DNA from: a virus | DNA length: 64,000 nucleotides | Strand: one strand, 5' to 3' | Virus genome (UHGV): UHGV-1351569 | Part shown: positions 1 through 64,000 of the stretch, in pieces | Layout of the letters: each line of letters opens with the position of its first letter | Numbering within the stretch: position 1 is the stretch's first letter | Made by a program: the position numbers and the translations under genes | Notes under the pieces: generated by a model | Database searches by the model: none | Told to the model about the DNA's origin: nothing | Seen by the model: the letters and a program-made list of their open reading frames with translations, nothing else

Positions 1-16
1 TCATAATCGGAATGCA

Positions 17-346
17 ATGATGACAGACACGCAACTTTTCGAATATCTTTATTTTTCGCCAAAAACTATTAAAAATAAATTGGTGAATCATTTTGAAATT
101 TTGGCAAATAACAACGTCTTGAGCGAATTTTATCCTAAGCAATACAAATTACAAAAAGGCGTATTCAAAGGATGCAGAGTTTTGTGTACTGCTCCTAATG
201 CAAGATTAATGAATAAAATTCCATATTTTACCATGGAATTTATTGATGGACCTTTTAAAGGACTAATCACACAGAGTTTAATGGCATATGATTCTGAGCC
301 ATTTTTAATTAAAGAACAATCTTGGATAAATTTATTTTCTAATTGA
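17..346 (+). CDS. hypothetical protein (vs-region small ORF)
   Basis: 109-aa ORF from track; dense same-strand gene packing; no recognisable motif. Confidence 0.5.
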
Positions 347-353
347 GGTTTAT

Positions 354-716
354 ATGAAAGCATATCAAATTCTTGAAGGCACACATAAAGGCACTATTTA
401 TTTTGAAGATGGTATTCAAGCACGAATTATTGTTTCTAAAACCTTTAAAGAGGACTCTTTTGTAGACCCAGAAATTTTCTATGGTTTGCATGCCCGTGAA
501 ATTGAAATTGAGCAACAGCCTACAGTTAAAATTGAAGGTGGTCAACACCTGAACGTTAACGTTCTGCGTCGTGAAACTCTGGAAGATGCAGTTAAGCATC
601 CGGAAAAATATCCACAGCTGACCATCCGTGTATCCGGTTATGCAGTTCGCTTTAACTCTCTGACTCCGGAACAGCAGCGCGACGTTATCGCTCGTACCTT
701 CACTGAGAGTTTGTAA
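354..716 (+). CDS. GrcA/YfiD-like autonomous glycyl radical cofactor (T4 Y06I-like)
   Basis: C-terminal [24 protein letters not shown] matches the glycyl-radical RVSGY motif of PFL/GrcA; RBS gaggtt before ATG. Confidence 0.8.
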
Positions 717-937
717 TGGCAAAGATAATTATTGAAGGTTCTAAAGATGTGCTAAATGCTTTCGCCGAGTGGTTTAGTAATTCAGGCGAACAGCAATTTA
801 ATGAAGCATGGAATATGGGTGATATTGATGGAATTTATCCTACGACAGAAATTTCTGTTCAGGGATATGGCATTCATGAACCTATTCGTTTAGTTGAATA
901 TGATTTAGGTACTGGTGAGGAAGTAAAATATGATTGA
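716..937 (+). CDS. hypothetical protein, 73 aa
   Basis: ORF start overlaps the previous stop (translational coupling). Confidence 0.5.
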   Translation: MAKIIIEGSKDVLNAFAEWFSNSGEQQFNEAWNMGDIDGIYPTTEISVQGYGIHEPIRLVEYDLGTGEEVKYD

Positions 938-1196
938 AGATATTAAGGGTTATAAGCCACATACTGAAGAGAAAATCGGTAAAGTGAATGCTATCAAAGA
1001 TGCTGAAGTTCGTTTAGGACTTATCTTTGACGCTTTATATGATGAATTTTGGGAAGCACTAGATAATTGCGAAGACTGTGAACTCGCGAAGAATTATGCC
1101 GAAAGCCTTGATCAGTTAACTATTGCTAAAACGAAACTCAAAGAAGCCAGTATGTGGGCTTGCCGTGCAGTGTTCCAACCAGAGGAAAAATACTAA
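930..1196 (+). CDS. hypothetical protein, 88 aa (vs-cluster)
   Basis: ORF from track, overlapping-stop coupling. Confidence 0.5.
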
Positions 1197-1474
1197 TGGC
1201 TCAATTAAGCGCAGGGTTTGGTTATGAGTATTATACTGCCCCTCGTCGTGTATCTGCTGCTCCTAAGAAAATTCAGAGTCTTGATGACTTCCAGGAAGTA
1301 GTTCGTAACGCTTTCCAGGACTATGCACGTTATCTTAAAGAAGATTCACAGGACTGTCTCGAAGAAGATGAAATTGCTTACTATACGCAGCGTCTTGAAC
1401 AGCTCAAAAATCTACATGAGGTTCGTGCAGAAGTTTCAAAGTCTATGAATAAATTGATTAGATTTAAAGAATAA
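1196..1474 (+). CDS. hypothetical protein, 92 aa (vs-cluster)
   Basis: ATG at 1196 overlaps previous stop (taATG) and follows agaggaaaaa RBS; the track's 1154 GTG start is less likely. Confidence 0.5.
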
Positions 1475-1476
1475 TT

Positions 1477-1506
1477 GTTTACTTTTCCTCTTGACTGTGG
1501 TATAAT
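1477..1506 (+). promoter_or_regulatory. T4-type early (sigma70) promoter upstream of regB
   Basis: GTTTAC at 1477-1482, 18-bp spacer, TGgTATAAT extended -10 at 1501-1506. Confidence 0.6.
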
Positions 1507-1533
1507 TTTTCTATCAGTTAAGAGGAGAACAAC

Positions 1534-1995
1534 ATGACTATCAACACAGAAGTTTTTATCCGTCGAAATAAGCTCCGTCGTCACTTTGAGTTGGAGTTTC
1601 GTCAAATTAACAATGAGATTCGTGAGGCATCAAAAGCAGCAGGGGTCTCATCGTTTCATCTAAAATATTCTCAACATCTTCTTGATCGCGCAATTCAACG
1701 GGAGATTGATGAGACATACGTTTTTGAATTATTCCATAAAATAAAAGACCATGTTTTAGAAGTTAATGAATTCCTGAGTATGCCTCCGCGTCCTGACATT
1801 GACGAGGATTTTATTGATGGGGTTGAATACCGTCCTGGACGTTTAGAAATCACAGATGGAAATCTTTGGCTTGGATTTACAGTTTGTAAACCTAATGCGA
1901 AGTTCAAAGACCCGTCGCTTCAGTGCAGGATGGCAATTATCAACAGTCGTCGTTTACCAGGAAAGGCTTCTAAAGCAGTAATTAAAACTCAATGA
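1534..1995 (+). CDS. regB: RegB sequence-specific endoribonuclease
   Basis: 153 aa; sequence and size match recalled T4 RegB; position between vs genes and tk side. Confidence 0.85.
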   Translation: MTINTEVFIRRNKLRRHFELEFRQINNEIREASKAAGVSSFHLKYSQHLLDRAIQREIDETYVFELFHKIKDHVLEVNEFLSMPPRPDIDEDFIDGVEYRPGRLEITDGNLWLGFTVCKPNAKFKDPSLQCRMAIINSRRLPGKASKAVIKTQ

Positions 1996-2002
1996 GGTAA
2001 GC

Positions 2003-2548
2003 ATGAGAAAAGCACTACTCGCTGGTCTATTGGCCATTTCAATGATGGCACATAGCTCCGAGCATACTTTCAGTAATGTCCAACTCGATAACATGCGTTA
2101 CGCGTATCAATTCGGGGAACAATTTTCTAAGGATGGAAAATATAAAACACACAAAAATATCCACAAGAGCGGATTAGGTCATATAATGGCTGCTATTTTA
2201 TGGCAAGAAAGCTCTGGCGGAGTTAATTTAAAATCTAAACCAAAGCATCACGCTTACGGAATGTTCCAAAATTATTTGCCTACTATGCGAGCAAGAGTTA
2301 AGGAACTTGGTTATAATATGACCGACGCTGAAATAAAAAGAATGTTGAATAAACGATCCAATTCAGCTTCCTGGGCGTACATTGAACTTTCTTATTGGTT
2401 AAATATACATAAGGGCGATATAAGAAAAGCAATATCCTCTTATAATTCGGGATGGAATGTTAAAGCAGGTTCTAAATATGCTTCTGAAGTCCTAGAAAAG
2501 GCTAATTACCTTAAAAATAATAAACTTTTGGAAATAGTAAATGACTAA
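2003..2548 (+). CDS. secreted protein with N-terminal signal peptide (T4 vs.1 position)
   Basis: 181 aa; hydrophobic N-terminus MRKALLAGLLAISMMAHS. Confidence 0.6.
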   Translation: MRKALLAGLLAISMMAHSSEHTFSNVQLDNMRYAYQFGEQFSKDGKYKTHKNIHKSGLGHIMAAILWQESSGGVNLKSKPKHHAYGMFQNYLPTMRARVKELGYNMTDAEIKRMLNKRSNSASWAYIELSYWLNIHKGDIRKAISSYNSGWNVKAGSKYASEVLEKANYLKNNKLLEIVND

Positions 2549-2888
2549 AATTTTGGTTTTATGTATAGGATTAATTTCATTTTCTGCTTCTGCGTCAGCA
2601 GATACATCATATACTGAAATTAGAGAATATGTAAACCGCACTGCGGCAGATTATTGTGGGAAAAATAAAGCATGCCAAGCTGAATTTGCACAGAAATTAA
2701 TATATGCATATAAAGACGGAGAAAGAGATAAATCAAGCAGATACAAAAACGATACATTATTAAAACGATATGCTAAAAAGTGGAATACTTTAGAATGTTC
2801 AGTTGCGGAGGAGAAAGATAAAGCCGCTTGTCATTCAATGGTTGACCGTTTGGTAGATTCTTATAATCGAGGATTGAGTACTAGATGA
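2541..2888 (+). CDS. small exported protein (T4 vs position)
   Basis: 115 aa; N-terminal signal-like segment LVLCIGLISFSASASA; overlapping start/stop. Confidence 0.55.
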   Translation: MTKILVLCIGLISFSASASADTSYTEIREYVNRTAADYCGKNKACQAEFAQKLIYAYKDGERDKSSRYKNDTLLKRYAKKWNTLECSVAEEKDKAACHSMVDRLVDSYNRGLSTR

Positions 2889-3364
2889 TTGTAAAATATA
2901 TCAAGGGCGATATTGTCGCCCTATTTCTTCAAGGTAATATTATTGCGCACGGGTGTAACTGTTTTCATACAATGGGCAGTGGTGTAGCTGGTCAATTAGC
3001 AAGAGCCTATCCCAAAATTTTAGAAATAGATAAGACCACAACTGAATATGGTTCGCGTGAAAAACTCGGTGATATGTCTATTGTTTTTAAACATAAACCT
3101 AATGGTTTTGGCATATGTTATAACTTGTATACGCAATACGAACCAGGTCCTAATCTTGATTATGGTGCTTTAGTAAACTGCATGATAGAATTAAATCTAC
3201 AGGCAGAAACCCTTTTGTTTAAACCAGTAATTTACATTCCACGCATAGGTTGTGGTATTGCTGGCGGTGATTGGGATAAGGTTTCTAAATTAATCGACAT
3301 GTTTACTCCTGATATTGATTTAATAGTGGTGGATTATGAAAGTACATTACCCACATCCGTTTGA
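2885..3364 (+). CDS. macro-domain-like protein (putative ADP-ribose binding/processing)
   Basis: N-terminal GDIVALF...GNIIAHGCNCF...MGSGVAGQLARAYP resembles the macro-domain GDIT...NAAN...GGGV signature. Confidence 0.55.
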   Translation: MIVKYIKGDIVALFLQGNIIAHGCNCFHTMGSGVAGQLARAYPKILEIDKTTTEYGSREKLGDMSIVFKHKPNGFGICYNLYTQYEPGPNLDYGALVNCMIELNLQAETLLFKPVIYIPRIGCGIAGGDWDKVSKLIDMFTPDIDLIVVDYESTLPTSV

Positions 3365-3548
3365 TCCTAAAAACAAAGCAGAAATTATTCGTCAATGGGA
3401 ACGCATTTGCCGTACTAAATGCCCAATTAATAGTTCACATGATGTAAATAAAGACTATATTGGAACATTCGTTGAATATACCTTTATTGATAAGAAAGGT
3501 CGTAAACAGCACGTAGAAGAATATTGCTTAAAGGTTACATGGTTATGA
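3336..3548 (+). CDS. hypothetical protein, 70 aa
   Basis: ORF from track. Confidence 0.45.
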   Translation: MKVHYPHPFDPKNKAEIIRQWERICRTKCPINSSHDVNKDYIGTFVEYTFIDKKGRKQHVEEYCLKVTWL

Positions 3549-3751
3549 GCCAAACTAGTATTCTTAAAAATGCCCATTGTGAAAAGTGTAAATGGCCTGT
3601 TGTTTTTGCTTTATGTAATGATGAAATGGCTTGTGATTTCGATTATTGGTGCTATTGTTCGAACAAAGGATGTAGCAATCATAAAGGTGAAGGGTTTTAC
3701 TCGGGATTTTACCCTTATCCTGATTTCGTTAAAGAAGGTGAACCAAAATGA
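3545..3751 (+). CDS. Cys-rich small protein (putative metal-binding)
   Basis: ATG at 3545 overlaps previous stop (ATGA); HCEKCKW...CNDEMACDFDYWCYCSNKGCSNH. Confidence 0.5.
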   Translation: MSQTSILKNAHCEKCKWPVVFALCNDEMACDFDYWCYCSNKGCSNHKGEGFYSGFYPYPDFVKEGEPK

Positions 3752-3924
3752 ATGATGATTTAAAATATCAATTATTACGTGAACTTGATGTTTTGATTGA
3801 ACTTTCTGCACAAAAAGGATTTATAATTGGATCGGGTCAAAAAGACCCCAACGGTCATTCAATCGTATCGGTTATGAATCAGAAACGAGTCATTTTAAAA
3901 CTTTTGGGGATTGACATACTGTGA
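3748..3924 (+). CDS. hypothetical small protein, 58 aa (below track size cutoff)
   Basis: Hand-translated; ATG overlaps upstream stop (aATGA); stop overlaps next start. Confidence 0.4.
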   Translation: MNDDLKYQLLRELDVLIELSAQKGFIIGSGQKDPNGHSIVSVMNQKRVILKLLGIDIL

Positions 3925-4106
3925 GCCTAAGCAAAGAACAAAAAGATAAATTGTTTGAGCTTATCCATGAACTTCTAGATGAGCATACAGAAGCAAACAC
4001 CTTTTATGATGAATACGGCCCGCTATCTCCCGAACAGCAGGAAGAATTTGCTGATCGGTTTGATAAGAAAGAAAATGAATTAATAGCTTATGTGAATACG
4101 CTTTAA
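3921..4106 (+). CDS. hypothetical protein, 61 aa
   Basis: ORF from track (GTG start), acidic helical. Confidence 0.45.
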   Translation: MSLSKEQKDKLFELIHELLDEHTEANTFYDEYGPLSPEQQEEFADRFDKKENELIAYVNTL

Positions 4107-4115
4107 GAAGGTGAT

Positions 4116-4697
4116 ATGGCGAGTTTAATTTTTACTTATGCAGCAATGAATGCTGGAAAATCTGCTTCTCTTTTGACTGCTGCGCATAATTATAAAGAAC
4201 GCGGAATGGGTGTATTAGTTCTTAAGCCTGCTATTGATACTCGCGATTCTGTCTGTGAAGTCGTTTCTCGCATCGGAATTAAACAGGAAGCGAATATTAT
4301 TACGGATGATATGGATATTTTCGAGTTCTATAAATGGGCTGAAGCACAAAAAGATATTCATTGTGTATTTGTAGATGAAGCTCAGTTTTTAAAAACTGAA
4401 CAGGTGCATCAATTAAGCCGAATTGTTGATACATATAATGTTCCTGTTATGGCTTATGGACTAAGGACTGATTTCGCTGGAAAATTATTTGAAGGTTCTA
4501 AAGAACTTTTGGCGATTGCAGATAAACTTATTGAACTAAAGGCAGTTTGTCATTGTGGTAAAAAAGCTATTATGACAGCTCGATTAATGGAAGATGGAAC
4601 ACCAGTTAAAGAAGGCAATCAAATCTGTATTGGTGATGAAATTTATGTTTCTTTGTGTAGAAAACATTGGAATGAATTAACTAAAAAGCTCGGTTAG
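4116..4697 (+). CDS. tk: thymidine kinase
   Basis: 193 aa; P-loop AAMNAGKS; C-terminal CHCGKKA...CxxH zinc motif typical of type II TK; matches recalled T4 Tk. Confidence 0.95.
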   Translation: MASLIFTYAAMNAGKSASLLTAAHNYKERGMGVLVLKPAIDTRDSVCEVVSRIGIKQEANIITDDMDIFEFYKWAEAQKDIHCVFVDEAQFLKTEQVHQLSRIVDTYNVPVMAYGLRTDFAGKLFEGSKELLAIADKLIELKAVCHCGKKAIMTARLMEDGTPVKEGNQICIGDEIYVSLCRKHWNELTKKLG

Positions 4698-4706
4698 TGC
4701 AAAAGT

Positions 4707-4714
4707 TATAAATA
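4707..4714 (+). promoter_or_regulatory. possible T4 late promoter core (TATAAATA)
   Basis: Exact TATAAATA about 25 nt upstream of the 4740 ORF. Confidence 0.4.
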
Positions 4715-4739
4715 GGTTTATCTAACTAAAGGGGTATAT

Positions 4740-4952
4740 ATGCTACAATTAACTGAAAAGCAACTTCGCAATCTTACTGTTCTTCAATTAGATGAAATTC
4801 GTAGGGAAGTTGGAAATATCATTTCAGCTTTGCGTCGAGAAGTATCGCTCAACCAATCTCCGGCAGACTATACTAGATTGCGAAATTTTGAAAAATACCT
4901 TGATAAAGTTAAGGCCGTGCATCGGCATAAAGTAAATACAGGACAAAAATGA
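4740..4952 (+). CDS. hypothetical protein, 70 aa
   Basis: ORF with ggggtatat RBS. Confidence 0.5.
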
Positions 4953-4964
4953 TAGGAGGCCTTT

Positions 4965-5258
4965 ATGGCCTTAAAAGCAACGGCACTTTTTGCCATGCTA
5001 GGATTGTCATTTGTTTTATCTCCATCAATTGAAGCGAATGTCGATCCTCATTTTGATAAATTTATGGAATCTGGTATTAGGCACGTTTATACACTTTTTG
5101 AAAATAAAAGCGTAGAATCGTCTGAACAATTCTATAGTTTTATGAGAACGACCTATAAAAATGACCCGTGCTCTTCAGATTTTGAATGTATAGAGCGAGG
5201 CGCGGAGATGGCACAATCATACGCTAGAATTATGAACATTAAATTGGAGACTGAATGA
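4965..5258 (+). CDS. rI: RI lysis-inhibition regulator (antiholin)
   Basis: 97 aa; N-terminal signal/SAR-like segment; near-identical to recalled T4 RI. Confidence 0.85.
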   Translation: MALKATALFAMLGLSFVLSPSIEANVDPHFDKFMESGIRHVYTLFENKSVESSEQFYSFMRTTYKNDPCSSDFECIERGAEMAQSYARIMNIKLETE

Positions 5259-5641
5259 AATTCAGCGACTTTTCACAAAGTGGAAAACCTTCAAAGGCAG
5301 ATGAATACTTAGGTTTATTAATGGCTGCACAAGCTTATTTTCATTCTGCGCATTTTGAAACTAAAAGTTATGCTAGACACAAAGCATACGATTTTATTTT
5401 CTCTGAGTTACCAGATTTGATTGATAAATTTGGTGAGCAATATTTGGGGTATTCTGGTAGAAAATACACACCTTCAATTCCAGATGCCAGTAAACTTCCT
5501 ACCGACACAATTAAAATGATTGATCGCATACTAGACCAATCTAACAGCATTTACAAAGAAATGCCTCCAGCCATTCAAAGCACGATAGATGATATTACTG
5601 GAATGTTTTACCAGAGTAAATATCTTCTTTCCCTCGAATAA
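5255..5641 (+). CDS. hypothetical protein, 128 aa
   Basis: ATGA overlap with rI stop. Confidence 0.6.
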
Positions 5642-5644
5642 CAT

Positions 5645-5668
5645 TAGTCTCCTTCGGGAGACTTTTTT
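5645..5668 (+). terminator. rho-independent terminator (UUCG tetraloop hairpin + U tract)
   Basis: gtctcc-ttcg-ggagac then tttttt. Confidence 0.6.
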
Positions 5669-5677
5669 CATTTTACC

Positions 5678-5707
5678 GGTTTACTTTCCATTTGAGCTGT
5701 GATACTA
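5678..5707 (+). promoter_or_regulatory. T4-type early promoter
   Basis: GTTTAC, ~17-bp spacer, TAnnnT -10; directly follows the terminator. Confidence 0.5.
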
Positions 5708-5736
5708 TACAACCATCAGATAAAGAGGAGAACATC

Positions 5737-5925
5737 ATGAAAATTGAAGCACTTAATCAAGAAGGAAATATCTACGTCATCATTAATGGTGATTTTTTCG
5801 TCAACATGGATGAAGTTACCAGTGAAGAACTTGAAAAACTTCTTAAGAAACGCTATGATATGTGTGATGAAGCTGCAACTCATATGGCGTGTGCAATATT
5901 CTCTCTTTCATATGTGGTGGAATAA
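5737..5925 (+). CDS. hypothetical protein, 62 aa
   Basis: ATG at 5737 preceded by aagaggagaa RBS (track start 5692 lacks RBS). Confidence 0.5.
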
Positions 5926-6128
5926 TGATTAGTATTGAACAAGCAGATAAAATTAAAGAATTGGTAGCTTTAATTCGCAAAGCAGACGAGGAACTTAGTG
6001 ACTTTGCTTGGTTTTCGGCAGGCATTGCAAATAAAGGCGCTGAAGAACTTGAAGCTAAAGTTGATAATGCTGTAGAAGCTTTAGATATGTTTCTTGATGA
6101 AATTATCGATCATAATACGAGAGTTTAA
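5925..6128 (+). CDS. hypothetical protein, 67 aa
   Basis: taATG overlap with upstream stop. Confidence 0.5.
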   Translation: MISIEQADKIKELVALIRKADEELSDFAWFSAGIANKGAEELEAKVDNAVEALDMFLDEIIDHNTRV

Positions 6129-6130
6129 GT

Positions 6131-6325
6131 ATGCTAACACGTGAACAGTTTGAAAAAATCATTAAATTAGCACGTGATATTGAAATAGATTCATACCAAT
6201 TGGCAGTTGAGCATTGTGAAGGATATTCATACGATGGTATAGAAGCAGCTAAAAAGGATTTGGATAAATCCAAAGCTAAGTTAGTTCAATATCTTGAAAT
6301 GATTAGGTGGAATAATGAAAACTGA
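6131..6325 (+). CDS. hypothetical protein, 64 aa
   Basis: ORF from track. Confidence 0.5.
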   Translation: MLTREQFEKIIKLARDIEIDSYQLAVEHCEGYSYDGIEAAKKDLDKSKAKLVQYLEMIRWNNEN

Positions 6326-6488
6326 AAAGCAGATGTTTTTAATGAAGCTAATTGAAGAATATGCTAATGCAGTTTCTGACTATGAGTATTCTTCTAGGGA
6401 AAGAGGTACAGCTTTCGCAAAGGAAGAAATGAAAATCATGGTTGATGCTCACACAAAGCTTCAGAATTTTATTGAAAACGTCATTTAA
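6315..6488 (+). CDS. hypothetical small protein, 57 aa (below track cutoff)
   Basis: Hand-translated; overlaps end of previous ORF. Confidence 0.35.
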   Translation: MKTEKQMFLMKLIEEYANAVSDYEYSSRERGTAFAKEEMKIMVDAHTKLQNFIENVI

Positions 6489-6490
6489 TG

Positions 6491-6520
6491 GTTTACAAGT
6501 TGGCAAGGTTATGGTATAGT
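6491..6520 (+). promoter_or_regulatory. T4-type early promoter
   Basis: GTTTAC 6491-6496, 18-bp spacer, TATAGT. Confidence 0.5.
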
Positions 6521-6655
6521 AATCTTGTCAACTGCCAAGGAGAAGAGAATGAAAGTTTTGTTTGTTGTGTATGTGATGATTCAATATTATCACCCGATGT
6601 TTACTTATAATCTGGTGAACAACATTATTGATATTATTCAAAGGAGTATGTAATT

Positions 6656-7033
6656 GTGAGTGAGTCGAAGAGAATCAATATGAAACGATTGGTATTAGAA
6701 GTTAGTCCACTTTTTGGTGAATTGGCTATAGAAAAAGTAAATAACATGTATCGTTTGACGCAAGAAGACGATATGCTGTATTTTACGCCTAGTGAAATCA
6801 TTCATTTAACCCAAATTGAATATCCTTATACTGATAAAATAGTAAGCATCAATGATGAGCACAAAATTCATTTTTATTCTTCATGCCCAGGATTTAATAT
6901 TAAAAGTGAGTCAATGTGTTTATCAGTTATCCATTGGGATAGTTTTATAGATAAGATTAAATATTTTTATTATTCTAATGAAAGAAAACATAGTTTAAAA
7001 TGGTTTAAAAAATTGCAATGCTATTATTACTAA
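6656..7033 (+). CDS. hypothetical protein, 125 aa (GTG start)
   Basis: aaggag RBS 9 nt upstream of GTG; see finding on downstream start-less open frame. Confidence 0.5.
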   Translation: MSESKRINMKRLVLEVSPLFGELAIEKVNNMYRLTQEDDMLYFTPSEIIHLTQIEYPYTDKIVSINDEHKIHFYSSCPGFNIKSESMCLSVIHWDSFIDKIKYFYYSNERKHSLKWFKKLQCYYY

Positions 7034-7220
7034 CGCTTGCAATCAGAACGATGAAACTCTTTTAAATGTATCAAAATGTTATGAAGATGGAGATGTCTTA
7101 ACTATTCGTCAAATTGATGATTTTCGATCGCATATTGTCACATTTACCAAAGACGAAGCTATTGCGCTAAAGACTTATCTTGATTCTGTCATTCCAACTA
7201 TGATTTCAAAGTGAGGAAAT

Positions 7221-7742
7221 ATGTTTATTTCAAGTGAAAGCGGTTTAATTCGTGTTGAATTTAAAAATGACATCTTTCTTATTCAAGGAGATGATATTAT
7301 TAAAATGAGTTATGACGAAATCAAGAAAATTTGTAATGCTCTTGAAAATCATGGAAAGGTGAATGCTGTCATTGATATTGGCGATTTATGGGTGACACTT
7401 TATGAAGTATCCGAAGGATTTAACATTGAAGATGAAAACAACATCTTAGCTATTGATAAAAGAAGCGATTTGTTTGATGTGTTAAAAGTTTATGAACAGT
7501 CAAACGGTGGAAGAAAAGCTGCATTGATTTATCAAAAACCACATTCATGCGGAACTGCTTCAATCATTTCCAATATTGAAGGCGAAGTTGATACTTATAT
7601 GTGTGTTTTAAAAGCTGGTGGTGACCGTCATCCGGATTTTATTTCTATTCGTCAAAACAATGGAGAAATTTCATTATCAAAATCAGAAGCTGAAGCTATG
7701 ATTAAGTATTTAACAACCGTTACGCCTTCAATGAAAGGATAA
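7221..7742 (+). CDS. hypothetical protein, 173 aa
   Basis: gaggaaat RBS. Confidence 0.6.
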   Translation: MFISSESGLIRVEFKNDIFLIQGDDIIKMSYDEIKKICNALENHGKVNAVIDIGDLWVTLYEVSEGFNIEDENNILAIDKRSDLFDVLKVYEQSNGGRKAALIYQKPHSCGTASIISNIEGEVDTYMCVLKAGGDRHPDFISIRQNNGEISLSKSEAEAMIKYLTTVTPSMKG

Positions 7743-7744
7743 TT

Positions 7745-8206
7745 ATGATTATTAATGAAAACTCTTGGCACTATAAATTATTCAAATTGTTTAACGATGA
7801 ATGGCAACGACCTAAGACACTATGCGCATATTTTTGGTCTATTGCCATTCCTACATTTTTCGTTTCTATTTTTGGATGTGCTATACTCGTAGGGCTAACA
7901 ATTATTTGTGCAGAAAGCCTACAACGTTGGCTTATTTTTGGTAGTTTATGGACTTTGCTTCCATCAGCATTTATACTTGCGATTTTGGTTGTTTTACTTA
8001 TTATCGGTTCATTTGTTATTCCTGCACATTTGCGTGAAAAATATAAAGATTATAAATGGAAAAAGGATTATGCTTTACACGTAGAAAATATTGATAGGGC
8101 GTATAAAGGTTTACCTCCTATTCAACCCAAGAAATCGATTATCGTTGAATTTTTAAAAGCTCGTAAAGCTAAAGTATGTCCTGTTATTGAATATAAGGCT
8201 GAATGA
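7745..8206 (+). CDS. hypothetical membrane protein, 153 aa
   Basis: Two long hydrophobic segments. Confidence 0.6.
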   Translation: MIINENSWHYKLFKLFNDEWQRPKTLCAYFWSIAIPTFFVSIFGCAILVGLTIICAESLQRWLIFGSLWTLLPSAFILAILVVLLIIGSFVIPAHLREKYKDYKWKKDYALHVENIDRAYKGLPPIQPKKSIIVEFLKARKAKVCPVIEYKAE

Positions 8207-9216
8207 TGAAAACAGTAATGAAAAGCTATTTTGGTAGTCATCTTTATGGAACTTCTACCCCAGAATCTGATGTAGATTTTAAAGAAATCTTTGTTCCTCC
8301 TGCTCGCGATATTCTTATCGGAAATGTCAAAGAGCATATGAGTAAAAACACTAACAACACATCATCTAAAAACACTAAAGATGATATTGACCATGAACTA
8401 TACAGTCTTAAGTATTTCTTTAAATTAGCAGCAGATGGTGAAACCGTAGCATTGGATATGCTCCACACTCCACCTGAGCTAGTGGTTAAATCTGATTTAC
8501 CTGATGTATGGAAATTTATCCAAGACAATCGTTCACGGTTTTATACAACTAACATGAAATCCTATTTAGGATATGTCCGCAAGCAAGCTTCTAAATACGG
8601 TGTCAAGGGTTCTCGTTTGGCCGCATTACGTGATGTATTGAAAGTAGTTAATCAAATCCCTGAGCAATGGGTTGATTACCAAGAAGACGGCTCCATTAAG
8701 CAGCGTCGCACTAAAGTTGAAGATATTAAGCATCGTCTTCCAGAGAACGAATTCTGTGAATGGGTATTCCATAATCATGAGAAAACAGGTCCACAAACGT
8801 TCTACACTGTGTTGGGTCGTAAATATCAAACAACGCTTTCTCTTATTGAGCTTAAGCAGTCACTGAATAAATTAGATGCTGAATACGGCGAACGTGCTCG
8901 TAAGGCTGAAGCGAATGAGGGCATCGACTGGAAAGCTCTGAGTCATGCTTGTCGTGGTGGACTCCAACTATTGGAAATTTACAAAACTGGTGACTTAGTC
9001 TATCCACTTCAAGACGCTCCATTTATTCTCGACGTGAAGTTGGGTAAACATCCATTTAAAACTGTTCAAGAGTTTTTGGAAGATGTGGTCGATCAAGTAG
9101 AAGCAGCATCCATTGAAGCTTCTAAGAACGGTATGCAGCAAAAAGTAGACATGGGTTTCTGGGATGACTTCCTTGAGAGGGTTTATCTTGAAAACCACCG
9201 AAGTTATTATAAATGA
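8203..9216 (+). CDS. predicted nucleotidyltransferase-fold protein
   Basis: 337 aa; N-terminal GSHLYGTSTPESDVDF fits the pol-beta-type NTase G[SG]x9-13Dx[DE] motif. Confidence 0.6.
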   Translation: MMKTVMKSYFGSHLYGTSTPESDVDFKEIFVPPARDILIGNVKEHMSKNTNNTSSKNTKDDIDHELYSLKYFFKLAADGETVALDMLHTPPELVVKSDLPDVWKFIQDNRSRFYTTNMKSYLGYVRKQASKYGVKGSRLAALRDVLKVVNQIPEQWVDYQEDGSIKQRRTKVEDIKHRLPENEFCEWVFHNHEKTGPQTFYTVLGRKYQTTLSLIELKQSLNKLDAEYGERARKAEANEGIDWKALSHACRGGLQLLEIYKTGDLVYPLQDAPFILDVKLGKHPFKTVQEFLEDVVDQVEAASIEASKNGMQQKVDMGFWDDFLERVYLENHRSYYK

Positions 9217-9218
9217 TA

Positions 9219-9243
9219 GGGAGCCTTCGGGCTCCCTTTTTTA
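9219..9243 (+). terminator. rho-independent terminator
   Basis: gggagcc-ttcg-ggctccc then tttttta. Confidence 0.65.
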
Positions 9244-9266
9244 TTTCAAAATTTTTTCACAAAACG

Positions 9267-9296
9267 GTTTACAAGCATAAAGCTTTATGGTACTAT
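9267..9296 (+). promoter_or_regulatory. T4-type early promoter with conserved leader (PeSL-like cassette)
   Basis: GTTTAC, 18-bp spacer, TACTAT; leader repeated elsewhere. Confidence 0.5.
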
Positions 9297-9330
9297 ACAA
9301 CTATCAACTGATACGGATTTGGAGAATAAA

Positions 9331-10300
9331 ATGAAAACTGTAACTATCAATAAGGGTATCTACTTCGGTAAAGAAATCTCTGGAACTTTTGAGCTCTTAG
9401 GCGAATGGTTCCCAGATAATGCTCCGGTAGATGCACAAGGAGATGGTAAAGTTTTTGTTGAAATTGACGGTAAACGTCGCGGTGTTTGGGTTTACAAATC
9501 AGATATTTCATATGATGGTGTAAAAGTTGAAGAAGTTAAAGAATCGTATGAAGATATGAAAACCCGCATTAATAAAAGATTTAATGTTATGGGAATGATG
9601 ACGAATGGTATTATTAATGGAAATATTCGTTCATTGATTATCTCTGGTGCAGCAGGTATTGGTAAAACGTATTCTTTAGATAAAGCTTTAAATAAAGCAA
9701 ATGATATTGGATACATTGAATATAAAAGCATTAATGGTAAAATCTCTGGTATTGGTCTTTATGAGCAGCTTTGGAATAATCGTGAAGAGAATTCTGTCCT
9801 TTTGATTGATGATGTGGATGTTTTCTCTGATATGGACATTCTTAATCTTCTAAAAGCTGCTCTGGACACTGGAGAGACCCGTAAAGTCTGCTGGAGCACG
9901 GCGTCTTCTTACTTAGAAGAAAAAGGCATTGAGCGTGAGTTTGAATTTAAAGGAACGATTGTTTTTATCACAAACGTTGACATTGACCGCGAATTAGACC
10001 GTGGTACTAAACTTGCCCCCACACTTACAAGCATTAGTGTCCCGCTCGGTTTATTTGGATTTAGGCGTTCACACTAATGAAGAAATTATGGTCAGGGTTG
10101 AAGATGTTATTCTTTCAACTGACATGATGCAAAAGCGCGGTCTTTCTGATGAAGAAACTTATAAAGCATTATCATGGATGAAAGTTAATGTTAATCGTTT
10201 ACGCAATGTTTCACTGCGTACTGCTCTTTATCTTGCTGACTTTATTATGACCGACAAAAACGGTTGGGAAGAAATTGCTGAGGTTACTCTTCTGAAATAA
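9331..10300 (+). pseudogene. AAA+ ATPase gene interrupted by a frameshift (N-part 9331-10077, C-part frame from 10001)
   Basis: Walker A GAAGIGKT, Walker B VLLIDDVD, sensor-1 TIVFITNVD in first frame; lid-like C-domain continues in the next frame; frames meet at a C5 run 10016-10020. Confidence 0.6.
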
Positions 10301-10389
10301 TTCATAAGAGGACTTCTATGACAAAAAGGCAGTTCAGAAATAGATTATATGGACTGCCATTAAAAAGATGACTAGAATTAAACTGGTGA

Positions 10390-10704
10390 ATGGAGGTAAT
10401 GATGTTATACTCAAAGGCTCGTGAAATTTACGAAACTAAAATTAAAGAAGCAGTATTTCAGTTCGCAACAACGATGCGATGGACAAATGATTGGGAGTAT
10501 TCAAAAAATCATAAGAAGCCCATGGTGACAAGAAAGGCTCATATGTTAGTGTTAATAGACCGTGAGCAGATTAAAGCCCGAGAAGCCCTCCAGAATCATA
10601 AAAAGGCTGCCTTTGAATGGTTTATGGATAACACTGCTCCTGAGACTAAGAAAGCAGTGAGCGCCTGGTTCAGTGGAAAAAATTGTGAAAGAAGTTTCTT
10701 TTAG
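10390..10704 (+). CDS. hypothetical protein, ~100 aa
   Basis: ggagg RBS; exact start among adjacent ATGs uncertain. Confidence 0.5.
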   Translation: MEVMMLYSKAREIYETKIKEAVFQFATTMRWTNDWEYSKNHKKPMVTRKAHMLVLIDREQIKAREALQNHKKAAFEWFMDNTAPETKKAVSAWFSGKNCERSFF

Positions 10705-10706
10705 TG

Positions 10707-10736
10707 GTTTACAAGACTGTTCCTCTGTGGTACTAT
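10707..10736 (+). promoter_or_regulatory. T4-type early promoter with conserved leader (PeSL-like cassette)
   Basis: GTTTAC, 18-bp spacer, TACTAT, leader acaactatcaactacggaggaacagaaaATG. Confidence 0.5.
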
Positions 10737-10764
10737 ACAACTATCAACTACGGAGGAACAGAAA

Positions 10765-11292
10765 ATGAACGCTAAAGATATTTTCAACTTGGTAAATTAC
10801 AACGATGGTAAATTTAAATCTGAAGCACAAAGCAAGTTCTTTAACGACATCTCAATCGGAGGTGAAATTACTGTTGATGGAGGACAAATTTACAAATCCC
10901 GTTGGAATTGGATCGTTATTATCGATGAGATTGGTATTGTAGAAATTTACAAGAATACGAATAAAAATCGTACATTACACTGGTCTCGTGATACTAATGA
11001 ACAGTACAAAAAGGATAAAGCATCTAAATTATCTCGTGTAACTCAAGAAGATATTGAGTTCATCAAGAAAGATATTTTAATGTATGATAACTTAATTGCT
11101 GAAGAGCAAGCTGTTATTGATAAATTTGACGAGATTAAAGCTTCTCGTGAAATTCCTGATTTTATGAAAGAATCAGTAAATGAACGATACTCTCTCATTT
11201 CAGAGCGTATTGAAACTTACAAAAAGCAAAGAGCTGAACGCCAAAATACTCTTCGGAAGTTTGAAGAACGGTTAAAGACGGTACTCGCATAA
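10765..11292 (+). CDS. hypothetical protein, 175 aa
   Basis: ORF downstream of conserved leader. Confidence 0.6.
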   Translation: MNAKDIFNLVNYNDGKFKSEAQSKFFNDISIGGEITVDGGQIYKSRWNWIVIIDEIGIVEIYKNTNKNRTLHWSRDTNEQYKKDKASKLSRVTQEDIEFIKKDILMYDNLIAEEQAVIDKFDEIKASREIPDFMKESVNERYSLISERIETYKKQRAERQNTLRKFEERLKTVLA

Positions 11293-11347
11293 CCGCTTTA
11301 TACCAAGGATGGTATAATGGTTCTAAGCCCTTTTAATTGAGATTGTT

Positions 11348-11752
11348 ATGAAACAGTTGATAATTAAAAGATTGAATTTATTGATATGTTGTTTATGTAT
11401 AGTAATTGCATATGGTTATTACGCAATTAATGATTATATGCATTATAAAGATTATGATGTTACTGTAGTTAATACCTTTACAGGAACTCAAGGAAAGGGG
11501 TCTAGTTTATCGTTTATTGCTGTATATGAACTCAAAGACGGTTATAGATTTAGCGAATATATTTCACCAGAGATGTATTCATCAATAGAAAAAGGCGATA
11601 ATATTACTGTAAGTTTACGTCCTTTCGACGTAAAACAGACATTGTTTGATAATATTGTTTGGTTCTTTGGAATGGTATTAGTTCAATCTGTATGCGGTGC
11701 TTATATAGTCTTTTCCATCATATTCTGCATATTTAGTAAAATTGAAAATTGA
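11348..11752 (+). CDS. hypothetical membrane protein, 134 aa
   Basis: N- and C-terminal hydrophobic helices. Confidence 0.55.
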   Translation: MKQLIIKRLNLLICCLCIVIAYGYYAINDYMHYKDYDVTVVNTFTGTQGKGSSLSFIAVYELKDGYRFSEYISPEMYSSIEKGDNITVSLRPFDVKQTLFDNIVWFFGMVLVQSVCGAYIVFSIIFCIFSKIEN

Positions 11753-12651
11753 GTGAGGAAAATATGTCAGTAGTAATTAATAATGTCAATGCAGTAATTA
11801 AATCTTTAGTTAATAAAAAATTGAATGAATGGACTGTACTTCGTCGTGGAGAGCCAGATAAATTTTTTCATAGATTTAACCCAACTTTGGATTTGAATGT
11901 TATTGACAGAGATGTTCATGCTGAAATTTTAGATAAATTTAAAGTTGATATTGGGTTTGGATTAGATAAACATTTACAACGAACAAACGGGTCTGGAATG
12001 GGTTTATCTAATCGCATCATGAAAGCCCTTAATAAAATTGGAGCGTTGTCTCGTATTAATGCGAGTGAAATCCTTCGTAATTATAATAAAGGATATGACC
12101 TTTATGGTCGACTAATGCCAAAATTATCATTCGATCAAATGATTGCGGATTTGTGGGAAAATCAACGACGATTATTAGCATTGGGAGCTCGATTAGCTAA
12201 AGGTCTAGATAAACAAATGATTTTTAAGACCAATAATACAGAAGACCTTAAATGCTTTAAATTTAGTATTCGTGGCGATGATTATTACATCAGAACTCGC
12301 TCCACAGATTATGTCAATATGGGCCATCATCTCTGTTTAGCTTTTGAAGTTTTAAAAGAAGCTGGAACATTAGAATATACGTCTGGTACTAAATGCCCGA
12401 TTGGTTCAAATTGTATTTTGATTTATCGCCCGGATGAATCCAGTTCAACTAAATTGCCTACGAAACCTGTACCAGTTCGTAGTAATGAAAAACATTCTGA
12501 ACAAATTGATTATTTTAATAAGCAAATTGAAGAGCTGAATATTTCTATTCAACAGTATGACGATGAAATTTTCAGACTATCTGGATTGAGTAGTAAAGCT
12601 AAATCTGAGCGTGAAAAGTTAATTAAAATTGTCGATTTACTTAAATCTTAA
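11749..12651 (+). CDS. hypothetical protein, 300 aa, C-terminal coiled-coil tail (member 1 of 4-gene tandem family)
   Basis: ATGA overlap upstream; C-terminal heptad-like helix. Confidence 0.6.
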   Translation: MSEENMSVVINNVNAVIKSLVNKKLNEWTVLRRGEPDKFFHRFNPTLDLNVIDRDVHAEILDKFKVDIGFGLDKHLQRTNGSGMGLSNRIMKALNKIGALSRINASEILRNYNKGYDLYGRLMPKLSFDQMIADLWENQRRLLALGARLAKGLDKQMIFKTNNTEDLKCFKFSIRGDDYYIRTRSTDYVNMGHHLCLAFEVLKEAGTLEYTSGTKCPIGSNCILIYRPDESSSTKLPTKPVPVRSNEKHSEQIDYFNKQIEELNISIQQYDDEIFRLSGLSSKAKSEREKLIKIVDLLKS

Positions 12652-12659
12652 GGAACACC

Positions 12660-13688
12660 ATGAAAACTCGTTCTCAAATTGAAGATATGGTTCGTAACGC
12701 CAGCTATACTCGTGATGTTATGACATTTTTGTGCCAAAATAATTTAGACCCTGATAAAGTTAATCGTGTTATTCATCACTTTAAGTATACGAATAGCAGT
12801 GAATGGGTGCGTAATTTTAGTAAAGCGGGGTATATTACACAAATGACTGCTCGTGAGCAGCTCACCGATTTCTGTAAAACTATTGATTATAAAAATCCTC
12901 TATTTGTTCAAGGCGTTGGTCAAAGTAAGGTCGATTTATCAACAGGATTTTTTAATCCAAATCATTATCGTATTGAATGGAGATTTATTGCTCTATTCCG
13001 TAAACAATTAAAGCAAATTTTGTCTACTGCTAGTCGATTAAAAGGTTCTGATATTAACTTAAAGAATCTGAAATTTGATGGTTATACTCTTCAGATGGAA
13101 GTAAGACCATTAAAAGAAAATAACAGAACTGCACGAATTAGCTTTAAACCTAATACAAAAAATTCTCTTTCAATTTGCGAATGCCTTAAATCGCAGTTGA
13201 CAGAAGCATTTAAGTATATGGATGTTGTTGCTGCTGTTCAGTCTAAGATTTCACAACATTTCGAACGATTTAAATTAGACACAACAACATATGAACTTGA
13301 TATGATCGTTTCATTTAAATATGAATTTTTGAGAAAGGACGAAGTTACACAAGAGAAAAAGCAAGAAGTGCAAGATAACTTAAATTTAAATTTATCCAAT
13401 TACTCATCAAACGATCCTAAATTTTGGATGTATAGTTCAGGTAATAAGGATGCATGGAAATTCAATAAAGTGAATTTTCTTCCTGTTGAAAATCCGAGTC
13501 TTAAACCTGTTGAAAAATGGCATGCAGATGCGATTGAGAAGTCTATCAAGGCAGTAGATGATGAACTCGTTAAAGCAACTAATGAAGTGCTAGAAGCTGA
13601 AAAGATGCTAGAAAAAGCTCAAGAAAAAGTCAAAAATCTCACGAAGCAACGTTCTAAACTGAACAATGCACTAAATGCACTGAACTAG
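12660..13688 (+). CDS. hypothetical protein, 342 aa, C-terminal coiled-coil tail (family member 2)
   Basis: N-terminus MKTRSQIEDM; C-terminal KAQEKVKNLTKQRSKLNNALNALN. Confidence 0.6.
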   Translation: MKTRSQIEDMVRNASYTRDVMTFLCQNNLDPDKVNRVIHHFKYTNSSEWVRNFSKAGYITQMTAREQLTDFCKTIDYKNPLFVQGVGQSKVDLSTGFFNPNHYRIEWRFIALFRKQLKQILSTASRLKGSDINLKNLKFDGYTLQMEVRPLKENNRTARISFKPNTKNSLSICECLKSQLTEAFKYMDVVAAVQSKISQHFERFKLDTTTYELDMIVSFKYEFLRKDEVTQEKKQEVQDNLNLNLSNYSSNDPKFWMYSSGNKDAWKFNKVNFLPVENPSLKPVEKWHADAIEKSIKAVDDELVKATNEVLEAEKMLEKAQEKVKNLTKQRSKLNNALNALN

Positions 13689-13718
13689 TTTACTTTACCA
13701 CAGGGATGTGGTATAATG
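13689..13718 (+). promoter_or_regulatory. T4-type early promoter
   Basis: GTTTAC, 18-bp spacer, TGgTATAAT. Confidence 0.5.
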
Positions 13719-13745
13719 TTCTTACTTTCTACTGAGGAGATTAAT

Positions 13746-14747
13746 ATGACTCGTAACGAATATATCAAATCATTCAATAGCGTTATTGATGATAAAGCTA
13801 TACCGATGTTTGGCCAAAATAGCGTTCTTTCTATTATCAATCAATGGCTCAATAGTGTTGATGCAAGTATTGTTTCTTCTACTAAATTTATTCATGAAAT
13901 TCGTAAAATTTCTAGCCGTGTAGATAAAGATGTTATCAAGAAAACCTTTAAAGAGTCTCGTCTTCTTTCATATTTGGTTAATCGGGATATTCTTGGTAAT
14001 TTTGGGAAAGAAATTAAACGAACCAAAGATGTAGTAGGATATAATTGGTTCGGTGATGTTAATTCTTATCATCTTAATAATAAAGAAGACCCTGAGAATA
14101 TTTTTACTCGTCGTTGGATTAGTAATTTCAGACTTTTCAAAGGACAGATTCTAAAATCAGCTTCTAAATTATGTTATGGCGATTATCGTCAAATTCATCC
14201 TTTGGCTTCTGATATGATTATCATAAAAGAATATGAACTTGATAAAAATAAAGTATCTATTTTTGTGAATTATGGATTTTTTACACCAGAAACTAACCAA
14301 AAGAATATTAATAAATTTTTCTCAATTGCTAGCACTATAACTCGTCAATTAGAGACCGCATTACTTTGTATGGAAACAGTAGAAAATATTCATACATATC
14401 CTTTTAAGAATATATGCGGATGGGAAGGATATAAAATTGTAATTAGTCTTCGTGAAGTGAAATGTGCTTATTCACCTACTGATAAAGAAATTTATCAACA
14501 AAAATGTGAGGAAATTGTGAATACTCCTAAAGAAGAAACTACCCTTGAGGAACTAATGGAATGTCTTGATGATTCACCTGAACCGGTAGAAATTCGTCCA
14601 GAAGTTATTGCATTAGAAAAAGCTTATAAAGAAGTTCTAGAAATTTCTAATAAAGCGCAGAAAGAATATGAGCAGGCTAAAAGGATTTGGGAAGAATCTG
14701 TTAATCGTCTTGATCGTCTGGAACAAGCTTTACAGTTAATTAAGTAA
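13746..14747 (+). CDS. hypothetical protein, 333 aa, C-terminal coiled-coil tail (family member 3)
   Basis: ATG at 13746 after gaggag RBS; N-terminus MTRNEYIKSF. Confidence 0.6.
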   Translation: MTRNEYIKSFNSVIDDKAIPMFGQNSVLSIINQWLNSVDASIVSSTKFIHEIRKISSRVDKDVIKKTFKESRLLSYLVNRDILGNFGKEIKRTKDVVGYNWFGDVNSYHLNNKEDPENIFTRRWISNFRLFKGQILKSASKLCYGDYRQIHPLASDMIIIKEYELDKNKVSIFVNYGFFTPETNQKNINKFFSIASTITRQLETALLCMETVENIHTYPFKNICGWEGYKIVISLREVKCAYSPTDKEIYQQKCEEIVNTPKEETTLEELMECLDDSPEPVEIRPEVIALEKAYKEVLEISNKAQKEYEQAKRIWEESVNRLDRLEQALQLIK

Positions 14748-14799
14748 TTTAAAGCCAAGGATGGCTCGGAGTATAAACTATTAACCAAGTGAGAAGAAC

Positions 14800-15726
14800 A
14801 TGAAAACTCGTAAACATTATATTGATTATTTTGACAGTCTTATTACTAAACATCGTAATTATCAGATAGGACACAGAGCAGTAATCAATAATATTCTTCG
14901 TGATTTTTTAGACTATATTGGATGGGAAAACCATATTTGTAAAGATACACAAAATGCGTATTCACATTCTCTTGGTTCTTTGCTCGAGTGGTTCAAACGT
15001 TCCCGATTACTATCTTCTGTGATAGCTGTTAATAATGTTAAAAAATTTATGTATCCAAGCTACATTGAGACTAATGTATCAAATGCTAGTGTTGTTACAT
15101 TTAATATTATTAACGACGTGAAAAGAACTTATTTAGAAGAATGGTTTTCTAAAGATAGTAAAGAAAAATTTGCCAGTGAGTTTTCACACGAATTTAATAA
15201 TAATGTGAATATGCTTTTTAAGCATTCTCGTAGACTGTTTTGTCATGGCGATGACCGTACTATTAATGTAAATGTAAAAGATTGGGTTACGGCTAAATTC
15301 ATTCCATCATCACAGAATGGACCATTTGAATTGTCAATTATTGTTTGTGCTCCGCATGAAATATATAAAAATATTCCATATATGAAACCATGTGAAGCTA
15401 ATAAACATAATAAAACGATTCGTTCTTTGACTTATAATCTTCGTACGTTATTGTCTAAAATGGACGTAGTTGAATCCTTTGATGATAATACGAATTATGG
15501 TCTTTCACTATTTGAAACTAAAGTTGTTATTAAGTTAAAGGACCCTAGTAAATTTAAACCTACGCCAAAGCCCAATCGTGGGAATGATACTATGAAAGAA
15601 GAACGCGAATATCTCAGTGCTCGTTTGATTGAAGTTGAAAAACAGATTGAAGAGCATACTAAAGTTATTAAGGCTTTAACTGCCAAAGCAAATGGTTTAC
15701 GTGATGCTATTGAGGTACTGAAATGA
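14800..15726 (+). CDS. hypothetical protein, 308 aa, C-terminal coiled-coil tail (family member 4)
   Basis: N-terminus MKTRKHYIDYF; C-terminal helix [31 protein letters not shown]. Confidence 0.6.
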   Translation: MKTRKHYIDYFDSLITKHRNYQIGHRAVINNILRDFLDYIGWENHICKDTQNAYSHSLGSLLEWFKRSRLLSSVIAVNNVKKFMYPSYIETNVSNASVVTFNIINDVKRTYLEEWFSKDSKEKFASEFSHEFNNNVNMLFKHSRRLFCHGDDRTINVNVKDWVTAKFIPSSQNGPFELSIIVCAPHEIYKNIPYMKPCEANKHNKTIRSLTYNLRTLLSKMDVVESFDDNTNYGLSLFETKVVIKLKDPSKFKPTPKPNRGNDTMKEEREYLSARLIEVEKQIEEHTKVIKALTAKANGLRDAIEVLK

Positions 15727-16040
15727 AAAAGCGTTTATTAGAAGATATTGCAGCTTCAAGTAATTCCAGTCTAATTAAAATTATTATGGCTGGTGAAGAA
15801 GACGATCTGGAAATGCGTGGAAAGATTCATGGTTGTGACGATTTAGATTTTAAACCTCCAGCTTGGGATGCCATTATGGCTATGGTTGAACGTCGCGAAA
15901 GGGCTTCTAAAAGCGTTCCTAATTGTCCTGAATGCGGTACTGAACAGGTTCAATTAGTCCATTGGCAGACTAGTAATCTTCGTTATAAATGCCGTCATTG
16001 CAAACACCGATTTAACCGAGAAGAAAATGACCAAGCGTAA
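15723..16040 (+). CDS. small zinc-ribbon protein, 105 aa
   Basis: CPECGTEQ...CRHCKHRF (CxxC...CxxC). Confidence 0.55.
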
Positions 16041-16254
16041 AGAATATATGGAGATTGCTGAAAAGGCAGTACGTGAATTAGCAATAGCATATTATAATGA
16101 ACATGGTAAATTTCCTGATAGATACAGCGTGCTTAAATCTGCTTTAACTCGTTCATATAAAAATATGCTATCAGAAGTAAGTGATATTATTACAAACATA
16201 AAGAACAAACGGGCCAAAGTCTTGATTACGACGAGACTTTTAAACAAGTACTAG
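16027..16254 (+). CDS. hypothetical protein, 75 aa
   Basis: ORF from track. Confidence 0.5.
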
Positions 16255-16269
16255 GAATTAAGGAATAAT

Positions 16270-16533
16270 ATGTTTAAAGTATATGGTTATGATAGCAACA
16301 TCCATAAATGTGTGTATTGCGATAATGCAAAACGTCTTTTGACTGTGAAGAAACAGCCGTTTGAATTTATCAATATTATGCCGGAAAAAGGTGTTTTTGA
16401 TGATGAGAAAATCGCTGAGCTTCTGACGAAACTAGGTCGTGATACTCAAATTGGTTTGACAATGCCACAAGTATTTGCTCCTGATGGAAGTCATATTGGC
16501 GGATTTGACCAATTGCGGGAATACTTTAAATGA
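16270..16533 (+). CDS. nrdC: phage thioredoxin/glutaredoxin NrdC
   Basis: 87 aa; CVYC active site; matches recalled T4 NrdC. Confidence 0.9.
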   Translation: MFKVYGYDSNIHKCVYCDNAKRLLTVKKQPFEFINIMPEKGVFDDEKIAELLTKLGRDTQIGLTMPQVFAPDGSHIGGFDQLREYFK

Positions 16534-16745
16534 TGCTCGAAGGAACTGATTATATCCATGACTACCGCGGAAGCGCGGTATATGTAGGTGATGAGGTTGC
16601 AGTTTATTACGGGTATGGAACTTTGATGACAGCAAAGGTTATTCAAATTAAAAATAACCGTGCTAAACTCGAAGTTTATTATTCTAATGGTGAAAAGTCT
16701 ATTTCTAAGTGGAAATACGGCGATTGCATGGTCAAACTGGGGTAA
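16530..16745 (+). CDS. hypothetical protein, 71 aa
   Basis: ATGA overlap with nrdC stop. Confidence 0.5.
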   Translation: MMLEGTDYIHDYRGSAVYVGDEVAVYYGYGTLMTAKVIQIKNNRAKLEVYYSNGEKSISKWKYGDCMVKLG

Positions 16746-16747
16746 AT

Positions 16748-16918
16748 ATGATTTACGATATTAATGTAGCAAGAGCTCCGTCAATGGTTACTATTCCAGC
16801 TGAAGAATTAGATCGTCTTCAGAAAATTGAAGAGCTTCTTTGGGAAATTGAATCTGATTTGCCATCAGGACTAGAATCCTGGATTGATTATGAAGAACTT
16901 AATAAATTGCGAAATTAA
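16748..16918 (+). CDS. hypothetical protein, 56 aa
   Basis: ATG at 16748 just after upstream stop. Confidence 0.4.
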   Translation: MIYDINVARAPSMVTIPAEELDRLQKIEELLWEIESDLPSGLESWIDYEELNKLRN

Positions 16919-16928
16919 TTGGTGAAAA

Positions 16929-17249
16929 ATGAATATTGAAAATAAATTAGATGTTGATGCAGTTCTGAGCGAAATCATCGAAGACCATGATGCATTTTCA
17001 GAAAATTATGATTTCGATTTTTCGGATTATCTTAAACCTGTCGAAATAGAAGACTGGGTGCAAGATGGTAAATGCCAATATCGTCAGTGTGTTTATTTTA
17101 GTCCAAAACATAACGTTCATGTGTCTGTAAATGAATCTCGTTCAGGTTCTTACCATTCTGACTGGTATTATGCAGTTCCGACTGTTGAACTAGTCGAGCC
17201 CCGTGAACGTGTAGTAACTCAGACAGTACGAGAATGGATTACGCTATAA
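16929..17249 (+). CDS. hypothetical acidic protein, 106 aa
   Basis: ORF from track. Confidence 0.5.
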   Translation: MNIENKLDVDAVLSEIIEDHDAFSENYDFDFSDYLKPVEIEDWVQDGKCQYRQCVYFSPKHNVHVSVNESRSGSYHSDWYYAVPTVELVEPRERVVTQTVREWITL

Positions 17250-17354
17250 AACCTTGGTGGGCGGCTAGATGGGAAACAGTAGAGCCAGAGCCGGAAGAAC
17301 CGGTTTACACTGATGAAGAAACAGTATATAATGAACCAACAATAAATGACTTAA

Positions 17355-17819
17355 TTGATATGGAGATGGGACATGATTACAGTAGATAAGTGGTTTAGAA
17401 TTAATCGTGCTGATAAAGGGCTGTGTAATTACTGGCCGGAACTTAGTGCAGGTACTGTCTTTAAAGTTCGTGAACTTGCAAAAGAATGCGAAGATGATAT
17501 AGAACCTGATACTGGAATTATTGAAATTGAACTTTCTGATGGAAAGATTATTAACATCTATGATAAGCCAATTACATATTGGTGCTTGTGGAATACCGAA
17601 TCAGTAGAAAATGGCGAAATTGAAGAAGTTGTAGAACGAGTTGATCAAGCTATTCATAAACCTAAAGCCGCTTTTCAAGGTGAACGCATTTCATATGCAT
17701 TATCTAAATCGGCGTTGAAAAAAGATATTGATGATTACGAAGGAAATTTAATGCAAGCCGCGGCAGAATATATTGAATGGCTTGAAACTCAAATTTCTTT
17801 TTCTGACCGAGCGTTTTAA
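17355..17819 (+). CDS. hypothetical protein, 154 aa (at the position where T4 carries pin)
   Basis: ORF from track; assignment to pin is positional only. Confidence 0.5.
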   Translation: MIWRWDMITVDKWFRINRADKGLCNYWPELSAGTVFKVRELAKECEDDIEPDTGIIEIELSDGKIINIYDKPITYWCLWNTESVENGEIEEVVERVDQAIHKPKAAFQGERISYALSKSALKKDIDDYEGNLMQAAAEYIEWLETQISFSDRAF

Positions 17820-17995
17820 TGAAAACCGAATTAATTTATACTGAAAAGTTAAATGGTGGTAAGGTTTGGAAACTTTTTATTAAAGGAAGTCCTACTGACC
17901 CTAATATGACCACTTGTATAGGAACTTATTCTCGTCCTACTAAAAAGATGATTCGACAATATAAGCGATTGCATCGAATGTTTTACAATACTTGA
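17819..17995 (+). CDS. hypothetical basic small protein, 58 aa (below track cutoff)
   Basis: Hand-translated; aATG overlaps upstream stop. Confidence 0.4.
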   Translation: MKTELIYTEKLNGGKVWKLFIKGSPTDPNMTTCIGTYSRPTKKMIRQYKRLHRMFYNT

Positions 17996-18007
17996 AAATA
18001 ATAAATA

Positions 18008-18036
18008 CCCTTATCTATTCAAGGTAAGGGTTTATT
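18008..18036 (+). promoter_or_regulatory. stem-loop over the gene 49 ribosome-binding region
   Basis: ccctta...taaggg inverted repeat enclosing the aagg SD, 6 nt before ATG. Confidence 0.45.
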
Positions 18037-18510
18037 ATGTTATTGACTGGCAAATTATATAAAGAAGAAAAACAGAAATTTTATGATGCGCAAAACGGTA
18101 AATGCTTAATTTGCCAACGAGAACTAAATCCTGATGTTCAAGCTAATCACCTTGACCATGACCATGAATTAAATGGACCAAAAGCAGGAAAGGTACGTGG
18201 ATTGCTCTGTAATCTCTGTAATGCTGCAGAAGGTCAAATGAAGCATAAATTCAATCGTTCTGGCTTAAAGGGACAAGGTGTTGATTATCTTGAATGGCTA
18301 GAAAATTTACTTACTTATTTAAAATCCGATTACACCCAAAATAATATTCACCCTAACTTCGTTGGAGATAAATCAAAGGAATTTTCTCGTTTAGGAAAAG
18401 AGGAAATGATGGCTGAGATGCTTCAAAGAGGATTTGAATATAATGAATCTGACACTAAAACACAATTAATAGCTTCATTTAAGAAGCAGCTTAGAAAGAG
18501 TTTAAAATGA
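18037..18510 (+). CDS. 49: endonuclease VII (Holliday-junction resolvase)
   Basis: 157 aa; CxxC...HLDHDH...CNLCN zinc/His-Cys box; matches recalled T4 gp49. Confidence 0.92.
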   Translation: MLLTGKLYKEEKQKFYDAQNGKCLICQRELNPDVQANHLDHDHELNGPKAGKVRGLLCNLCNAAEGQMKHKFNRSGLKGQGVDYLEWLENLLTYLKSDYTQNNIHPNFVGDKSKEFSRLGKEEMMAEMLQRGFEYNESDTKTQLIASFKKQLRKSLK

Positions 18511-19044
18511 CAATTGAAAAAGAAATTGAAGGATTGATTCATAAAACTAATAAAGACCTTTTAAACGAGAATGCTAATAAAGATTCTCGTGTTTTTCCAA
18601 CTCAACGGGACCTTATGGCTGGTATTGTGTCTAAACACATTGCCAAAAATATGGTCCCGTCTTTTATTATGAAAGCGCATGAAAGCGGAATTATCCATTT
18701 CCATGATATTGATTATTCCCCTGCTCTTCCATTTACTAATTGCTGTTTAGTAGATTTAAAAGGAATGCTTGAAAACGGATTTAAGCTCGGTAATGCACAG
18801 ATTGAAACTCCTAAATCAATCGGCGTTGCTACTGCAATTATGGCACAAATTACTGCACAGGTTGCTTCCCACCAATATGGCGGAACGACTTTTGCGAATG
18901 TAGATAAAGTACTTTCTCCTTATGTTAAACGCACCTATGCAAAACATATTGAGGATGCAGAAAAATGGCAAATCGCTGATGCGTTGAATTATGCTCAATC
19001 CAAAACAGAAAAAGATGTCTATGATGCATTCCAGGCGTATGAGT
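18507..19044 (+). CDS. nrdD: anaerobic ribonucleotide reductase NrdD, exon 1
   Basis: Exon ends after gagT where P1 pairing augagu/gcucau with intron IGS is visible. Confidence 0.85.
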
Positions 19045-19254
19045 TAATTTAATTCAGGCTCATGTAAAACCGGTCTAAACGGGGAACCTCTCTAGTAGAC
19101 AATCCCGTGCTAAATGTTCTTTTGAACTAAATGCCTAACGACTAACCGTGATGAATGTAGCGGTGTAGAATAGAAGCTAATGCTATTCGAAACGGCCGGC
19201 ATCGAAAGATGAAGATATAGTCTAATCTGCATGGCGACATGCAGCAGTCATCTT

Positions 19255-19262
19255 GTATAAAT
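19255..19262 (+). promoter_or_regulatory. T4 late promoter core (TATAAATA) inside intron, upstream of endonuclease ORF
   Basis: Exact TATAAATA 30 nt upstream of the ORF ATG. Confidence 0.55.
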
Positions 19263-19292
19263 AAGATTATCTTATGAATACGAGGTGAAACA

Positions 19293-20063
19293 ATGAAATG
19301 GATAAAAAGACGTTGTACTAAAATAAAAGATAAAGACGCATTTACATACTTAGTTAAGTTTTCTAATGGCGACATTTATATCGGTTATAAAAAAGTTAGA
19401 ACAATTAAAAACAAGCCCACAAACTGGAAAACTTACACAACGTCATCTAAGTATATAAATGAACGCTTAAAAACTGATACACCTACTAAATGGATAATTT
19501 TAAAAACATTTGATAGTTATAAAGACGCATTAAAACATGAAGAAGAGGTCATACGTAAATATTTTTATAGCAAAAAATGTTTAAATAAATCCATAGGCGG
19601 TAAAAAGTTTTATAAGCATCCGGATACTGAAGAACATATTCAAAAATTAAGAGATGCTCATAAGGGTAAAGTGTTATCCGAATCTCATAAAAACAATATA
19701 AAATCTTCTGTAGCTGAATATTATGCTAAAAACGGAAGATCTAAGGAACATGTGCAAAATAATATCAATAGTCGAAAAAGTAAAAAACAAGTATCGATAA
19801 AGCTTAAAAATAAAACTTTTAGAAGTTTTAAAAAAGCGGCGGAATATTTAAATTGCACTGAAAGTGAAGTCGAAACTCATCCTCTTGTTTTGAGTATTAA
19901 GACTACTATTCATAAAGTTCCTGAATATGTGGTTGTTGACGGTATTAAGTATACGTCTTATATAGAAGCAGCTAAAGCGCTAAATTTTCATCCTAGCACT
20001 ATAAAAGAACGTTGCGTATCTATGGACTATCCAAATTTTGTTGTTTCATATAAACGGGCATGA
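19293..20063 (+). CDS. intron-encoded homing endonuclease (I-TevII-like)
   Basis: 256 aa ORF wholly inside the intron; size and position match T4 I-TevII. Confidence 0.8.
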   Translation: MKWIKRRCTKIKDKDAFTYLVKFSNGDIYIGYKKVRTIKNKPTNWKTYTTSSKYINERLKTDTPTKWIILKTFDSYKDALKHEEEVIRKYFYSKKCLNKSIGGKKFYKHPDTEEHIQKLRDAHKGKVLSESHKNNIKSSVAEYYAKNGRSKEHVQNNINSRKSKKQVSIKLKNKTFRSFKKAAEYLNCTESEVETHPLVLSIKTTIHKVPEYVVVDGIKYTSYIEAAKALNFHPSTIKERCVSMDYPNFVVSYKRA

Positions 20064-20077
20064 ATTTGCGACTCATG

Positions 20078-21369
20078 CCGAATATAATGATGAAGTAAAT
20101 ACACTTTTCAGCTCTAATGGACAAACGCCTTTTGTAACAATTACGTTTGGTACGGGAACTGACTGGACTGAACGAATGATTCAGAAAGCAATTCTGAAAA
20201 ATCGTATTAAAGGTCTTGGTCGCGATGGGATAACTCCTATTTTCCCTAAGCTTGTTATGTTCGTTGAAGAAGGTGTTAATCTTTATAAAGATGACCCGAA
20301 CTATGATATTAAACAGCTTGCTCTAGAGTGCGCAAGCAAAAGAATGTATCCTGACATCATTTCGGCTAAGAACAATAAAGCTATCACCGGTTCATCTATT
20401 CCTGTTTCTCCAATGGGTTGCCGCAGTTTCTTGAGCGTATGGAAAGATTCGACTGGTAATGAAATTCTTGATGGACGTAATAATCTTGGCGTTGTAACAC
20501 TGAATCTTCCTCGCATCGCGTTAGATTCTTATATTGGAACACAGTTCAATGAACAGAAATTTGCCGAATTGTTCAATGAACGAATGGATTTATGTTTTGA
20601 AGCTTTGATGTGTAGAATTAGTTCCTTAAAAGGAGTTAAAGCGACTGTTGCTCCTATTCTTTATCAAGAAGGTGCATTCGGGGTTCGTCTTAAACCAGAT
20701 GACGACATAATTGAGTTATTTAAAAACGGTAGAAGTTCAGTGTCTTTGGGATACATTGGTATTCACGAATTGAATATTCTTGTCGGTCGTGATATTGGGC
20801 AGGAAATTTTGACTAAAATGAATGCTCATCTTAAGCAGTGGACTGAAAGAACCGGTTTTGCTTTTAGTTTGTATTCTACACCTGCTGAAAACCTGTGCTA
20901 TCGCTTCTGTAAACTTGATACCGAAAAATATGGAAGTGTAAAGGATGTTACTGATAAAGGCTGGTACACTAACAGTTTCCATGTTTCAGTAGAAGAAAAT
21001 ATCACTCCGTTTGAAAAGATTTCTCGTGAAGCGCCATATCATTTCATTGCGACAGGTGGTCACATTTCTTATGTTGAACTTCCTGATATGAAAAATAACT
21101 TAAAAGGTCTTGAGGCTGTATGGGATTATGCTGCACAACATTTAGATTATTTTGGCGTTAACATGCCAGTAGATAAATGTTTTACGTGTGGAAGTACCCA
21201 TGAAATGACTCCTACTGAAAACGGGTTTGTTTGTTCTATTTGTGGAGAAACTGATCCTAAAAAGATGAACACAATAAGAAGAACTTGTGGTTATTTGGGA
21301 AATCCGAACGAACGTGGATTTAATCTTGGCAAAAATAAAGAAATCATGCATAGGGTTAAACACCAATGA
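20078..21369 (+). CDS. nrdD: anaerobic ribonucleotide reductase NrdD, exon 2
   Basis: In-frame continuation; C-terminal RRTCGYLG glycyl-radical motif; joined product about 609 aa. Confidence 0.85.
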
Positions 21370-21836
21370 ATTATGATAGATTTTATCCTTGCGATTTTGT
21401 GAATGGCCCTGGATGCAGGGTCGTTCTTTTCGTTACAGGTTGTTTGCATAAATGTGAAGGGTGTTATAATAAATCAACATGGAATGCTAGAAATGGCGTT
21501 CCATTCACTGGTGAAACACTAGAACAATTAATTGAATGTTTGAATAATGATTATATAGAAGGATTAACTATAACTGGAGGTGACCCTCTTTATCCTGATA
21601 ACCGAGATGTTATTCATTGCATTGTTCAAACAGTAAAAAATCTTTATCCGAATAAAAGCATTTGGTTGTGGACCGGATATAAGTTTGAGGATATTAAACA
21701 ACTAGAAATGCTTAAATATGTTGATGTTATTATTGATGGGAAGTATGAGAAAAATCTTCCGACCAAAAAGCTGTGGCGAGGATCAGATAATCAGCGACTT
21801 TGGTCAAATACCGATGGGGTGTGGAAACATGATTAA
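21366..21836 (+). CDS. nrdG: anaerobic RNR activating enzyme (radical SAM)
   Basis: 156 aa; Cys cluster CRVVLFVTGCLHKCEGC; ATGA overlap with nrdD. Confidence 0.88.
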   Translation: MNYDRFYPCDFVNGPGCRVVLFVTGCLHKCEGCYNKSTWNARNGVPFTGETLEQLIECLNNDYIEGLTITGGDPLYPDNRDVIHCIVQTVKNLYPNKSIWLWTGYKFEDIKQLEMLKYVDVIIDGKYEKNLPTKKLWRGSDNQRLWSNTDGVWKHD

Positions 21837-21926
21837 ATTGAATTATATTATGGACACTATAAATGATATGATTTTTCATTTTGGTCCAGAATTTTATTCG
21901 CAATATAGTTTAGTGCTTATCAATGC

Positions 21927-22163
21927 TTGGTTAATCAATTAAGGGTAAATATGTATAAATTTCGTAAAGGTTTAGCTGATTTTCTTACAACCGTAACGTT
22001 CTTTTTGTTTATGGCAGTTGGTGCTATTTTTCTTATTCCTTTTATTGCTATATTTTTCGTGATTAGCTTAATTTCTCCAGAAAAAGGCTTATCTTCTAGC
22101 GAATTCAATGAGCGTCTGGATAAAATTACTAACAAGCTTAATGCTGCTCTTAGTAAGGAATAG
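21927..22163 (+). CDS. small membrane protein, 78 aa
   Basis: Central hydrophobic helix. Confidence 0.5.
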   Translation: MVNQLRVNMYKFRKGLADFLTTVTFFLFMAVGAIFLIPFIAIFFVISLISPEKGLSSSEFNERLDKITNKLNAALSKE

Positions 22164-22165
22164 TT

Positions 22166-22474
22166 GTGAAACAAAACAAGATTGAAGTCTATGGAATTCC
22201 AGATGAAGTAGGTCGTTGTCCTGGATGTCAATCAGTTACAAAACTTTTAAAGGAGCTCAATGCTCCTTTTACTTTCTATAAAGTTCTTACAAATAATGGT
22301 AAGATTGAGTATGATCGTCCACTGATTGTATCTCTTGCTAAACGAGCTGGATTCGCATCTCTTAGCATTCGTTATCCAGTCATTTTCATCAATGATTCTA
22401 GACAAAAGAACATTAAACACTTCAAAGAAACTCTCATTTCACTTGGATATGATAGAGATATCATAGAAGACTAA
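22166..22474 (+). CDS. nrdH: glutaredoxin-like protein (NrdH-type)
   Basis: 102 aa; CPGC redox motif near N-terminus. Confidence 0.75.
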   Translation: MKQNKIEVYGIPDEVGRCPGCQSVTKLLKELNAPFTFYKVLTNNGKIEYDRPLIVSLAKRAGFASLSIRYPVIFINDSRQKNIKHFKETLISLGYDRDIIED

Positions 22475-22477
22475 GAC

Positions 22478-22500
22478 GGGCCCTCTGGGCCTTTCTTTCT
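22478..22500 (+). terminator. putative rho-independent terminator
   Basis: GC hairpin ggccc-tct-gggcc then T-rich run. Confidence 0.45.
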
Positions 22501-22572
22501 CACATTCTGTATATTACCATTCTAAGCTATCGTTCCCTTCTTATCGTTCCCTAAAATAATTTTCACAAAGTT

Positions 22573-22602
22573 GTTTACAAGAAGTTCAAACTGTGGTATT
22601 AT
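22573..22602 (+). promoter_or_regulatory. T4-type early promoter
   Basis: GTTTAC, 18-bp spacer, TGgTATTAT. Confidence 0.5.
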
Positions 22603-22632
22603 TAACATATGAATTGCCTTTGAGGAATTGAT

Positions 22633-22809
22633 ATGGTTGATAAAGAGATTAAAAGGGATCAGTATTATCGTGTTAACGGACATATTGTTATTGTTACAGC
22701 AGTAGATGATCTAGATGTTCATTATACTGTACTTAAATGGAACAAACGCATGATTTGTGATCGTGCTGTATTTAGTTCAGTTGCTAAGGAAATTAAACTC
22801 CATGGGTAA
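22633..22809 (+). CDS. hypothetical small protein, 58 aa (below track cutoff)
   Basis: Hand-translated; gaggaa RBS 6 nt upstream. Confidence 0.4.
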   Translation: MVDKEIKRDQYYRVNGHIVIVTAVDDLDVHYTVLKWNKRMICDRAVFSSVAKEIKLHG

Positions 22810-23023
22810 AACGTATCGTCGTAAAGATTTAAAAGTACGTGATTATGACTATTTCGGAAAGCGTAAAGCTCCTGATGGTGTAAGTCATAAAGATATGGTT
22901 GAAAACATTTTTCGCTCTGATAAATGGCGTAGAATGAAAGGCATTGATTCAGAAGTTAAAGATGAGTTAAATCGTCAATTGCGTGGTGAAGTAAGAAAGT
23001 TGAAAAAAATCAGTTTACATTGA
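22802..23023 (+). CDS. highly basic small protein, 73 aa
   Basis: ATG at 22802 overlaps upstream stop; Lys/Arg-rich. Confidence 0.5.
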   Translation: MGKTYRRKDLKVRDYDYFGKRKAPDGVSHKDMVENIFRSDKWRRMKGIDSEVKDELNRQLRGEVRKLKKISLH

Positions 23024-23235
23024 CGATGATTTTGATTACAATACTTCTCAACGAGTTGCTAAGCGTAAATCAAACGAGTGCTATCGTTACAGCTGAGGAA
23101 AATATGAATATCAAACGCATGCTTTTTAAACAAGGATTATACACTTTAAATATTGCTCCAAAAGGCGATACGACCAAGTGGTCAGTAAATGACTGGATTA
23201 AATTCATTGATGAAAACGGTAACTGGAAAATTTAA
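23020..23235 (+). CDS. hypothetical protein, 71 aa
   Basis: ORF from track. Confidence 0.45.
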   Translation: MTMILITILLNELLSVNQTSAIVTAEENMNIKRMLFKQGLYTLNIAPKGDTTKWSVNDWIKFIDENGNWKI

Positions 23236-23436
23236 ATGAATCCTGAATCTAAATTATCACAACGAATTGCCGAAGCTCGTCGTCAGTTCTTTGAAAATAT
23301 GATAGCCCAAGGTATTGATGACGAAGTTTTTCTGAACTGGTTTTGGAATCACAAATATTCAAAATGCGCAGGAGCAATATTAATATCAGCTGCAATGATG
23401 TACGAAGGCTGGAAGGGTGCCAAACGGTTTAGCTAA
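23236..23436 (+). CDS. hypothetical protein, 66 aa
   Basis: ORF from track, followed by terminator. Confidence 0.5.
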   Translation: MNPESKLSQRIAEARRQFFENMIAQGIDDEVFLNWFWNHKYSKCAGAILISAAMMYEGWKGAKRFS

Positions 23437-23454
23437 GGGCTTCGGCCCTTTTTG
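23436..23454 (+). terminator. rho-independent terminator
   Basis: gggc-ttcg-gccc then ttttt. Confidence 0.6.
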
Positions 23455-23488
23455 GATAATAAAATTTTAACGTAATTGAGGATAATGT

Positions 23489-23815
23489 ATGACTATTCAA
23501 ATTAAAAACGCCATCAATTCTTATGCATATGATAAAGTAGTTTCTTTGCTAGAAAAAGGCGATATTGTAACTCCTCAAATTTTGGATAAATGGGAAAAAG
23601 AGCTTCATCAGACGATGAAACAGAATGATCAGAAAATTGGACGCAATACTGTCCGTGAATTGTTGGTTCAATATATCTTGTCAGAATTTGATGTTAAAGC
23701 TTTTGGCGTAGAATCTAAAGCTTATCAAAAGCATGAAATTTCTGATAAAACTATTCGTCGTATGAAAAATCAACGCAAGAAAAAATTTGCTGATCTGAAA
23801 ATTACTAAGGCATAA
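23489..23815 (+). CDS. hypothetical protein, 108 aa
   Basis: gaggataatgt RBS. Confidence 0.55.
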   Translation: MTIQIKNAINSYAYDKVVSLLEKGDIVTPQILDKWEKELHQTMKQNDQKIGRNTVRELLVQYILSEFDVKAFGVESKAYQKHEISDKTIRRMKNQRKKKFADLKITKA

Positions 23816-23817
23816 TT

Positions 23818-24033
23818 ATGAATGAAGCTCTTATTAACGATTTACGTCTTGCTGGGTATGAAGTAAATACAAATGGCATTGGTTTAACTCAAATTGAAGG
23901 AAACGGATTCATCCTTGAGTATGAATTTAGCCAATGGTGGTTATACGCTAATTACGGCGAATTGATTGAATACGTTGACCAATTTGATTCACTAGATGCA
24001 GCTCTCGAAGCGGCTAAGTTGATGAATGTATGA
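23818..24033 (+). CDS. hypothetical protein, 71 aa
   Basis: ORF from track. Confidence 0.5.
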   Translation: MNEALINDLRLAGYEVNTNGIGLTQIEGNGFILEYEFSQWWLYANYGELIEYVDQFDSLDAALEAAKLMNV

Positions 24034-24299
24034 AATTTATTAATATTTCTATTACTATTGAAAATTATGGAATTTTCTATGTTGATCAATACATGAAAAT
24101 TTCATTTTTCCCAAATAAGACTGGTGTTGGATATTGGGAAAGCCATGTTTCTGAATTAAATGAAAGCGAATATGTTAGCACACATGAAAAGTTTTTAGAC
24201 TTTTTATATCATGCTGATTTAACTAGTCATTATATAGATATTCATGAATTTAAAAAGATGATGGAGAAAGTATTCCAAGCATACTGTTTACTTAGATAA
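24030..24299 (+). CDS. hypothetical protein, 89 aa
   Basis: ATGA overlap. Confidence 0.5.
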   Translation: MKFINISITIENYGIFYVDQYMKISFFPNKTGVGYWESHVSELNESEYVSTHEKFLDFLYHADLTSHYIDIHEFKKMMEKVFQAYCLLR

Positions 24300-24310
24300 C
24301 TGATATCCTC

Positions 24311-24350
24311 TATGCTTTAAGATAGATCTTCAAATATTATGATATAATAG
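24311..24350 (+). promoter_or_regulatory. possible MotA-dependent middle promoter upstream of gene 55
   Basis: MotA-box-like TGCTTTA at 24313-24319; downstream TAnnnT candidates at irregular spacing. Confidence 0.35.
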
Positions 24351-24377
24351 ATCTATGAATTGAGCTAAGAGGTGAAA

Positions 24378-24935
24378 ATGTCAGAAACTAAGCCTAAATA
24401 TAATTACGTAAACAATAAAGAGCTTTTACAAGCTATTATTGATTGGAAAACAGAATTAGCAAATAATAAAGACCCAAATAAAGTAGTTCGTCAGAATGAT
24501 ACTATCGGATTAGCCATTATGCTTATTGCAGAAGGCTTATCTAAACGTTTCAACTTTTCAGGATACACCCAATCCTGGAAACAAGAAATGATTGCAGATG
24601 GTATAGAAGCTTCTATTAAGGGGCTTCATAATTTTGATGAAACGAAATATAAAAACCCACATGCGTATATAACTCAAGCTTGTTTTAATGCATTCGTCCA
24701 ACGTATTAAAAAAGAACGTAAGGAAGTTGCAAAGAAATATAGTTACTTCGTTCACAATGTCTATGACAGTCGTGACGACGATATGGTTGCGTTAGTAGAT
24801 GAAACTTTTATTCAAGACATCTACGATAAAATGACGCATTACGAAGAATCAACCTATAGAACACCGGGGGCTGAAAAGAAAAGTGTTGTAGACGATTCTC
24901 CTAGTTTGGATTTTTTATATGAGGCTAACGATTAA
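24378..24935 (+). CDS. 55: late-transcription sigma factor gp55
   Basis: 185 aa from ATG 24378 (gaggtg RBS); matches recalled T4 gp55 size and sequence. Confidence 0.9.
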
Positions 24936-25137
24936 CCTCTCCGGATTCTTGGAAGAAATACCCGAAGTTGAAGCTATTCCCTATTTACTTAAAATGTATC
25001 TCAGGGAAGTTTTAGCTCTTGACATTGATATTGATCCAGAAAATCCGTATGATACCGCTTTTAAATCTAATGGTGTAGAATTAAACTATCGGTATCATTT
25101 AACAGATGATGATTTTTATTTTATATTAGAGAAATAA
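24919..25137 (+). CDS. hypothetical protein, 72 aa
   Basis: ORF from track. Confidence 0.45.
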
Positions 25138-25138
25138 T

Positions 25139-25456
25139 ATGACTGATAAACCCGAAATTAATGATGAAGTGGAAAAGCTTATTTCTTCTATTGAAGAAAA
25201 GAACCGTCTTGAAGCAGAAAGAAAAGCAAATAAGTTATTGTCTAAAAACAAACGCGAACTGAACCGTCTCTATAAGCACGCTCAGATTGCAGCTGAAAAC
25301 AATAATTTTGCTCAATACGAATATGCTATCAAGAAAAGTCGGGATATTCTAAAACAGCCATATAACGATGAACTCATTAGTATTCTTTGGAAGACTACTA
25401 GATCGCAGATTGAGGATATGATTGATGCTTACACGCGTAAAATTCAAGCGTCTTAA
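25139..25456 (+). CDS. hypothetical protein, 105 aa
   Basis: ORF from track. Confidence 0.5.
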   Translation: MTDKPEINDEVEKLISSIEEKNRLEAERKANKLLSKNKRELNRLYKHAQIAAENNNFAQYEYAIKKSRDILKQPYNDELISILWKTTRSQIEDMIDAYTRKIQAS

Positions 25457-25628
25457 AATTAATGCAGGATTTACTGAATCTTTGAATGGTCATCTTTGCG
25501 TGAAAATTTCTGAAAAGGAATACCATGATAGTTCAATTAAAGAAGTTAATCCTCCTATTGTAAGAGCAGACCCTAATATGAAAGTGTGGGTTGATTCCTA
25601 TCAAGTCAAAAAATGGTGGCAACTGTGA
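25422..25628 (+). CDS. hypothetical protein, 68 aa
   Basis: ORF from track. Confidence 0.45.
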   Translation: MMLTRVKFKRLKINAGFTESLNGHLCVKISEKEYHDSSIKEVNPPIVRADPNMKVWVDSYQVKKWWQL

Positions 25629-25631
25629 AAG

Positions 25632-25805
25632 ATGAACACCCAGACTTCTGAAATAGATTATAATAAAATTCGTTCCTCTAAAGTAGAAATGATGAGACGC
25701 TTTAAAGAGTCTCATGATAAAGCTAAAGCAGAAGGAACTATAACATATAAGCGTATAAAATTTAGAAGCTCTAATGAGCCTCTGTATGGTGTATTATGCG
25801 GATAG
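25632..25805 (+). CDS. hypothetical small protein, 57 aa (below track cutoff)
   Basis: Hand-translated; stop overlaps the downstream hairpin. Confidence 0.35.
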   Translation: MNTQTSEIDYNKIRSSKVEMMRRFKESHDKAKAEGTITYKRIKFRSSNEPLYGVLCG

Positions 25806-25821
25806 GAGCTTCGGCTCCTAT

Positions 25822-25847
25822 ATTGCTTTACAAATTTTTGGTAAAAT
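25822..25847 (+). promoter_or_regulatory. MotA-dependent middle promoter upstream of alpha-gt
   Basis: TGCTTTA at 25824-25830, 11-bp spacer, TAAAAT. Confidence 0.5.
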
Positions 25848-25871
25848 AAACCAAAACAATGAGGATATTAA

Positions 25872-27074
25872 ATGAAAGTATGCATTTTTATGGCTCGAGG
25901 TCTTGAAGGTTGCGGTGTAACTAAATTTTCTCTTGAGCAACGTGATTGGTTTATTAAAAACGGTCATGAAGTAACTTTAGTTTATGCTAAAGATAAATCA
26001 TTTACCCGTAATTGCGCGCATGATTATAAATCATTTTCAATTCCGGTTTTATTGGCAAAAGAATACGATAAAACACTTAAGCTGGTAAATGATTGTGATA
26101 TTCTAATTATCAATTCAGTTCCTGCTACTTCAGTCGAAGAAGACACTATTAATAACTATAAAAAAATTATTGATAACATTAAACCTTCGGTTCGTGTTGT
26201 AGTTTATCAACATGACCATTCTTCTCTTTCTTTGCGTCGAAATTTGGGATTAGAAGAAACTGTTCGCCGAGCTGATGTTATTTTTAGTCATTCTGATAAT
26301 GGTGATTTTAATAAAGTTCTGATGAAAGAATGGTATCCAGAAACTGTTTCACTGTTTGATGATATTGAAGAAGCACCGACCGTATACAACTTTCAGCCTC
26401 CTATGGATATTGCGAAGGTTCGATCAACCTACTGGAAAGATGTTTCTGAAATTAACATGAATATCAACCGTTGGATTGGTCGTACGACTACATGGAAAGG
26501 TTTTTATCAGATGTTTGATTTTCACGAAAAACATCTTAAACCTGCAGGACTAAGTACTATTATGGAAGGTCTGGAACGTTCTCCAGCGTTCATTCCTATT
26601 AAAGAAAAAGGAATTCCATACGAGTATTATCGTCTTCATCAAGTAGACCAAATTAAAATTGCTCCTAATTTGCCAACGCAAATTCTTGACCGTTATGTAA
26701 ATAGCGAAATGCTTGAACGCATGAGTAAATCCGGATTTGGTTATCAGCTGAGTAAATTAGATAAAAAATATCTACAACGTTCTTTAGAATATACTCATCT
26801 CGAGCTTGGTGCATGTGGAACAATTCCAGTATTTTGGAAATCTACTGGCGAAAATTTAAAATTCCGTGTTGATAATACTCCGTTAATTTCTCATGATAGC
26901 GGTATCGTTTGGTTTGATGAAAATGACATGGAATCAACATTTGAGCGTATTAAAGAACTGTCATCTGACCGAGCTCTTTATGACCGTGAACGCGAAAAAG
27001 CTTATGAATTTTTGTATCAGCATCAAGATTCAAGCTTCTGCTTTAAAGAACAGTTTGACATTATTACAAAATAA
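25872..27074 (+). CDS. agt: DNA alpha-glucosyltransferase
   Basis: 400 aa; near-identical to recalled T4 alpha-gt along its length. Confidence 0.92.
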   Translation: MKVCIFMARGLEGCGVTKFSLEQRDWFIKNGHEVTLVYAKDKSFTRNCAHDYKSFSIPVLLAKEYDKTLKLVNDCDILIINSVPATSVEEDTINNYKKIIDNIKPSVRVVVYQHDHSSLSLRRNLGLEETVRRADVIFSHSDNGDFNKVLMKEWYPETVSLFDDIEEAPTVYNFQPPMDIAKVRSTYWKDVSEINMNINRWIGRTTTWKGFYQMFDFHEKHLKPAGLSTIMEGLERSPAFIPIKEKGIPYEYYRLHQVDQIKIAPNLPTQILDRYVNSEMLERMSKSGFGYQLSKLDKKYLQRSLEYTHLELGACGTIPVFWKSTGENLKFRVDNTPLISHDSGIVWFDENDMESTFERIKELSSDRALYDREREKAYEFLYQHQDSSFCFKEQFDIITK

Positions 27075-27092
27075 AGGGCTTCGGCCCTTTAG
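27075..27092 (+). terminator. rho-independent terminator-like hairpin
   Basis: gggc-ttcg-gccc then ttt. Confidence 0.5.
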
Positions 27093-27113
27093 CTTTATAC
27101 GGAGTTTGATATA

Positions 27114-27254
27114 ATGATATTTCTTGGATATGTGATACTTTTTCTCGCATTTTATCTATTCACTAGAGCATGTTGGATTGGGTTCTTTAGCACTCCAGAT
27201 GGATTTATTTCAATAATTTTATTTTGCATTTCAATGACGGTTCTTGATATATGA
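27114..27254 (+). CDS. small hydrophobic protein, 46 aa (below track cutoff)
   Basis: Hand-translated; ggag RBS; stop overlaps gene 47 ATG. Confidence 0.35.
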   Translation: MIFLGYVILFLAFYLFTRACWIGFFSTPDGFISIILFCISMTVLDI

Positions 27255-28270
27255 AAATTTTAAATTTAGGTGATTGGCATTTAGGCGTTAAAGCTGATGA
27301 TGAATGGATTCGCGGTATTCAAATTGATGGAATTAAGCAAGCGATAGAATATTCTAAGAAAAATGGAATTACTGTATGGATTCAATACGGTGATATTTTT
27401 GATGTACGAAAAGCGATCACGCATAAAACTATGGAGTTTGCTCGTGAGATAGTTCAAATGCTTGATGACGCTGGAATCACATTACATACTATTGTAGGAA
27501 ATCACGATCTCCACTATAAAAATGTAATGCATCCAAATGCTTCTACTGAGCTTTTGGCTAAATATCCTAATGTTAAAGTATATGATAAGCCTACTACAGT
27601 AGATTTTGACGGATGTTTGATTGATTTAATTCCTTGGATGTGCGAAGAAAATACTGGTGAAATTCTTGAACACATCAAAACTTCATCTGCTTCTTTTTGT
27701 GTTGGTCACTGGGAACTGAATGGATTTTATTTTTATAAAGGAATGAAATCTCACGGTCTTGAACCTGATTTCCTTAAGACTTATAAAGAGGTGTGGTCTG
27801 GTCACTTCCATACTATCTCTGAGGCTGCTAACGTCAGATATATTGGGACACCATGGACACTAACTGCAGGTGACGAGAATGACCCTCGTGGGTTCTGGAT
27901 GTTTGATACAGAAACAGAACGAATGGAATTTATTCCAAACAACACCACCTGGCATCGTCGAATTCAATATCCATTTAAGGGAAAAATTGACTATAAAGAT
28001 TTTACAAATTTATCAGTACGTGTTATAGTAACTGAGGTAGACAAAAATCTAACGAAGTTCGAATCTGAACTAGAAAAAGTTGTGCATTCATTACGAGTTG
28101 TGTCAAAGATTGATAACTCTGTCGAGTCAGATGATAGTGAAGAAGTTGAAGTTCAATCTCTTCAGACGTTGATGGAAGAATACATTAATGCAATTCCAGA
28201 CATCACTGATTCTGACCGCGAAGCACTTATTCAATATGCAAATCAGTTATATGTAGAGGCAACACAATGA
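27251..28270 (+). CDS. 47: recombination nuclease subunit gp47 (Mre11-like)
   Basis: 339 aa; phosphoesterase motifs GDWH, GNHD, GHFH. Confidence 0.92.
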   Translation: MKILNLGDWHLGVKADDEWIRGIQIDGIKQAIEYSKKNGITVWIQYGDIFDVRKAITHKTMEFAREIVQMLDDAGITLHTIVGNHDLHYKNVMHPNASTELLAKYPNVKVYDKPTTVDFDGCLIDLIPWMCEENTGEILEHIKTSSASFCVGHWELNGFYFYKGMKSHGLEPDFLKTYKEVWSGHFHTISEAANVRYIGTPWTLTAGDENDPRGFWMFDTETERMEFIPNNTTWHRRIQYPFKGKIDYKDFTNLSVRVIVTEVDKNLTKFESELEKVVHSLRVVSKIDNSVESDDSEEVEVQSLQTLMEEYINAIPDITDSDREALIQYANQLYVEATQ

Positions 28271-28530
28271 CTTTTGATGAATTTAAAAATGTTATGATGA
28301 GTCAGCATTTTGAATGTGAAGTAAAAGATGATATTGGGCATAAAGAAATTATTGAATATTGGTTTGAACCGCTAGAGGTTGAAGATAATTGTATTAAAAA
28401 GGTCACGGTCTGCACTGACTGGGCTGTATCTTTTAACTTCAACATTTTAGATAATGACACACCTAAATCATTACAAGATATGGCTGTATCTTGTATTAAG
28501 GATGCATACTGTGAAGTTTTCGACATTTGA
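28267..28530 (+). CDS. hypothetical protein, 87 aa
   Basis: ATGA overlap with gene 47. Confidence 0.5.
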   Translation: MTFDEFKNVMMSQHFECEVKDDIGHKEIIEYWFEPLEVEDNCIKKVTVCTDWAVSFNFNILDNDTPKSLQDMAVSCIKDAYCEVFDI

Positions 28531-28717
28531 CATTAACGATGAATTCATAGCAAATATTGATTACACCGAAGAAGATTCTAGATATGTTGGAATAATTTAT
28601 ATCACATCAAAAGCAGCACAAGGTGTTGTTTGCATGGCTGAATTTGATGAATACTTTTTAGATTATGATGATATGATAGAATGGTCTAAAAGATACATTA
28701 AAAGGAATCTTTTGTGA
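28502..28717 (+). CDS. hypothetical protein, 71 aa
   Basis: ATG at 28502 after aagga RBS; track start 28454 less likely. Confidence 0.45.
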   Translation: MHTVKFSTFDINDEFIANIDYTEEDSRYVGIIYITSKAAQGVVCMAEFDEYFLDYDDMIEWSKRYIKRNLL

Positions 28718-30396
28718 AGAATTTTAAACTAAACCGAGTTAGGTATCAAAATATAATGTCAGTAGGTGGAAATCCTATTGACATTCAATTAGATAAGGTT
28801 CAAAAAACTCTTATTACTGGACGAAATGGCGGTGGTAAGTCTACTATGTTAGAAGCCATCACATTTGGGCTTTTTGGCAAGCCATTTCGTGATGTAAAGA
28901 AAGGTCAATTAATAAACAGCACAAATAAGAAAGAACTTTTAGTTGAACTGTGGATGGAATATGATGAGAAAAAGTACTATATCAAAAGAGGACAAAAACC
29001 AAACGTTTTCGAAATCACCGTTAACGGTACACGTCTTAATGAATCTGCCAGCAGTAAAGATTTCCAAGCAGAATTTGAACAGCTTATCGGAATGTCATAT
29101 GCCAGTTTCAAGCAGATTGTTGTTCTTGGTACAGCAGGGTATACCCCTTTCATGGGTTTGTCGACCCCTGCACGAAGAAAGCTTGTGGAAGACCTGCTTG
29201 AGGTAGGAACATTAGCTGAAATGGATAAGCTTAATAAAGCACTAATACGTGAATTAAATTCACAAAACCAAGTGCTTGATGTTAAAAAAGATAGTATTAT
29301 CCAACAAATTAAAATATATAATGATAACGTTGAACGCCAGAAAAAATTAACTGGTGATAACCTTACTCGTCTGCAGAATATGTATGATGATTTGGCAAAA
29401 GAAGCTAGAACGTTAAAATCGGAAATAGAAGAAGCTAATGAAAGATTAGTTAATATTGTTTTGGATGAAGACCCGACTGATGCATTTAATAAAATCGGTC
29501 AAGAAGCATTTTTGATTAAATCAAAAATTGACTCGTATAATAAAGTCATTAATATGTATCACGAAGGTGGATTATGTCCAACCTGTTTGTCACAATTAAG
29601 TTCCGGCGATAAAGTTGTTTCTAAAATTAAAGATAAAGTTTCTGAATGCACGCATTCGTTTGAACAGCTTTCAACACATCGTGATAATTTAAAAGTTCTT
29701 GTTGATGAATACCGAGATAATATTAAAACCCAACAGTCGTTGGCGAATGATATTCGCAATAAAAAGCAATCTCTAATCACGACTGTAGATAAAGCTAAAA
29801 AAGTTAAAGCGGCTATAGAAAAAGCATCTTCTGAGTTTATTGACCATGCTGATGAAATAGCACTGCTTCAAGAAGAACTTGATAAAATTGTTAAGACAAA
29901 AACTAATTTAGTAATGGAAAAATACCATAGAGGAATTTTGACTGATATGCTCAAAGATTCTGGTATTAAAGGTGCTATTATTAAAAAGTACATTCCATTA
30001 TTTAATAAGCAAATTAACCATTATCTTAAAATAATGGAAGCGGATTATGTGTTTACATTAGATGAAGAATTTAATGAGACAATTAAATCCCGTGGTCGTG
30101 AAGATTTTAGTTATGCTTCATTTAGTCAAGGTGAAAAAGCACGAATTGATATTGCTCTTTTATTTACTTGGCGTGATATTGCTGAAAAAGTTTCAGGTGT
30201 TAAAATAAACACACTAATTCTTGATGAAGTTTTTGATTCAGCAACCGATGTTGAAGGTGTAAAAGCTATTTCAACTATTTTAGATAGTTTAAAAAATACT
30301 AATGTTTTTGTTATTTCACATAGAGACCATGACCCACAGGCATATGGTCAGCATCTCCAAATGAAGAAAGTTGGTCGATTTACTGTAATGGTTTAA
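28714..30396 (+). CDS. 46: recombination ATPase gp46 (Rad50/SbcC-like)
   Basis: 560 aa; Walker A GRNGGGKST; central coiled coil with CPTC zinc hook; C-terminal LILDEVFD. Confidence 0.92.
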   Translation: MKNFKLNRVRYQNIMSVGGNPIDIQLDKVQKTLITGRNGGGKSTMLEAITFGLFGKPFRDVKKGQLINSTNKKELLVELWMEYDEKKYYIKRGQKPNVFEITVNGTRLNESASSKDFQAEFEQLIGMSYASFKQIVVLGTAGYTPFMGLSTPARRKLVEDLLEVGTLAEMDKLNKALIRELNSQNQVLDVKKDSIIQQIKIYNDNVERQKKLTGDNLTRLQNMYDDLAKEARTLKSEIEEANERLVNIVLDEDPTDAFNKIGQEAFLIKSKIDSYNKVINMYHEGGLCPTCLSQLSSGDKVVSKIKDKVSECTHSFEQLSTHRDNLKVLVDEYRDNIKTQQSLANDIRNKKQSLITTVDKAKKVKAAIEKASSEFIDHADEIALLQEELDKIVKTKTNLVMEKYHRGILTDMLKDSGIKGAIIKKYIPLFNKQINHYLKIMEADYVFTLDEEFNETIKSRGREDFSYASFSQGEKARIDIALLFTWRDIAEKVSGVKINTLILDEVFDSATDVEGVKAISTILDSLKNTNVFVISHRDHDPQAYGQHLQMKKVGRFTVMV

Positions 30397-30408
30397 TTTA
30401 TTAGAGAT

Positions 30409-30434
30409 TATGCTTTAATTTATTAGAGTATAAT
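30409..30434 (+). promoter_or_regulatory. MotA-dependent middle promoter
   Basis: TGCTTTA 30411-30417, 11-bp spacer, TATAAT 30429-30434. Confidence 0.55.
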
Positions 30435-30451
30435 CTCTATGGAGGAAAAAC

Positions 30452-30640
30452 ATGGAATATTCAACTGGACAGCATCTATTAACTATTCCTGAAATAAAAC
30501 GATATATTCTGAGAAATAATTTTTCTAATGAAGAGCATATAGTTACTGAATCTATGCTTAAGAATGCATTTAAATCAGAATATACGAAAATAATGTCCAA
30601 CAGGAATGAAGCTTGGACTGTTACTGATTATTATGACTAA
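30452..30640 (+). CDS. hypothetical protein, 62 aa
   Basis: ggagg RBS. Confidence 0.5.
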   Translation: MEYSTGQHLLTIPEIKRYILRNNFSNEEHIVTESMLKNAFKSEYTKIMSNRNEAWTVTDYYD

Positions 30641-30649
30641 AGGTGTATT

Positions 30650-31039
30650 ATGACTAAAATTACTGTGAATTATACTGTTGATGTAAAAGATATTCAGCCA
30701 AAACACGTGCGTTCTGAATCAAATCCACAAAACCAAAATAAAATTCGTCGAGCATGGGTTTTGTCTCTTTCTGATAATGCAATGGAAGTTATTCAGAACA
30801 AAATTAAATCTGCACCTGCTCGTCATGCGTATTATGAAGCTATTGATCGTGAAGTGAGTGATAAATGGATTGAACTGATGCGCAAACATACGGCAGAATC
30901 TCTAAACGCTGGTGCCAAATTTATTATGACTTCATGTGGTGAACGCCTTGAAGATGATTACTGCGGTAATGCAGATGAACGTCTAATTGTTGCTGCTCAA
31001 ATTGTTGCTGAAACAATTGCTGCTGATTTTAATCGTTAA
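30650..31039 (+). CDS. rpbA: RNA polymerase-binding protein RpbA
   Basis: 129 aa, size and position between 46 and 45 as in T4. Confidence 0.75.
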
Positions 31040-31065
31040 TTGCTTTATTAAATTAGTTATAAAAT
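31039..31065 (+). promoter_or_regulatory. MotA-dependent middle promoter upstream of gene 45
   Basis: TGCTTTA 31041-31047, ~12-bp spacer, TAAAAT. Confidence 0.5.
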
Positions 31066-31094
31066 TAAATCTCATTTGAATTGAAGGAAATTAC

Positions 31095-31781
31095 ATGAAA
31101 CTGTCTAAAGATACTACTGCTCTGCTTAAAAATTTCGCTACTATTAACTCTGGTATTATGCTTAAATCCGGTCAATTTATTATGACTCGCGCAGTTAATG
31201 GTACAACTTATGCGGAAGCAAATATTTCTGACACTATTGATTTTGATGTAGCGATTTACGATTTGAACGGTTTTCTCGGTATTCTGTCTCTAGTTAATGA
31301 CGATGCAGAAATTTCCCAGTCAGAAGATGGAAATATTAAAATTGCTGATGCCCGTTCAACAATTTTTTGGCCAGCAGCTGATCCGAGTACAGTAGTTGCT
31401 CCTAATAAACCAATTCCATTCCCGGTAGCATCTGTTGTTACCGAAATTAAAGCTGAAGACCTTCAACAGCTGTTGCGTGTATCTCGCGGTCTGCAGATTG
31501 ATACAATTGCTATCACAGTAAAAGAAGGTAAAATTGTAATTAACGGTTTTAACAAAGTAGAAGATTCTGCTTTGACCCGTGTTAAATATTCTTTGACTCT
31601 TGGTGATTATGATGGTGAAAATACATTTAATTTCATTATCAATATGGCAAATATGAAAATGCAACCAGGAAATTATAAACTTCTTCTCTGGGCAAAAGGT
31701 AAACAAGGCGCTGCTAAATTTGAAGGTGAACATGCGAATTATGTAGTAGCTCTTGAAGCTGATTCTACCCACGATTTTTAA
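31095..31781 (+). CDS. 45: sliding clamp gp45
   Basis: 228 aa; matches recalled T4 gp45. Confidence 0.93.
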   Translation: MKLSKDTTALLKNFATINSGIMLKSGQFIMTRAVNGTTYAEANISDTIDFDVAIYDLNGFLGILSLVNDDAEISQSEDGNIKIADARSTIFWPAADPSTVVAPNKPIPFPVASVVTEIKAEDLQQLLRVSRGLQIDTIAITVKEGKIVINGFNKVEDSALTRVKYSLTLGDYDGENTFNFIINMANMKMQPGNYKLLLWAKGKQGAAKFEGEHANYVVALEADSTHDF

Positions 31782-31783
31782 TA

Positions 31784-31801
31784 AAGGGCTTCGGCCCTTT
31801 A
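31784..31801 (+). terminator. terminator-like UUCG hairpin
   Basis: gggc-ttcg-gccc then ttta. Confidence 0.45.
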
Positions 31802-31832
31802 TAATTTACACTAAAACTTGAATGAGGAAATT

Positions 31833-32792
31833 ATGATTACTGTAAATGAAAAAGAACACATTCTTGAACAGAAATATCGTCCATCTACTATCGATGAATG
31901 TATTCTTCCCGCCTTTGATAAAGAAACCTTTAAATCTATTACAAGTAAAGGTAAAATTCCACATATTATTCTTCATTCTCCTTCTCCAGGAACAGGTAAA
32001 ACAACCGTAGCAAAAGCATTGTGTCATGATGTAAATGCTGATATGATGTTTGTGAATGGATCAGACTGTAAAATTGATTTCGTTCGTGGTCCTTTGACTA
32101 ATTTTGCTAGTGCAGCTTCATTTGATGGTCGTCAAAAAGTAATCGTTATTGATGAATTTGACCGTTCAGGGTTAGCAGAGTCTCAGCGACATCTTCGTTC
32201 CTTTATGGAAGCTTATAGTTCAAACTGTAGTATTATTATTACTGCTAACAATATTGATGGTATTATTAAACCGCTTCAGTCACGCTGTCGAGTTATTACA
32301 TTCGGTCAACCGACCGATGAAGATAAAATTGAAATGATGAAGCAGATGATTCGTCGATTGACTGAAATCTGCAAGCATGAAGGAATTGCTATAGCTGATA
32401 TGAAAGTTGTAGCAGCTTTGGTTAAAAAGAATTTTCCTGATTTTCGTAAAACTATTGGCGAGCTCGATAGTTATTCATCTAAAGGTGTTTTGGATGCTGG
32501 TATTTTATCACTGGTTACTAACGATCGTGGTGCTATTGATGATGTTCTTGAGTCTCTCAAAAATAAAGATGTTAAACAACTCAGAGCTTTAGCACCAAAA
32601 TATGCAGCTGATTATTCGTGGTTCGTAGGTAAACTTGCCGAAGAAATCTATACACGCGTAACTCCGCAAAGTATTATTCGTATGTATGAAATTGTTGGTG
32701 AAAATAACCAGTATCATGGAATTGCGGCTAATACTGAATTACATTTAGCATATCTTTTCATTCAATTGGCATGTGAAATGCAGTGGAAGTGA
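31833..32792 (+). CDS. 44: clamp loader large subunit gp44 (AAA+)
   Basis: 319 aa from ATG 31833; Walker [11 protein letters not shown], Walker B VIVIDEFD. Confidence 0.93.
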
Positions 32793-32793
32793 T

Positions 32794-33357
32794 ATGAGCT
32801 TATTTCAAGATGATATTCAATTAAACGAGCATCAAGTTGCTTGGTATTCAAAAGATTGGACAGCTGTCCAATCCGCTGCTGATTCTTTTAAAGAAAAAGC
32901 TGAAAATGAATTTTTTGAAATAATTGGAGCTATTAATAATAAAACTAAATGCTCTATTGCTCAAAAAGATTATTCAAAATACATGGTTGAGAATGCATTA
33001 TCACAATTTCCTGAATGCATGCCAGCTGTATATGCTATGAATTTAATTGGATCAGGTTTAAGCGATGAAGCCCATTTTAATTACCTGATGGCTGCTGTTC
33101 CTCGGGGTAAAAGATATGGTAAATGGGCAAAACTGGTCGAAGATTCTACTGAAGTATTGATTATTAAGTTACTTGCTAGGCGGTATCAAGTTAATACAAA
33201 TGATGCAATTAACTATAAATCAATTCTTACTAAAAATGGAAAACTTCCTTTAGTATTAAAAGAACTAAAAGGTTTAGTCACGGATGATTTTTTAAAAGAA
33301 GTGACTAAGAATGTAAAAGAACAGAAACAACTCAAAAAACTAGCATTGGAATGGTAA
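32794..33357 (+). CDS. 62: clamp loader small subunit gp62
   Basis: 187 aa from ATG 32794, immediately after gene 44 stop. Confidence 0.88.
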
Positions 33358-33358
33358 A

Positions 33359-33727
33359 ATGATTGAAATTACTCTTAAAAAACCTGAAGATTTTCTGAAA
33401 GTAAAAGAAACTTTGACTCGTATGGGAATTGCTAATAATAAAGATAAAGTTCTGTATCAGTCCTGTCATATTCTTCAGAAAAAAGGACTATACTATATCG
33501 TTCATTTTAAAGAAATGCTTCGTATGGATGGTCGTCAAGTTGAAATGACAGAAGAAGATGAAGTTCGTCGTGATTCGATTGCATGGTTGTTAGAAGATTG
33601 GGGACTGATTGAAATCGTTCCTGGTCAAAGAACTTTTATGAAAGATTTAACTAATAACTTCCGAGTTATTTCTTTTAAACAAAAACATGAATGGAAACTC
33701 GTTCCTAAATATACGATTGGTAATTAA
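33359..33727 (+). CDS. regA: translational repressor RegA
   Basis: 122 aa; matches recalled T4 RegA. Confidence 0.9.
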   Translation: MIEITLKKPEDFLKVKETLTRMGIANNKDKVLYQSCHILQKKGLYYIVHFKEMLRMDGRQVEMTEEDEVRRDSIAWLLEDWGLIEIVPGQRTFMKDLTNNFRVISFKQKHEWKLVPKYTIGN

Positions 33728-33728
33728 T

Positions 33729-33950
33729 ATGACTGCTATAACTCCACAAGAATACATGGCGTCTCTTAAAGAAAAATATAATCTTTCTGCAACAGAAACA
33801 CTTTTCGATTTACCAGAAAACCTTCAACTAAAATTTCAGGTAGAATTTCAAAAATTAATTCACCCAGAACAAAAACACTTTACTGCGGTCGTTAAGTCAA
33901 TTAATGCAGATGGAATGACAATTTTTCACCGACAAATAGTACTAATTTAA
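33729..33950 (+). CDS. hypothetical protein, 73 aa
   Basis: ATG at 33729 after regA stop; track start 33687 overlaps regA. Confidence 0.45.
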   Translation: MTAITPQEYMASLKEKYNLSATETLFDLPENLQLKFQVEFQKLIHPEQKHFTAVVKSINADGMTIFHRQIVLI

Positions 33951-33953
33951 GCA

Positions 33954-33973
33954 AGGGGCTTCGGCCCCTTATT
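33954..33973 (+). terminator. rho-independent terminator
   Basis: ggggc-ttcg-gcccc then ttattt. Confidence 0.55.
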
Positions 33974-33992
33974 TGGAGTATAATATATCAAG

Positions 33993-34028
33993 AGCCTAAT
34001 AACTCGGGCTATAAACTAAGGAATATCT
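33993..34028 (+). promoter_or_regulatory. gene 43 translational operator (hairpin + RBS)
   Basis: agcc-TAATAACTCG-ggct hairpin followed by aaggaatatctATG. Confidence 0.6.
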
Positions 34029-36725
34029 ATGAAAGAATTTTATATCTCTATCGAAACAGTCGGAAATAACATTGTTGAACGTTATATTGATGAAAACGGA
34101 AAGGAACGTACTCGTGAAGTAGAATATCTTCCGACTATGTTTAGACATTGTAAGGAAGAGTCAAAATACAAAGACATCTATGGTAAAAATTGTGCTCCTC
34201 AAAAATTTCCATCAATGAAAGATGCACGAGATTGGATGAAGCGGATGGAAGACATCGGTCTCGAAGCTCTCGGTATGAACGATTTTAAACTCGCTTATAT
34301 CAGTGATACATATGGTTCAGAAATTGTTTATGACCGAAAATTTGTTCGTGTAGCTAACTGTGACATTGAGGTTACTGGTGATAAATTTCCTGACCCAATG
34401 AAAGCAGAATATGAAATTGATGCTATCACTCATTATGATTCAATTGACGATCGTTTTTATGTTTTCGACCTTTTGAATTCAATGTACGGTTCAGTATCAA
34501 AATGGGATGCAAAGTTAGCTGCTAAGCTTGACTGTGAAGGTGGTGATGAAGTTCCTCAAGAAATTCTTGACCGAGTAATTTATATGCCATTTGATAATGA
34601 GCGTGATATGCTCATGGAATATATTAATCTCTGGGAACAGAAACGACCTGCTATTTTTACTGGTTGGAATATTGAGGGATTTGACGTTCCGTATATCATG
34701 AATCGTGTTAAAATGATTCTAGGCGAACGCAGTATGAAACGTTTCTCTCCAATCGGTCGAGTAAAATCTAAACTAATTCAAAATATGTACGGCAGCAAAG
34801 AAATTTATTCTATTGATGGCGTATCTATTCTTGATTATTTAGATTTGTACAAGAAATTCGCTTTTACTAATTTGCCGTCATTCTCTTTGGAATCAGTTGC
34901 TCAACATGAAACCAAAAAAGGTAAATTGCCGTACGATGGTCCTATTAATAAACTTCGTGAGACTAATCATCAACGATACATTAGTTATAACATCATTGAC
35001 GTAGAATCAGTTCAAGCAATTGATAAAATTCGTGGGTTTATCGATCTAGTTTTAAGTATGTCTTATTACGCTAAAATGCCTTTTTCTGGTGTAATGAGTC
35101 CTATTAAAACTTGGGATGCTATTATTTTTAACTCGTTGAAAGGTGAACATAAGGTTATTCCTCAACAAGGTTCGCACGTTAAGCAGAGTTTTCCAGGCGC
35201 ATTTGTGTTTGAACCTAAACCGATTGCTCGTCGATACATTATGAGTTTTGACTTGACGTCTCTGTATCCTAGCATTATTCGTCAGGTTAACATTAGTCCT
35301 GAGACTATTCGTGGACAGTTCAAAGTTCATCCAATTCATGAATATATCGCAGGAACAGCTCCTAAGCCAAGTGATGAATATTCTTGTTCTCCGAATGGAT
35401 GGATGTATGATAAGCACCAAGAAGGTATTATTCCAAAGGAAATCGCTAAAGTATTTTTCCAGCGTAAAGACTGGAAAAAGAAAATGTTCGCGGAAGAAAT
35501 GAATGCCGAAGCTATTAAAAAGATTATTATGAAAGGTGCAGGGTCTTGCTCAACTAAACCAGAAGTTGAACGATATGTTAAGTTCAATGATGATTTCTTA
35601 AACGAATTATCGAATTACACCGAATCTGTTCTTAATAGTCTGATCGAAGAATGTGAAAAAGCAGCTACACTTGCTAACACAAATCAGCTGAACCGTAAAA
35701 TTCTTATCAACAGTCTTTATGGTGCTCTTGGTAATATTCATTTCCGTTACTATGATTTGCGAAATGCTACTGCTATCACAATTTTTGGTCAAGTCGGTAT
35801 TCAGTGGATTGCTCGTAAAATTAATGAATATCTGAATAAAGTATGCGGAACTAATGGTGAAGATTTCATCGCAGCAGGTGATACTGATTCAGTATATGTT
35901 TGTGTAGATAAAGTTATTGAAAAAGTAGGTCTTGACCGCTTTAAAGAACAAAATGATTTAGTTGAATTCATGAATCAGTTTGGTAAGAAAAAGATGGAAC
36001 CTATGATTGATGTTGCATATCGTGAGTTATGTGATTATATGAATAACCGCGAGCATCTGATGCATATGGACCGTGAAGCTATTTCTTGCCCTCCGCTTGG
36101 TTCAAAGGGTGTTGGTGGATTTTGGAAAGCGAAAAAACGTTATGCTCTGAACGTTTATGATATGGAAGATAAGCGATTTGCTGAACCGCATCTAAAAATC
36201 ATGGGTATGGAAACTCAGCAGAGTTCAACGCCAAAAGCAGTACAAGAAGCTCTCGAAGAAAGTATTCGTCGCATTCTTCAGGAAGGCGAAGAGTCTGTCC
36301 AAGAATACTATAAGAACTTTGAGAAAGAATATCGTCAACTTGATTATAAAGTTATTGCTGAAGTAAAAACTGCGAACGATATAGCGAAATATGATGATAA
36401 AGGTTGGCCAGGGTTTAAATGCCCGTTCCATATTCGTGGTGTACTAACTTATCGTCGAGCTGTTAGTGGTTTAGGTGTAGCTCCAATTTTGGATGGAAAT
36501 AAGGTAATGGTTCTTCCGTTACGTGAGGGAAATCCATTTGGTGACAAGTGCATTGCTTGGCCATCGGGTACGGAACTTCCAAAAGAAATTCGTTCTGACG
36601 TACTGTCTTGGATTGACTACTCAACTTTGTTCCAAAAATCGTTTGTTAAACCACTTGCGGGCATGTGTGAATCGGCAGGTATGGACTATGAGGAAAAAGC
36701 TTCGTTAGACTTCCTGTTTAGCTGA
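34029..36725 (+). CDS. 43: DNA polymerase gp43 (family B, with 3'-5' exonuclease)
   Basis: 898 aa; exo motif VANCDIEV, polymerase motifs SLYPS and YGDTDS. Confidence 0.97.
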   Translation: MKEFYISIETVGNNIVERYIDENGKERTREVEYLPTMFRHCKEESKYKDIYGKNCAPQKFPSMKDARDWMKRMEDIGLEALGMNDFKLAYISDTYGSEIVYDRKFVRVANCDIEVTGDKFPDPMKAEYEIDAITHYDSIDDRFYVFDLLNSMYGSVSKWDAKLAAKLDCEGGDEVPQEILDRVIYMPFDNERDMLMEYINLWEQKRPAIFTGWNIEGFDVPYIMNRVKMILGERSMKRFSPIGRVKSKLIQNMYGSKEIYSIDGVSILDYLDLYKKFAFTNLPSFSLESVAQHETKKGKLPYDGPINKLRETNHQRYISYNIIDVESVQAIDKIRGFIDLVLSMSYYAKMPFSGVMSPIKTWDAIIFNSLKGEHKVIPQQGSHVKQSFPGAFVFEPKPIARRYIMSFDLTSLYPSIIRQVNISPETIRGQFKVHPIHEYIAGTAPKPSDEYSCSPNGWMYDKHQEGIIPKEIAKVFFQRKDWKKKMFAEEMNAEAIKKIIMKGAGSCSTKPEVERYVKFNDDFLNELSNYTESVLNSLIEECEKAATLANTNQLNRKILINSLYGALGNIHFRYYDLRNATAITIFGQVGIQWIARKINEYLNKVCGTNGEDFIAAGDTDSVYVCVDKVIEKVGLDRFKEQNDLVEFMNQFGKKKMEPMIDVAYRELCDYMNNREHLMHMDREAISCPPLGSKGVGGFWKAKKRYALNVYDMEDKRFAEPHLKIMGMETQQSSTPKAVQEALEESIRRILQEGEESVQEYYKNFEKEYRQLDYKVIAEVKTANDIAKYDDKGWPGFKCPFHIRGVLTYRRAVSGLGVAPILDGNKVMVLPLREGNPFGDKCIAWPSGTELPKEIRSDVLSWIDYSTLFQKSFVKPLAGMCESAGMDYEEKASLDFLFS

Positions 36726-36737
36726 TAGAATAAATCT

Positions 36738-36760
36738 AGGGACCTCCGGGTCCCTTTTTC
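36738..36760 (+). terminator. rho-independent terminator
   Basis: gggacc-tccg-ggtccc then ttttt. Confidence 0.65.
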
Positions 36761-36842
36761 ATATAAGTAATATAAATCTATACTTATGAAAAAGAGATGA
36801 TTCTGGACCTTTTGGATTCATTAAAAATTTTTTCACAAAACT

Positions 36843-36872
36843 GTTTACATCTCTGTTCTTCCATGGTACTAT
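36843..36872 (+). promoter_or_regulatory. T4-type early promoter with conserved leader (PeSL-like cassette)
   Basis: GTTTAC, 18-bp spacer, TACTAT, leader acaactatcaactacggaggaacagaaaATG. Confidence 0.5.
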
Positions 36873-36900
36873 ACAACTATCAACTACGGAGGAACAGAAA

Positions 36901-37152
36901 ATGAAAAATATTCAAACTAATTTTATTCAAAATTTAAAAGTTGTTAACGCAGAAAAAGCGAATAAACTTTTTAAAGTTAAAGAATTTGAAAATGAAGGTA
37001 ACACTTACGGTATTATAGAACAAAATGGAATGGTGACTGGATTAGAAATTTATAATGGTAAAGGAAAATTTCAGTCACAGCCAATTTCTGTTATGGGTGT
37101 AAGAAAAGGAATTAAAACTGAAGATGCTTTAAAGTTATTTGTTAAGTTTTAA
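36901..37152 (+). CDS. hypothetical protein, 83 aa
   Basis: ORF downstream of conserved leader. Confidence 0.55.
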   Translation: MKNIQTNFIQNLKVVNAEKANKLFKVKEFENEGNTYGIIEQNGMVTGLEIYNGKGKFQSQPISVMGVRKGIKTEDALKLFVKF

Positions 37153-37164
37153 GAGGAAATTATT

Positions 37165-37545
37165 ATGAAAATCGCTATTTTGGTTATTGCATTAGGTCTT
37201 ACTGGTTGTGTAGCTCAAGGACCGGTAGTAAATCAGTCTGATGTAGGAAAAATTGTAAACTGTTCAAGCAAGTTTTATAATCCTAATGTCAAGTGTTATA
37301 AAGAAGCTCCAAAACAGACAGTAGAACAAATGCAGGCGAATTTTGACGAAGCTATTCGTCCAGATGAATCTGCTCAAGCATATCGTAATTCGGATGTAAT
37401 TACACGCGAAGAAAAAATTGAAAACTACTGCGCAGAACTTTGGGCAAATTGGGCTAATAATTACCAATGGCGTACTGGTAAAAATGCTCCGATGGAGTAT
37501 GTAGTGAATTCTTATAATTCATGTGTAAAAAATTTGACTAAGTGA
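37165..37545 (+). CDS. putative lipoprotein, 126 aa
   Basis: Signal peptide with lipobox LGLTGC at residues 11-16. Confidence 0.6.
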   Translation: MKIAILVIALGLTGCVAQGPVVNQSDVGKIVNCSSKFYNPNVKCYKEAPKQTVEQMQANFDEAIRPDESAQAYRNSDVITREEKIENYCAELWANWANNYQWRTGKNAPMEYVVNSYNSCVKNLTK

Positions 37546-37552
37546 GGAAAAC

Positions 37553-37804
37553 ATGGAAACTTTAGTAGCAGGTTCAATTTTTATGGTTTTAGTTTCAGGT
37601 GTGTTGGCTATTATTATATACATGCTTCCATGGTTTATCGCCTTGATGCGTGGGTCAAAATCGACAGTAGGAATCTTTTTCACATCTTTACTGTTTAACT
37701 GGTCAATTATTGGTTGGTTTATTACATTTATTTGGTCAATTGCAGGTGAAACTAAAAAGTCTGCACAGCCAAATCAGGTAATTATCATCAGAGAGAAGGA
37801 ATGA
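37553..37804 (+). CDS. imm: superinfection immunity protein Imm
   Basis: 83 aa, two TM helices, position before gene 42. Confidence 0.8.
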   Translation: METLVAGSIFMVLVSGVLAIIIYMLPWFIALMRGSKSTVGIFFTSLLFNWSIIGWFITFIWSIAGETKKSAQPNQVIIIREKE

Positions 37805-37950
37805 AAAGCAAAATTATAACAGTGTTGCTTTTAATCTTGATGATTATAATAAGTATATACTATAGTGTAACGGTTCCTCTTATGATTCCAACTATTATTT
37901 TAGGTTGGGGTTTATTACTGTTACAAGTTAAATATGAATGTATCAATTGA
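37801..37950 (+). CDS. small membrane protein, 49 aa (below track cutoff)
   Basis: Hand-translated; aATGa overlap with imm stop; strongly hydrophobic. Confidence 0.4.
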   Translation: MKSKIITVLLLILMIIISIYYSVTVPLMIPTIILGWGLLLLQVKYECIN

Positions 37951-37957
37951 GGTTTAA

Positions 37958-38698
37958 ATGATTAGTGACTCTATGACAGTTGAAGAAATCCGTCTTCATT
38001 TGGGACTTGCATTAAAAGAAAAAGATTTCGTAGTTGATAAAACTGGCGTTAAAACTATTGAAATTATTGGCGCATCATTTGTAGCAGATGAACCGTTTAT
38101 TTTTGGCGCTCTTAATGATGAATACATTCAGCGTGAACTTGAATGGTATAAATCTAAAAGCTTGTTCGTTAAAGATATTCCAGGTGAAACACCGAAGATT
38201 TGGCAACAAGTAGCATCTTCTAAAGGTGAAATTAACTCGAATTATGGTTGGGCTATCTGGTCAGAAGATAACTATGCCCAGTATGATATGTGTTTAGCTG
38301 AACTTGGTCAAAATCCTGATTCTCGACGTGGTATCATGATTTATACTCGTCCATCCATGCAATTTGACTACAATAAAGATGGCATGTCAGATTTCATGTG
38401 TACTAATACAGTACAGTACCTGATTCGTGATAAGAAAGTCAATGCAGTAGTAAGCATGCGCTCAAATGATGTGGTCTTCGGATTCCGTAATGATTATGCA
38501 TGGCAAAAATACGTATTAGATAAATTAGTATCTGATTTGAATGCAGGCGATTCAACTCGTCAGTATAAAGCAGGTTCTATTATATGGAATGTTGGAAGTC
38601 TTCATGTATATTCTCGTCATTTTTACTTGGTTGATCATTGGTGGAATACTGGCGAAACTCATATTGTGAAAAAAGATTATAACGGTGAGTGGAAATGA
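37958..38698 (+). CDS. 42: dCMP hydroxymethylase gp42
   Basis: 246 aa; thymidylate-synthase-like fold; size and position as in T4. Confidence 0.9.
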   Translation: MISDSMTVEEIRLHLGLALKEKDFVVDKTGVKTIEIIGASFVADEPFIFGALNDEYIQRELEWYKSKSLFVKDIPGETPKIWQQVASSKGEINSNYGWAIWSEDNYAQYDMCLAELGQNPDSRRGIMIYTRPSMQFDYNKDGMSDFMCTNTVQYLIRDKKVNAVVSMRSNDVVFGFRNDYAWQKYVLDKLVSDLNAGDSTRQYKAGSIIWNVGSLHVYSRHFYLVDHWWNTGETHIVKKDYNGEWK

Positions 38699-39537
38699 TT
38701 CAATTCGTAATTCCAAGCTATCAACGCGTAGGGGCAGTTTCTGCCCTTGATATGTTTCCGACTGATTATGAACCTCATATTGTAGTACGTGAACACGAAG
38801 AAAAAGCTTATTATGACGCTTACGGGTCTAGGGCTAAAATTATAACTATTCCTGATGATGTAAACGGAATTGCCGGTACTCGTAAAGCAATTACTGATAT
38901 GTATGCAGGTCAACGAATCTGGATGATTGACGATGATACTACTATTCGTATGAGTTCAATGCGAAAAAGAGATGATCGTCGTTGTGTAGATAAAGTCAAT
39001 CAATTGACTCGTGAACAGTTCTATGAATTGATTCAATATGTTGAGGATGCCATGGATTGTGGGTATTATCATGGCCATGCTCGTCTACCTATTTTTAAAA
39101 TTACTTCATCTTGGGGTAATTATCGTGAAAATTCATATGGATTCACGAATACATGGTATGACCTCGGAAAACTTACTACAGAACAAATTGGGTATGGAAA
39201 AATTGATTTATGCGAAGATATGTATGCATTTCTCAATTTAATTAATCAAGGTTATCCGCATTTGGCCTTGTTCAAATATCTGGTTGTATCTGGAAAAGCA
39301 CAAGCTCCTGGCGGGTGTAGTTCAATTCGTAGTAATTCTAAACATAATAGAGCGCTTGAGCAAATCAATAGAGAGTTTCCAGAGCAAGCTCGTTGGAAAA
39401 CTTCTAATATTGAAAAACGAAAATCGTTGGGTGAAGAAGACGAGCCATTAAAGGTTCTTCGTATGTGTGTTTCGCGTAAAGAAAAATCAGAAGCATTTCA
39501 TAAGTTTAATGCTATTCATCCAATAGCAGTTGATTAA
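38695..39537 (+). CDS. putative DNA glycosyltransferase (T2/T6 beta-alpha-gt-like), 280 aa
   Basis: Occupies the 42-uvsX slot where T4 has beta-gt but does not resemble T4 beta-gt; ATG 38695 overlaps gene 42 stop. Confidence 0.5.
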   Translation: MIQFVIPSYQRVGAVSALDMFPTDYEPHIVVREHEEKAYYDAYGSRAKIITIPDDVNGIAGTRKAITDMYAGQRIWMIDDDTTIRMSSMRKRDDRRCVDKVNQLTREQFYELIQYVEDAMDCGYYHGHARLPIFKITSSWGNYRENSYGFTNTWYDLGKLTTEQIGYGKIDLCEDMYAFLNLINQGYPHLALFKYLVVSGKAQAPGGCSSIRSNSKHNRALEQINREFPEQARWKTSNIEKRKSLGEEDEPLKVLRMCVSRKEKSEAFHKFNAIHPIAVD

Positions 39538-39614
39538 TGCCTAAATTTATTGTGTTATAATTACCCTATCTTTAACCAGTGAGGAAAATATAATGATGCC
39601 TATGGAAAAAATGA

Positions 39615-40796
39615 ATGTCTATTGCAGATTTAAAATCCCGTTTGATTAAAGCTTCCACTTCTAAAATGACTGCTGAACTGACTACATCTAAATTCTTTAA
39701 TGAAAAGGATGTAATCCGTACAAAAATCCCAATGCTTAATATCGCTATTTCAGGTGCGATTGACGGTGGTATGCAGTCTGGTTTAACCATTTTTGCAGGT
39801 CCTTCTAAACACTTTAAATCAAATATGTCTTTGACTATGGTTGCGGCGTATTTGAACAAATATCCTGACGCGGTATGTCTATTCTATGATAGCGAATTTG
39901 GTATTACACCAGCTTATTTGCGATCCATGGGAGTTGACCCGGAACGAGTAATTCATACACCAATTCAGTCAGTTGAACAGCTGAAAATTGATATGGTGAA
40001 TCAGCTTGAAGCTATTGAGCGTGGTGAAAAAGTTATTGTATTCATCGACTCAATCGGTAATATGGCTTCTAAGAAAGAAACGGAAGATGCCTTGAATGAA
40101 AAATCTGTGGCAGATATGACTCGTGCTAAATCACTGAAGTCATTATTCCGTATTGTTACTCCTTATTTTAGTATTAAAAACATTCCATGTGTTGCGGTTA
40201 ACCATACAATTGAAACAATTGAAATGTTTAGTAAAACCGTGATGACAGGTGGTACAGGCGTAATGTATTCGGCTGATACTGTATTCATTATCGGTAAGCG
40301 CCAGATTAAAGATGGTTCTGATCTTCAGGGGTATCAATTTGTTCTAAATGTAGAAAAATCTCGTACCGTTAAAGAAAAAAGTAAATTCTTTATTGATGTT
40401 AAATTTGATGGTGGTATCGATCCTTATTCTGGATTGCTAGATATGGCTCTAGAATTAGGATTTGTAGTAAAACCTAAGAATGGTTGGTATGCTCGTGAAT
40501 TTCTTGATGAAGAAACCGGCGAGATGATTCGCGAAGAAAAATCTTGGCGTGCAAAAGATACCAACTGCACTACATTCTGGGGTCCTTTATTTAAGCATCA
40601 ACCATTCCGAGATGCTATTAAACGTGCTTATCAGTTAGGTGCTATTGATAGTAATGAAATTGTTGAAGCTGAAGTTGACGAATTGATTAACTCAAAGGTT
40701 GAAAAATTTAAATCTCCAGAAAGTAAAAGTAAATCAGCAGCTGATTTAGAAACTGACCTAGAACAGTTAAGTGATATGGAAGAATTTAATGAATAA
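39615..40796 (+). CDS. uvsX: recombinase UvsX (RecA-like)
   Basis: 393 aa; Walker A GPSKHFKS; very similar to recalled T4 UvsX. Confidence 0.95.
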   Translation: MSIADLKSRLIKASTSKMTAELTTSKFFNEKDVIRTKIPMLNIAISGAIDGGMQSGLTIFAGPSKHFKSNMSLTMVAAYLNKYPDAVCLFYDSEFGITPAYLRSMGVDPERVIHTPIQSVEQLKIDMVNQLEAIERGEKVIVFIDSIGNMASKKETEDALNEKSVADMTRAKSLKSLFRIVTPYFSIKNIPCVAVNHTIETIEMFSKTVMTGGTGVMYSADTVFIIGKRQIKDGSDLQGYQFVLNVEKSRTVKEKSKFFIDVKFDGGIDPYSGLLDMALELGFVVKPKNGWYAREFLDEETGEMIREEKSWRAKDTNCTTFWGPLFKHQPFRDAIKRAYQLGAIDSNEIVEAEVDELINSKVEKFKSPESKSKSAADLETDLEQLSDMEEFNE

Positions 40797-41133
40797 AGAT
40801 GATTTAGATTTAGATCTAGAAATTATCGATGAATCCCCCTCTTCGGAGGGGGAAGAAGAAAGAAAAGAACGTCTTTTTAATGAATCTCTTAAGATAATTA
40901 AATCTGCCATGGAAAATGTTATCCAGGAGATTGTCATTAAACTAGAAGATGGTTCTACACATATAGTGTATGTAACTAAACTGGATTGGGTTGATGGAAA
41001 GGTTGTAATGGACTTTGCTGTTCTTGACCAAGAAAGAAAAGCTGAGTTAGCTCCTCATGTAGAAAAATGTATTACAATGCAACTACAAGATGCATTTAAT
41101 AAAAGGTCAAAGAAAAAATTTAAATTCTTTTAA
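40789..41133 (+). CDS. 40: gp40 head-assembly protein
   Basis: 114 aa from ATG 40789 overlapping uvsX end; position as in T4. Confidence 0.75.
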   Translation: MNKDDLDLDLEIIDESPSSEGEEERKERLFNESLKIIKSAMENVIQEIVIKLEDGSTHIVYVTKLDWVDGKVVMDFAVLDQERKAELAPHVEKCITMQLQDAFNKRSKKKFKFF

Positions 41134-41142
41134 GGAGTAAGT

Positions 41143-42570
41143 GTGGTAGAAATTATTCTTTCTCATCTCATATTTGATCAAGCTTATTTTTCAAAAGTTT
41201 GGCCATATATGGATTCAGAATATTTTGAAAGTGGTCCAGCTAAAAATACATTCAAATTAATTAAATCTCATGTCAATGAGTATCATAGCGTTCCATCTAT
41301 TAATGCGTTAAATGTTGCATTAGAAAATAGTTCATTTACTGAAACAGAATATTCTGGTGTAAAAACACTTATTTCAAAACTGGCTGATTCTCCGGAAGAC
41401 CACAGCTGGTTAGTAAAAGAAACAGAAAAATATGTTCAGCAAAGGGCGATGTTTAATGCTACGTCTAAAATAATCGAAATTCAAACTAATGCTGAGCTTC
41501 CTCCGGAAAAACGAAATAAGAAAATGCCAGATGTAGGTGCTATTCCTGACATCATGCGCCAAGCATTATCAATTTCATTTGATAGCTACGTTGGTCATGA
41601 TTGGATGGATGACTACGAAGCACGTTGGCTATCTTATATGAATAAAGCTCGTAAGGTTCCATTTAAACTCAAAATTCTAAATAAAATTACTAAAGGCGGA
41701 GCTGAAACTGGAACACTGAACGTTTTAATGGCTGGTGTTAACGTTGGTAAGTCATTAGGATTGTGTTCATTGGCAGCAGATTATTTGCAGCTCGGACACA
41801 ATGTTCTTTACATTTCCATGGAAATGGCAGAAGAAGTCTGTGCTAAGCGTATTGACGCTAATATGCTCGATGTTTCTCTTGATGACATTGATGATGGGCA
41901 TATTTCTTACGCTGAATATAAAGGAAAAATGGAAAAATGGCGTGAGAAATCTACTCTCGGTCGTTTAATCGTTAAACAGTATCCTACTGGTGGAGCAGAC
42001 GCTAATACATTTCGTTCTCTTTTGAACGAATTGAAGCTCAAGAAGAATTTTGTTCCAACAATCATTATTGTTGACTATCTGGGTATTTGTAAATCTTGCC
42101 GCATCAGAGTTTATTCAGAAAATAGTTACACAACTGTTAAAGCTATCGCAGAAGAATTACGTGCTCTGGCTGTTGAAACCGAAACTGTTCTTTGGACCGC
42201 AGCACAGGTTGGTAAACAAGCTTGGGATTCTTCTGATGTTAACATGAGCGATATTGCAGAATCTGCCGGTCTTCCAGCAACAGCCGATTTTATGCTTGCG
42301 GTCATTGAAACCGAGGAGCTAGCAGCTGCTGAACAACAACTAATTAAGCAAATCAAATCACGATATGGCGATAAGAATAAGTGGAATAAGTTTTTGATGG
42401 GTGTTCAAAAAGGAAATCAGAAATGGGTAGAAATTGAACAAGATTCTACTCCAACTGAAGTGAACGAAGTAGCAGGTTCACAACAGATTCAGGCTGAGCA
42501 GAATCGCTATCAAAGAAATGAATCTACTCGAGCCCAGTTAGATGCTTTGGCGAATGAATTAAAATTTTAG
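41143..42570 (+). CDS. 41: replicative DNA helicase gp41
   Basis: 475 aa; Walker A GVNVGKS; matches recalled T4 gp41; GTG start. Confidence 0.95.
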   Translation: MVEIILSHLIFDQAYFSKVWPYMDSEYFESGPAKNTFKLIKSHVNEYHSVPSINALNVALENSSFTETEYSGVKTLISKLADSPEDHSWLVKETEKYVQQRAMFNATSKIIEIQTNAELPPEKRNKKMPDVGAIPDIMRQALSISFDSYVGHDWMDDYEARWLSYMNKARKVPFKLKILNKITKGGAETGTLNVLMAGVNVGKSLGLCSLAADYLQLGHNVLYISMEMAEEVCAKRIDANMLDVSLDDIDDGHISYAEYKGKMEKWREKSTLGRLIVKQYPTGGADANTFRSLLNELKLKKNFVPTIIIVDYLGICKSCRIRVYSENSYTTVKAIAEELRALAVETETVLWTAAQVGKQAWDSSDVNMSDIAESAGLPATADFMLAVIETEELAAAEQQLIKQIKSRYGDKNKWNKFLMGVQKGNQKWVEIEQDSTPTEVNEVAGSQQIQAEQNRYQRNESTRAQLDALANELKF

Positions 42571-42599
42571 TTTACAAGCTGACGAGACTATGGTATAGT
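42570..42599 (+). promoter_or_regulatory. T4-type early promoter
   Basis: GTTTAC, 18-bp spacer, TGgTATAGT. Confidence 0.5.
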
Positions 42600-42628
42600 A
42601 GTCTTGTTGGTTAAATGAGGAGATTGTT

Positions 42629-42811
42629 ATGGAATTGGTAAAGGTAGTTTTTATGGGGTGGTTTAAGAATGAAAGCATGTTTACTAAAGAAACCACAATG
42701 ATGAAAGATGACGTTCAATGGGCTACTACTCAGTATGCTGAAGTTAATAAAGCGCTAGTTAAAGCTTTCATTGATGACAAAAAAGTATGCGAAGTGGATT
42801 GCCGAGGATAA
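42629..42811 (+). CDS. dmd: Dmd antitoxin (inhibitor of RnlA/LsoA)
   Basis: 60 aa; near-identical to recalled T4 Dmd. Confidence 0.85.
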   Translation: MELVKVVFMGWFKNESMFTKETTMMKDDVQWATTQYAEVNKALVKAFIDDKKVCEVDCRG

Positions 42812-42812
42812 T

Positions 42813-43070
42813 ATGCATATCGTTTTATTTAAACCTACTCCGTATAACGTCAGGAAAAATACTCAATTCAAAGCACTTATTGCAGATACGTGGGAATTGG
42901 TGTTAGATATTCCAGCAGAAGAAAGTCCTCCATTTGGTCGAGTGGAATTTATTAAGTTTGCTGTGCGCCCTACGAAGCGACAGATTCGCCAATGCAAAAG
43001 ATACTTTCGTAAAATCGTCAAGTTAGAGAAACAGTTTGTAACATGTGATTACGCAGAAGTTTTAAAATAA
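42813..43070 (+). CDS. hypothetical protein, 85 aa (T4 61.4 position)
   Basis: ATG at 42813 just after dmd stop; track start 42771 overlaps dmd. Confidence 0.5.
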   Translation: MHIVLFKPTPYNVRKNTQFKALIADTWELVLDIPAEESPPFGRVEFIKFAVRPTKRQIRQCKRYFRKIVKLEKQFVTCDYAEVLK

Positions 43071-43072
43071 CT

Positions 43073-43102
43073 GTTTACTTTTGTTGAAAATTGAGATACT
43101 AT
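43073..43102 (+). promoter_or_regulatory. T4-type early promoter
   Basis: GTTTAC, 18-bp spacer, TACTAT. Confidence 0.45.
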
Positions 43103-43128
43103 AAACATAAACTACTGAGGAGATTATC

Positions 43129-43422
43129 ATGAAAAAATTTATCTTTGCTGCAATTTTTGCTTTATCTTCTTGCGCTGCTCAGCCTGCTATGGCGGGTTAT
43201 GACAAAGATTTGTGTGAATGGTCTATGACCGCAGATCAGACTGAAGTTGAAACTCAAATTGAAGCGGATATTATGAATATCGTTGAGCGTGATCGTCCTG
43301 AAATGAAAGCTGAAGTGCAAAAACAGCTTAAGTCTGGTGGTGTAATGCAGTATAATTACGTTCTGTATTGTGATAAAAACTTCAATAATAAAAATATCAT
43401 CGCTGAAGTGGTAGGTGAGTAA
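43129..43422 (+). CDS. sp: Spackle periplasmic protein
   Basis: 97 aa with signal peptide; matches recalled T4 Sp. Confidence 0.8.
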   Translation: MKKFIFAAIFALSSCAAQPAMAGYDKDLCEWSMTADQTEVETQIEADIMNIVERDRPEMKAEVQKQLKSGGVMQYNYVLYCDKNFNNKNIIAEVVGE

Positions 43423-43434
43423 ATAGAGGTTAGT

Positions 43435-43791
43435 ATGTATAGTTCTGAATTTTCATATTTAAAAATGGAAAAAATTTCATACGATTTTATAGATGAAAAG
43501 GTTTATTATAGTTTCCATGAACCACGTTTTAACAGTGAAGTCGGTTTTATTGTAGTAAAAGATAATTTCATTTTAAAAATATATTCGGCATTAAAGGATT
43601 TTCACTACGAAAATATTAACCTAAAATTTGATAAAGAAAACGTTCATAATTGTGCAGTAACAATTACAGGAAATAAAGGTACATGTGTTATGCTATCTGA
43701 TGAAATTAATGATTTGTTAAATGATGTAGAAAAGGTTGCTGTTCCATCAATTGATGACCAAATTTTTAACGCTTTTATGAATAGAGGTTAA
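43435..43791 (+). CDS. adfA: 61.2-position protein (anti-DarT factor AdfA in T4-like phages)
   Basis: 118 aa at the 61.2 slot between sp and 61; identity rests on synteny and size. Confidence 0.55.
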   Translation: MYSSEFSYLKMEKISYDFIDEKVYYSFHEPRFNSEVGFIVVKDNFILKIYSALKDFHYENINLKFDKENVHNCAVTITGNKGTCVMLSDEINDLLNDVEKVAVPSIDDQIFNAFMNRG

Positions 43792-43792
43792 T

Positions 43793-43957
43793 ATGAAAAC
43801 ATATAAAGAATTTATTAAAGAAGATGTGGTAGCTGGAGATTCAGGTGGTAATCCTGAAAATATCTCTACTGGAACAACAACAGGTGCTGTAGTAAATAAA
43901 GGTCCTGAACAGATTCCTAAAAAGAAAAAAGAGGAATCTAAAGAAAAAGAAGAGTAA
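43793..43957 (+). CDS. small Lys/Glu-rich protein, 54 aa (T4 61.1 position; below track cutoff)
   Basis: Hand-translated; ATG 2 nt after upstream stop, stop 2 nt before gene 61 ATG. Confidence 0.45.
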   Translation: MKTYKEFIKEDVVAGDSGGNPENISTGTTTGAVVNKGPEQIPKKKKEESKEKEE

Positions 43958-43959
43958 AA

Positions 43960-44988
43960 ATGTCATCAATACCTTGGATTGATAATGAGTTTGCATACCG
44001 TGCATTGGCTCATTTACCTAAATTCACACAAGTAAATAATAGTTCAACTTTTAAATTGCGGTTTAGATGCCCTGTTTGTGGAGATTCAAAAACCGACCAA
44101 AATAAAGCTCGTGGATGGTATTACGGTGATAATAATGAAGGAAATATTCATTGTTATAACTGTAACTATCATGCACCAATCGGAATATATTTAAAGGAGT
44201 TTGAACCTGATTTATATCGTGAGTATATCTTTGAAATAAGAAAAGAAAAAGGTAAAAGTCGTCCAGTAGAAAAACCTAAAGAACTTCCTAAGCGACCTGA
44301 GAAGAAAATAATTAAATCTCTTCCGTCATGTGTTAGATTAGATAAACTGGCGGAAGACCATCCAATTATAAAATATGTAAAAGCTCGTTGTATTCCAAAG
44401 GATAAATGGAAATATCTTTGGTTTACAACCGAATGGCCTAAATTAGTTAATAGTATAGCACCGGGAACATACAAAAAGGAAATACCTGAGCCTCGTCTTG
44501 TTATTCCAATTTATAATGCTAATGGAAAAGCTGAGTCTTTTCAAGGCCGTGCGTTAAAGAAAGATGCTCCTCAAAAATATATCACCATCAAAGCTTATCC
44601 TGAGGCAACAAAAATCTATGGAGTCGAACGAGTCAAAGATGGTGATGTATATGTTCTAGAAGGACCTATAGATTCACTTTTTATTGAAAATGGTATAGCT
44701 ATTACAGGTGGTCAATTAGACCTAGAAATTGTTCCATTTAAAGATAGACGTGTATGGGTTTTAGATAATGAACCTCGTCATCCTGACACTATTAAACGAA
44801 TGACTAAATTAGTTGATGCAGGAGAAAGGGTTATGTTTTGGGATAAATCTCCCTGGAAATCAAAAGATGTTAATGATATGATTAGAAAGGAAGGTGCAAC
44901 CCCTGAACAAATTATGGAATATATGAAAAATAATATTGCCCAGGGGTTAATGGCTAAAATGCGGCTATCTAAATATGCCAAGATTTAA
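43960..44988 (+). CDS. 61: DNA primase gp61
   Basis: 342 aa; N-terminal zinc ribbon CPVCGDS...CYNCNYH; matches T4 gp61 size. Confidence 0.93.
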   Translation: MSSIPWIDNEFAYRALAHLPKFTQVNNSSTFKLRFRCPVCGDSKTDQNKARGWYYGDNNEGNIHCYNCNYHAPIGIYLKEFEPDLYREYIFEIRKEKGKSRPVEKPKELPKRPEKKIIKSLPSCVRLDKLAEDHPIIKYVKARCIPKDKWKYLWFTTEWPKLVNSIAPGTYKKEIPEPRLVIPIYNANGKAESFQGRALKKDAPQKYITIKAYPEATKIYGVERVKDGDVYVLEGPIDSLFIENGIAITGGQLDLEIVPFKDRRVWVLDNEPRHPDTIKRMTKLVDAGERVMFWDKSPWKSKDVNDMIRKEGATPEQIMEYMKNNIAQGLMAKMRLSKYAKI

Positions 44989-45185
44989 ATTAACCCAACC
45001 AAAGCAAATGCTAAATCTACGAATGTATCAAGAGTAACTACTGGAATATTAATACCATGCGCAATAGCTACTGGCGATAAAACAAAATTCCAAAGTAAAA
45101 TTCCTATCATAGCAGAAATAGTAAAAGCTATACGTTTTTTATTACCTTTGATGGCATTAACAAGTGCCATTAATTTTTGTACCAT
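44985..45185 (-). CDS. small hydrophobic protein, 66 aa, opposite strand
   Basis: Only ORF in the 61-56 gap; AAGGAGGA RBS 5 nt before ATG on minus strand; two hydrophobic segments. Confidence 0.55.
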   Translation of the reverse strand: MVQKLMALVNAIKGNKKRIAFTISAMIGILLWNFVLSPVAIAHGINIPVVTLDTFVDLAFALVGLI

Positions 45186-45196
45186 ATGTCCTCCTT

Positions 45197-45222
45197 ATTG
45201 CTTTATATATTTATTGTATAAT
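45197..45222 (+). promoter_or_regulatory. MotA-dependent middle promoter upstream of gene 56
   Basis: TGCTTTA 45199-45205, 11-bp spacer, TATAAT 45217-45222. Confidence 0.55.
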
Positions 45223-45256
45223 TAATCTACTAACCCATGAATTGAAAGGAAAAATA

Positions 45257-45775
45257 ATGGCTTACTTTAACGAATGTTCACAACTGATTGAAGGCGCTGA
45301 TAAAGCTCAAAATGAATATTGGGATATTCTCGGCGATGAAAAAGACCCACTACAGGTTATGCTTGATATGCAGAAATCTCTGCAGGTTCGTTTAGCTAAA
45401 GATAAACCTGAATATAACCGTCATCCTGATGATTTGGCTACCGCAGGTGAAGTTGTTGATTGGCTGCGCAATCAGAAAGATTATATTGACGATGAATTCC
45501 GTGAACTTCTGACTTCTCTTGGTGGTATGAGTAATGGTGAAAAAGACGCATCTGCTGTATGGAAACCTTGGAAGTCGCAGCATGGTGAACGTCGTGAAAC
45601 TCTGATTACTGATTTGTCTCCGCAAGACCAGTTAGAAATTAAATTTGAAATGATTGATATTCTTCATTTCGTTCTGAACATGTTCCAAGGTCTCGGTCTT
45701 ACGGCTGAAGAAATCTTTAAACTTTATTATCTAAAAAATGCTGAAAACTTCGCTCGTCAAGACAGAGGTTATTAA
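45257..45775 (+). CDS. 56: dCTPase/dUTPase gp56
   Basis: 172 aa from ATG 45257; close match to recalled T4 gp56. Confidence 0.9.
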   Translation: MAYFNECSQLIEGADKAQNEYWDILGDEKDPLQVMLDMQKSLQVRLAKDKPEYNRHPDDLATAGEVVDWLRNQKDYIDDEFRELLTSLGGMSNGEKDASAVWKPWKSQHGERRETLITDLSPQDQLEIKFEMIDILHFVLNMFQGLGLTAEEIFKLYYLKNAENFARQDRGY

Positions 45776-45819
45776 TGGCTCGTTTATTTAAACGACGACT
45801 TAAAAGCCGCGAGAATTAT

Positions 45820-45827
45820 TATAAATA
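45820..45827 (+). promoter_or_regulatory. T4 late promoter core (TATAAATA) upstream of soc
   Basis: Exact TATAAATA about 30 nt upstream of soc ATG. Confidence 0.6.
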
Positions 45828-45857
45828 ATCATGTAATTTAAATAAAAGGAGAATTAC

Positions 45858-46103
45858 ATGGCTAGTACTCGCGGTTATGTTAATATCAAAACGTTTGAGC
45901 AGAAATTAGATGGAAATAAGAAAATTGAAGGAAAGGAAATTTCTGTAGCTTTCCCTCTTTATTCTGACGTTCACAAAATTTCTGGCGCTCATTACCAGAC
46001 ATTCCCTTCAGAAAAAGCAGCATATACTACTGTATATGAAGAAAATCAACGCGCTGCGTGGATTGCTGCAAACGAAGATTTGTGGAAAGTAACTGGTGAA
46101 TAA
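45858..46103 (+). CDS. soc: small outer capsid protein Soc
   Basis: 81 aa; near-identical to recalled T4 Soc. Confidence 0.93.
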   Translation: MASTRGYVNIKTFEQKLDGNKKIEGKEISVAFPLYSDVHKISGAHYQTFPSEKAAYTTVYEENQRAAWIAANEDLWKVTGE

Positions 46104-46108
46104 ATTCA

Positions 46109-46133
46109 GGGACTCCTTCGGGAGTCCTTTTTT
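46109..46133 (+). terminator. rho-independent terminator
   Basis: ggactcc-ttcg-ggagtcc then tttttt. Confidence 0.65.
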
Positions 46134-46143
46134 CATTTTACCG

Positions 46144-46173
46144 GTTTACTTTCCACAATGAGTATGGTATAAT
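46144..46173 (+). promoter_or_regulatory. T4-type early promoter
   Basis: GTTTAC, 18-bp spacer, TGgTATAAT. Confidence 0.5.
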
Positions 46174-46199
46174 AGAATTATCTTATAGAGGAGAGCACT

Positions 46200-46412
46200 A
46201 TGTTAAATCGTTGGATTAAACCAAATGAAGACCTCCAGAAGGTTCTTGATAAAGCTATCTCTGATAAATGGGGTATGAAAAGCTGGGATTGTGATGTCGT
46301 CACGCATTCATTCATGATGCATGCAGATGGTTCAGTCGAGTTCAATGCTGAAATGCGATACACTGACTGGGGTGGATTTCAAAGAGTCGAATTTCAAAGA
46401 GGCTTTTTGTAA
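46200..46412 (+). CDS. hypothetical protein, 70 aa
   Basis: gaggagagcact RBS. Confidence 0.5.
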   Translation: MLNRWIKPNEDLQKVLDKAISDKWGMKSWDCDVVTHSFMMHADGSVEFNAEMRYTDWGGFQRVEFQRGFL

Positions 46413-46753
46413 TGTTTATCTTTAATTGGTTTAAAAGTTTCTTTACGGATTTTTTCTCTACAGCTCCTGGAGAAGGTGTAGTTCCTATTTCAAACGACTA
46501 CCTTCCTTTAACTGTAGTTGAATATGTTTATATGGGAGATGGAACAGTAGAAGCAGTTACTATGACTTATGAAGAAGCCCAGGAATATTATAAAAATCCT
46601 TGGCGCTGGTCAACACCTACTACATCATCTAATGCACAGAATACACAGTCTAGTTCTGATTCATATGACACTAATGTTCCTGTTCATGTATGGACGGGCG
46701 ATTCGTGTGGAAGTTCTTGTGATTCTAGTTGTTCATCTACATCTTGCGATTGA
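46412..46753 (+). CDS. hypothetical protein with Ser/Cys-rich C-terminal tail, 113 aa
   Basis: C-terminus [18 protein letters not shown]. Confidence 0.5.
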
Positions 46754-46761
46754 GGAAAATT

Positions 46762-47247
46762 ATGGAAGCGATTTTGTTTGAAATGTATATTAGCAGTAAT
46801 AGTATGTCGTTTGCTAAAGATGTTCCAATTACAGTAGCAGTAATGATTGATAAGGGTTATTGTGACCCAATGTATCTCGTAGAAAATTTCGTTTCAATGC
46901 CAGTTCCAGAAGATGCTGAAATAAAACTTAAAAAGATTGGTATCATTGAAACTGTACCAAATATTCCGTTTAGAGCAATTGAAGCATTTACTAAATCCGA
47001 ATACATTAATGTTAGCGCAGAACAATATAATGATAAGCCTTTATCTTTTTATTCGTACGATTCACTATATAGTTGGAAAATAGATAAAGGAAATAAATTT
47101 ATAATTGCAAGTGAAGATGCTTTATCATACTTTATTTCTTCTGTATGGAATAGTTTACATCCAAATTTGCTAAAAATTCATGAATTTGATGATGCTCCTA
47201 CTGTTGTTTTAGGTAAAACAAATGAAAGTTCTGAAGAAAATGTTTGA
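46762..47247 (+). CDS. mrh: Mrh (modifier of rpoH-dependent heat-shock response)
   Basis: 161 aa from ATG 46762 (gaggaaaatt RBS); size/position as T4 mrh. Confidence 0.6.
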
Positions 47248-47425
47248 ATGGTTCAATAGACCAAACTCAATGTATATTGATGATGGTTGGGTTGAACAAG
47301 CAAATAAAGAAATGCAGAACGAATCAGAAGAATGGATGAAATCAATGATTAGTGCTGAGAAAGAAAAGAAATTAGAGCGCTCAGCGCTTAAATTGATGAG
47401 AGACATCTATGGGGATAAATCATGA
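47222..47425 (+). CDS. hypothetical protein, 67 aa
   Basis: ORF from track. Confidence 0.45.
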
Positions 47426-47586
47426 ACAAAGATATGACGTTAGAAGAGGCAAAGGCTAAAGCAAATGAAGCATTGGATTTGCTTCTTAAAATCGGTAGTA
47501 AAATGATGGAAGAAAATGAGAAATACATTCAGGAAAACAAAATTCCTGACGGTCCATTAGTAGGCAAAAGGAAATCACATGATTGA
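47422..47586 (+). CDS. hypothetical small protein, 54 aa (below track cutoff)
   Basis: Hand-translated; ATGA overlap upstream. Confidence 0.35.
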
Positions 47587-48049
47587 AGTAGCAAAACATT
47601 ATTCAATAGAATTTATGTCCAAAGAAGGTAAATCAGTAAATACACTTGATAAAAAATGCTCATTAATTATTCCTTTAGCAGAAAATCCGGATTTTTTAAT
47701 TAAAGATATAAAAGAAAGAAAATATCCAGAAAATGTTATTCTAATTATAAAGCATACTGAAGATATTTTGCAGAATACAGATTCACCATTTTCTTCTTCT
47801 GAAGCTTTAACTATTAAAGGCTATAAAAGAGCTCACGAATATGGTCTTTTTGACATGTTTGAAGACGATAAAGTTAAATTAGCGAGTCAACCTTCTAAAA
47901 GTAAAACATTCATTATTGAAGATATTAAAGATATAAATGCATTTGTTAGGATGGTCTGGGCTCATTTTGATGTTGGACTACGCTGGAGAATGTCCGAAGA
48001 AGAAAGAAAGATTATTGAAGCTAATCGTCACTTTGGTTTTTATCGCTAG
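47579..48049 (+). CDS. hypothetical protein, 156 aa
   Basis: ORF from track. Confidence 0.55.
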
Positions 48050-48057
48050 GAATTAAT

Positions 48058-48240
48058 ATGGATTTATTTGAGATGTTAGAAGATAATCATTCTACGAATA
48101 TCCAGAATGATTCTAGTGATTATAAGAAAGAGTACCGTATAGTATTACAGAATTATGGAATTGAAGCCCCAGATGCTCTTCTAGAAGAACTAGCTTCATA
48201 CCATCTTGACCCTCCGCCCTGGGCTCCCTGGGCAAAATAA
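48058..48240 (+). CDS. hypothetical protein, 60 aa
   Basis: ORF from track. Confidence 0.45.
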   Translation: MDLFEMLEDNHSTNIQNDSSDYKKEYRIVLQNYGIEAPDALLEELASYHLDPPPWAPWAK

Positions 48241-48251
48241 TTCAAAAAGTT

Positions 48252-48281
48252 GTTTACTTTCCTTCCTAACAATGATATGAT
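48252..48281 (+). promoter_or_regulatory. T4-type early promoter
   Basis: GTTTAC, 18-bp spacer, TATGAT. Confidence 0.45.
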
Positions 48282-48307
48282 AGCTTCTGAAGTATACGGA
48301 GGCTATC

Positions 48308-48931
48308 ATGATTATTAATCCTGCAGATGTTGAACAGTTATCTATAAAAGCTGAAAGCGTTGATTTTCAATATGATATGTATAAAAAAGTCTGTGAAAAA
48401 TTTACTGACTTTGAGCAGTCTGTTCTTTGGCAATGTATGGAAGCCAAAAAGAATGAAGCTCTCCATCGGCAGTTGAATAAAATCGTTAAAAAGCATTTAA
48501 CTAAATCACCTTATCAGCTATATCGTGGTATATCAAAATCGACAAAAGAACTCATTAAAGATTTACAAGTTGGAGAAGTGTTTTCAACGAACAGAGTAGA
48601 TTCATTTACTACTAGTTTGCATACAGCGTGTTCTTTTTCTTATGCTGAATATTTCACTGAAATAGTACTTCGCTTAAAAACTGATAAAGCTTTTAATTAC
48701 TCTGACCATATCAGCGATATTATACTTTCTTCTCCTAATACTGAGTTTAAGTATACATATGAAGATACTGATGGATTAGATTCAGAGCGTACTGATAACT
48801 TAATGATGATTGTACGTGAACAAGAATGGATGATTCCAATTGGAAAGTATAAAATAACTTCTATTTCAAAAGAAAAATTACACGATTCATTTGGAACATT
48901 TAAAGTGTATGATATTGAGGTAGTTGAATGA
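48308..48931 (+). CDS. modB: ADP-ribosyltransferase ModB
   Basis: 207 aa; R-S-E ART signature (LYRG, STS, QEWMIP); size and order as T4. Confidence 0.75.
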   Translation: MIINPADVEQLSIKAESVDFQYDMYKKVCEKFTDFEQSVLWQCMEAKKNEALHRQLNKIVKKHLTKSPYQLYRGISKSTKELIKDLQVGEVFSTNRVDSFTTSLHTACSFSYAEYFTEIVLRLKTDKAFNYSDHISDIILSSPNTEFKYTYEDTDGLDSERTDNLMMIVREQEWMIPIGKYKITSISKEKLHDSFGTFKVYDIEVVE

Positions 48932-49530
48932 AATATTCAGCAATGCAATTAAAAGATTTTAAAATCAAATCAATGGATGCATCGGTGCGTGCTTCTATTC
49001 GTGAAGAATTACTTTCTGAAGGATTTAATTTATCTGAAATTGAACTTTTAATTCATTGTATTACTAATAAGCCAGACGACCACTCTTGGTTAAATGAAAT
49101 AATCAAATCTCGTTTGGTTCCAAACGATAAACCTCTTTGGAGAGGTGTTCCAGTTGAGACTAAGCAGGTGTTAAATCAAGGAATTGATATTATTACATTT
49201 GATAAAGTAGTATCAGCTTCATATGATAAAAATATAGCTCTACATTTTGCTTCTGGTTTAGAGTATAACACACAAGTTATTTTTGAATTCAAAGCTCCTA
49301 TGGTATTTAATTTCCAGGAGTATGCTATAAAAGCTCTACGTTGTAAAGAATATAGTCCGAGTTTTAAGTTTCCGGATAGCCATCGCTATCGTAATATGGA
49401 ATTAGTTTCAGATGAACAAGAAGTAATGATACCAGCTGGAAGTGTATTTAGAATTGCAGATAGATATGAGTATAAAAAGTATTCAACATACACTATCTAT
49501 ACTCTTGATTTTGAAGGATTTAATCTATAA
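48928..49530 (+). CDS. modA: ADP-ribosyltransferase ModA
   Basis: 200 aa; LWRG, SASY, QEVMIP; paralogous to preceding gene. Confidence 0.75.
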   Translation: MKYSAMQLKDFKIKSMDASVRASIREELLSEGFNLSEIELLIHCITNKPDDHSWLNEIIKSRLVPNDKPLWRGVPVETKQVLNQGIDIITFDKVVSASYDKNIALHFASGLEYNTQVIFEFKAPMVFNFQEYAIKALRCKEYSPSFKFPDSHRYRNMELVSDEQEVMIPAGSVFRIADRYEYKKYSTYTIYTLDFEGFNL

Positions 49531-49587
49531 TGGAAGGACTTAGATTCATTATACCATGAAATTTTTAAAGCATTTTTACATAAAGTT

Positions 49588-49617
49588 GTTTACAAGTTAA
49601 GGTAAAAATGTTATAGT
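49588..49617 (+). promoter_or_regulatory. T4-type early promoter
   Basis: GTTTAC, 18-bp spacer, TATAGT. Confidence 0.45.
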
Positions 49618-49646
49618 ATAAGTAGTTAACCGTTCGTGAGAAAAAT

Positions 49647-50393
49647 ATGAAACTGTCTAATAATCAAATTCGTAAAATTACACGTCGTCTAGAGCATACT
49701 CAGGCATCAGCTAAAAGACGTTCTAAAGATTTTAACTTAGACTTCAATTACATTAAGAACATTTTAGATCAGAAAGTTTGCGCTTACTCAGGAGAACCTT
49801 TTGATAATCGTATTGAAGGAGAGAAATTATCGTTAGAACGTTTTGATAATAACGTTGGATATATTAAAGGGAATGTTATTGCAGTAAAGAAAAAGTATAA
49901 TACATTTCGTTCTGATTATACTTTAGAAGAGTTGATTGAAAAGCGTGATTTATTTGCTTTGCGAATTGGTCGTTCATCTGCGAAAAAAGTTCATAAACTA
50001 AATTTAGATGAAAAGAAATGGGCTAAAATCAAAAAGACTTATAATCAAATTAAATCTATACAGAAAAAACGTGAAAACCGAATTGAGCACATTTCTCAGC
50101 TTTCTAAATCAAAACAAACTTCTGACGTTAAGCTAACGATTATAGCACTTAAAGCTCGTATTGATGGTTCTCGTATAGCAGAAGGCGCTGAAGTTGTTAA
50201 ATTGAACGTTCTTCTTAAAGGCTCGGATTGGAAAACCGTGAAAAAGTTGTCAGAAGCAGAAATGCAATATGATATGTGTGATAAAATTATTCAAGGTGTA
50301 GAGCGGTATCAAAACTTGTCTTTTATTGATAAACTTAAACTGAAAAGAGGATACCCGCTAAATTGTTCAATTTTTAAACTTATCCGAGGATAA
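49647..50393 (+). CDS. srd: Srd-position protein (sigma-factor-like decoy in T4)
   Basis: 248 aa, between modA and dda.1/dda as in T4; assignment positional. Confidence 0.55.
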   Translation: MKLSNNQIRKITRRLEHTQASAKRRSKDFNLDFNYIKNILDQKVCAYSGEPFDNRIEGEKLSLERFDNNVGYIKGNVIAVKKKYNTFRSDYTLEELIEKRDLFALRIGRSSAKKVHKLNLDEKKWAKIKKTYNQIKSIQKKRENRIEHISQLSKSKQTSDVKLTIIALKARIDGSRIAEGAEVVKLNVLLKGSDWKTVKKLSEAEMQYDMCDKIIQGVERYQNLSFIDKLKLKRGYPLNCSIFKLIRG

Positions 50394-50394
50394 T

Positions 50395-50706
50395 ATGTTT
50401 TATGTATATGCGATAGTGTATAGAGATAAAGATGGATTTGCGGTGCCTGTTCCTCTTGATGAACATCGTCCTGCTGTATTTTTTGAAAGGGAGATTGCTG
50501 ATAAAGTATTTACAACTCTTAAAGAGCAGTATCGACTAGCTTTAGGTATGGGAATTCCGAGATTAGTTGAGACTCCACGCAAGTTTTGGTTTAATAAAAT
50601 AGAAGTTAAACACGTTAAGCCTGATGTAGACACACAAAGATTATATCGGCGAATTTTAGATACTGGGCGTATTGTTAGTATACCAATTGCAGGGAATTTA
50701 CGATGA
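50395..50706 (+). CDS. hypothetical protein, 103 aa (dda.1 position)
   Basis: ORF from track. Confidence 0.55.
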   Translation: MFYVYAIVYRDKDGFAVPVPLDEHRPAVFFEREIADKVFTTLKEQYRLALGMGIPRLVETPRKFWFNKIEVKHVKPDVDTQRLYRRILDTGRIVSIPIAGNLR

Positions 50707-52022
50707 CATTTGATGATTTGACCGAAGGCCAGAAAAATGCCTTTAACATCGTTATGAGGGCTATCAAAGAAAAGAAACATCATGTAACTATTAATGGACC
50801 TGCTGGTACTGGTAAGACTACTCTTACTAAGTTCATCATTGAAGCTTTAATATCTACGGGCGAAACTGGAATTATTTTAGCAGCTCCTACACATGCAGCT
50901 AAAAAGATTCTTTCAAAACTATCAGGGAAAGAAGCGAGTACTATTCACAGTATTCTTAAAATTAACCCAGTAACATACGAAGAAAACGTTCTTTTTGAAC
51001 AAAAAGAAGTACCAGATTTAGCTAAATGCAGGGTATTAATTTGCGACGAAGTGTCAATGTATGATAGAAAGCTATTTAAAATTCTGCTTTCAACTATCCC
51101 GCCGTGGTGTACTATAATTGGAATAGGTGATAATAAGCAAATTAGACCTGTTGACCCAGGAGAAAATACTGCTTATATCAGTCCATTCTTTACACACAAA
51201 GATTTTTATCAGTGTGAACTTACTGAAGTTAAACGTAGTAATGCTCCTATTATTGATGTAGCTACTGATGTTCGCAACGGTAAGTGGATTTATGATAAAA
51301 TTGTTGACGGGCATGGAGTACGTGGATTTACTGGTGATACCGCTTTACGCGATTTTATGGTAAATTATTTTTCAATCGTCAAATCGCTAGATGATTTGTT
51401 TGAAAATCGTGTAATGGCATTTACGAATAAATCCGTTGACAAGTTAAATAGCATTATTCGCAAAAAGATTTTTGAAACTGATAAAGATTTTATCGTTGGT
51501 GAAATTATTGTAATGCAGGAACCATTAATTAAAACATATAAAATTGATGGAAAGCCTGTGTCAGAAATTATTTTTAATAACGGACAATTAGTTCGTATTA
51601 TAGAAGCAGAGTATACATCAACGTTTGTTAAAGCTCGTGGTGTTCCTGGAGAATATCTAATTCGTCATTGGGATTTAACAGTAGAAACTTACGGCGATGA
51701 TGAATATTATCGTGAAAAGATTAAAATAATTTCGTCTGATGAAGAGCTGTATAAGTTTAACTTATTTTTAGGTAAAACGGCAGAAACTTATAAAAATTGG
51801 AATAAAGGTGGAAAAGCTCCGTGGAGTGATTTTTGGGATGCTAAATCACAGTTTAGTAAAGTGAAAGCACTTCCTGCATCAACATTCCATAAAGCTCAGG
51901 GTATGTCTGTAGACCGTGCTTTCATTTATACGCCTTGTATTCATTATGCAGATGCTGAATTGGCCCAACAACTTCTTTATGTTGGTGTTACCCGTGGTCG
52001 TTATGATGTGTTTTATGTGTGA
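50703..52022 (+). CDS. dda: Dda DNA helicase (SF1)
   Basis: 439 aa; Walker A GPAGTGKTT, Walker B LICDEVSM. Confidence 0.93.
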   Translation: MTFDDLTEGQKNAFNIVMRAIKEKKHHVTINGPAGTGKTTLTKFIIEALISTGETGIILAAPTHAAKKILSKLSGKEASTIHSILKINPVTYEENVLFEQKEVPDLAKCRVLICDEVSMYDRKLFKILLSTIPPWCTIIGIGDNKQIRPVDPGENTAYISPFFTHKDFYQCELTEVKRSNAPIIDVATDVRNGKWIYDKIVDGHGVRGFTGDTALRDFMVNYFSIVKSLDDLFENRVMAFTNKSVDKLNSIIRKKIFETDKDFIVGEIIVMQEPLIKTYKIDGKPVSEIIFNNGQLVRIIEAEYTSTFVKARGVPGEYLIRHWDLTVETYGDDEYYREKIKIISSDEELYKFNLFLGKTAETYKNWNKGGKAPWSDFWDAKSQFSKVKALPASTFHKAQGMSVDRAFIYTPCIHYADAELAQQLLYVGVTRGRYDVFYV

Positions 52023-52028
52023 GGCTAT

Positions 52029-52289
52029 ATGATTAACATCAATTCAAAATATTTAAATCGTCTAATAGATGGTATAAAGAAGCATACTGATAAGCAAGAT
52101 AATCTCAGTGTTATGGTAACAGGAGCTGAGCTCCTTTATAAGCTTAATCTTATAAGTGATACTATACTAGCAATTAAACGAATTGAAAAACAATCATATC
52201 ATAGTAATACAGACACTGTAATTGCATTAGATGAAAGTGTCTGTAAATTACTAATTAAATTTGAGGAAGCTATTCGTGGAAATAACTAA
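52029..52289 (+). CDS. hypothetical protein, 86 aa
   Basis: ORF from track. Confidence 0.5.
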   Translation: MININSKYLNRLIDGIKKHTDKQDNLSVMVTGAELLYKLNLISDTILAIKRIEKQSYHSNTDTVIALDESVCKLLIKFEEAIRGNN

Positions 52290-52521
52290 AGACCAGTTTT
52301 ATCTGCTTCAAGATAAAGTGAGCGAAATTTATGAAATAGCTTATAGTAAAAATCGCAAAAACGTGAAAATTGAATCGGGCAAATTAATGCTTCAATTGGA
52401 AGAAATTGAACGAGATTTGATTGCATTAGAATTCTTTTGCGGTGAAGTGAAAACTGTTACAATCAGTGATTATGTTTTAGGTGAAATTAGCCATCTTTAT
52501 AAGGCGGTTATTAATGATTGA
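52261..52521 (+). CDS. hypothetical protein, ~86 aa (paralog of next ORF)
   Basis: Shares LEEI..D......F......V.I.DY..G.I pattern with 52481-52756; start uncertain. Confidence 0.45.
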   Translation: MRKLFVEITKDQFYLLQDKVSEIYEIAYSKNRKNVKIESGKLMLQLEEIERDLIALEFFCGEVKTVTISDYVLGEISHLYKAVIND

Positions 52522-52756
52522 ATTAAGTTTGCAGCAGTTTAAATCTCTTATGACAAATGTTAAAGCTGTCATTCAAGAAAATTCGGGACCTGATAATGTT
52601 ACTATTCGCGAAAAAGCTTTAAAGATAGTATACAGTCTTGAAGAGATACAAAAAGATATTGAATCTATGGCAAAATTTATTGATGAGCCCATTAATAAAG
52701 TTTATATCCAAGATTATACTGTAGGTCAAATTCGCGATTTAGCGAGGAAAATTTAA
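52481..52756 (+). CDS. hypothetical protein, 91 aa (paralog of previous ORF)
   Basis: See previous. Confidence 0.5.
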   Translation: MKLAIFIRRLLMIELSLQQFKSLMTNVKAVIQENSGPDNVTIREKALKIVYSLEEIQKDIESMAKFIDEPINKVYIQDYTVGQIRDLARKI

Positions 52757-53439
52757 TGTTTGATTTTATTATAGATTTTGAAACAATGGGAAACGGTGAA
52801 AAGGCAGCTGTTATTGATTTGGCTGTTATTGCCTTTGACCCTAATCCAGAAGTAGTTGAAACATTTGATGAATTAGTTTCACGCGGCATTAAAATCAAGT
52901 TTGATTTAAAAAGCCAAAAAGGACATCGTCTTTTTACTAAAAGCACTATCGAATGGTGGAAAAATCAGTCTCCTGAAGCTCGAAAAAATATTGCACCATC
53001 AGATGAAGATGTAAGCACTATCGATGGTATTGCAAAATTTAATGATTACATCAATGCACATAACATTGATCCTTGGAAATCTCAAGGCTGGTGTCGTGGA
53101 ATGTCGTTTGATTTTCCAATTTTAGTCGATCTCATTCGCGATATTCAACGTCTTAATGGCGTTTCTGAGAATGAGCTTGACACATTTAAGTTAGAACCAT
53201 GTAAATTCTGGAATCAGCGTGATATTCGTACCAGAATTGAAGCACTTTTGCTTGTTCGTGATATGACCACATGTCCTCTTCCAAAGGGAACTTTAGATGG
53301 ATTCGTTGCACATGATTCTATTCATGACTGTGCGAAAGACATTCTGATGATGAAGTATGCTTTGCGATATGCTATGGGTCTTGAAGATGCTCCATCAGAG
53401 GAAGAGTGCGATCCTCTGTCTCTTCCAACAAAACGATAA
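52756..53439 (+). CDS. dexA: exonuclease A (DEDDh 3'-5' exonuclease)
   Basis: 227 aa; N-terminal DFETMG exo motif; position next to dda. Confidence 0.85.
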   Translation: MFDFIIDFETMGNGEKAAVIDLAVIAFDPNPEVVETFDELVSRGIKIKFDLKSQKGHRLFTKSTIEWWKNQSPEARKNIAPSDEDVSTIDGIAKFNDYINAHNIDPWKSQGWCRGMSFDFPILVDLIRDIQRLNGVSENELDTFKLEPCKFWNQRDIRTRIEALLLVRDMTTCPLPKGTLDGFVAHDSIHDCAKDILMMKYALRYAMGLEDAPSEEECDPLSLPTKR

Positions 53440-53445
53440 AAAGTT

Positions 53446-53478
53446 GTTTACTTCCTCGGTTAGTTGTGGTATTATAAT
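53446..53478 (+). promoter_or_regulatory. T4-type early promoter
   Basis: GTTTAC, 18-bp spacer, TATTATAAT. Confidence 0.5.
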
Positions 53479-53502
53479 ACCATAGCTACTGAGGATAATA
53501 AA

Positions 53503-54000
53503 ATGAAAATTTATCGTGTTGAATCATCGTTTAGTATTCTTGATTATGAAGATGCTATAACAATACGTCGAAATCTTTGTGTTCAAATAACACCGTACAG
53601 GAGTATAATAGATTCATGGAGCGAAGAGTGGCTATTACACGTAGGTTATGACAGACCTAATTTTATGCATCATAACGATAATAAAAGAATTCCTTTACCA
53701 CACGAAGATAAACTATTAGTTAAAAACGCTAATATAGTAATTAATACTAAGTTCAAGAAAGATTATGTTGGAGTAGAATATCATATTCCAGGATGGTTTA
53801 TAGCTCTTTATCATTTTGCTTTCGCTAGTGAATATGATATGATGAGATGGTTCACACGAGAAGAGCGGGAAGAATTATCTTCTAAAGGATTTTATCTCGC
53901 TGTATACGAAGTTCCTGAAGATGAAGTTATCATTGGCGGGCACCAAGTAATGTTCCGCAAATCGCATGCTGAACTCATAGATTTTATTGAAATGAGATAA
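53503..54000 (+). CDS. hypothetical protein, 165 aa
   Basis: ATG at 53503 after gaggataataaa RBS; track start 53464 lies within promoter. Confidence 0.55.
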   Translation: MKIYRVESSFSILDYEDAITIRRNLCVQITPYRSIIDSWSEEWLLHVGYDRPNFMHHNDNKRIPLPHEDKLLVKNANIVINTKFKKDYVGVEYHIPGWFIALYHFAFASEYDMMRWFTREEREELSSKGFYLAVYEVPEDEVIIGGHQVMFRKSHAELIDFIEMR

Positions 54001-54002
54001 TT

Positions 54003-54542
54003 ATGAAATTTAATTATAATCCTGAATACACACCAAATCCGGTAGCTAAACTGATTGATTTTGATGTTGTAAGCACTTATGTATGCCCTGTTAAACCACT
54101 GGAAATTAAGGAACCTACTATGACTACCGCTATTGAAATCGGCAAAATCTACAAACTGGCTGAAACTGAAATTAAAACTACTGAACTAAATTTGGGTTAT
54201 AAAGCATTGACTAATGTTTTTGGTGAAGGCGAGTTTGTGGTTAAAAGCTTTTCAAAAAGTAACTGGCATGATAAGAATAAAGCTTACGTGATTCGAGTGC
54301 ACCGTTTAGATAATGATGAAGTAATTAAAACTATAGTTTTTGAAGCAGAGTTCATCCTCTTTCAAGAATGCGATCCTACTGACCTTCTAACTCGTGCGGT
54401 AGCTATCAAGACTCCATTTATTTCGGTCTGTGGTTGGGTAACAGACCAATGGATTGAAGATGGTGTTGAACTTCTGAACGTTGTTCATGCAGGTGATTTT
54501 AGTGTAGTACCTCGTAGTGCGGTGGTAGCTATTTTAAATTAA
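54003..54542 (+). CDS. hypothetical protein, 179 aa (paralog of next gene)
   Basis: C-terminal CGWVTDQWIEDGVELLNVV resembles CGYITDQWVEDGVKLYNVV of the next ORF. Confidence 0.6.
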   Translation: MKFNYNPEYTPNPVAKLIDFDVVSTYVCPVKPLEIKEPTMTTAIEIGKIYKLAETEIKTTELNLGYKALTNVFGEGEFVVKSFSKSNWHDKNKAYVIRVHRLDNDEVIKTIVFEAEFILFQECDPTDLLTRAVAIKTPFISVCGWVTDQWIEDGVELLNVVHAGDFSVVPRSAVVAILN

Positions 54543-54544
54543 TA

Positions 54545-54574
54545 GTTTACAAACTCTTGGGACCAGAGTATAAT
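54545..54574 (+). promoter_or_regulatory. T4-type early promoter
   Basis: GTTTAC, 18-bp spacer, TATAAT bracketed by gggacc/ggtccc inverted repeat. Confidence 0.5.
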
Positions 54575-54618
54575 GGTCCCGTGGAGTATAAAATCTTTTT
54601 AACAAGTGAGAGATAACT

Positions 54619-55107
54619 ATGATTATTAATATTGGTGAAATTGCTCGTGTATCTGATAAATCCCGTTCTAAAGCAGCAGGAAAATTGGTTGAAATTGTAA
54701 GCATTCAGCTTAAACACGGTGTTAAAGATGAAGATTCTGAAGTAAAAGTGCGTATCATTCCTAAAGATGGAAAGTCTAAACCTCAGTTTGGCTATGTTCG
54801 TGCGAAATTTCTTGAGTCTGCGTTTTTGAAAGCTGTTCCTGCTAAAGGAATTAAAACGATTGATACTTCGCATGTAGGTGTAGACTTTAAGTGGAAACTC
54901 GGTCAATCTATTAAGTTCATTGCTCCTTGTGAATTTAAATTCATCCCAGATGATGGAAAGGCTGTTTATACTCGTGCTATGTGTGGATACATTACCGATC
55001 AATGGGTAGAAGACGGTGTTAAGTTGTACAACGTGGTATTTTTAGGAACATACAAAGTCATTCCTGAAAGTTGGATTAAACACTATAGAAATGCGCTCTA
55101 TGCATAA
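54619..55107 (+). CDS. motB: MotB-position protein, 162 aa
   Basis: 162 aa as T4 MotB and located between dexA and the cef/goF region; assignment positional. Confidence 0.5.
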   Translation: MIINIGEIARVSDKSRSKAAGKLVEIVSIQLKHGVKDEDSEVKVRIIPKDGKSKPQFGYVRAKFLESAFLKAVPAKGIKTIDTSHVGVDFKWKLGQSIKFIAPCEFKFIPDDGKAVYTRAMCGYITDQWVEDGVKLYNVVFLGTYKVIPESWIKHYRNALYA

Positions 55108-55204
55108 AATTTAAAATTTTTTCATAAAACTATATACATCAGTAGTTGATTATGGTACTATATCAATATCAACTACTGATACAGAAAACAACTTGGAGAA
55201 TAAA

Positions 55205-55474
55205 ATGGAAAACTTAATTATCATCGAACAATCTTTCAACGATTATGGTATGGCTTACGGTTATCGTGCGATAATGGAAGATTCTCGTGGATGTGTTATC
55301 GATATTGCTGAATGTAAAGATTTACTGCAGCTTTTGAAGATTGTTCGCAAAAATTGGGATTGTGAAAACATTAAAGTTCGTGTTGTAACGGAAGAAGAAA
55401 CTATTTTTCATGATGTAAAATTTGCCAAAGGTGCTGCTACTCTTCTGAAACGCATCGCTCCACTGTTCAATTAA
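55205..55474 (+). CDS. hypothetical protein, 89 aa
   Basis: ATG 55205 after conserved leader ggagaataaaATG; track TTG start 55193 unlikely. Confidence 0.5.
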   Translation: MENLIIIEQSFNDYGMAYGYRAIMEDSRGCVIDIAECKDLLQLLKIVRKNWDCENIKVRVVTEEETIFHDVKFAKGAATLLKRIAPLFN

Positions 55475-55487
55475 TGAGGAAATTGTA

Positions 55488-55703
55488 ATGAAACGTAAAA
55501 TTGTTCAGAATTGCACTAATGACGAATTTGAAGATGTATTATTCGATCCAGATTTGGTAGTAGTTCAAAAGGAACACACTGCTAAGTTTACTCACTTGAC
55601 TTCGGTTTATGTGTATGAAAAGGTTGGTGATAAACAACCAATTTACGGTGTATTCCGTGAAATCACCGAAGACGGTACAACTTACTGGAAGGAAATTTAT
55701 TAA
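55488..55703 (+). CDS. hypothetical protein, 71 aa (T4 cef position/size)
   Basis: gaggaaattgta RBS; 71 aa equals recalled Cef length. Confidence 0.45.
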
Positions 55704-56122
55704 TGGCTATTAAATTTGAAGTTAATAAATGGTATCAATTTAAAAATAAACAAGCTCAAGAAAATTTTATTAAAGACCATACTGATAACGGAATCTATGC
55801 GCGGCGTTTAGGTATGGAACCTTTTAAAATTTTAGATGTTGACTATTACGGGCGTCCTACTAAAATTGTGACATCTACTGGCATAGTTGGATATTCATCA
55901 CGAGGTACAGTCATTGACGAAAACTTTATCTGGCTTTGTACTAACGAAGCTGGGTTCTTTGATGAAGTGGAAAATCCATACCAAGCAGCTGAAGAGCAAG
56001 AGCAGGAAGAGCAAGAACAAATAGAAGATTTCACAGAATTTCCTGCCATGAAAGTTACTATTGAAAATAATGAACAGGCATGGTCCTTGTATCAGATGTT
56101 GAAAGCACACTTTAAGGAATAA
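55703..56122 (+). CDS. hypothetical protein, 139 aa with acidic [10 protein letters not shown] stretch (T4 goF position)
   Basis: ORF from track; assignment positional. Confidence 0.5.
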
Positions 56123-56124
56123 TT

Positions 56125-56301
56125 ATGCCAATGTATGATTATAAATGCCAATCCGAAGATTGCGGGCATGAATATGAAAAAATTAAAAAGATTTCTGAAC
56201 GAGAAAATGATGTTTGCCCTAAATGTCATCGTCTGTCTATTCGTCGGCCTTCTGCTCCTAAGCATGTGAATGGTGGATTTTACGACTTACTTAAAGGGTA
56301 A
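56125..56301 (+). CDS. FmdB-family-like zinc-ribbon small protein, 58 aa (below track cutoff)
   Basis: Hand-translated MPMYDYKCQSEDCGHEYE...CPKCH fits the FmdB MxxYxYxCxxCGxxFE...CPxC pattern. Confidence 0.5.
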   Translation: MPMYDYKCQSEDCGHEYEKIKKISERENDVCPKCHRLSIRRPSAPKHVNGGFYDLLKG

Positions 56302-56303
56302 TT

Positions 56304-56588
56304 ATGTTTAAAATCGGTAAGAAATATCGCATTCGCGAAGGTGAAGAAAAGAAATATCTATCTTCTGCTATTTATAGGAATGGTTCTATTAATGCCGTAA
56401 TATCTACAAGCGAATTTATCGTTGAAGATATGAAAGGTCATAACGTTACAATGATTAGTACAGCAACTAGCAGAAATGCTGGAAAAATTCTTCACAGTCT
56501 TCGGAGTGAAGTTTTAATTTATGATGAAGAATTTGACTTCTTCGAAGAAGTTCCCGAAGATTTTGATTTGAATGTACTATCACTATGA
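56304..56588 (+). CDS. hypothetical protein, 94 aa
   Basis: ORF from track. Confidence 0.5.
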   Translation: MFKIGKKYRIREGEEKKYLSSAIYRNGSINAVISTSEFIVEDMKGHNVTMISTATSRNAGKILHSLRSEVLIYDEEFDFFEEVPEDFDLNVLSL

Positions 56589-56669
56589 AATCTGGTGACC
56601 CTCTTTCTTTTACAGTTAAAGATGAAAGAAGTCGTTTAAGAATTATTAGTCTCCTTCAAGCCATTAAAT

Positions 56670-56942
56670 TTGAGTGAAATTATGAAATATGTTAATCGTT
56701 CTATCGCGGCATTAGTATTAGCAGTGTCTTTAGCAGGATGTACTGATGCTGATAATGCAACCAAAGTTTTGTCTTCAAGTGGTTTTACTAATATTGAAAT
56801 CACTGGATATAATTGGTTCGGTTGCTCTGAAAATGATTTCCAGCATACTGGATTTCGTGCTATTGGACCTACCGGACAGAAAGTAGAAGGAACAGTATGT
56901 TCTGGTCTATTCTTCAAGGATTCGACTATCCGTTTTAAATAA
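56670..56942 (+). CDS. putative lipoprotein, 90 aa
   Basis: Signal peptide with lipobox LAGC. Confidence 0.55.
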   Translation: MSEIMKYVNRSIAALVLAVSLAGCTDADNATKVLSSSGFTNIEITGYNWFGCSENDFQHTGFRAIGPTGQKVEGTVCSGLFFKDSTIRFK

Positions 56943-56960
56943 AAGGCCTTCGGGCCTTTA
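56943..56960 (+). terminator. terminator-like UUCG hairpin
   Basis: ggcc-ttcg-ggcc then ttta. Confidence 0.45.
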
Positions 56961-57011
56961 GCTTTATGATTACCGGAGTATAATATTCCCGAAACCAAAC
57001 GAGGATAAGTG

Positions 57012-58829
57012 ATGATTAAGAATGAAATTAAAATTCTGAGCGATATTGAACATATCAAAAAGCGTAGCGGCATGTACATTGGTTCTTCTGCTAATGAAAT
57101 GCATGAGCGCTTTCTGTTTGGTAAATGGGAAAGTGTTCAGTATGTACCTGGTCTTGTTAAGCTTATTGATGAAATTATCGATAACTCAGTAGATGAAGGT
57201 ATTCGTACTAAGTTTAAATTCGCGAATAAAATTAATGTTACTATTAAAAACAATCAAGTAACAGTTGAAGATAACGGTCGTGGTATTCCACAAGCGATGG
57301 TTAAAACACCTACTGGTGAAGAAATTCCTGGTCCTGTTGCCGCCTGGACTATTCCAAAAGCAGGTGGTAACTTTGGTGATGATAAAGAACGCGTCACTGG
57401 CGGTATGAACGGTGTTGGTTCTAGTTTAACTAACATTTTTTCTGTGATGTTTGTCGGTGAAACTGGTGATGGTCAAAATAATATTGTAGTTCGTTGTTCA
57501 AATGGCATGGAAAATAAATCGTGGGAAGATATTCCTGGAAAATGGAAAGGAACTCGCGTTACTTTCATTCCTGATTTTATGTCATTTGAAACTAATGAGC
57601 TATCTCAGGTTTATCTTGACATTACACTAGATCGTCTCCAGACACTTGCAGTAGTTTATCCTGATATTCAATTTACCTTTAATGGTAAAAAGGTTCAGGG
57701 TAATTTTAAGAAATATGCACGTCAATATGATGAGCATGCTATCGTTCAAGAACAAGAAAACTGTTCTATTGCGGTCGGTCGTTCACCTGATGGTTTTCGT
57801 CAATTAACGTACGTCAATAACATTCATACTAAGAATGGTGGCCATCATATTGACTGTGTTATGGATGATATTTGTGAAGACCTTATTCCACAAATCAAAC
57901 GCAAGTTCAAAATTGATGTAACTAAAGCACGTGTTAAAGAATGTTTGACTATCGTTATGTTTGTTCGTGATATGAAAAACATGCGATTTGATTCTCAAAC
58001 TAAAGAGCGTTTGACTTCTCCATTTGGTGAAATTCGCAGTCATATTCAGCTTGATGCTAAAAAGATTTCACGTGCTATTCTAAATAATGAAGCAATTTTA
58101 ATGCCAATTATTGAAGCTGCCTTGGCTCGTAAATTGGCGGCAGAAAAAGCAGCAGAAACTAAAGCAGCTAAAAAGGCTTCTAAAGCTAAGGTTCATAAAC
58201 ATATTAAAGCGAATCTTTGTGGTAAAGATGCTGACACTACTCTTTTCTTGACTGAGGGTGATTCTGCTATCGGATATCTTATTGATGTTCGTGATAAAGA
58301 ACTTCATGGTGGTTATCCATTACGTGGTAAAGTTCTCAACAGTTGGGGTATGTCATATGCTGATATGCTTAAAAACAAAGAACTGTTTGATATTTGCGCA
58401 ATCACTGGATTAGTTCTTGGTGAAAAAGCCGAAAACTTGAATTATCATAATATCGCAATTATGACCGATGCTGACCACGATGGTCTAGGAAGCATTTATC
58501 CTTCTCTGCTCGGATTTTTTAGTAATTGGCCAGAATTGTTTGAACAAGGAAGAATTCGCTTTGTCAAAACTCCTGTAATCATCGCTCAGGTCGGTAAAAA
58601 ACAAGAATGGTTTTATACAGTCGCTGAATATGAGAGTGCCAAAGATGCTCTACCTAAACATAGCATCCGTTATATTAAAGGACTTGGCTCTTTGGAAAAA
58701 TCTGAATATCGTGAGATGATTCAAAACCCAGTATATGATGTTGTTAAACTTCCTGAGAACTGGAAAGAGCTTTTTGAAATGCTCATGGGAGATAATGCTG
58801 ACCTTCGTAAAGAATGGATGAGCCAGTAG
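57012..58829 (+). CDS. 39: DNA topoisomerase II ATPase subunit gp39, unsplit form
   Basis: 605 aa from ATG 57012 (gagga RBS); GHKL ATPase N-domain; C-terminal ~130 aa equals recalled T4 gp60 C-terminus, so one ORF covers T4 39 plus 60. Confidence 0.9.
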   Translation: MIKNEIKILSDIEHIKKRSGMYIGSSANEMHERFLFGKWESVQYVPGLVKLIDEIIDNSVDEGIRTKFKFANKINVTIKNNQVTVEDNGRGIPQAMVKTPTGEEIPGPVAAWTIPKAGGNFGDDKERVTGGMNGVGSSLTNIFSVMFVGETGDGQNNIVVRCSNGMENKSWEDIPGKWKGTRVTFIPDFMSFETNELSQVYLDITLDRLQTLAVVYPDIQFTFNGKKVQGNFKKYARQYDEHAIVQEQENCSIAVGRSPDGFRQLTYVNNIHTKNGGHHIDCVMDDICEDLIPQIKRKFKIDVTKARVKECLTIVMFVRDMKNMRFDSQTKERLTSPFGEIRSHIQLDAKKISRAILNNEAILMPIIEAALARKLAAEKAAETKAAKKASKAKVHKHIKANLCGKDADTTLFLTEGDSAIGYLIDVRDKELHGGYPLRGKVLNSWGMSYADMLKNKELFDICAITGLVLGEKAENLNYHNIAIMTDADHDGLGSIYPSLLGFFSNWPELFEQGRIRFVKTPVIIAQVGKKQEWFYTVAEYESAKDALPKHSIRYIKGLGSLEKSEYREMIQNPVYDVVKLPENWKELFEMLMGDNADLRKEWMSQ

Positions 58830-58858
58830 TTTACTTTACCACAAGGATGTGGTATAAT
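58829..58858 (+). promoter_or_regulatory. T4-type early promoter
   Basis: GTTTAC, 18-bp spacer, TGgTATAAT; near-duplicate of promoter at 13689. Confidence 0.5.
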
Positions 58859-58883
58859 TAATTGGGCAAATGAGGATATTGAA

Positions 58884-59087
58884 ATGAAATCATATAAAGT
58901 AAATTTAGAACTTTTTGATAAAGCAGTTCATCGAGAATATAGAATCATTCAACGCTTTTTCGATATGGGAGAAGCCGAAGAGTTTAAAAACCGCTTTAAG
59001 GATATTAGAGATAAAATTCAATCCGACACTGCAACTAAAGATGAACTACTAGAAGTTGCTGAAGTTATTAAACGCAATATGAATTAA
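58884..59087 (+). CDS. hypothetical protein, 67 aa
   Basis: gaggatattgaa RBS. Confidence 0.5.
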
Positions 59088-59097
59088 TGAGGAAATT

Positions 59098-61275
59098 ATG
59101 ATTATCACCACTGAAAAAGAAACAATTCTTGGTAATGGTTCTAAATCAAAAGCATTTAGCATCACAGCATCTCCTAAAGTATTTAAAATTCTGTCATCTG
59201 ATTTGTATACAAACAAGATTCGCGCAGTAGTCCGCGAATTGATTACCAACATGATTGATGCCCATGCTCTCAATGGAAATCCTGAAAAATTTATCATTCA
59301 AGTTCCAGGACGATTAGATCCGCGATTTGTTTGCCGAGATTTTGGTCCGGGTATGAGCGATTTTGATATTCAAGGTGATGATAATTCTCCTGGGTTGTAT
59401 AATTCATACTTTAGTTCATCTAAAGCCGAATCTAACGATTTCATTGGTGGATTTGGTTTAGGTTCTAAATCTCCGTTTAGTTATACTGATACGTTTAGTA
59501 TTACTTCGTACCATAAAGGTGAAATTCGTGGTTATGTAGCTTACATGGATGGTGATGGTCCACAGATTAAACCTACATTCGTAAAAGAAATGGGTCCAGA
59601 CGATAAAACTGGTATTGAAATCGTAGTTCCAGTTGAAGAAAAAGACTTTAGAAACTTTGCTTATGAAGTTTCTTATATCATGCGACCATTCAAAGATTTG
59701 GCTATCATTAATGGTCTTGACCGTGAAATTGATTATTTTCCGGATTTTGATGACTATTACGGTGTAAATCCAGAAAGATACTGGCCAGATCGTGGTGGAT
59801 TGTATGCTATCTATGGCGGTATTGTTTATCCTATTGATGGTGTTATTAGAGACCGTAACTGGTTAAGCATCCGCAATGAAGTGAATTATATTAAGTTTCC
59901 AATGGGTTCACTTGATATTGCTCCATCGCGTGAGGCTCTTTCACTGGACGATCGTACTCGTAAAAATATTATTGAGCGCGTTAAAGAGCTTAGTGAGCGG
60001 GCATTCAATGAAGATGTAAAACGATTTAAAGAATCTACATCTCCTCGTCATACATATCGTGAATTGATGAAAATGGGATATTCTGCTCGAGATTATATGA
60101 TTAGCAATTCAGTCAAATTCACGACTAAAAATCTGTCATATAAAAAGATGCAGAGCATGTTTGAACCTGACAGTAAGTTATGCAATGCAGGGGTTGTGTA
60201 TGAAGTAAATCTTGACCCTCGACTGAAACGCATTAAACAAAGTCATGAAACTTCAGCCGTTGCGTCAAGCTATCGTCTGTTTGGTATTAATACGACAAAA
60301 ATTAATATTGTTATTGATAATACTAAAAATCGTGTTAATATTGTCCGTGGATTAGCACGTGCATTAGATGATAGTGAATTTAATAACACCTTAAATATTC
60401 ATCACAATGAGCGGCTTCTGTTTATTAATCCAGAAGTAGAATCGCAGATTGATTTGCTTCCTGATATTATGGCAATGTTTGAAAGTGATGAAGTTAACAT
60501 TCATTATTTGTCAGAAATTGAAGCTTTAGTTAAAAGTTATATTCCAAAGGCAGTAAAAAGTACAGCTCCTCGTCCTAAAGCTGCTACTGCATTTAAGTTT
60601 GAAATTAAAGACGGGCGCTGGGAAAAAGAGGAATTGTTTACACTTACGTCAGAAGCAGATGAAATTACTGGTTATGTAGCATACATGCATCGTTCTGATA
60701 TTTTCTCTATGGATGGTACTACATCGCTTTGTCATCCATCTATGAATATTTTGATTCGTATGGCTAATCTTATTGGCATTAATGAATTTTATGTTATTCG
60801 TCCGCTTTTACAGAAAAAGGTAAAAGAACTTGGTCAGTGCCAATGTATTTTTGAAACTTTGCGTGATTTATATGTAGATGCTTTTGATGATGTAGATTAT
60901 GATAAGTATGTAGGTTATTCAAGTTCAGCTAAACGATATATTGATAAAATTATCAAGTATCCTGAGTTAGATTTTATGATGAAGTACTTCAGTGTAGATG
61001 AAGTTTCTGAAGAATATACACGACTCGCTAATATGGTTAGTTCATTACAGGGTGTATATTTCAACGGTGGAAAAGATACCATCGGTCATGACATCTGGAC
61101 AGTAACTAATCTTTTTGATGTATTATCAAATAATGCTTCAAAAAATAGTGATAAAATGGTTGCTGAGTTTACCAAGAAATTCCGTATTGTTTCCGACTTC
61201 ATCGGTTATCGCAGCTCTTTAAGTGATGATGAAGTTTCTCAAATCGCTAAAACTATGAAGGCCCTTGCGGCCTAA
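59098..61275 (+). CDS. rIIA: rIIA protein
   Basis: 725 aa, exactly recalled T4 rIIA length; position downstream of gene 39. Confidence 0.85.
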
Positions 61276-61286
61276 TAAGGAAAATT

Positions 61287-62225
61287 ATGTACAATATTAA
61301 ATGCCTGACCAAAAACGAACAAGCTGAAATTGTCAAACTGTATTCAAGTGGTAATTATACCCAGCAGGAATTGGCTGATTGGCAAGGTGTATCGGTGGAC
61401 ACAATCCGTCGTGTTTTGAAAAATGCTGAAGAAGCTGAGCGTTCCAAAGTTACCATTAGCGGTGACATTACAGTTGAAGTTAAGAGTGATGTAGCCATTG
61501 CTCCAGTTGCTAAATCTGACATTATTTGGAATGCATCTAAAAAATTCATTTCAATTACTGTTGATGGCGTAACTTATAACGCAACTCCTAATACTCATTC
61601 AAACTTCCAGGAAATTCTTAATCTGCTTGTTGCAGATAAATTGGAAGAAGCAGCGCAAAAAATTAATGTTCGCCGCGCTGTTGAAAAATATATTTCTGGT
61701 GATGTTCGAATTGAAGGTGGAAGCTTGTTCTATCAAAACATTGAATTACGGTCTGGTTTAGTTGATCGTATTCTCGATTCGATGGAAAAAGGCGAAAACT
61801 TTGAATTTTATTTTCCGTTCTTGGAAAATCTGTTGGAAAACCCGAGCCAAAAAGCGGTATCTCGACTCTTTGATTTCTTGGTAGCAAACGATATTGAAAT
61901 TACAGAAGACGGTTACTTCTATGCTTGGAAAGTAGTTCGCAGTAATTACTTTGACTGCCATTCAAATACTTTTGATAACAGTCCTGGTAAAGTAGTTAAA
62001 ATGCCACGTACTCGTGTGAATGACGATGATACACAAACTTGTTCTCGTGGTCTGCATGTGTGTTCTAAATCTTATATTCGTCACTTTGGCAGTTCAACCA
62101 GTCGAGTTGTAAAAGTTAAAGTACATCCTCGCGATGTAGTATCAATTCCGATTGATTACAACGATGCTAAAATGCGTACTTGCCAATACGAAGTAGTTGA
62201 AGACGTTACTGAACAATTTAAATAA
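61287..62225 (+). CDS. rIIB: rIIB protein
   Basis: 312 aa, recalled T4 rIIB length; follows rIIA. Confidence 0.85.
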   Translation: MYNIKCLTKNEQAEIVKLYSSGNYTQQELADWQGVSVDTIRRVLKNAEEAERSKVTISGDITVEVKSDVAIAPVAKSDIIWNASKKFISITVDGVTYNATPNTHSNFQEILNLLVADKLEEAAQKINVRRAVEKYISGDVRIEGGSLFYQNIELRSGLVDRILDSMEKGENFEFYFPFLENLLENPSQKAVSRLFDFLVANDIEITEDGYFYAWKVVRSNYFDCHSNTFDNSPGKVVKMPRTRVNDDDTQTCSRGLHVCSKSYIRHFGSSTSRVVKVKVHPRDVVSIPIDYNDAKMRTCQYEVVEDVTEQFK

Positions 62226-62253
62226 GGGCTTCGGCCCTTAACTAAGGAAAATT

Positions 62254-62448
62254 ATGTTAGGTTATCAAGCACGAGTAAAAGAAGAATACGATCAATTAAT
62301 GCTCAAAATTAATGCACTGAGCAAATTTTTAGAAAGCACAAAGTTTCTAACGATTAATGAAGTTGAGCAAGAATTGCTGCTTTCACAATTCATCTCAATG
62401 AAATCTTACGCAGATTGTTTAGAAAAAAGAATTGCACAATTCAAATAA
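62254..62448 (+). CDS. hypothetical protein, 64 aa
   Basis: ORF between two UUCG hairpins. Confidence 0.5.
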   Translation: MLGYQARVKEEYDQLMLKINALSKFLESTKFLTINEVEQELLLSQFISMKSYADCLEKRIAQFK

Positions 62449-62452
62449 AATA

Positions 62453-62472
62453 AGGGGCTTCGGCCCTTTTGT
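62453..62472 (+). terminator. rho-independent terminator
   Basis: gggc-ttcg-gccc then ttttgtttt. Confidence 0.55.
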
Positions 62473-62535
62473 TTTAAGGAAAAATTATGATTTATTGTAT
62501 GAATATCAGTGATTCCGACGTAAAAGGAAAGTTTA

Positions 62536-63093
62536 ATGCAGAAAACGAATCCGGGTTTACAGAGACTATTTCAGATTCCGACATTTACCCTATCGAACAG
62601 TGACTTGACTAGTGAAATGAAGGTCAAAATTGCTGATACAGCAAGATACTCTTTAAAACAAAACCCGAACCAGGATAAAGCAGAAGTTATTGAAAGATGT
62701 CGTATCGCGGTGTACGCAGAGTTTTTTGTAGCAGATTGGCTAAGCGGGTATGTTAACAAAGGCCAAGAGGATGTTAATGACCCGTATACATACGCATGGG
62801 ATGTATTGGCGCATCCAAGATATTGCGGGCTTCGTGTAGAAGTTAAGACACACCAAACTGACTCACGTTGGATTTCGGTAACAACCGGATGCAGCGGAGA
62901 GTATCCATACGGTTCTGGAATAAATCTAGGGCCCATTCTGAATCACCAAGTCGCTGACTGTATAATTATATTCAACACTAAAGAAATTCATCCAGGTGTC
63001 ATCCAGTACACTCCGAAGTTCATCGGTGATAGAGAAGACCTTCGTAAAGTTGTAAGAAAAAGCAACTACAACGGATGGTATCTTTCCATTTAA
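62536..63093 (+). CDS. denB: endonuclease IV (DenB)-position protein, 185 aa
   Basis: 185 aa equals recalled T4 DenB length; lies downstream of rIIB as in T4. Confidence 0.6.
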   Translation: MQKTNPGLQRLFQIPTFTLSNSDLTSEMKVKIADTARYSLKQNPNQDKAEVIERCRIAVYAEFFVADWLSGYVNKGQEDVNDPYTYAWDVLAHPRYCGLRVEVKTHQTDSRWISVTTGCSGEYPYGSGINLGPILNHQVADCIIIFNTKEIHPGVIQYTPKFIGDREDLRKVVRKSNYNGWYLSI

Positions 63094-63110
63094 AAAAATT
63101 TCACAAAACA

Positions 63111-63140
63111 GTTTACATACCACAAGGACTGTGGTACTAT
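63111..63140 (+). promoter_or_regulatory. T4-type early promoter with conserved leader (PeSL-like cassette)
   Basis: GTTTAC, 18-bp spacer, TACTAT, leader ...gatacggatttggagaataaaATG. Confidence 0.5.
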
Positions 63141-63174
63141 ATAACTATCAACTGATACGGATTTGGAGAATAAA

Positions 63175-63381
63175 ATGTTTACTACAGCTGAATTAAAACG
63201 AGCAAAAGCTAAGAAAGGGCAAGGAAAATATAAAGCTGAATTAGTTAAAGAACTTCAGTTTGCTGAGGCTGAATTGAATTCAATGATTATTCAAAATGCT
63301 CCAGAAACTGAAATTGCTCTTAAACGTATTGCGAATAAGTGTCTTCGTGATGCAATCGTCGATCTTTTAGCGGATTATTGA
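63175..63381 (+). CDS. hypothetical protein, 68 aa
   Basis: ATG 63175 after conserved leader; track TTG start 63163 unlikely. Confidence 0.5.
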   Translation: MFTTAELKRAKAKKGQGKYKAELVKELQFAEAELNSMIIQNAPETEIALKRIANKCLRDAIVDLLADY

Positions 63382-63650
63382 GTAAAATGAAATTTAAATT
63401 TTATTACGCTAAACATAAAATAACTGATGAGTTTGTGTCAGTTGAATATTCTAGCGATGATGAAGGTATGATTTATACTCGCTTAGGGTTATCGCACTGG
63501 GAGTCTGATACGCCTTATTTTTCAACTCCTGAAGAAATTACACGTTTAGTTAATGGTCATATGAATGACCACTGGAATGTAATTCTTTCAGATAGTCTTA
63601 AAGCGGCTATTAATAGTAATGAAATGAAAATCGCTGAGATTGAACTATGA
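63378..63650 (+). CDS. hypothetical protein, 90 aa
   Basis: ATGA overlap. Confidence 0.5.
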   Translation: MSKMKFKFYYAKHKITDEFVSVEYSSDDEGMIYTRLGLSHWESDTPYFSTPEEITRLVNGHMNDHWNVILSDSLKAAINSNEMKIAEIEL

Positions 63651-63835
63651 GTTCATTATGGTGGTGTTTTGTTTGGTTAATTAGTATTCCATTGATTTGT
63701 TTAGTATTTACTTTTGTGATGAGGTTATTATGAAAATTTTGAATTCTGTACTTATTGCTTGTGCATGGTGGGTTGCACAGGTTTCAGCGGTAGTAGTTGG
63801 TATTCACATTTATTACGAATATTTTTAAAAAAGTT

Positions 63836-63865
63836 GTTTACAAGACTGTTCTTCCGTGGTACTAT
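63836..63865 (+). promoter_or_regulatory. T4-type early promoter with conserved leader (PeSL-like cassette)
   Basis: GTTTAC, 18-bp spacer, TACTAT, leader ...ctatcaactacggaggaacagaaaATG. Confidence 0.5.
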
Positions 63866-63893
63866 TACCCTATCAACTACGGAGGAACAGAAA

Positions 63894-64000
63894 ATGAAAA
63901 AGATTGTTAAAGCTATATGGAATGTAGTTATAATACTAATAGTTTTGAGTATATTCCCAATCGTTTTAATGATTGATGTATTAAACGTTTACTTTGGATT
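63894..64000 (+). CDS. hydrophobic small protein, 5' part only (runs off window end)
   Basis: ATG after conserved leader; an in-frame upstream ATG at 63729 with gagg RBS is an alternative start. Confidence 0.4.
   Translation, partial: MKKIVKAIWNVVIILIVLSIFPIVLMIDVLNVYFG

Follow-up and report, generated by a model that had tools for sequence, protein, structure and literature searches.

Gene 39 of the phage genome UHGV-1351569, analysed here as a window comprising the whole stretch of 64,000 nucleotides, is almost certainly an intact, conventionally translated, parental empty-site allele in a T4-like (Tequatrovirus) phage, encoding as one polypeptide what T4 divides between gp39 and gp60. As the gene is without the MobA homing-endonuclease element of ~1.1 kb that splits its counterpart in T4, its expression requires neither reassembly of the subunit nor a ribosomal hop. 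The unsplit gene is the already known, ordinary state in T-even phages, published accounts regarding it as the parental allele of Topo2L. The window as a whole belongs to a Tequatrovirus, and the records closest to it in the phage collection share about 95-97% identity.

In the open reading frame list, the frame 57009..58829 on the plus strand opens with a GTG and is 606 aa long; an ATG follows at once, at position 57012. From this ATG to the TAA at 58829 there are 605 codons (1818 nt in all), and the protein thus read begins MIKNEIK, a start common to gp39 of both T4 and T2. A Shine-Dalgarno sequence, GAGG, is situated at 57001-57004, 7 nt 5' of the ATG. The first-pass annotation had described a single ORF of 605 aa at 57012-58829, and both its length and its ends were right. 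The PHROG 543 family ('DNA topoisomerase II large subunit') matched the product across aa 1-605 with an E-value of 2.4e-295. The coordinates of the gene, its domains and the flanking features are collected in Table 1.

Table 1. Features of the gene 39 region, in window coordinates
Feature	Coordinates	Strand	Basis
Upstream signals: putative terminator hairpin, then putative MotA-dependent middle promoter	56942..56984	+	Sequence reading; inferred
Unsplit gene 39, encoding the GyrB/ParE-like large subunit of the type IIA phage DNA topoisomerase (605 aa + stop)	57012..58829	+	ORF, PHROG 543, T2/T6 gp39 match
GHKL ATPase core, aa 47-149	57150..57458	+	Pfam HATPase_c, E = 2e-09, 38.3 bits
Transducer domain, aa 250-384	57759..58163	+	Pfam DNA_gyraseB, E = 1.4e-13, 51.1 bits
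Toprim metal-binding elements, EGDSA (aa 415-419) through DADHDG (aa 486-491), on one polypeptide	58254..58484	+	Motif search, T4 alignment
Parental 64-nt segment, from the third base of codon 473 to the end of codon 494, including the homR-homologous stretch	58430..58493	+	BLASTN breakpoints, codon-level alignment, 46-nt match
Codons GGT CTA (Gly491 Leu492), where T4 has GGA, the 50-nt gap and UUA; no GGA take-off, stop or gap	58482..58487	+	Codon alignment
TOPRIM_C tail domain, aa 519-604; in T4 wholly inside gp60	58566..58823	+	Pfam TOPRIM_C, E = 4.2e-07, 30.7 bits
rIIA.1, 67 aa, directly downstream of gene 39	58884..59087	+	ORF, PHROG 1683, synteny with T2 and T4

The MobA element has been described as a mobile cassette of ~1.1 kb that inserts into the parental Topo2L gene and splits it, adding C- and N-terminal extensions together with a bypass cassette (Manning and Atkins, bioRxiv 10.1101/2022.08.31.505936). 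The same authors located the 5' boundary of the insert within aa 466-473 and its 3' boundary immediately behind D490 or G491, a point that shifts by another 9 nt in the T4 clade; in phage HY01 a 64-nt region of the parental gene was found to be deleted on insertion (bioRxiv 10.1101/2022.08.31.505936). In a review of the mobile elements of T4, mobA is likewise listed as dividing the gene for the large topoisomerase subunit, relative to its state in related phage (PMC2988022).

Positions 1-9000 of the T4 reference sequence (NC_000866) were fetched for comparison. In this record the minus strand carries gene 39 (3778-5328), mobA (3654-3767), 60.1 (2971-3351) and gene 60 (2458-2990, joined), followed by rIIA.1 and rIIA, with the 50-nt non-coding bypass of gene 60 annotated at 2803-2852. 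BLASTP aligned aa 1-473 of the window gp39 to residues 1-473 of T4 gp39 without gaps (466/473 identical, 99%), and aa 472-605 to residues 27-160 of T4 gp60 (128/134 identical, 96%; E = 6e-92). The earlier proposals that one ORF here holds what T4 encodes as gp39 and gp60, and that its C-terminal ~130 aa correspond to gp60, were hence both borne out by these alignments, the relationship of the C-terminal part to gp60 being unmistakable.

BLASTN resolved the same region into two collinear blocks, window 56680-58429 against T4 5661-3911 (95.7% identity) and window 58494-59287 against T4 2793-2000 (98.2%). Between the breakpoints at 58429/58430 and 58493/58494, 64 nt of the window stand against 1117 nt in T4. 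These breakpoints agree with the published edges of the insertion, the first falling at codon 473 and the second at the end of codon 494, 9 nt beyond G491. The 1117 nt of T4 comprise a 43-aa extra tail of gp39, the mobA pseudogene, 60.1, a new gp60 head of ~30 aa, the recoded homR, and the 50-nt gap with take-off and landing codons that both read GGA. The window contains none of these, whilst the enzyme subunit and the flanking genes are the same in both phages.

The codon-level alignment demonstrated how the two sequences part. T4 gene 39 departs after EKA into its 43-aa tail and a stop codon, whereas the window continues from GAA AAA GCC (EKA) with GAA AAC TTG AAT (ENLN), TAT CAT AAT ATC (YHNI), GCA ATT ATG ACC (AIMT), GAT GCT GAC CAC GAT GGT (DADHDG) and CTA GGA AGC (LGS). 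At the corresponding place T4 gene 60 reads NYANVAIM and then TDADHDG, the final glycine of which is encoded by GGA, followed by UAG, the remainder of the gap ending in GGA, and the codons UUA GGU UCU. A 46-nt patch of the window (58438-58483) matched nucleotides 1012-1057 of the T4 insert, which lie in gene 60 exon 1 and form part of the recoded homR, at 78% identity. Over the whole 64-nt segment, 59/64 nt were identical to T2, a total of five differences.

The components of the T4 insert were also sought throughout the window. A search for the take-off and gap pattern, with three mismatches allowed, returned no matches in the whole window, and BLASTN of the 1117-nt insert against the whole 64 kb at a word size of 7 gave chance-level matches only, with the exception of the coding patch at 58438-58483. 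TBLASTN searches of the whole window with the gp39 tail, the annotated MobA, gp60.1 and aa 1-31 of gp60 likewise yielded chance-level matches, none of them significant; the gp60 N-terminal nascent-peptide signal KYKLQNNVRRSIKSSS was accordingly not found in the window, aa 1-31 of gp60 being the query. The element-derived extensions at the C-terminus of gp39 and the N-terminus of gp60 are absent, and the alignment of the window protein to gp39 plus gp60 is uninterrupted. The possibility of a displaced copy of the T4 insert elsewhere in the window was ruled out by the BLASTN, TBLASTN and pattern searches. The inference of the first-pass annotation that there is no gene 60 and no translational bypass thus held, there being no GGA-UAG take-off, 50-nt gap with its stem-loop, HNH homing endonuclease gene mobA or 60.1 anywhere in the window.

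All of the type IIA B-subunit motifs that were searched for are present in the 605-aa product. In addition to the Toprim elements given in Table 1, these include the ATPase motifs EIIDNS (aa 54), DNGRGIP (aa 87) and GMNGVG (aa 131), a QTK loop at aa 329-331 in the transducer domain, PLRGK (aa 436) and KGLG (aa 556). The Pfam scores in Table 1 are to be read against the curated cut-offs of 26.4 bits for HATPase_c, 27 bits for DNA_gyraseB and 29 bits for TOPRIM_C; the Pfam Toprim model was not among the gp39 matches at E <= 0.001. PHROG 7229, the gp60-type family, matched aa 452-605 (E = 5.7e-73). It had initially been proposed that the ORF unites the ATPase domain with a C-terminal segment that is separate in T4. 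Both parts are indeed present, but the T4 split does not fall between them; it cuts through the Toprim domain between the glutamate of EGDSA and the DxD aspartates of DADHDG, leaving the former motif in gp39 and the latter in gp60, whereas in the window both are on one chain. The bypassed gap of T4 sits immediately after DADHDG.

The same continuous layout of ATPase, transducer, Toprim and tail is seen in the cellular type IIA B modules, namely ParE, GyrB and the N-terminal half of eukaryotic Top2. The alignments of the window gp39 to human TOP2A/B, yeast Top2 and ParE ran from end to end (query positions 6-10 to 603-605, with E-values of 1e-59 to 1e-47), and the continuous architecture is therefore the general one for this class of enzyme. 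In contrast, matches to E. coli-type GyrB chains of about 800 aa spanned only aa 5-534 of the query, the window gp39 being phage-sized at 605 aa. The partner, gp52, is a separate subunit, as in bacteria and unlike in eukaryotes.

One further difference from T4 was observed just before the QTK loop, where the T4 reference gp39 reads LIR at codons 326-328 and the window (57987-57995), T2 and T6 all read FDS. At the DNA level this difference arises from a -1/+1 indel pair 9 nt apart (CGATTGATTCGTCAA against CGATTTGATTCTCAA), and the LIR codons stem either from an early error in sequencing the T4 reference or from a frameshift that was compensated.

Amongst the characterised phages, T2 and T6 provided the closest comparisons. 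Gene 39 of T2 (YP_010073651.1; NC_054931.1, 2458-4275) is likewise 1818 nt and 605 aa in length, lies between 39.1 and rIIA.1, and has parental sequence running continuously across the MobA target site, as does the window. The T2 protein is identical to that of the window at 604/605 residues, the sole substitution being F70L, whilst the DNA sequences differ at 72 of 1818 nt (96.0% identity). These differences affect 71 codons, 70 synonymously and one non-synonymously, a ratio that marks the gene as under strong purifying selection and rules out both a fortuitous reading frame and a pseudogene. The best match in the Protein Data Bank was gp39 of T6 (8ylu_C), which is identical at 603/605 positions over residues 1-605, with D173T and Q526H as the two substitutions, the deposited chain also bearing a His-tag. 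The T6 protein has been purified and assembled with gp52, its DNA relaxation activity measured and its structures determined by cryo-EM, in a study which also noted that topoisomerase II consists of three subunits in T4 and of two in T2 and T6 (Nat Commun 2024, PMC11461880).

The arrangement had been labelled as T2/T6-type in the initial reading of the sequence. As regards length and layout this description stands, though it is not a special property of T2 and T6 but the majority form. A megablast search of gene 39 against 50,697 phage records matched 547 records, in 509 of which a single place accounted for 80% or more of the gene's length. Gene span was examined in 60 records sampled at even spacing: gene 39 was present as one 1818-nt piece in 48 of the ~54 close matches, and five records displayed the T4-like span of 2860 nt. 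The 1117-nt T4 insert was found in only 43 records, many of which are T4 isolates. The unsplit gene is thus the condition of about nine in ten sequenced relatives, with T4 being the exception.

The same intact frame would result if an ancestor of this phage had carried the MobA/bypass cassette and had later been cleanly rid of it, an unsplit gene 39 having served as donor for gene conversion in a mixed infection. T-even phages recombine freely, and partial loss of the MobA element has been documented in other clades (bioRxiv 10.1101/2022.08.31.505936, section 12). The window also differs from T4 at only 3 of 336 nt downstream of the MobA site (58494-58829), compared with 59 of 1418 nt upstream of it (57012-58429), an unevenness that hints at mosaic ancestry, and which would fit such a secondary restoration without requiring it. 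However, no remnants of the extensions are present, the junction EKA-ENLNYHNIAIMTDADHDG-LGS being just as in T2 within the same 605 aa, whereas the documented cases of loss retain their extensions (bioRxiv 10.1101/2022.08.31.505936). The 64-nt segment is moreover of the parental type seen in T2 rather than of the homR type of T4, and the unsplit allele is about ten times commoner, so that a lineage which was never invaded is the simplest view. Secondary restoration is consequently considered highly improbable. That the long ORF arose as an artefact of assembly or annotation, or is a pseudogene that has stayed open and conceals a T4-like split, has a negligible probability, as hundreds of independently sequenced phages hold the same 1818-nt gene unbroken, the codon differences from T2 are overwhelmingly synonymous, and the T6 protein of the same architecture is an active enzyme of solved structure (PMC11461880).

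The genes surrounding the unsplit gene 39 are arranged in the order 39.2, 39.1, 39, rIIA.1, rIIA and rIIB. Gene 39 is separated from rIIA.1 by 54 nt (58830-58883), and no gene 60, 60.1 or mobA intervenes. Upstream, a GC-rich hairpin with a UUCG loop (AAAGGCC-TTCG-GGCCTTT, 56942-56959) directly follows the stop codon of 39.1, and on its 3' side are the sequence AGCTTTA, a spacing of 12 nt and TATAAT at 56979-56984. Judged by their sequence, these elements resemble a terminator and, beyond it, a middle promoter with a MotA box that would serve gene 39, and a terminator and predicted middle promoter are annotated at the equivalent place in the record of Yersinia phage fPS-90. A simple sigma-70 and terminator scan listed neither the hairpin nor the TATAAT of 56942-56984; for the TATAAT this is expected, as for any promoter lacking a -35 hexamer. 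At the other end of the gene, a strong sigma-70-like match on the plus strand (58830-58858; TTTACT, 17 nt, TG-TATAAT, 10/12 positions) begins with the base that directly follows the stop codon of gene 39, and may represent an early promoter for rIIA.1 and rIIA.

There were several additional observations concerning neighbouring genes. Between 39.2 (56125-56301) and 39.1 lies a plus-strand ORF of 94 aa (56304-56588) belonging to PHROG 622, a family of unknown function; T2 has an annotated gene at this place (T2_005), whereas T4 has none, with only about 100 nt separating 39.2 from 39.1. Gene 39.1 itself (56682-56942, plus strand) encodes 86 aa, as in T2, and the N-terminal sequence of the product (MKYVNRSIAALVLAVSLAGC) resembles the signal of a lipoprotein. 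The 39.1 of the T4 reference is only 65 aa, with a start that aligns to a different frame (window position 56746), which suggests a frameshift or a mis-annotation in T4. Yersinia phage fPS-90, which gave a two-piece match, was considered as another instance of a split gene 39 and rejected, since gene 39 is whole in that phage, with a homing endonuclease gene on its downstream side. This endonuclease gene (2118-2915 of fPS-90) occupies the interval between gene 39 and rIIA.1 and overlaps the former at its stop codon; a different mobile element has here invaded the same region.

By homology, two copies of gp39 would combine with two copies of the GyrA-like gp52 to form an A2B2 enzyme, which would use ATP to break both strands of one DNA duplex transiently and move a second duplex through the opening, and would support replication of the phage DNA. 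We infer this activity and quaternary structure from near-identical characterised proteins, T6 gp39 being two residues apart. The gene for gp52 would be expected beyond the end of the window, based on the gene order of T4.

Earlier experiments have shown that intact MobA nicks gene 39 of T2 and moves the split and the gap into T2 in mixed infections, and that the gap shields the invaded genome from further nicking (bioRxiv 10.1101/2022.08.31.505936). The five differences from T2 in the 64-nt segment, all of them synonymous, might be thought to make the present allele resistant to MobA, or at least harder for it to nick, and so a naturally immune empty site, though we regard this as very unlikely. 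There was no significant excess of T2 differences within the MobA target segment (5/64, against 3.8% elsewhere in the gene; binomial P = 0.10), and polymorphisms of this kind did not alone block nicking by MobA (bioRxiv 10.1101/2022.08.31.505936).

For annotation, gene 39 of this phage should hence be a single, ordinarily translated CDS, with neither a joined CDS nor a bypass feature. Its product is essentially the T2/T6 protein that has already been characterised structurally, and the phage, with its empty site, would be a natural recipient of the MobA element when homing occurs during mixed infection with phages of the T4 type.
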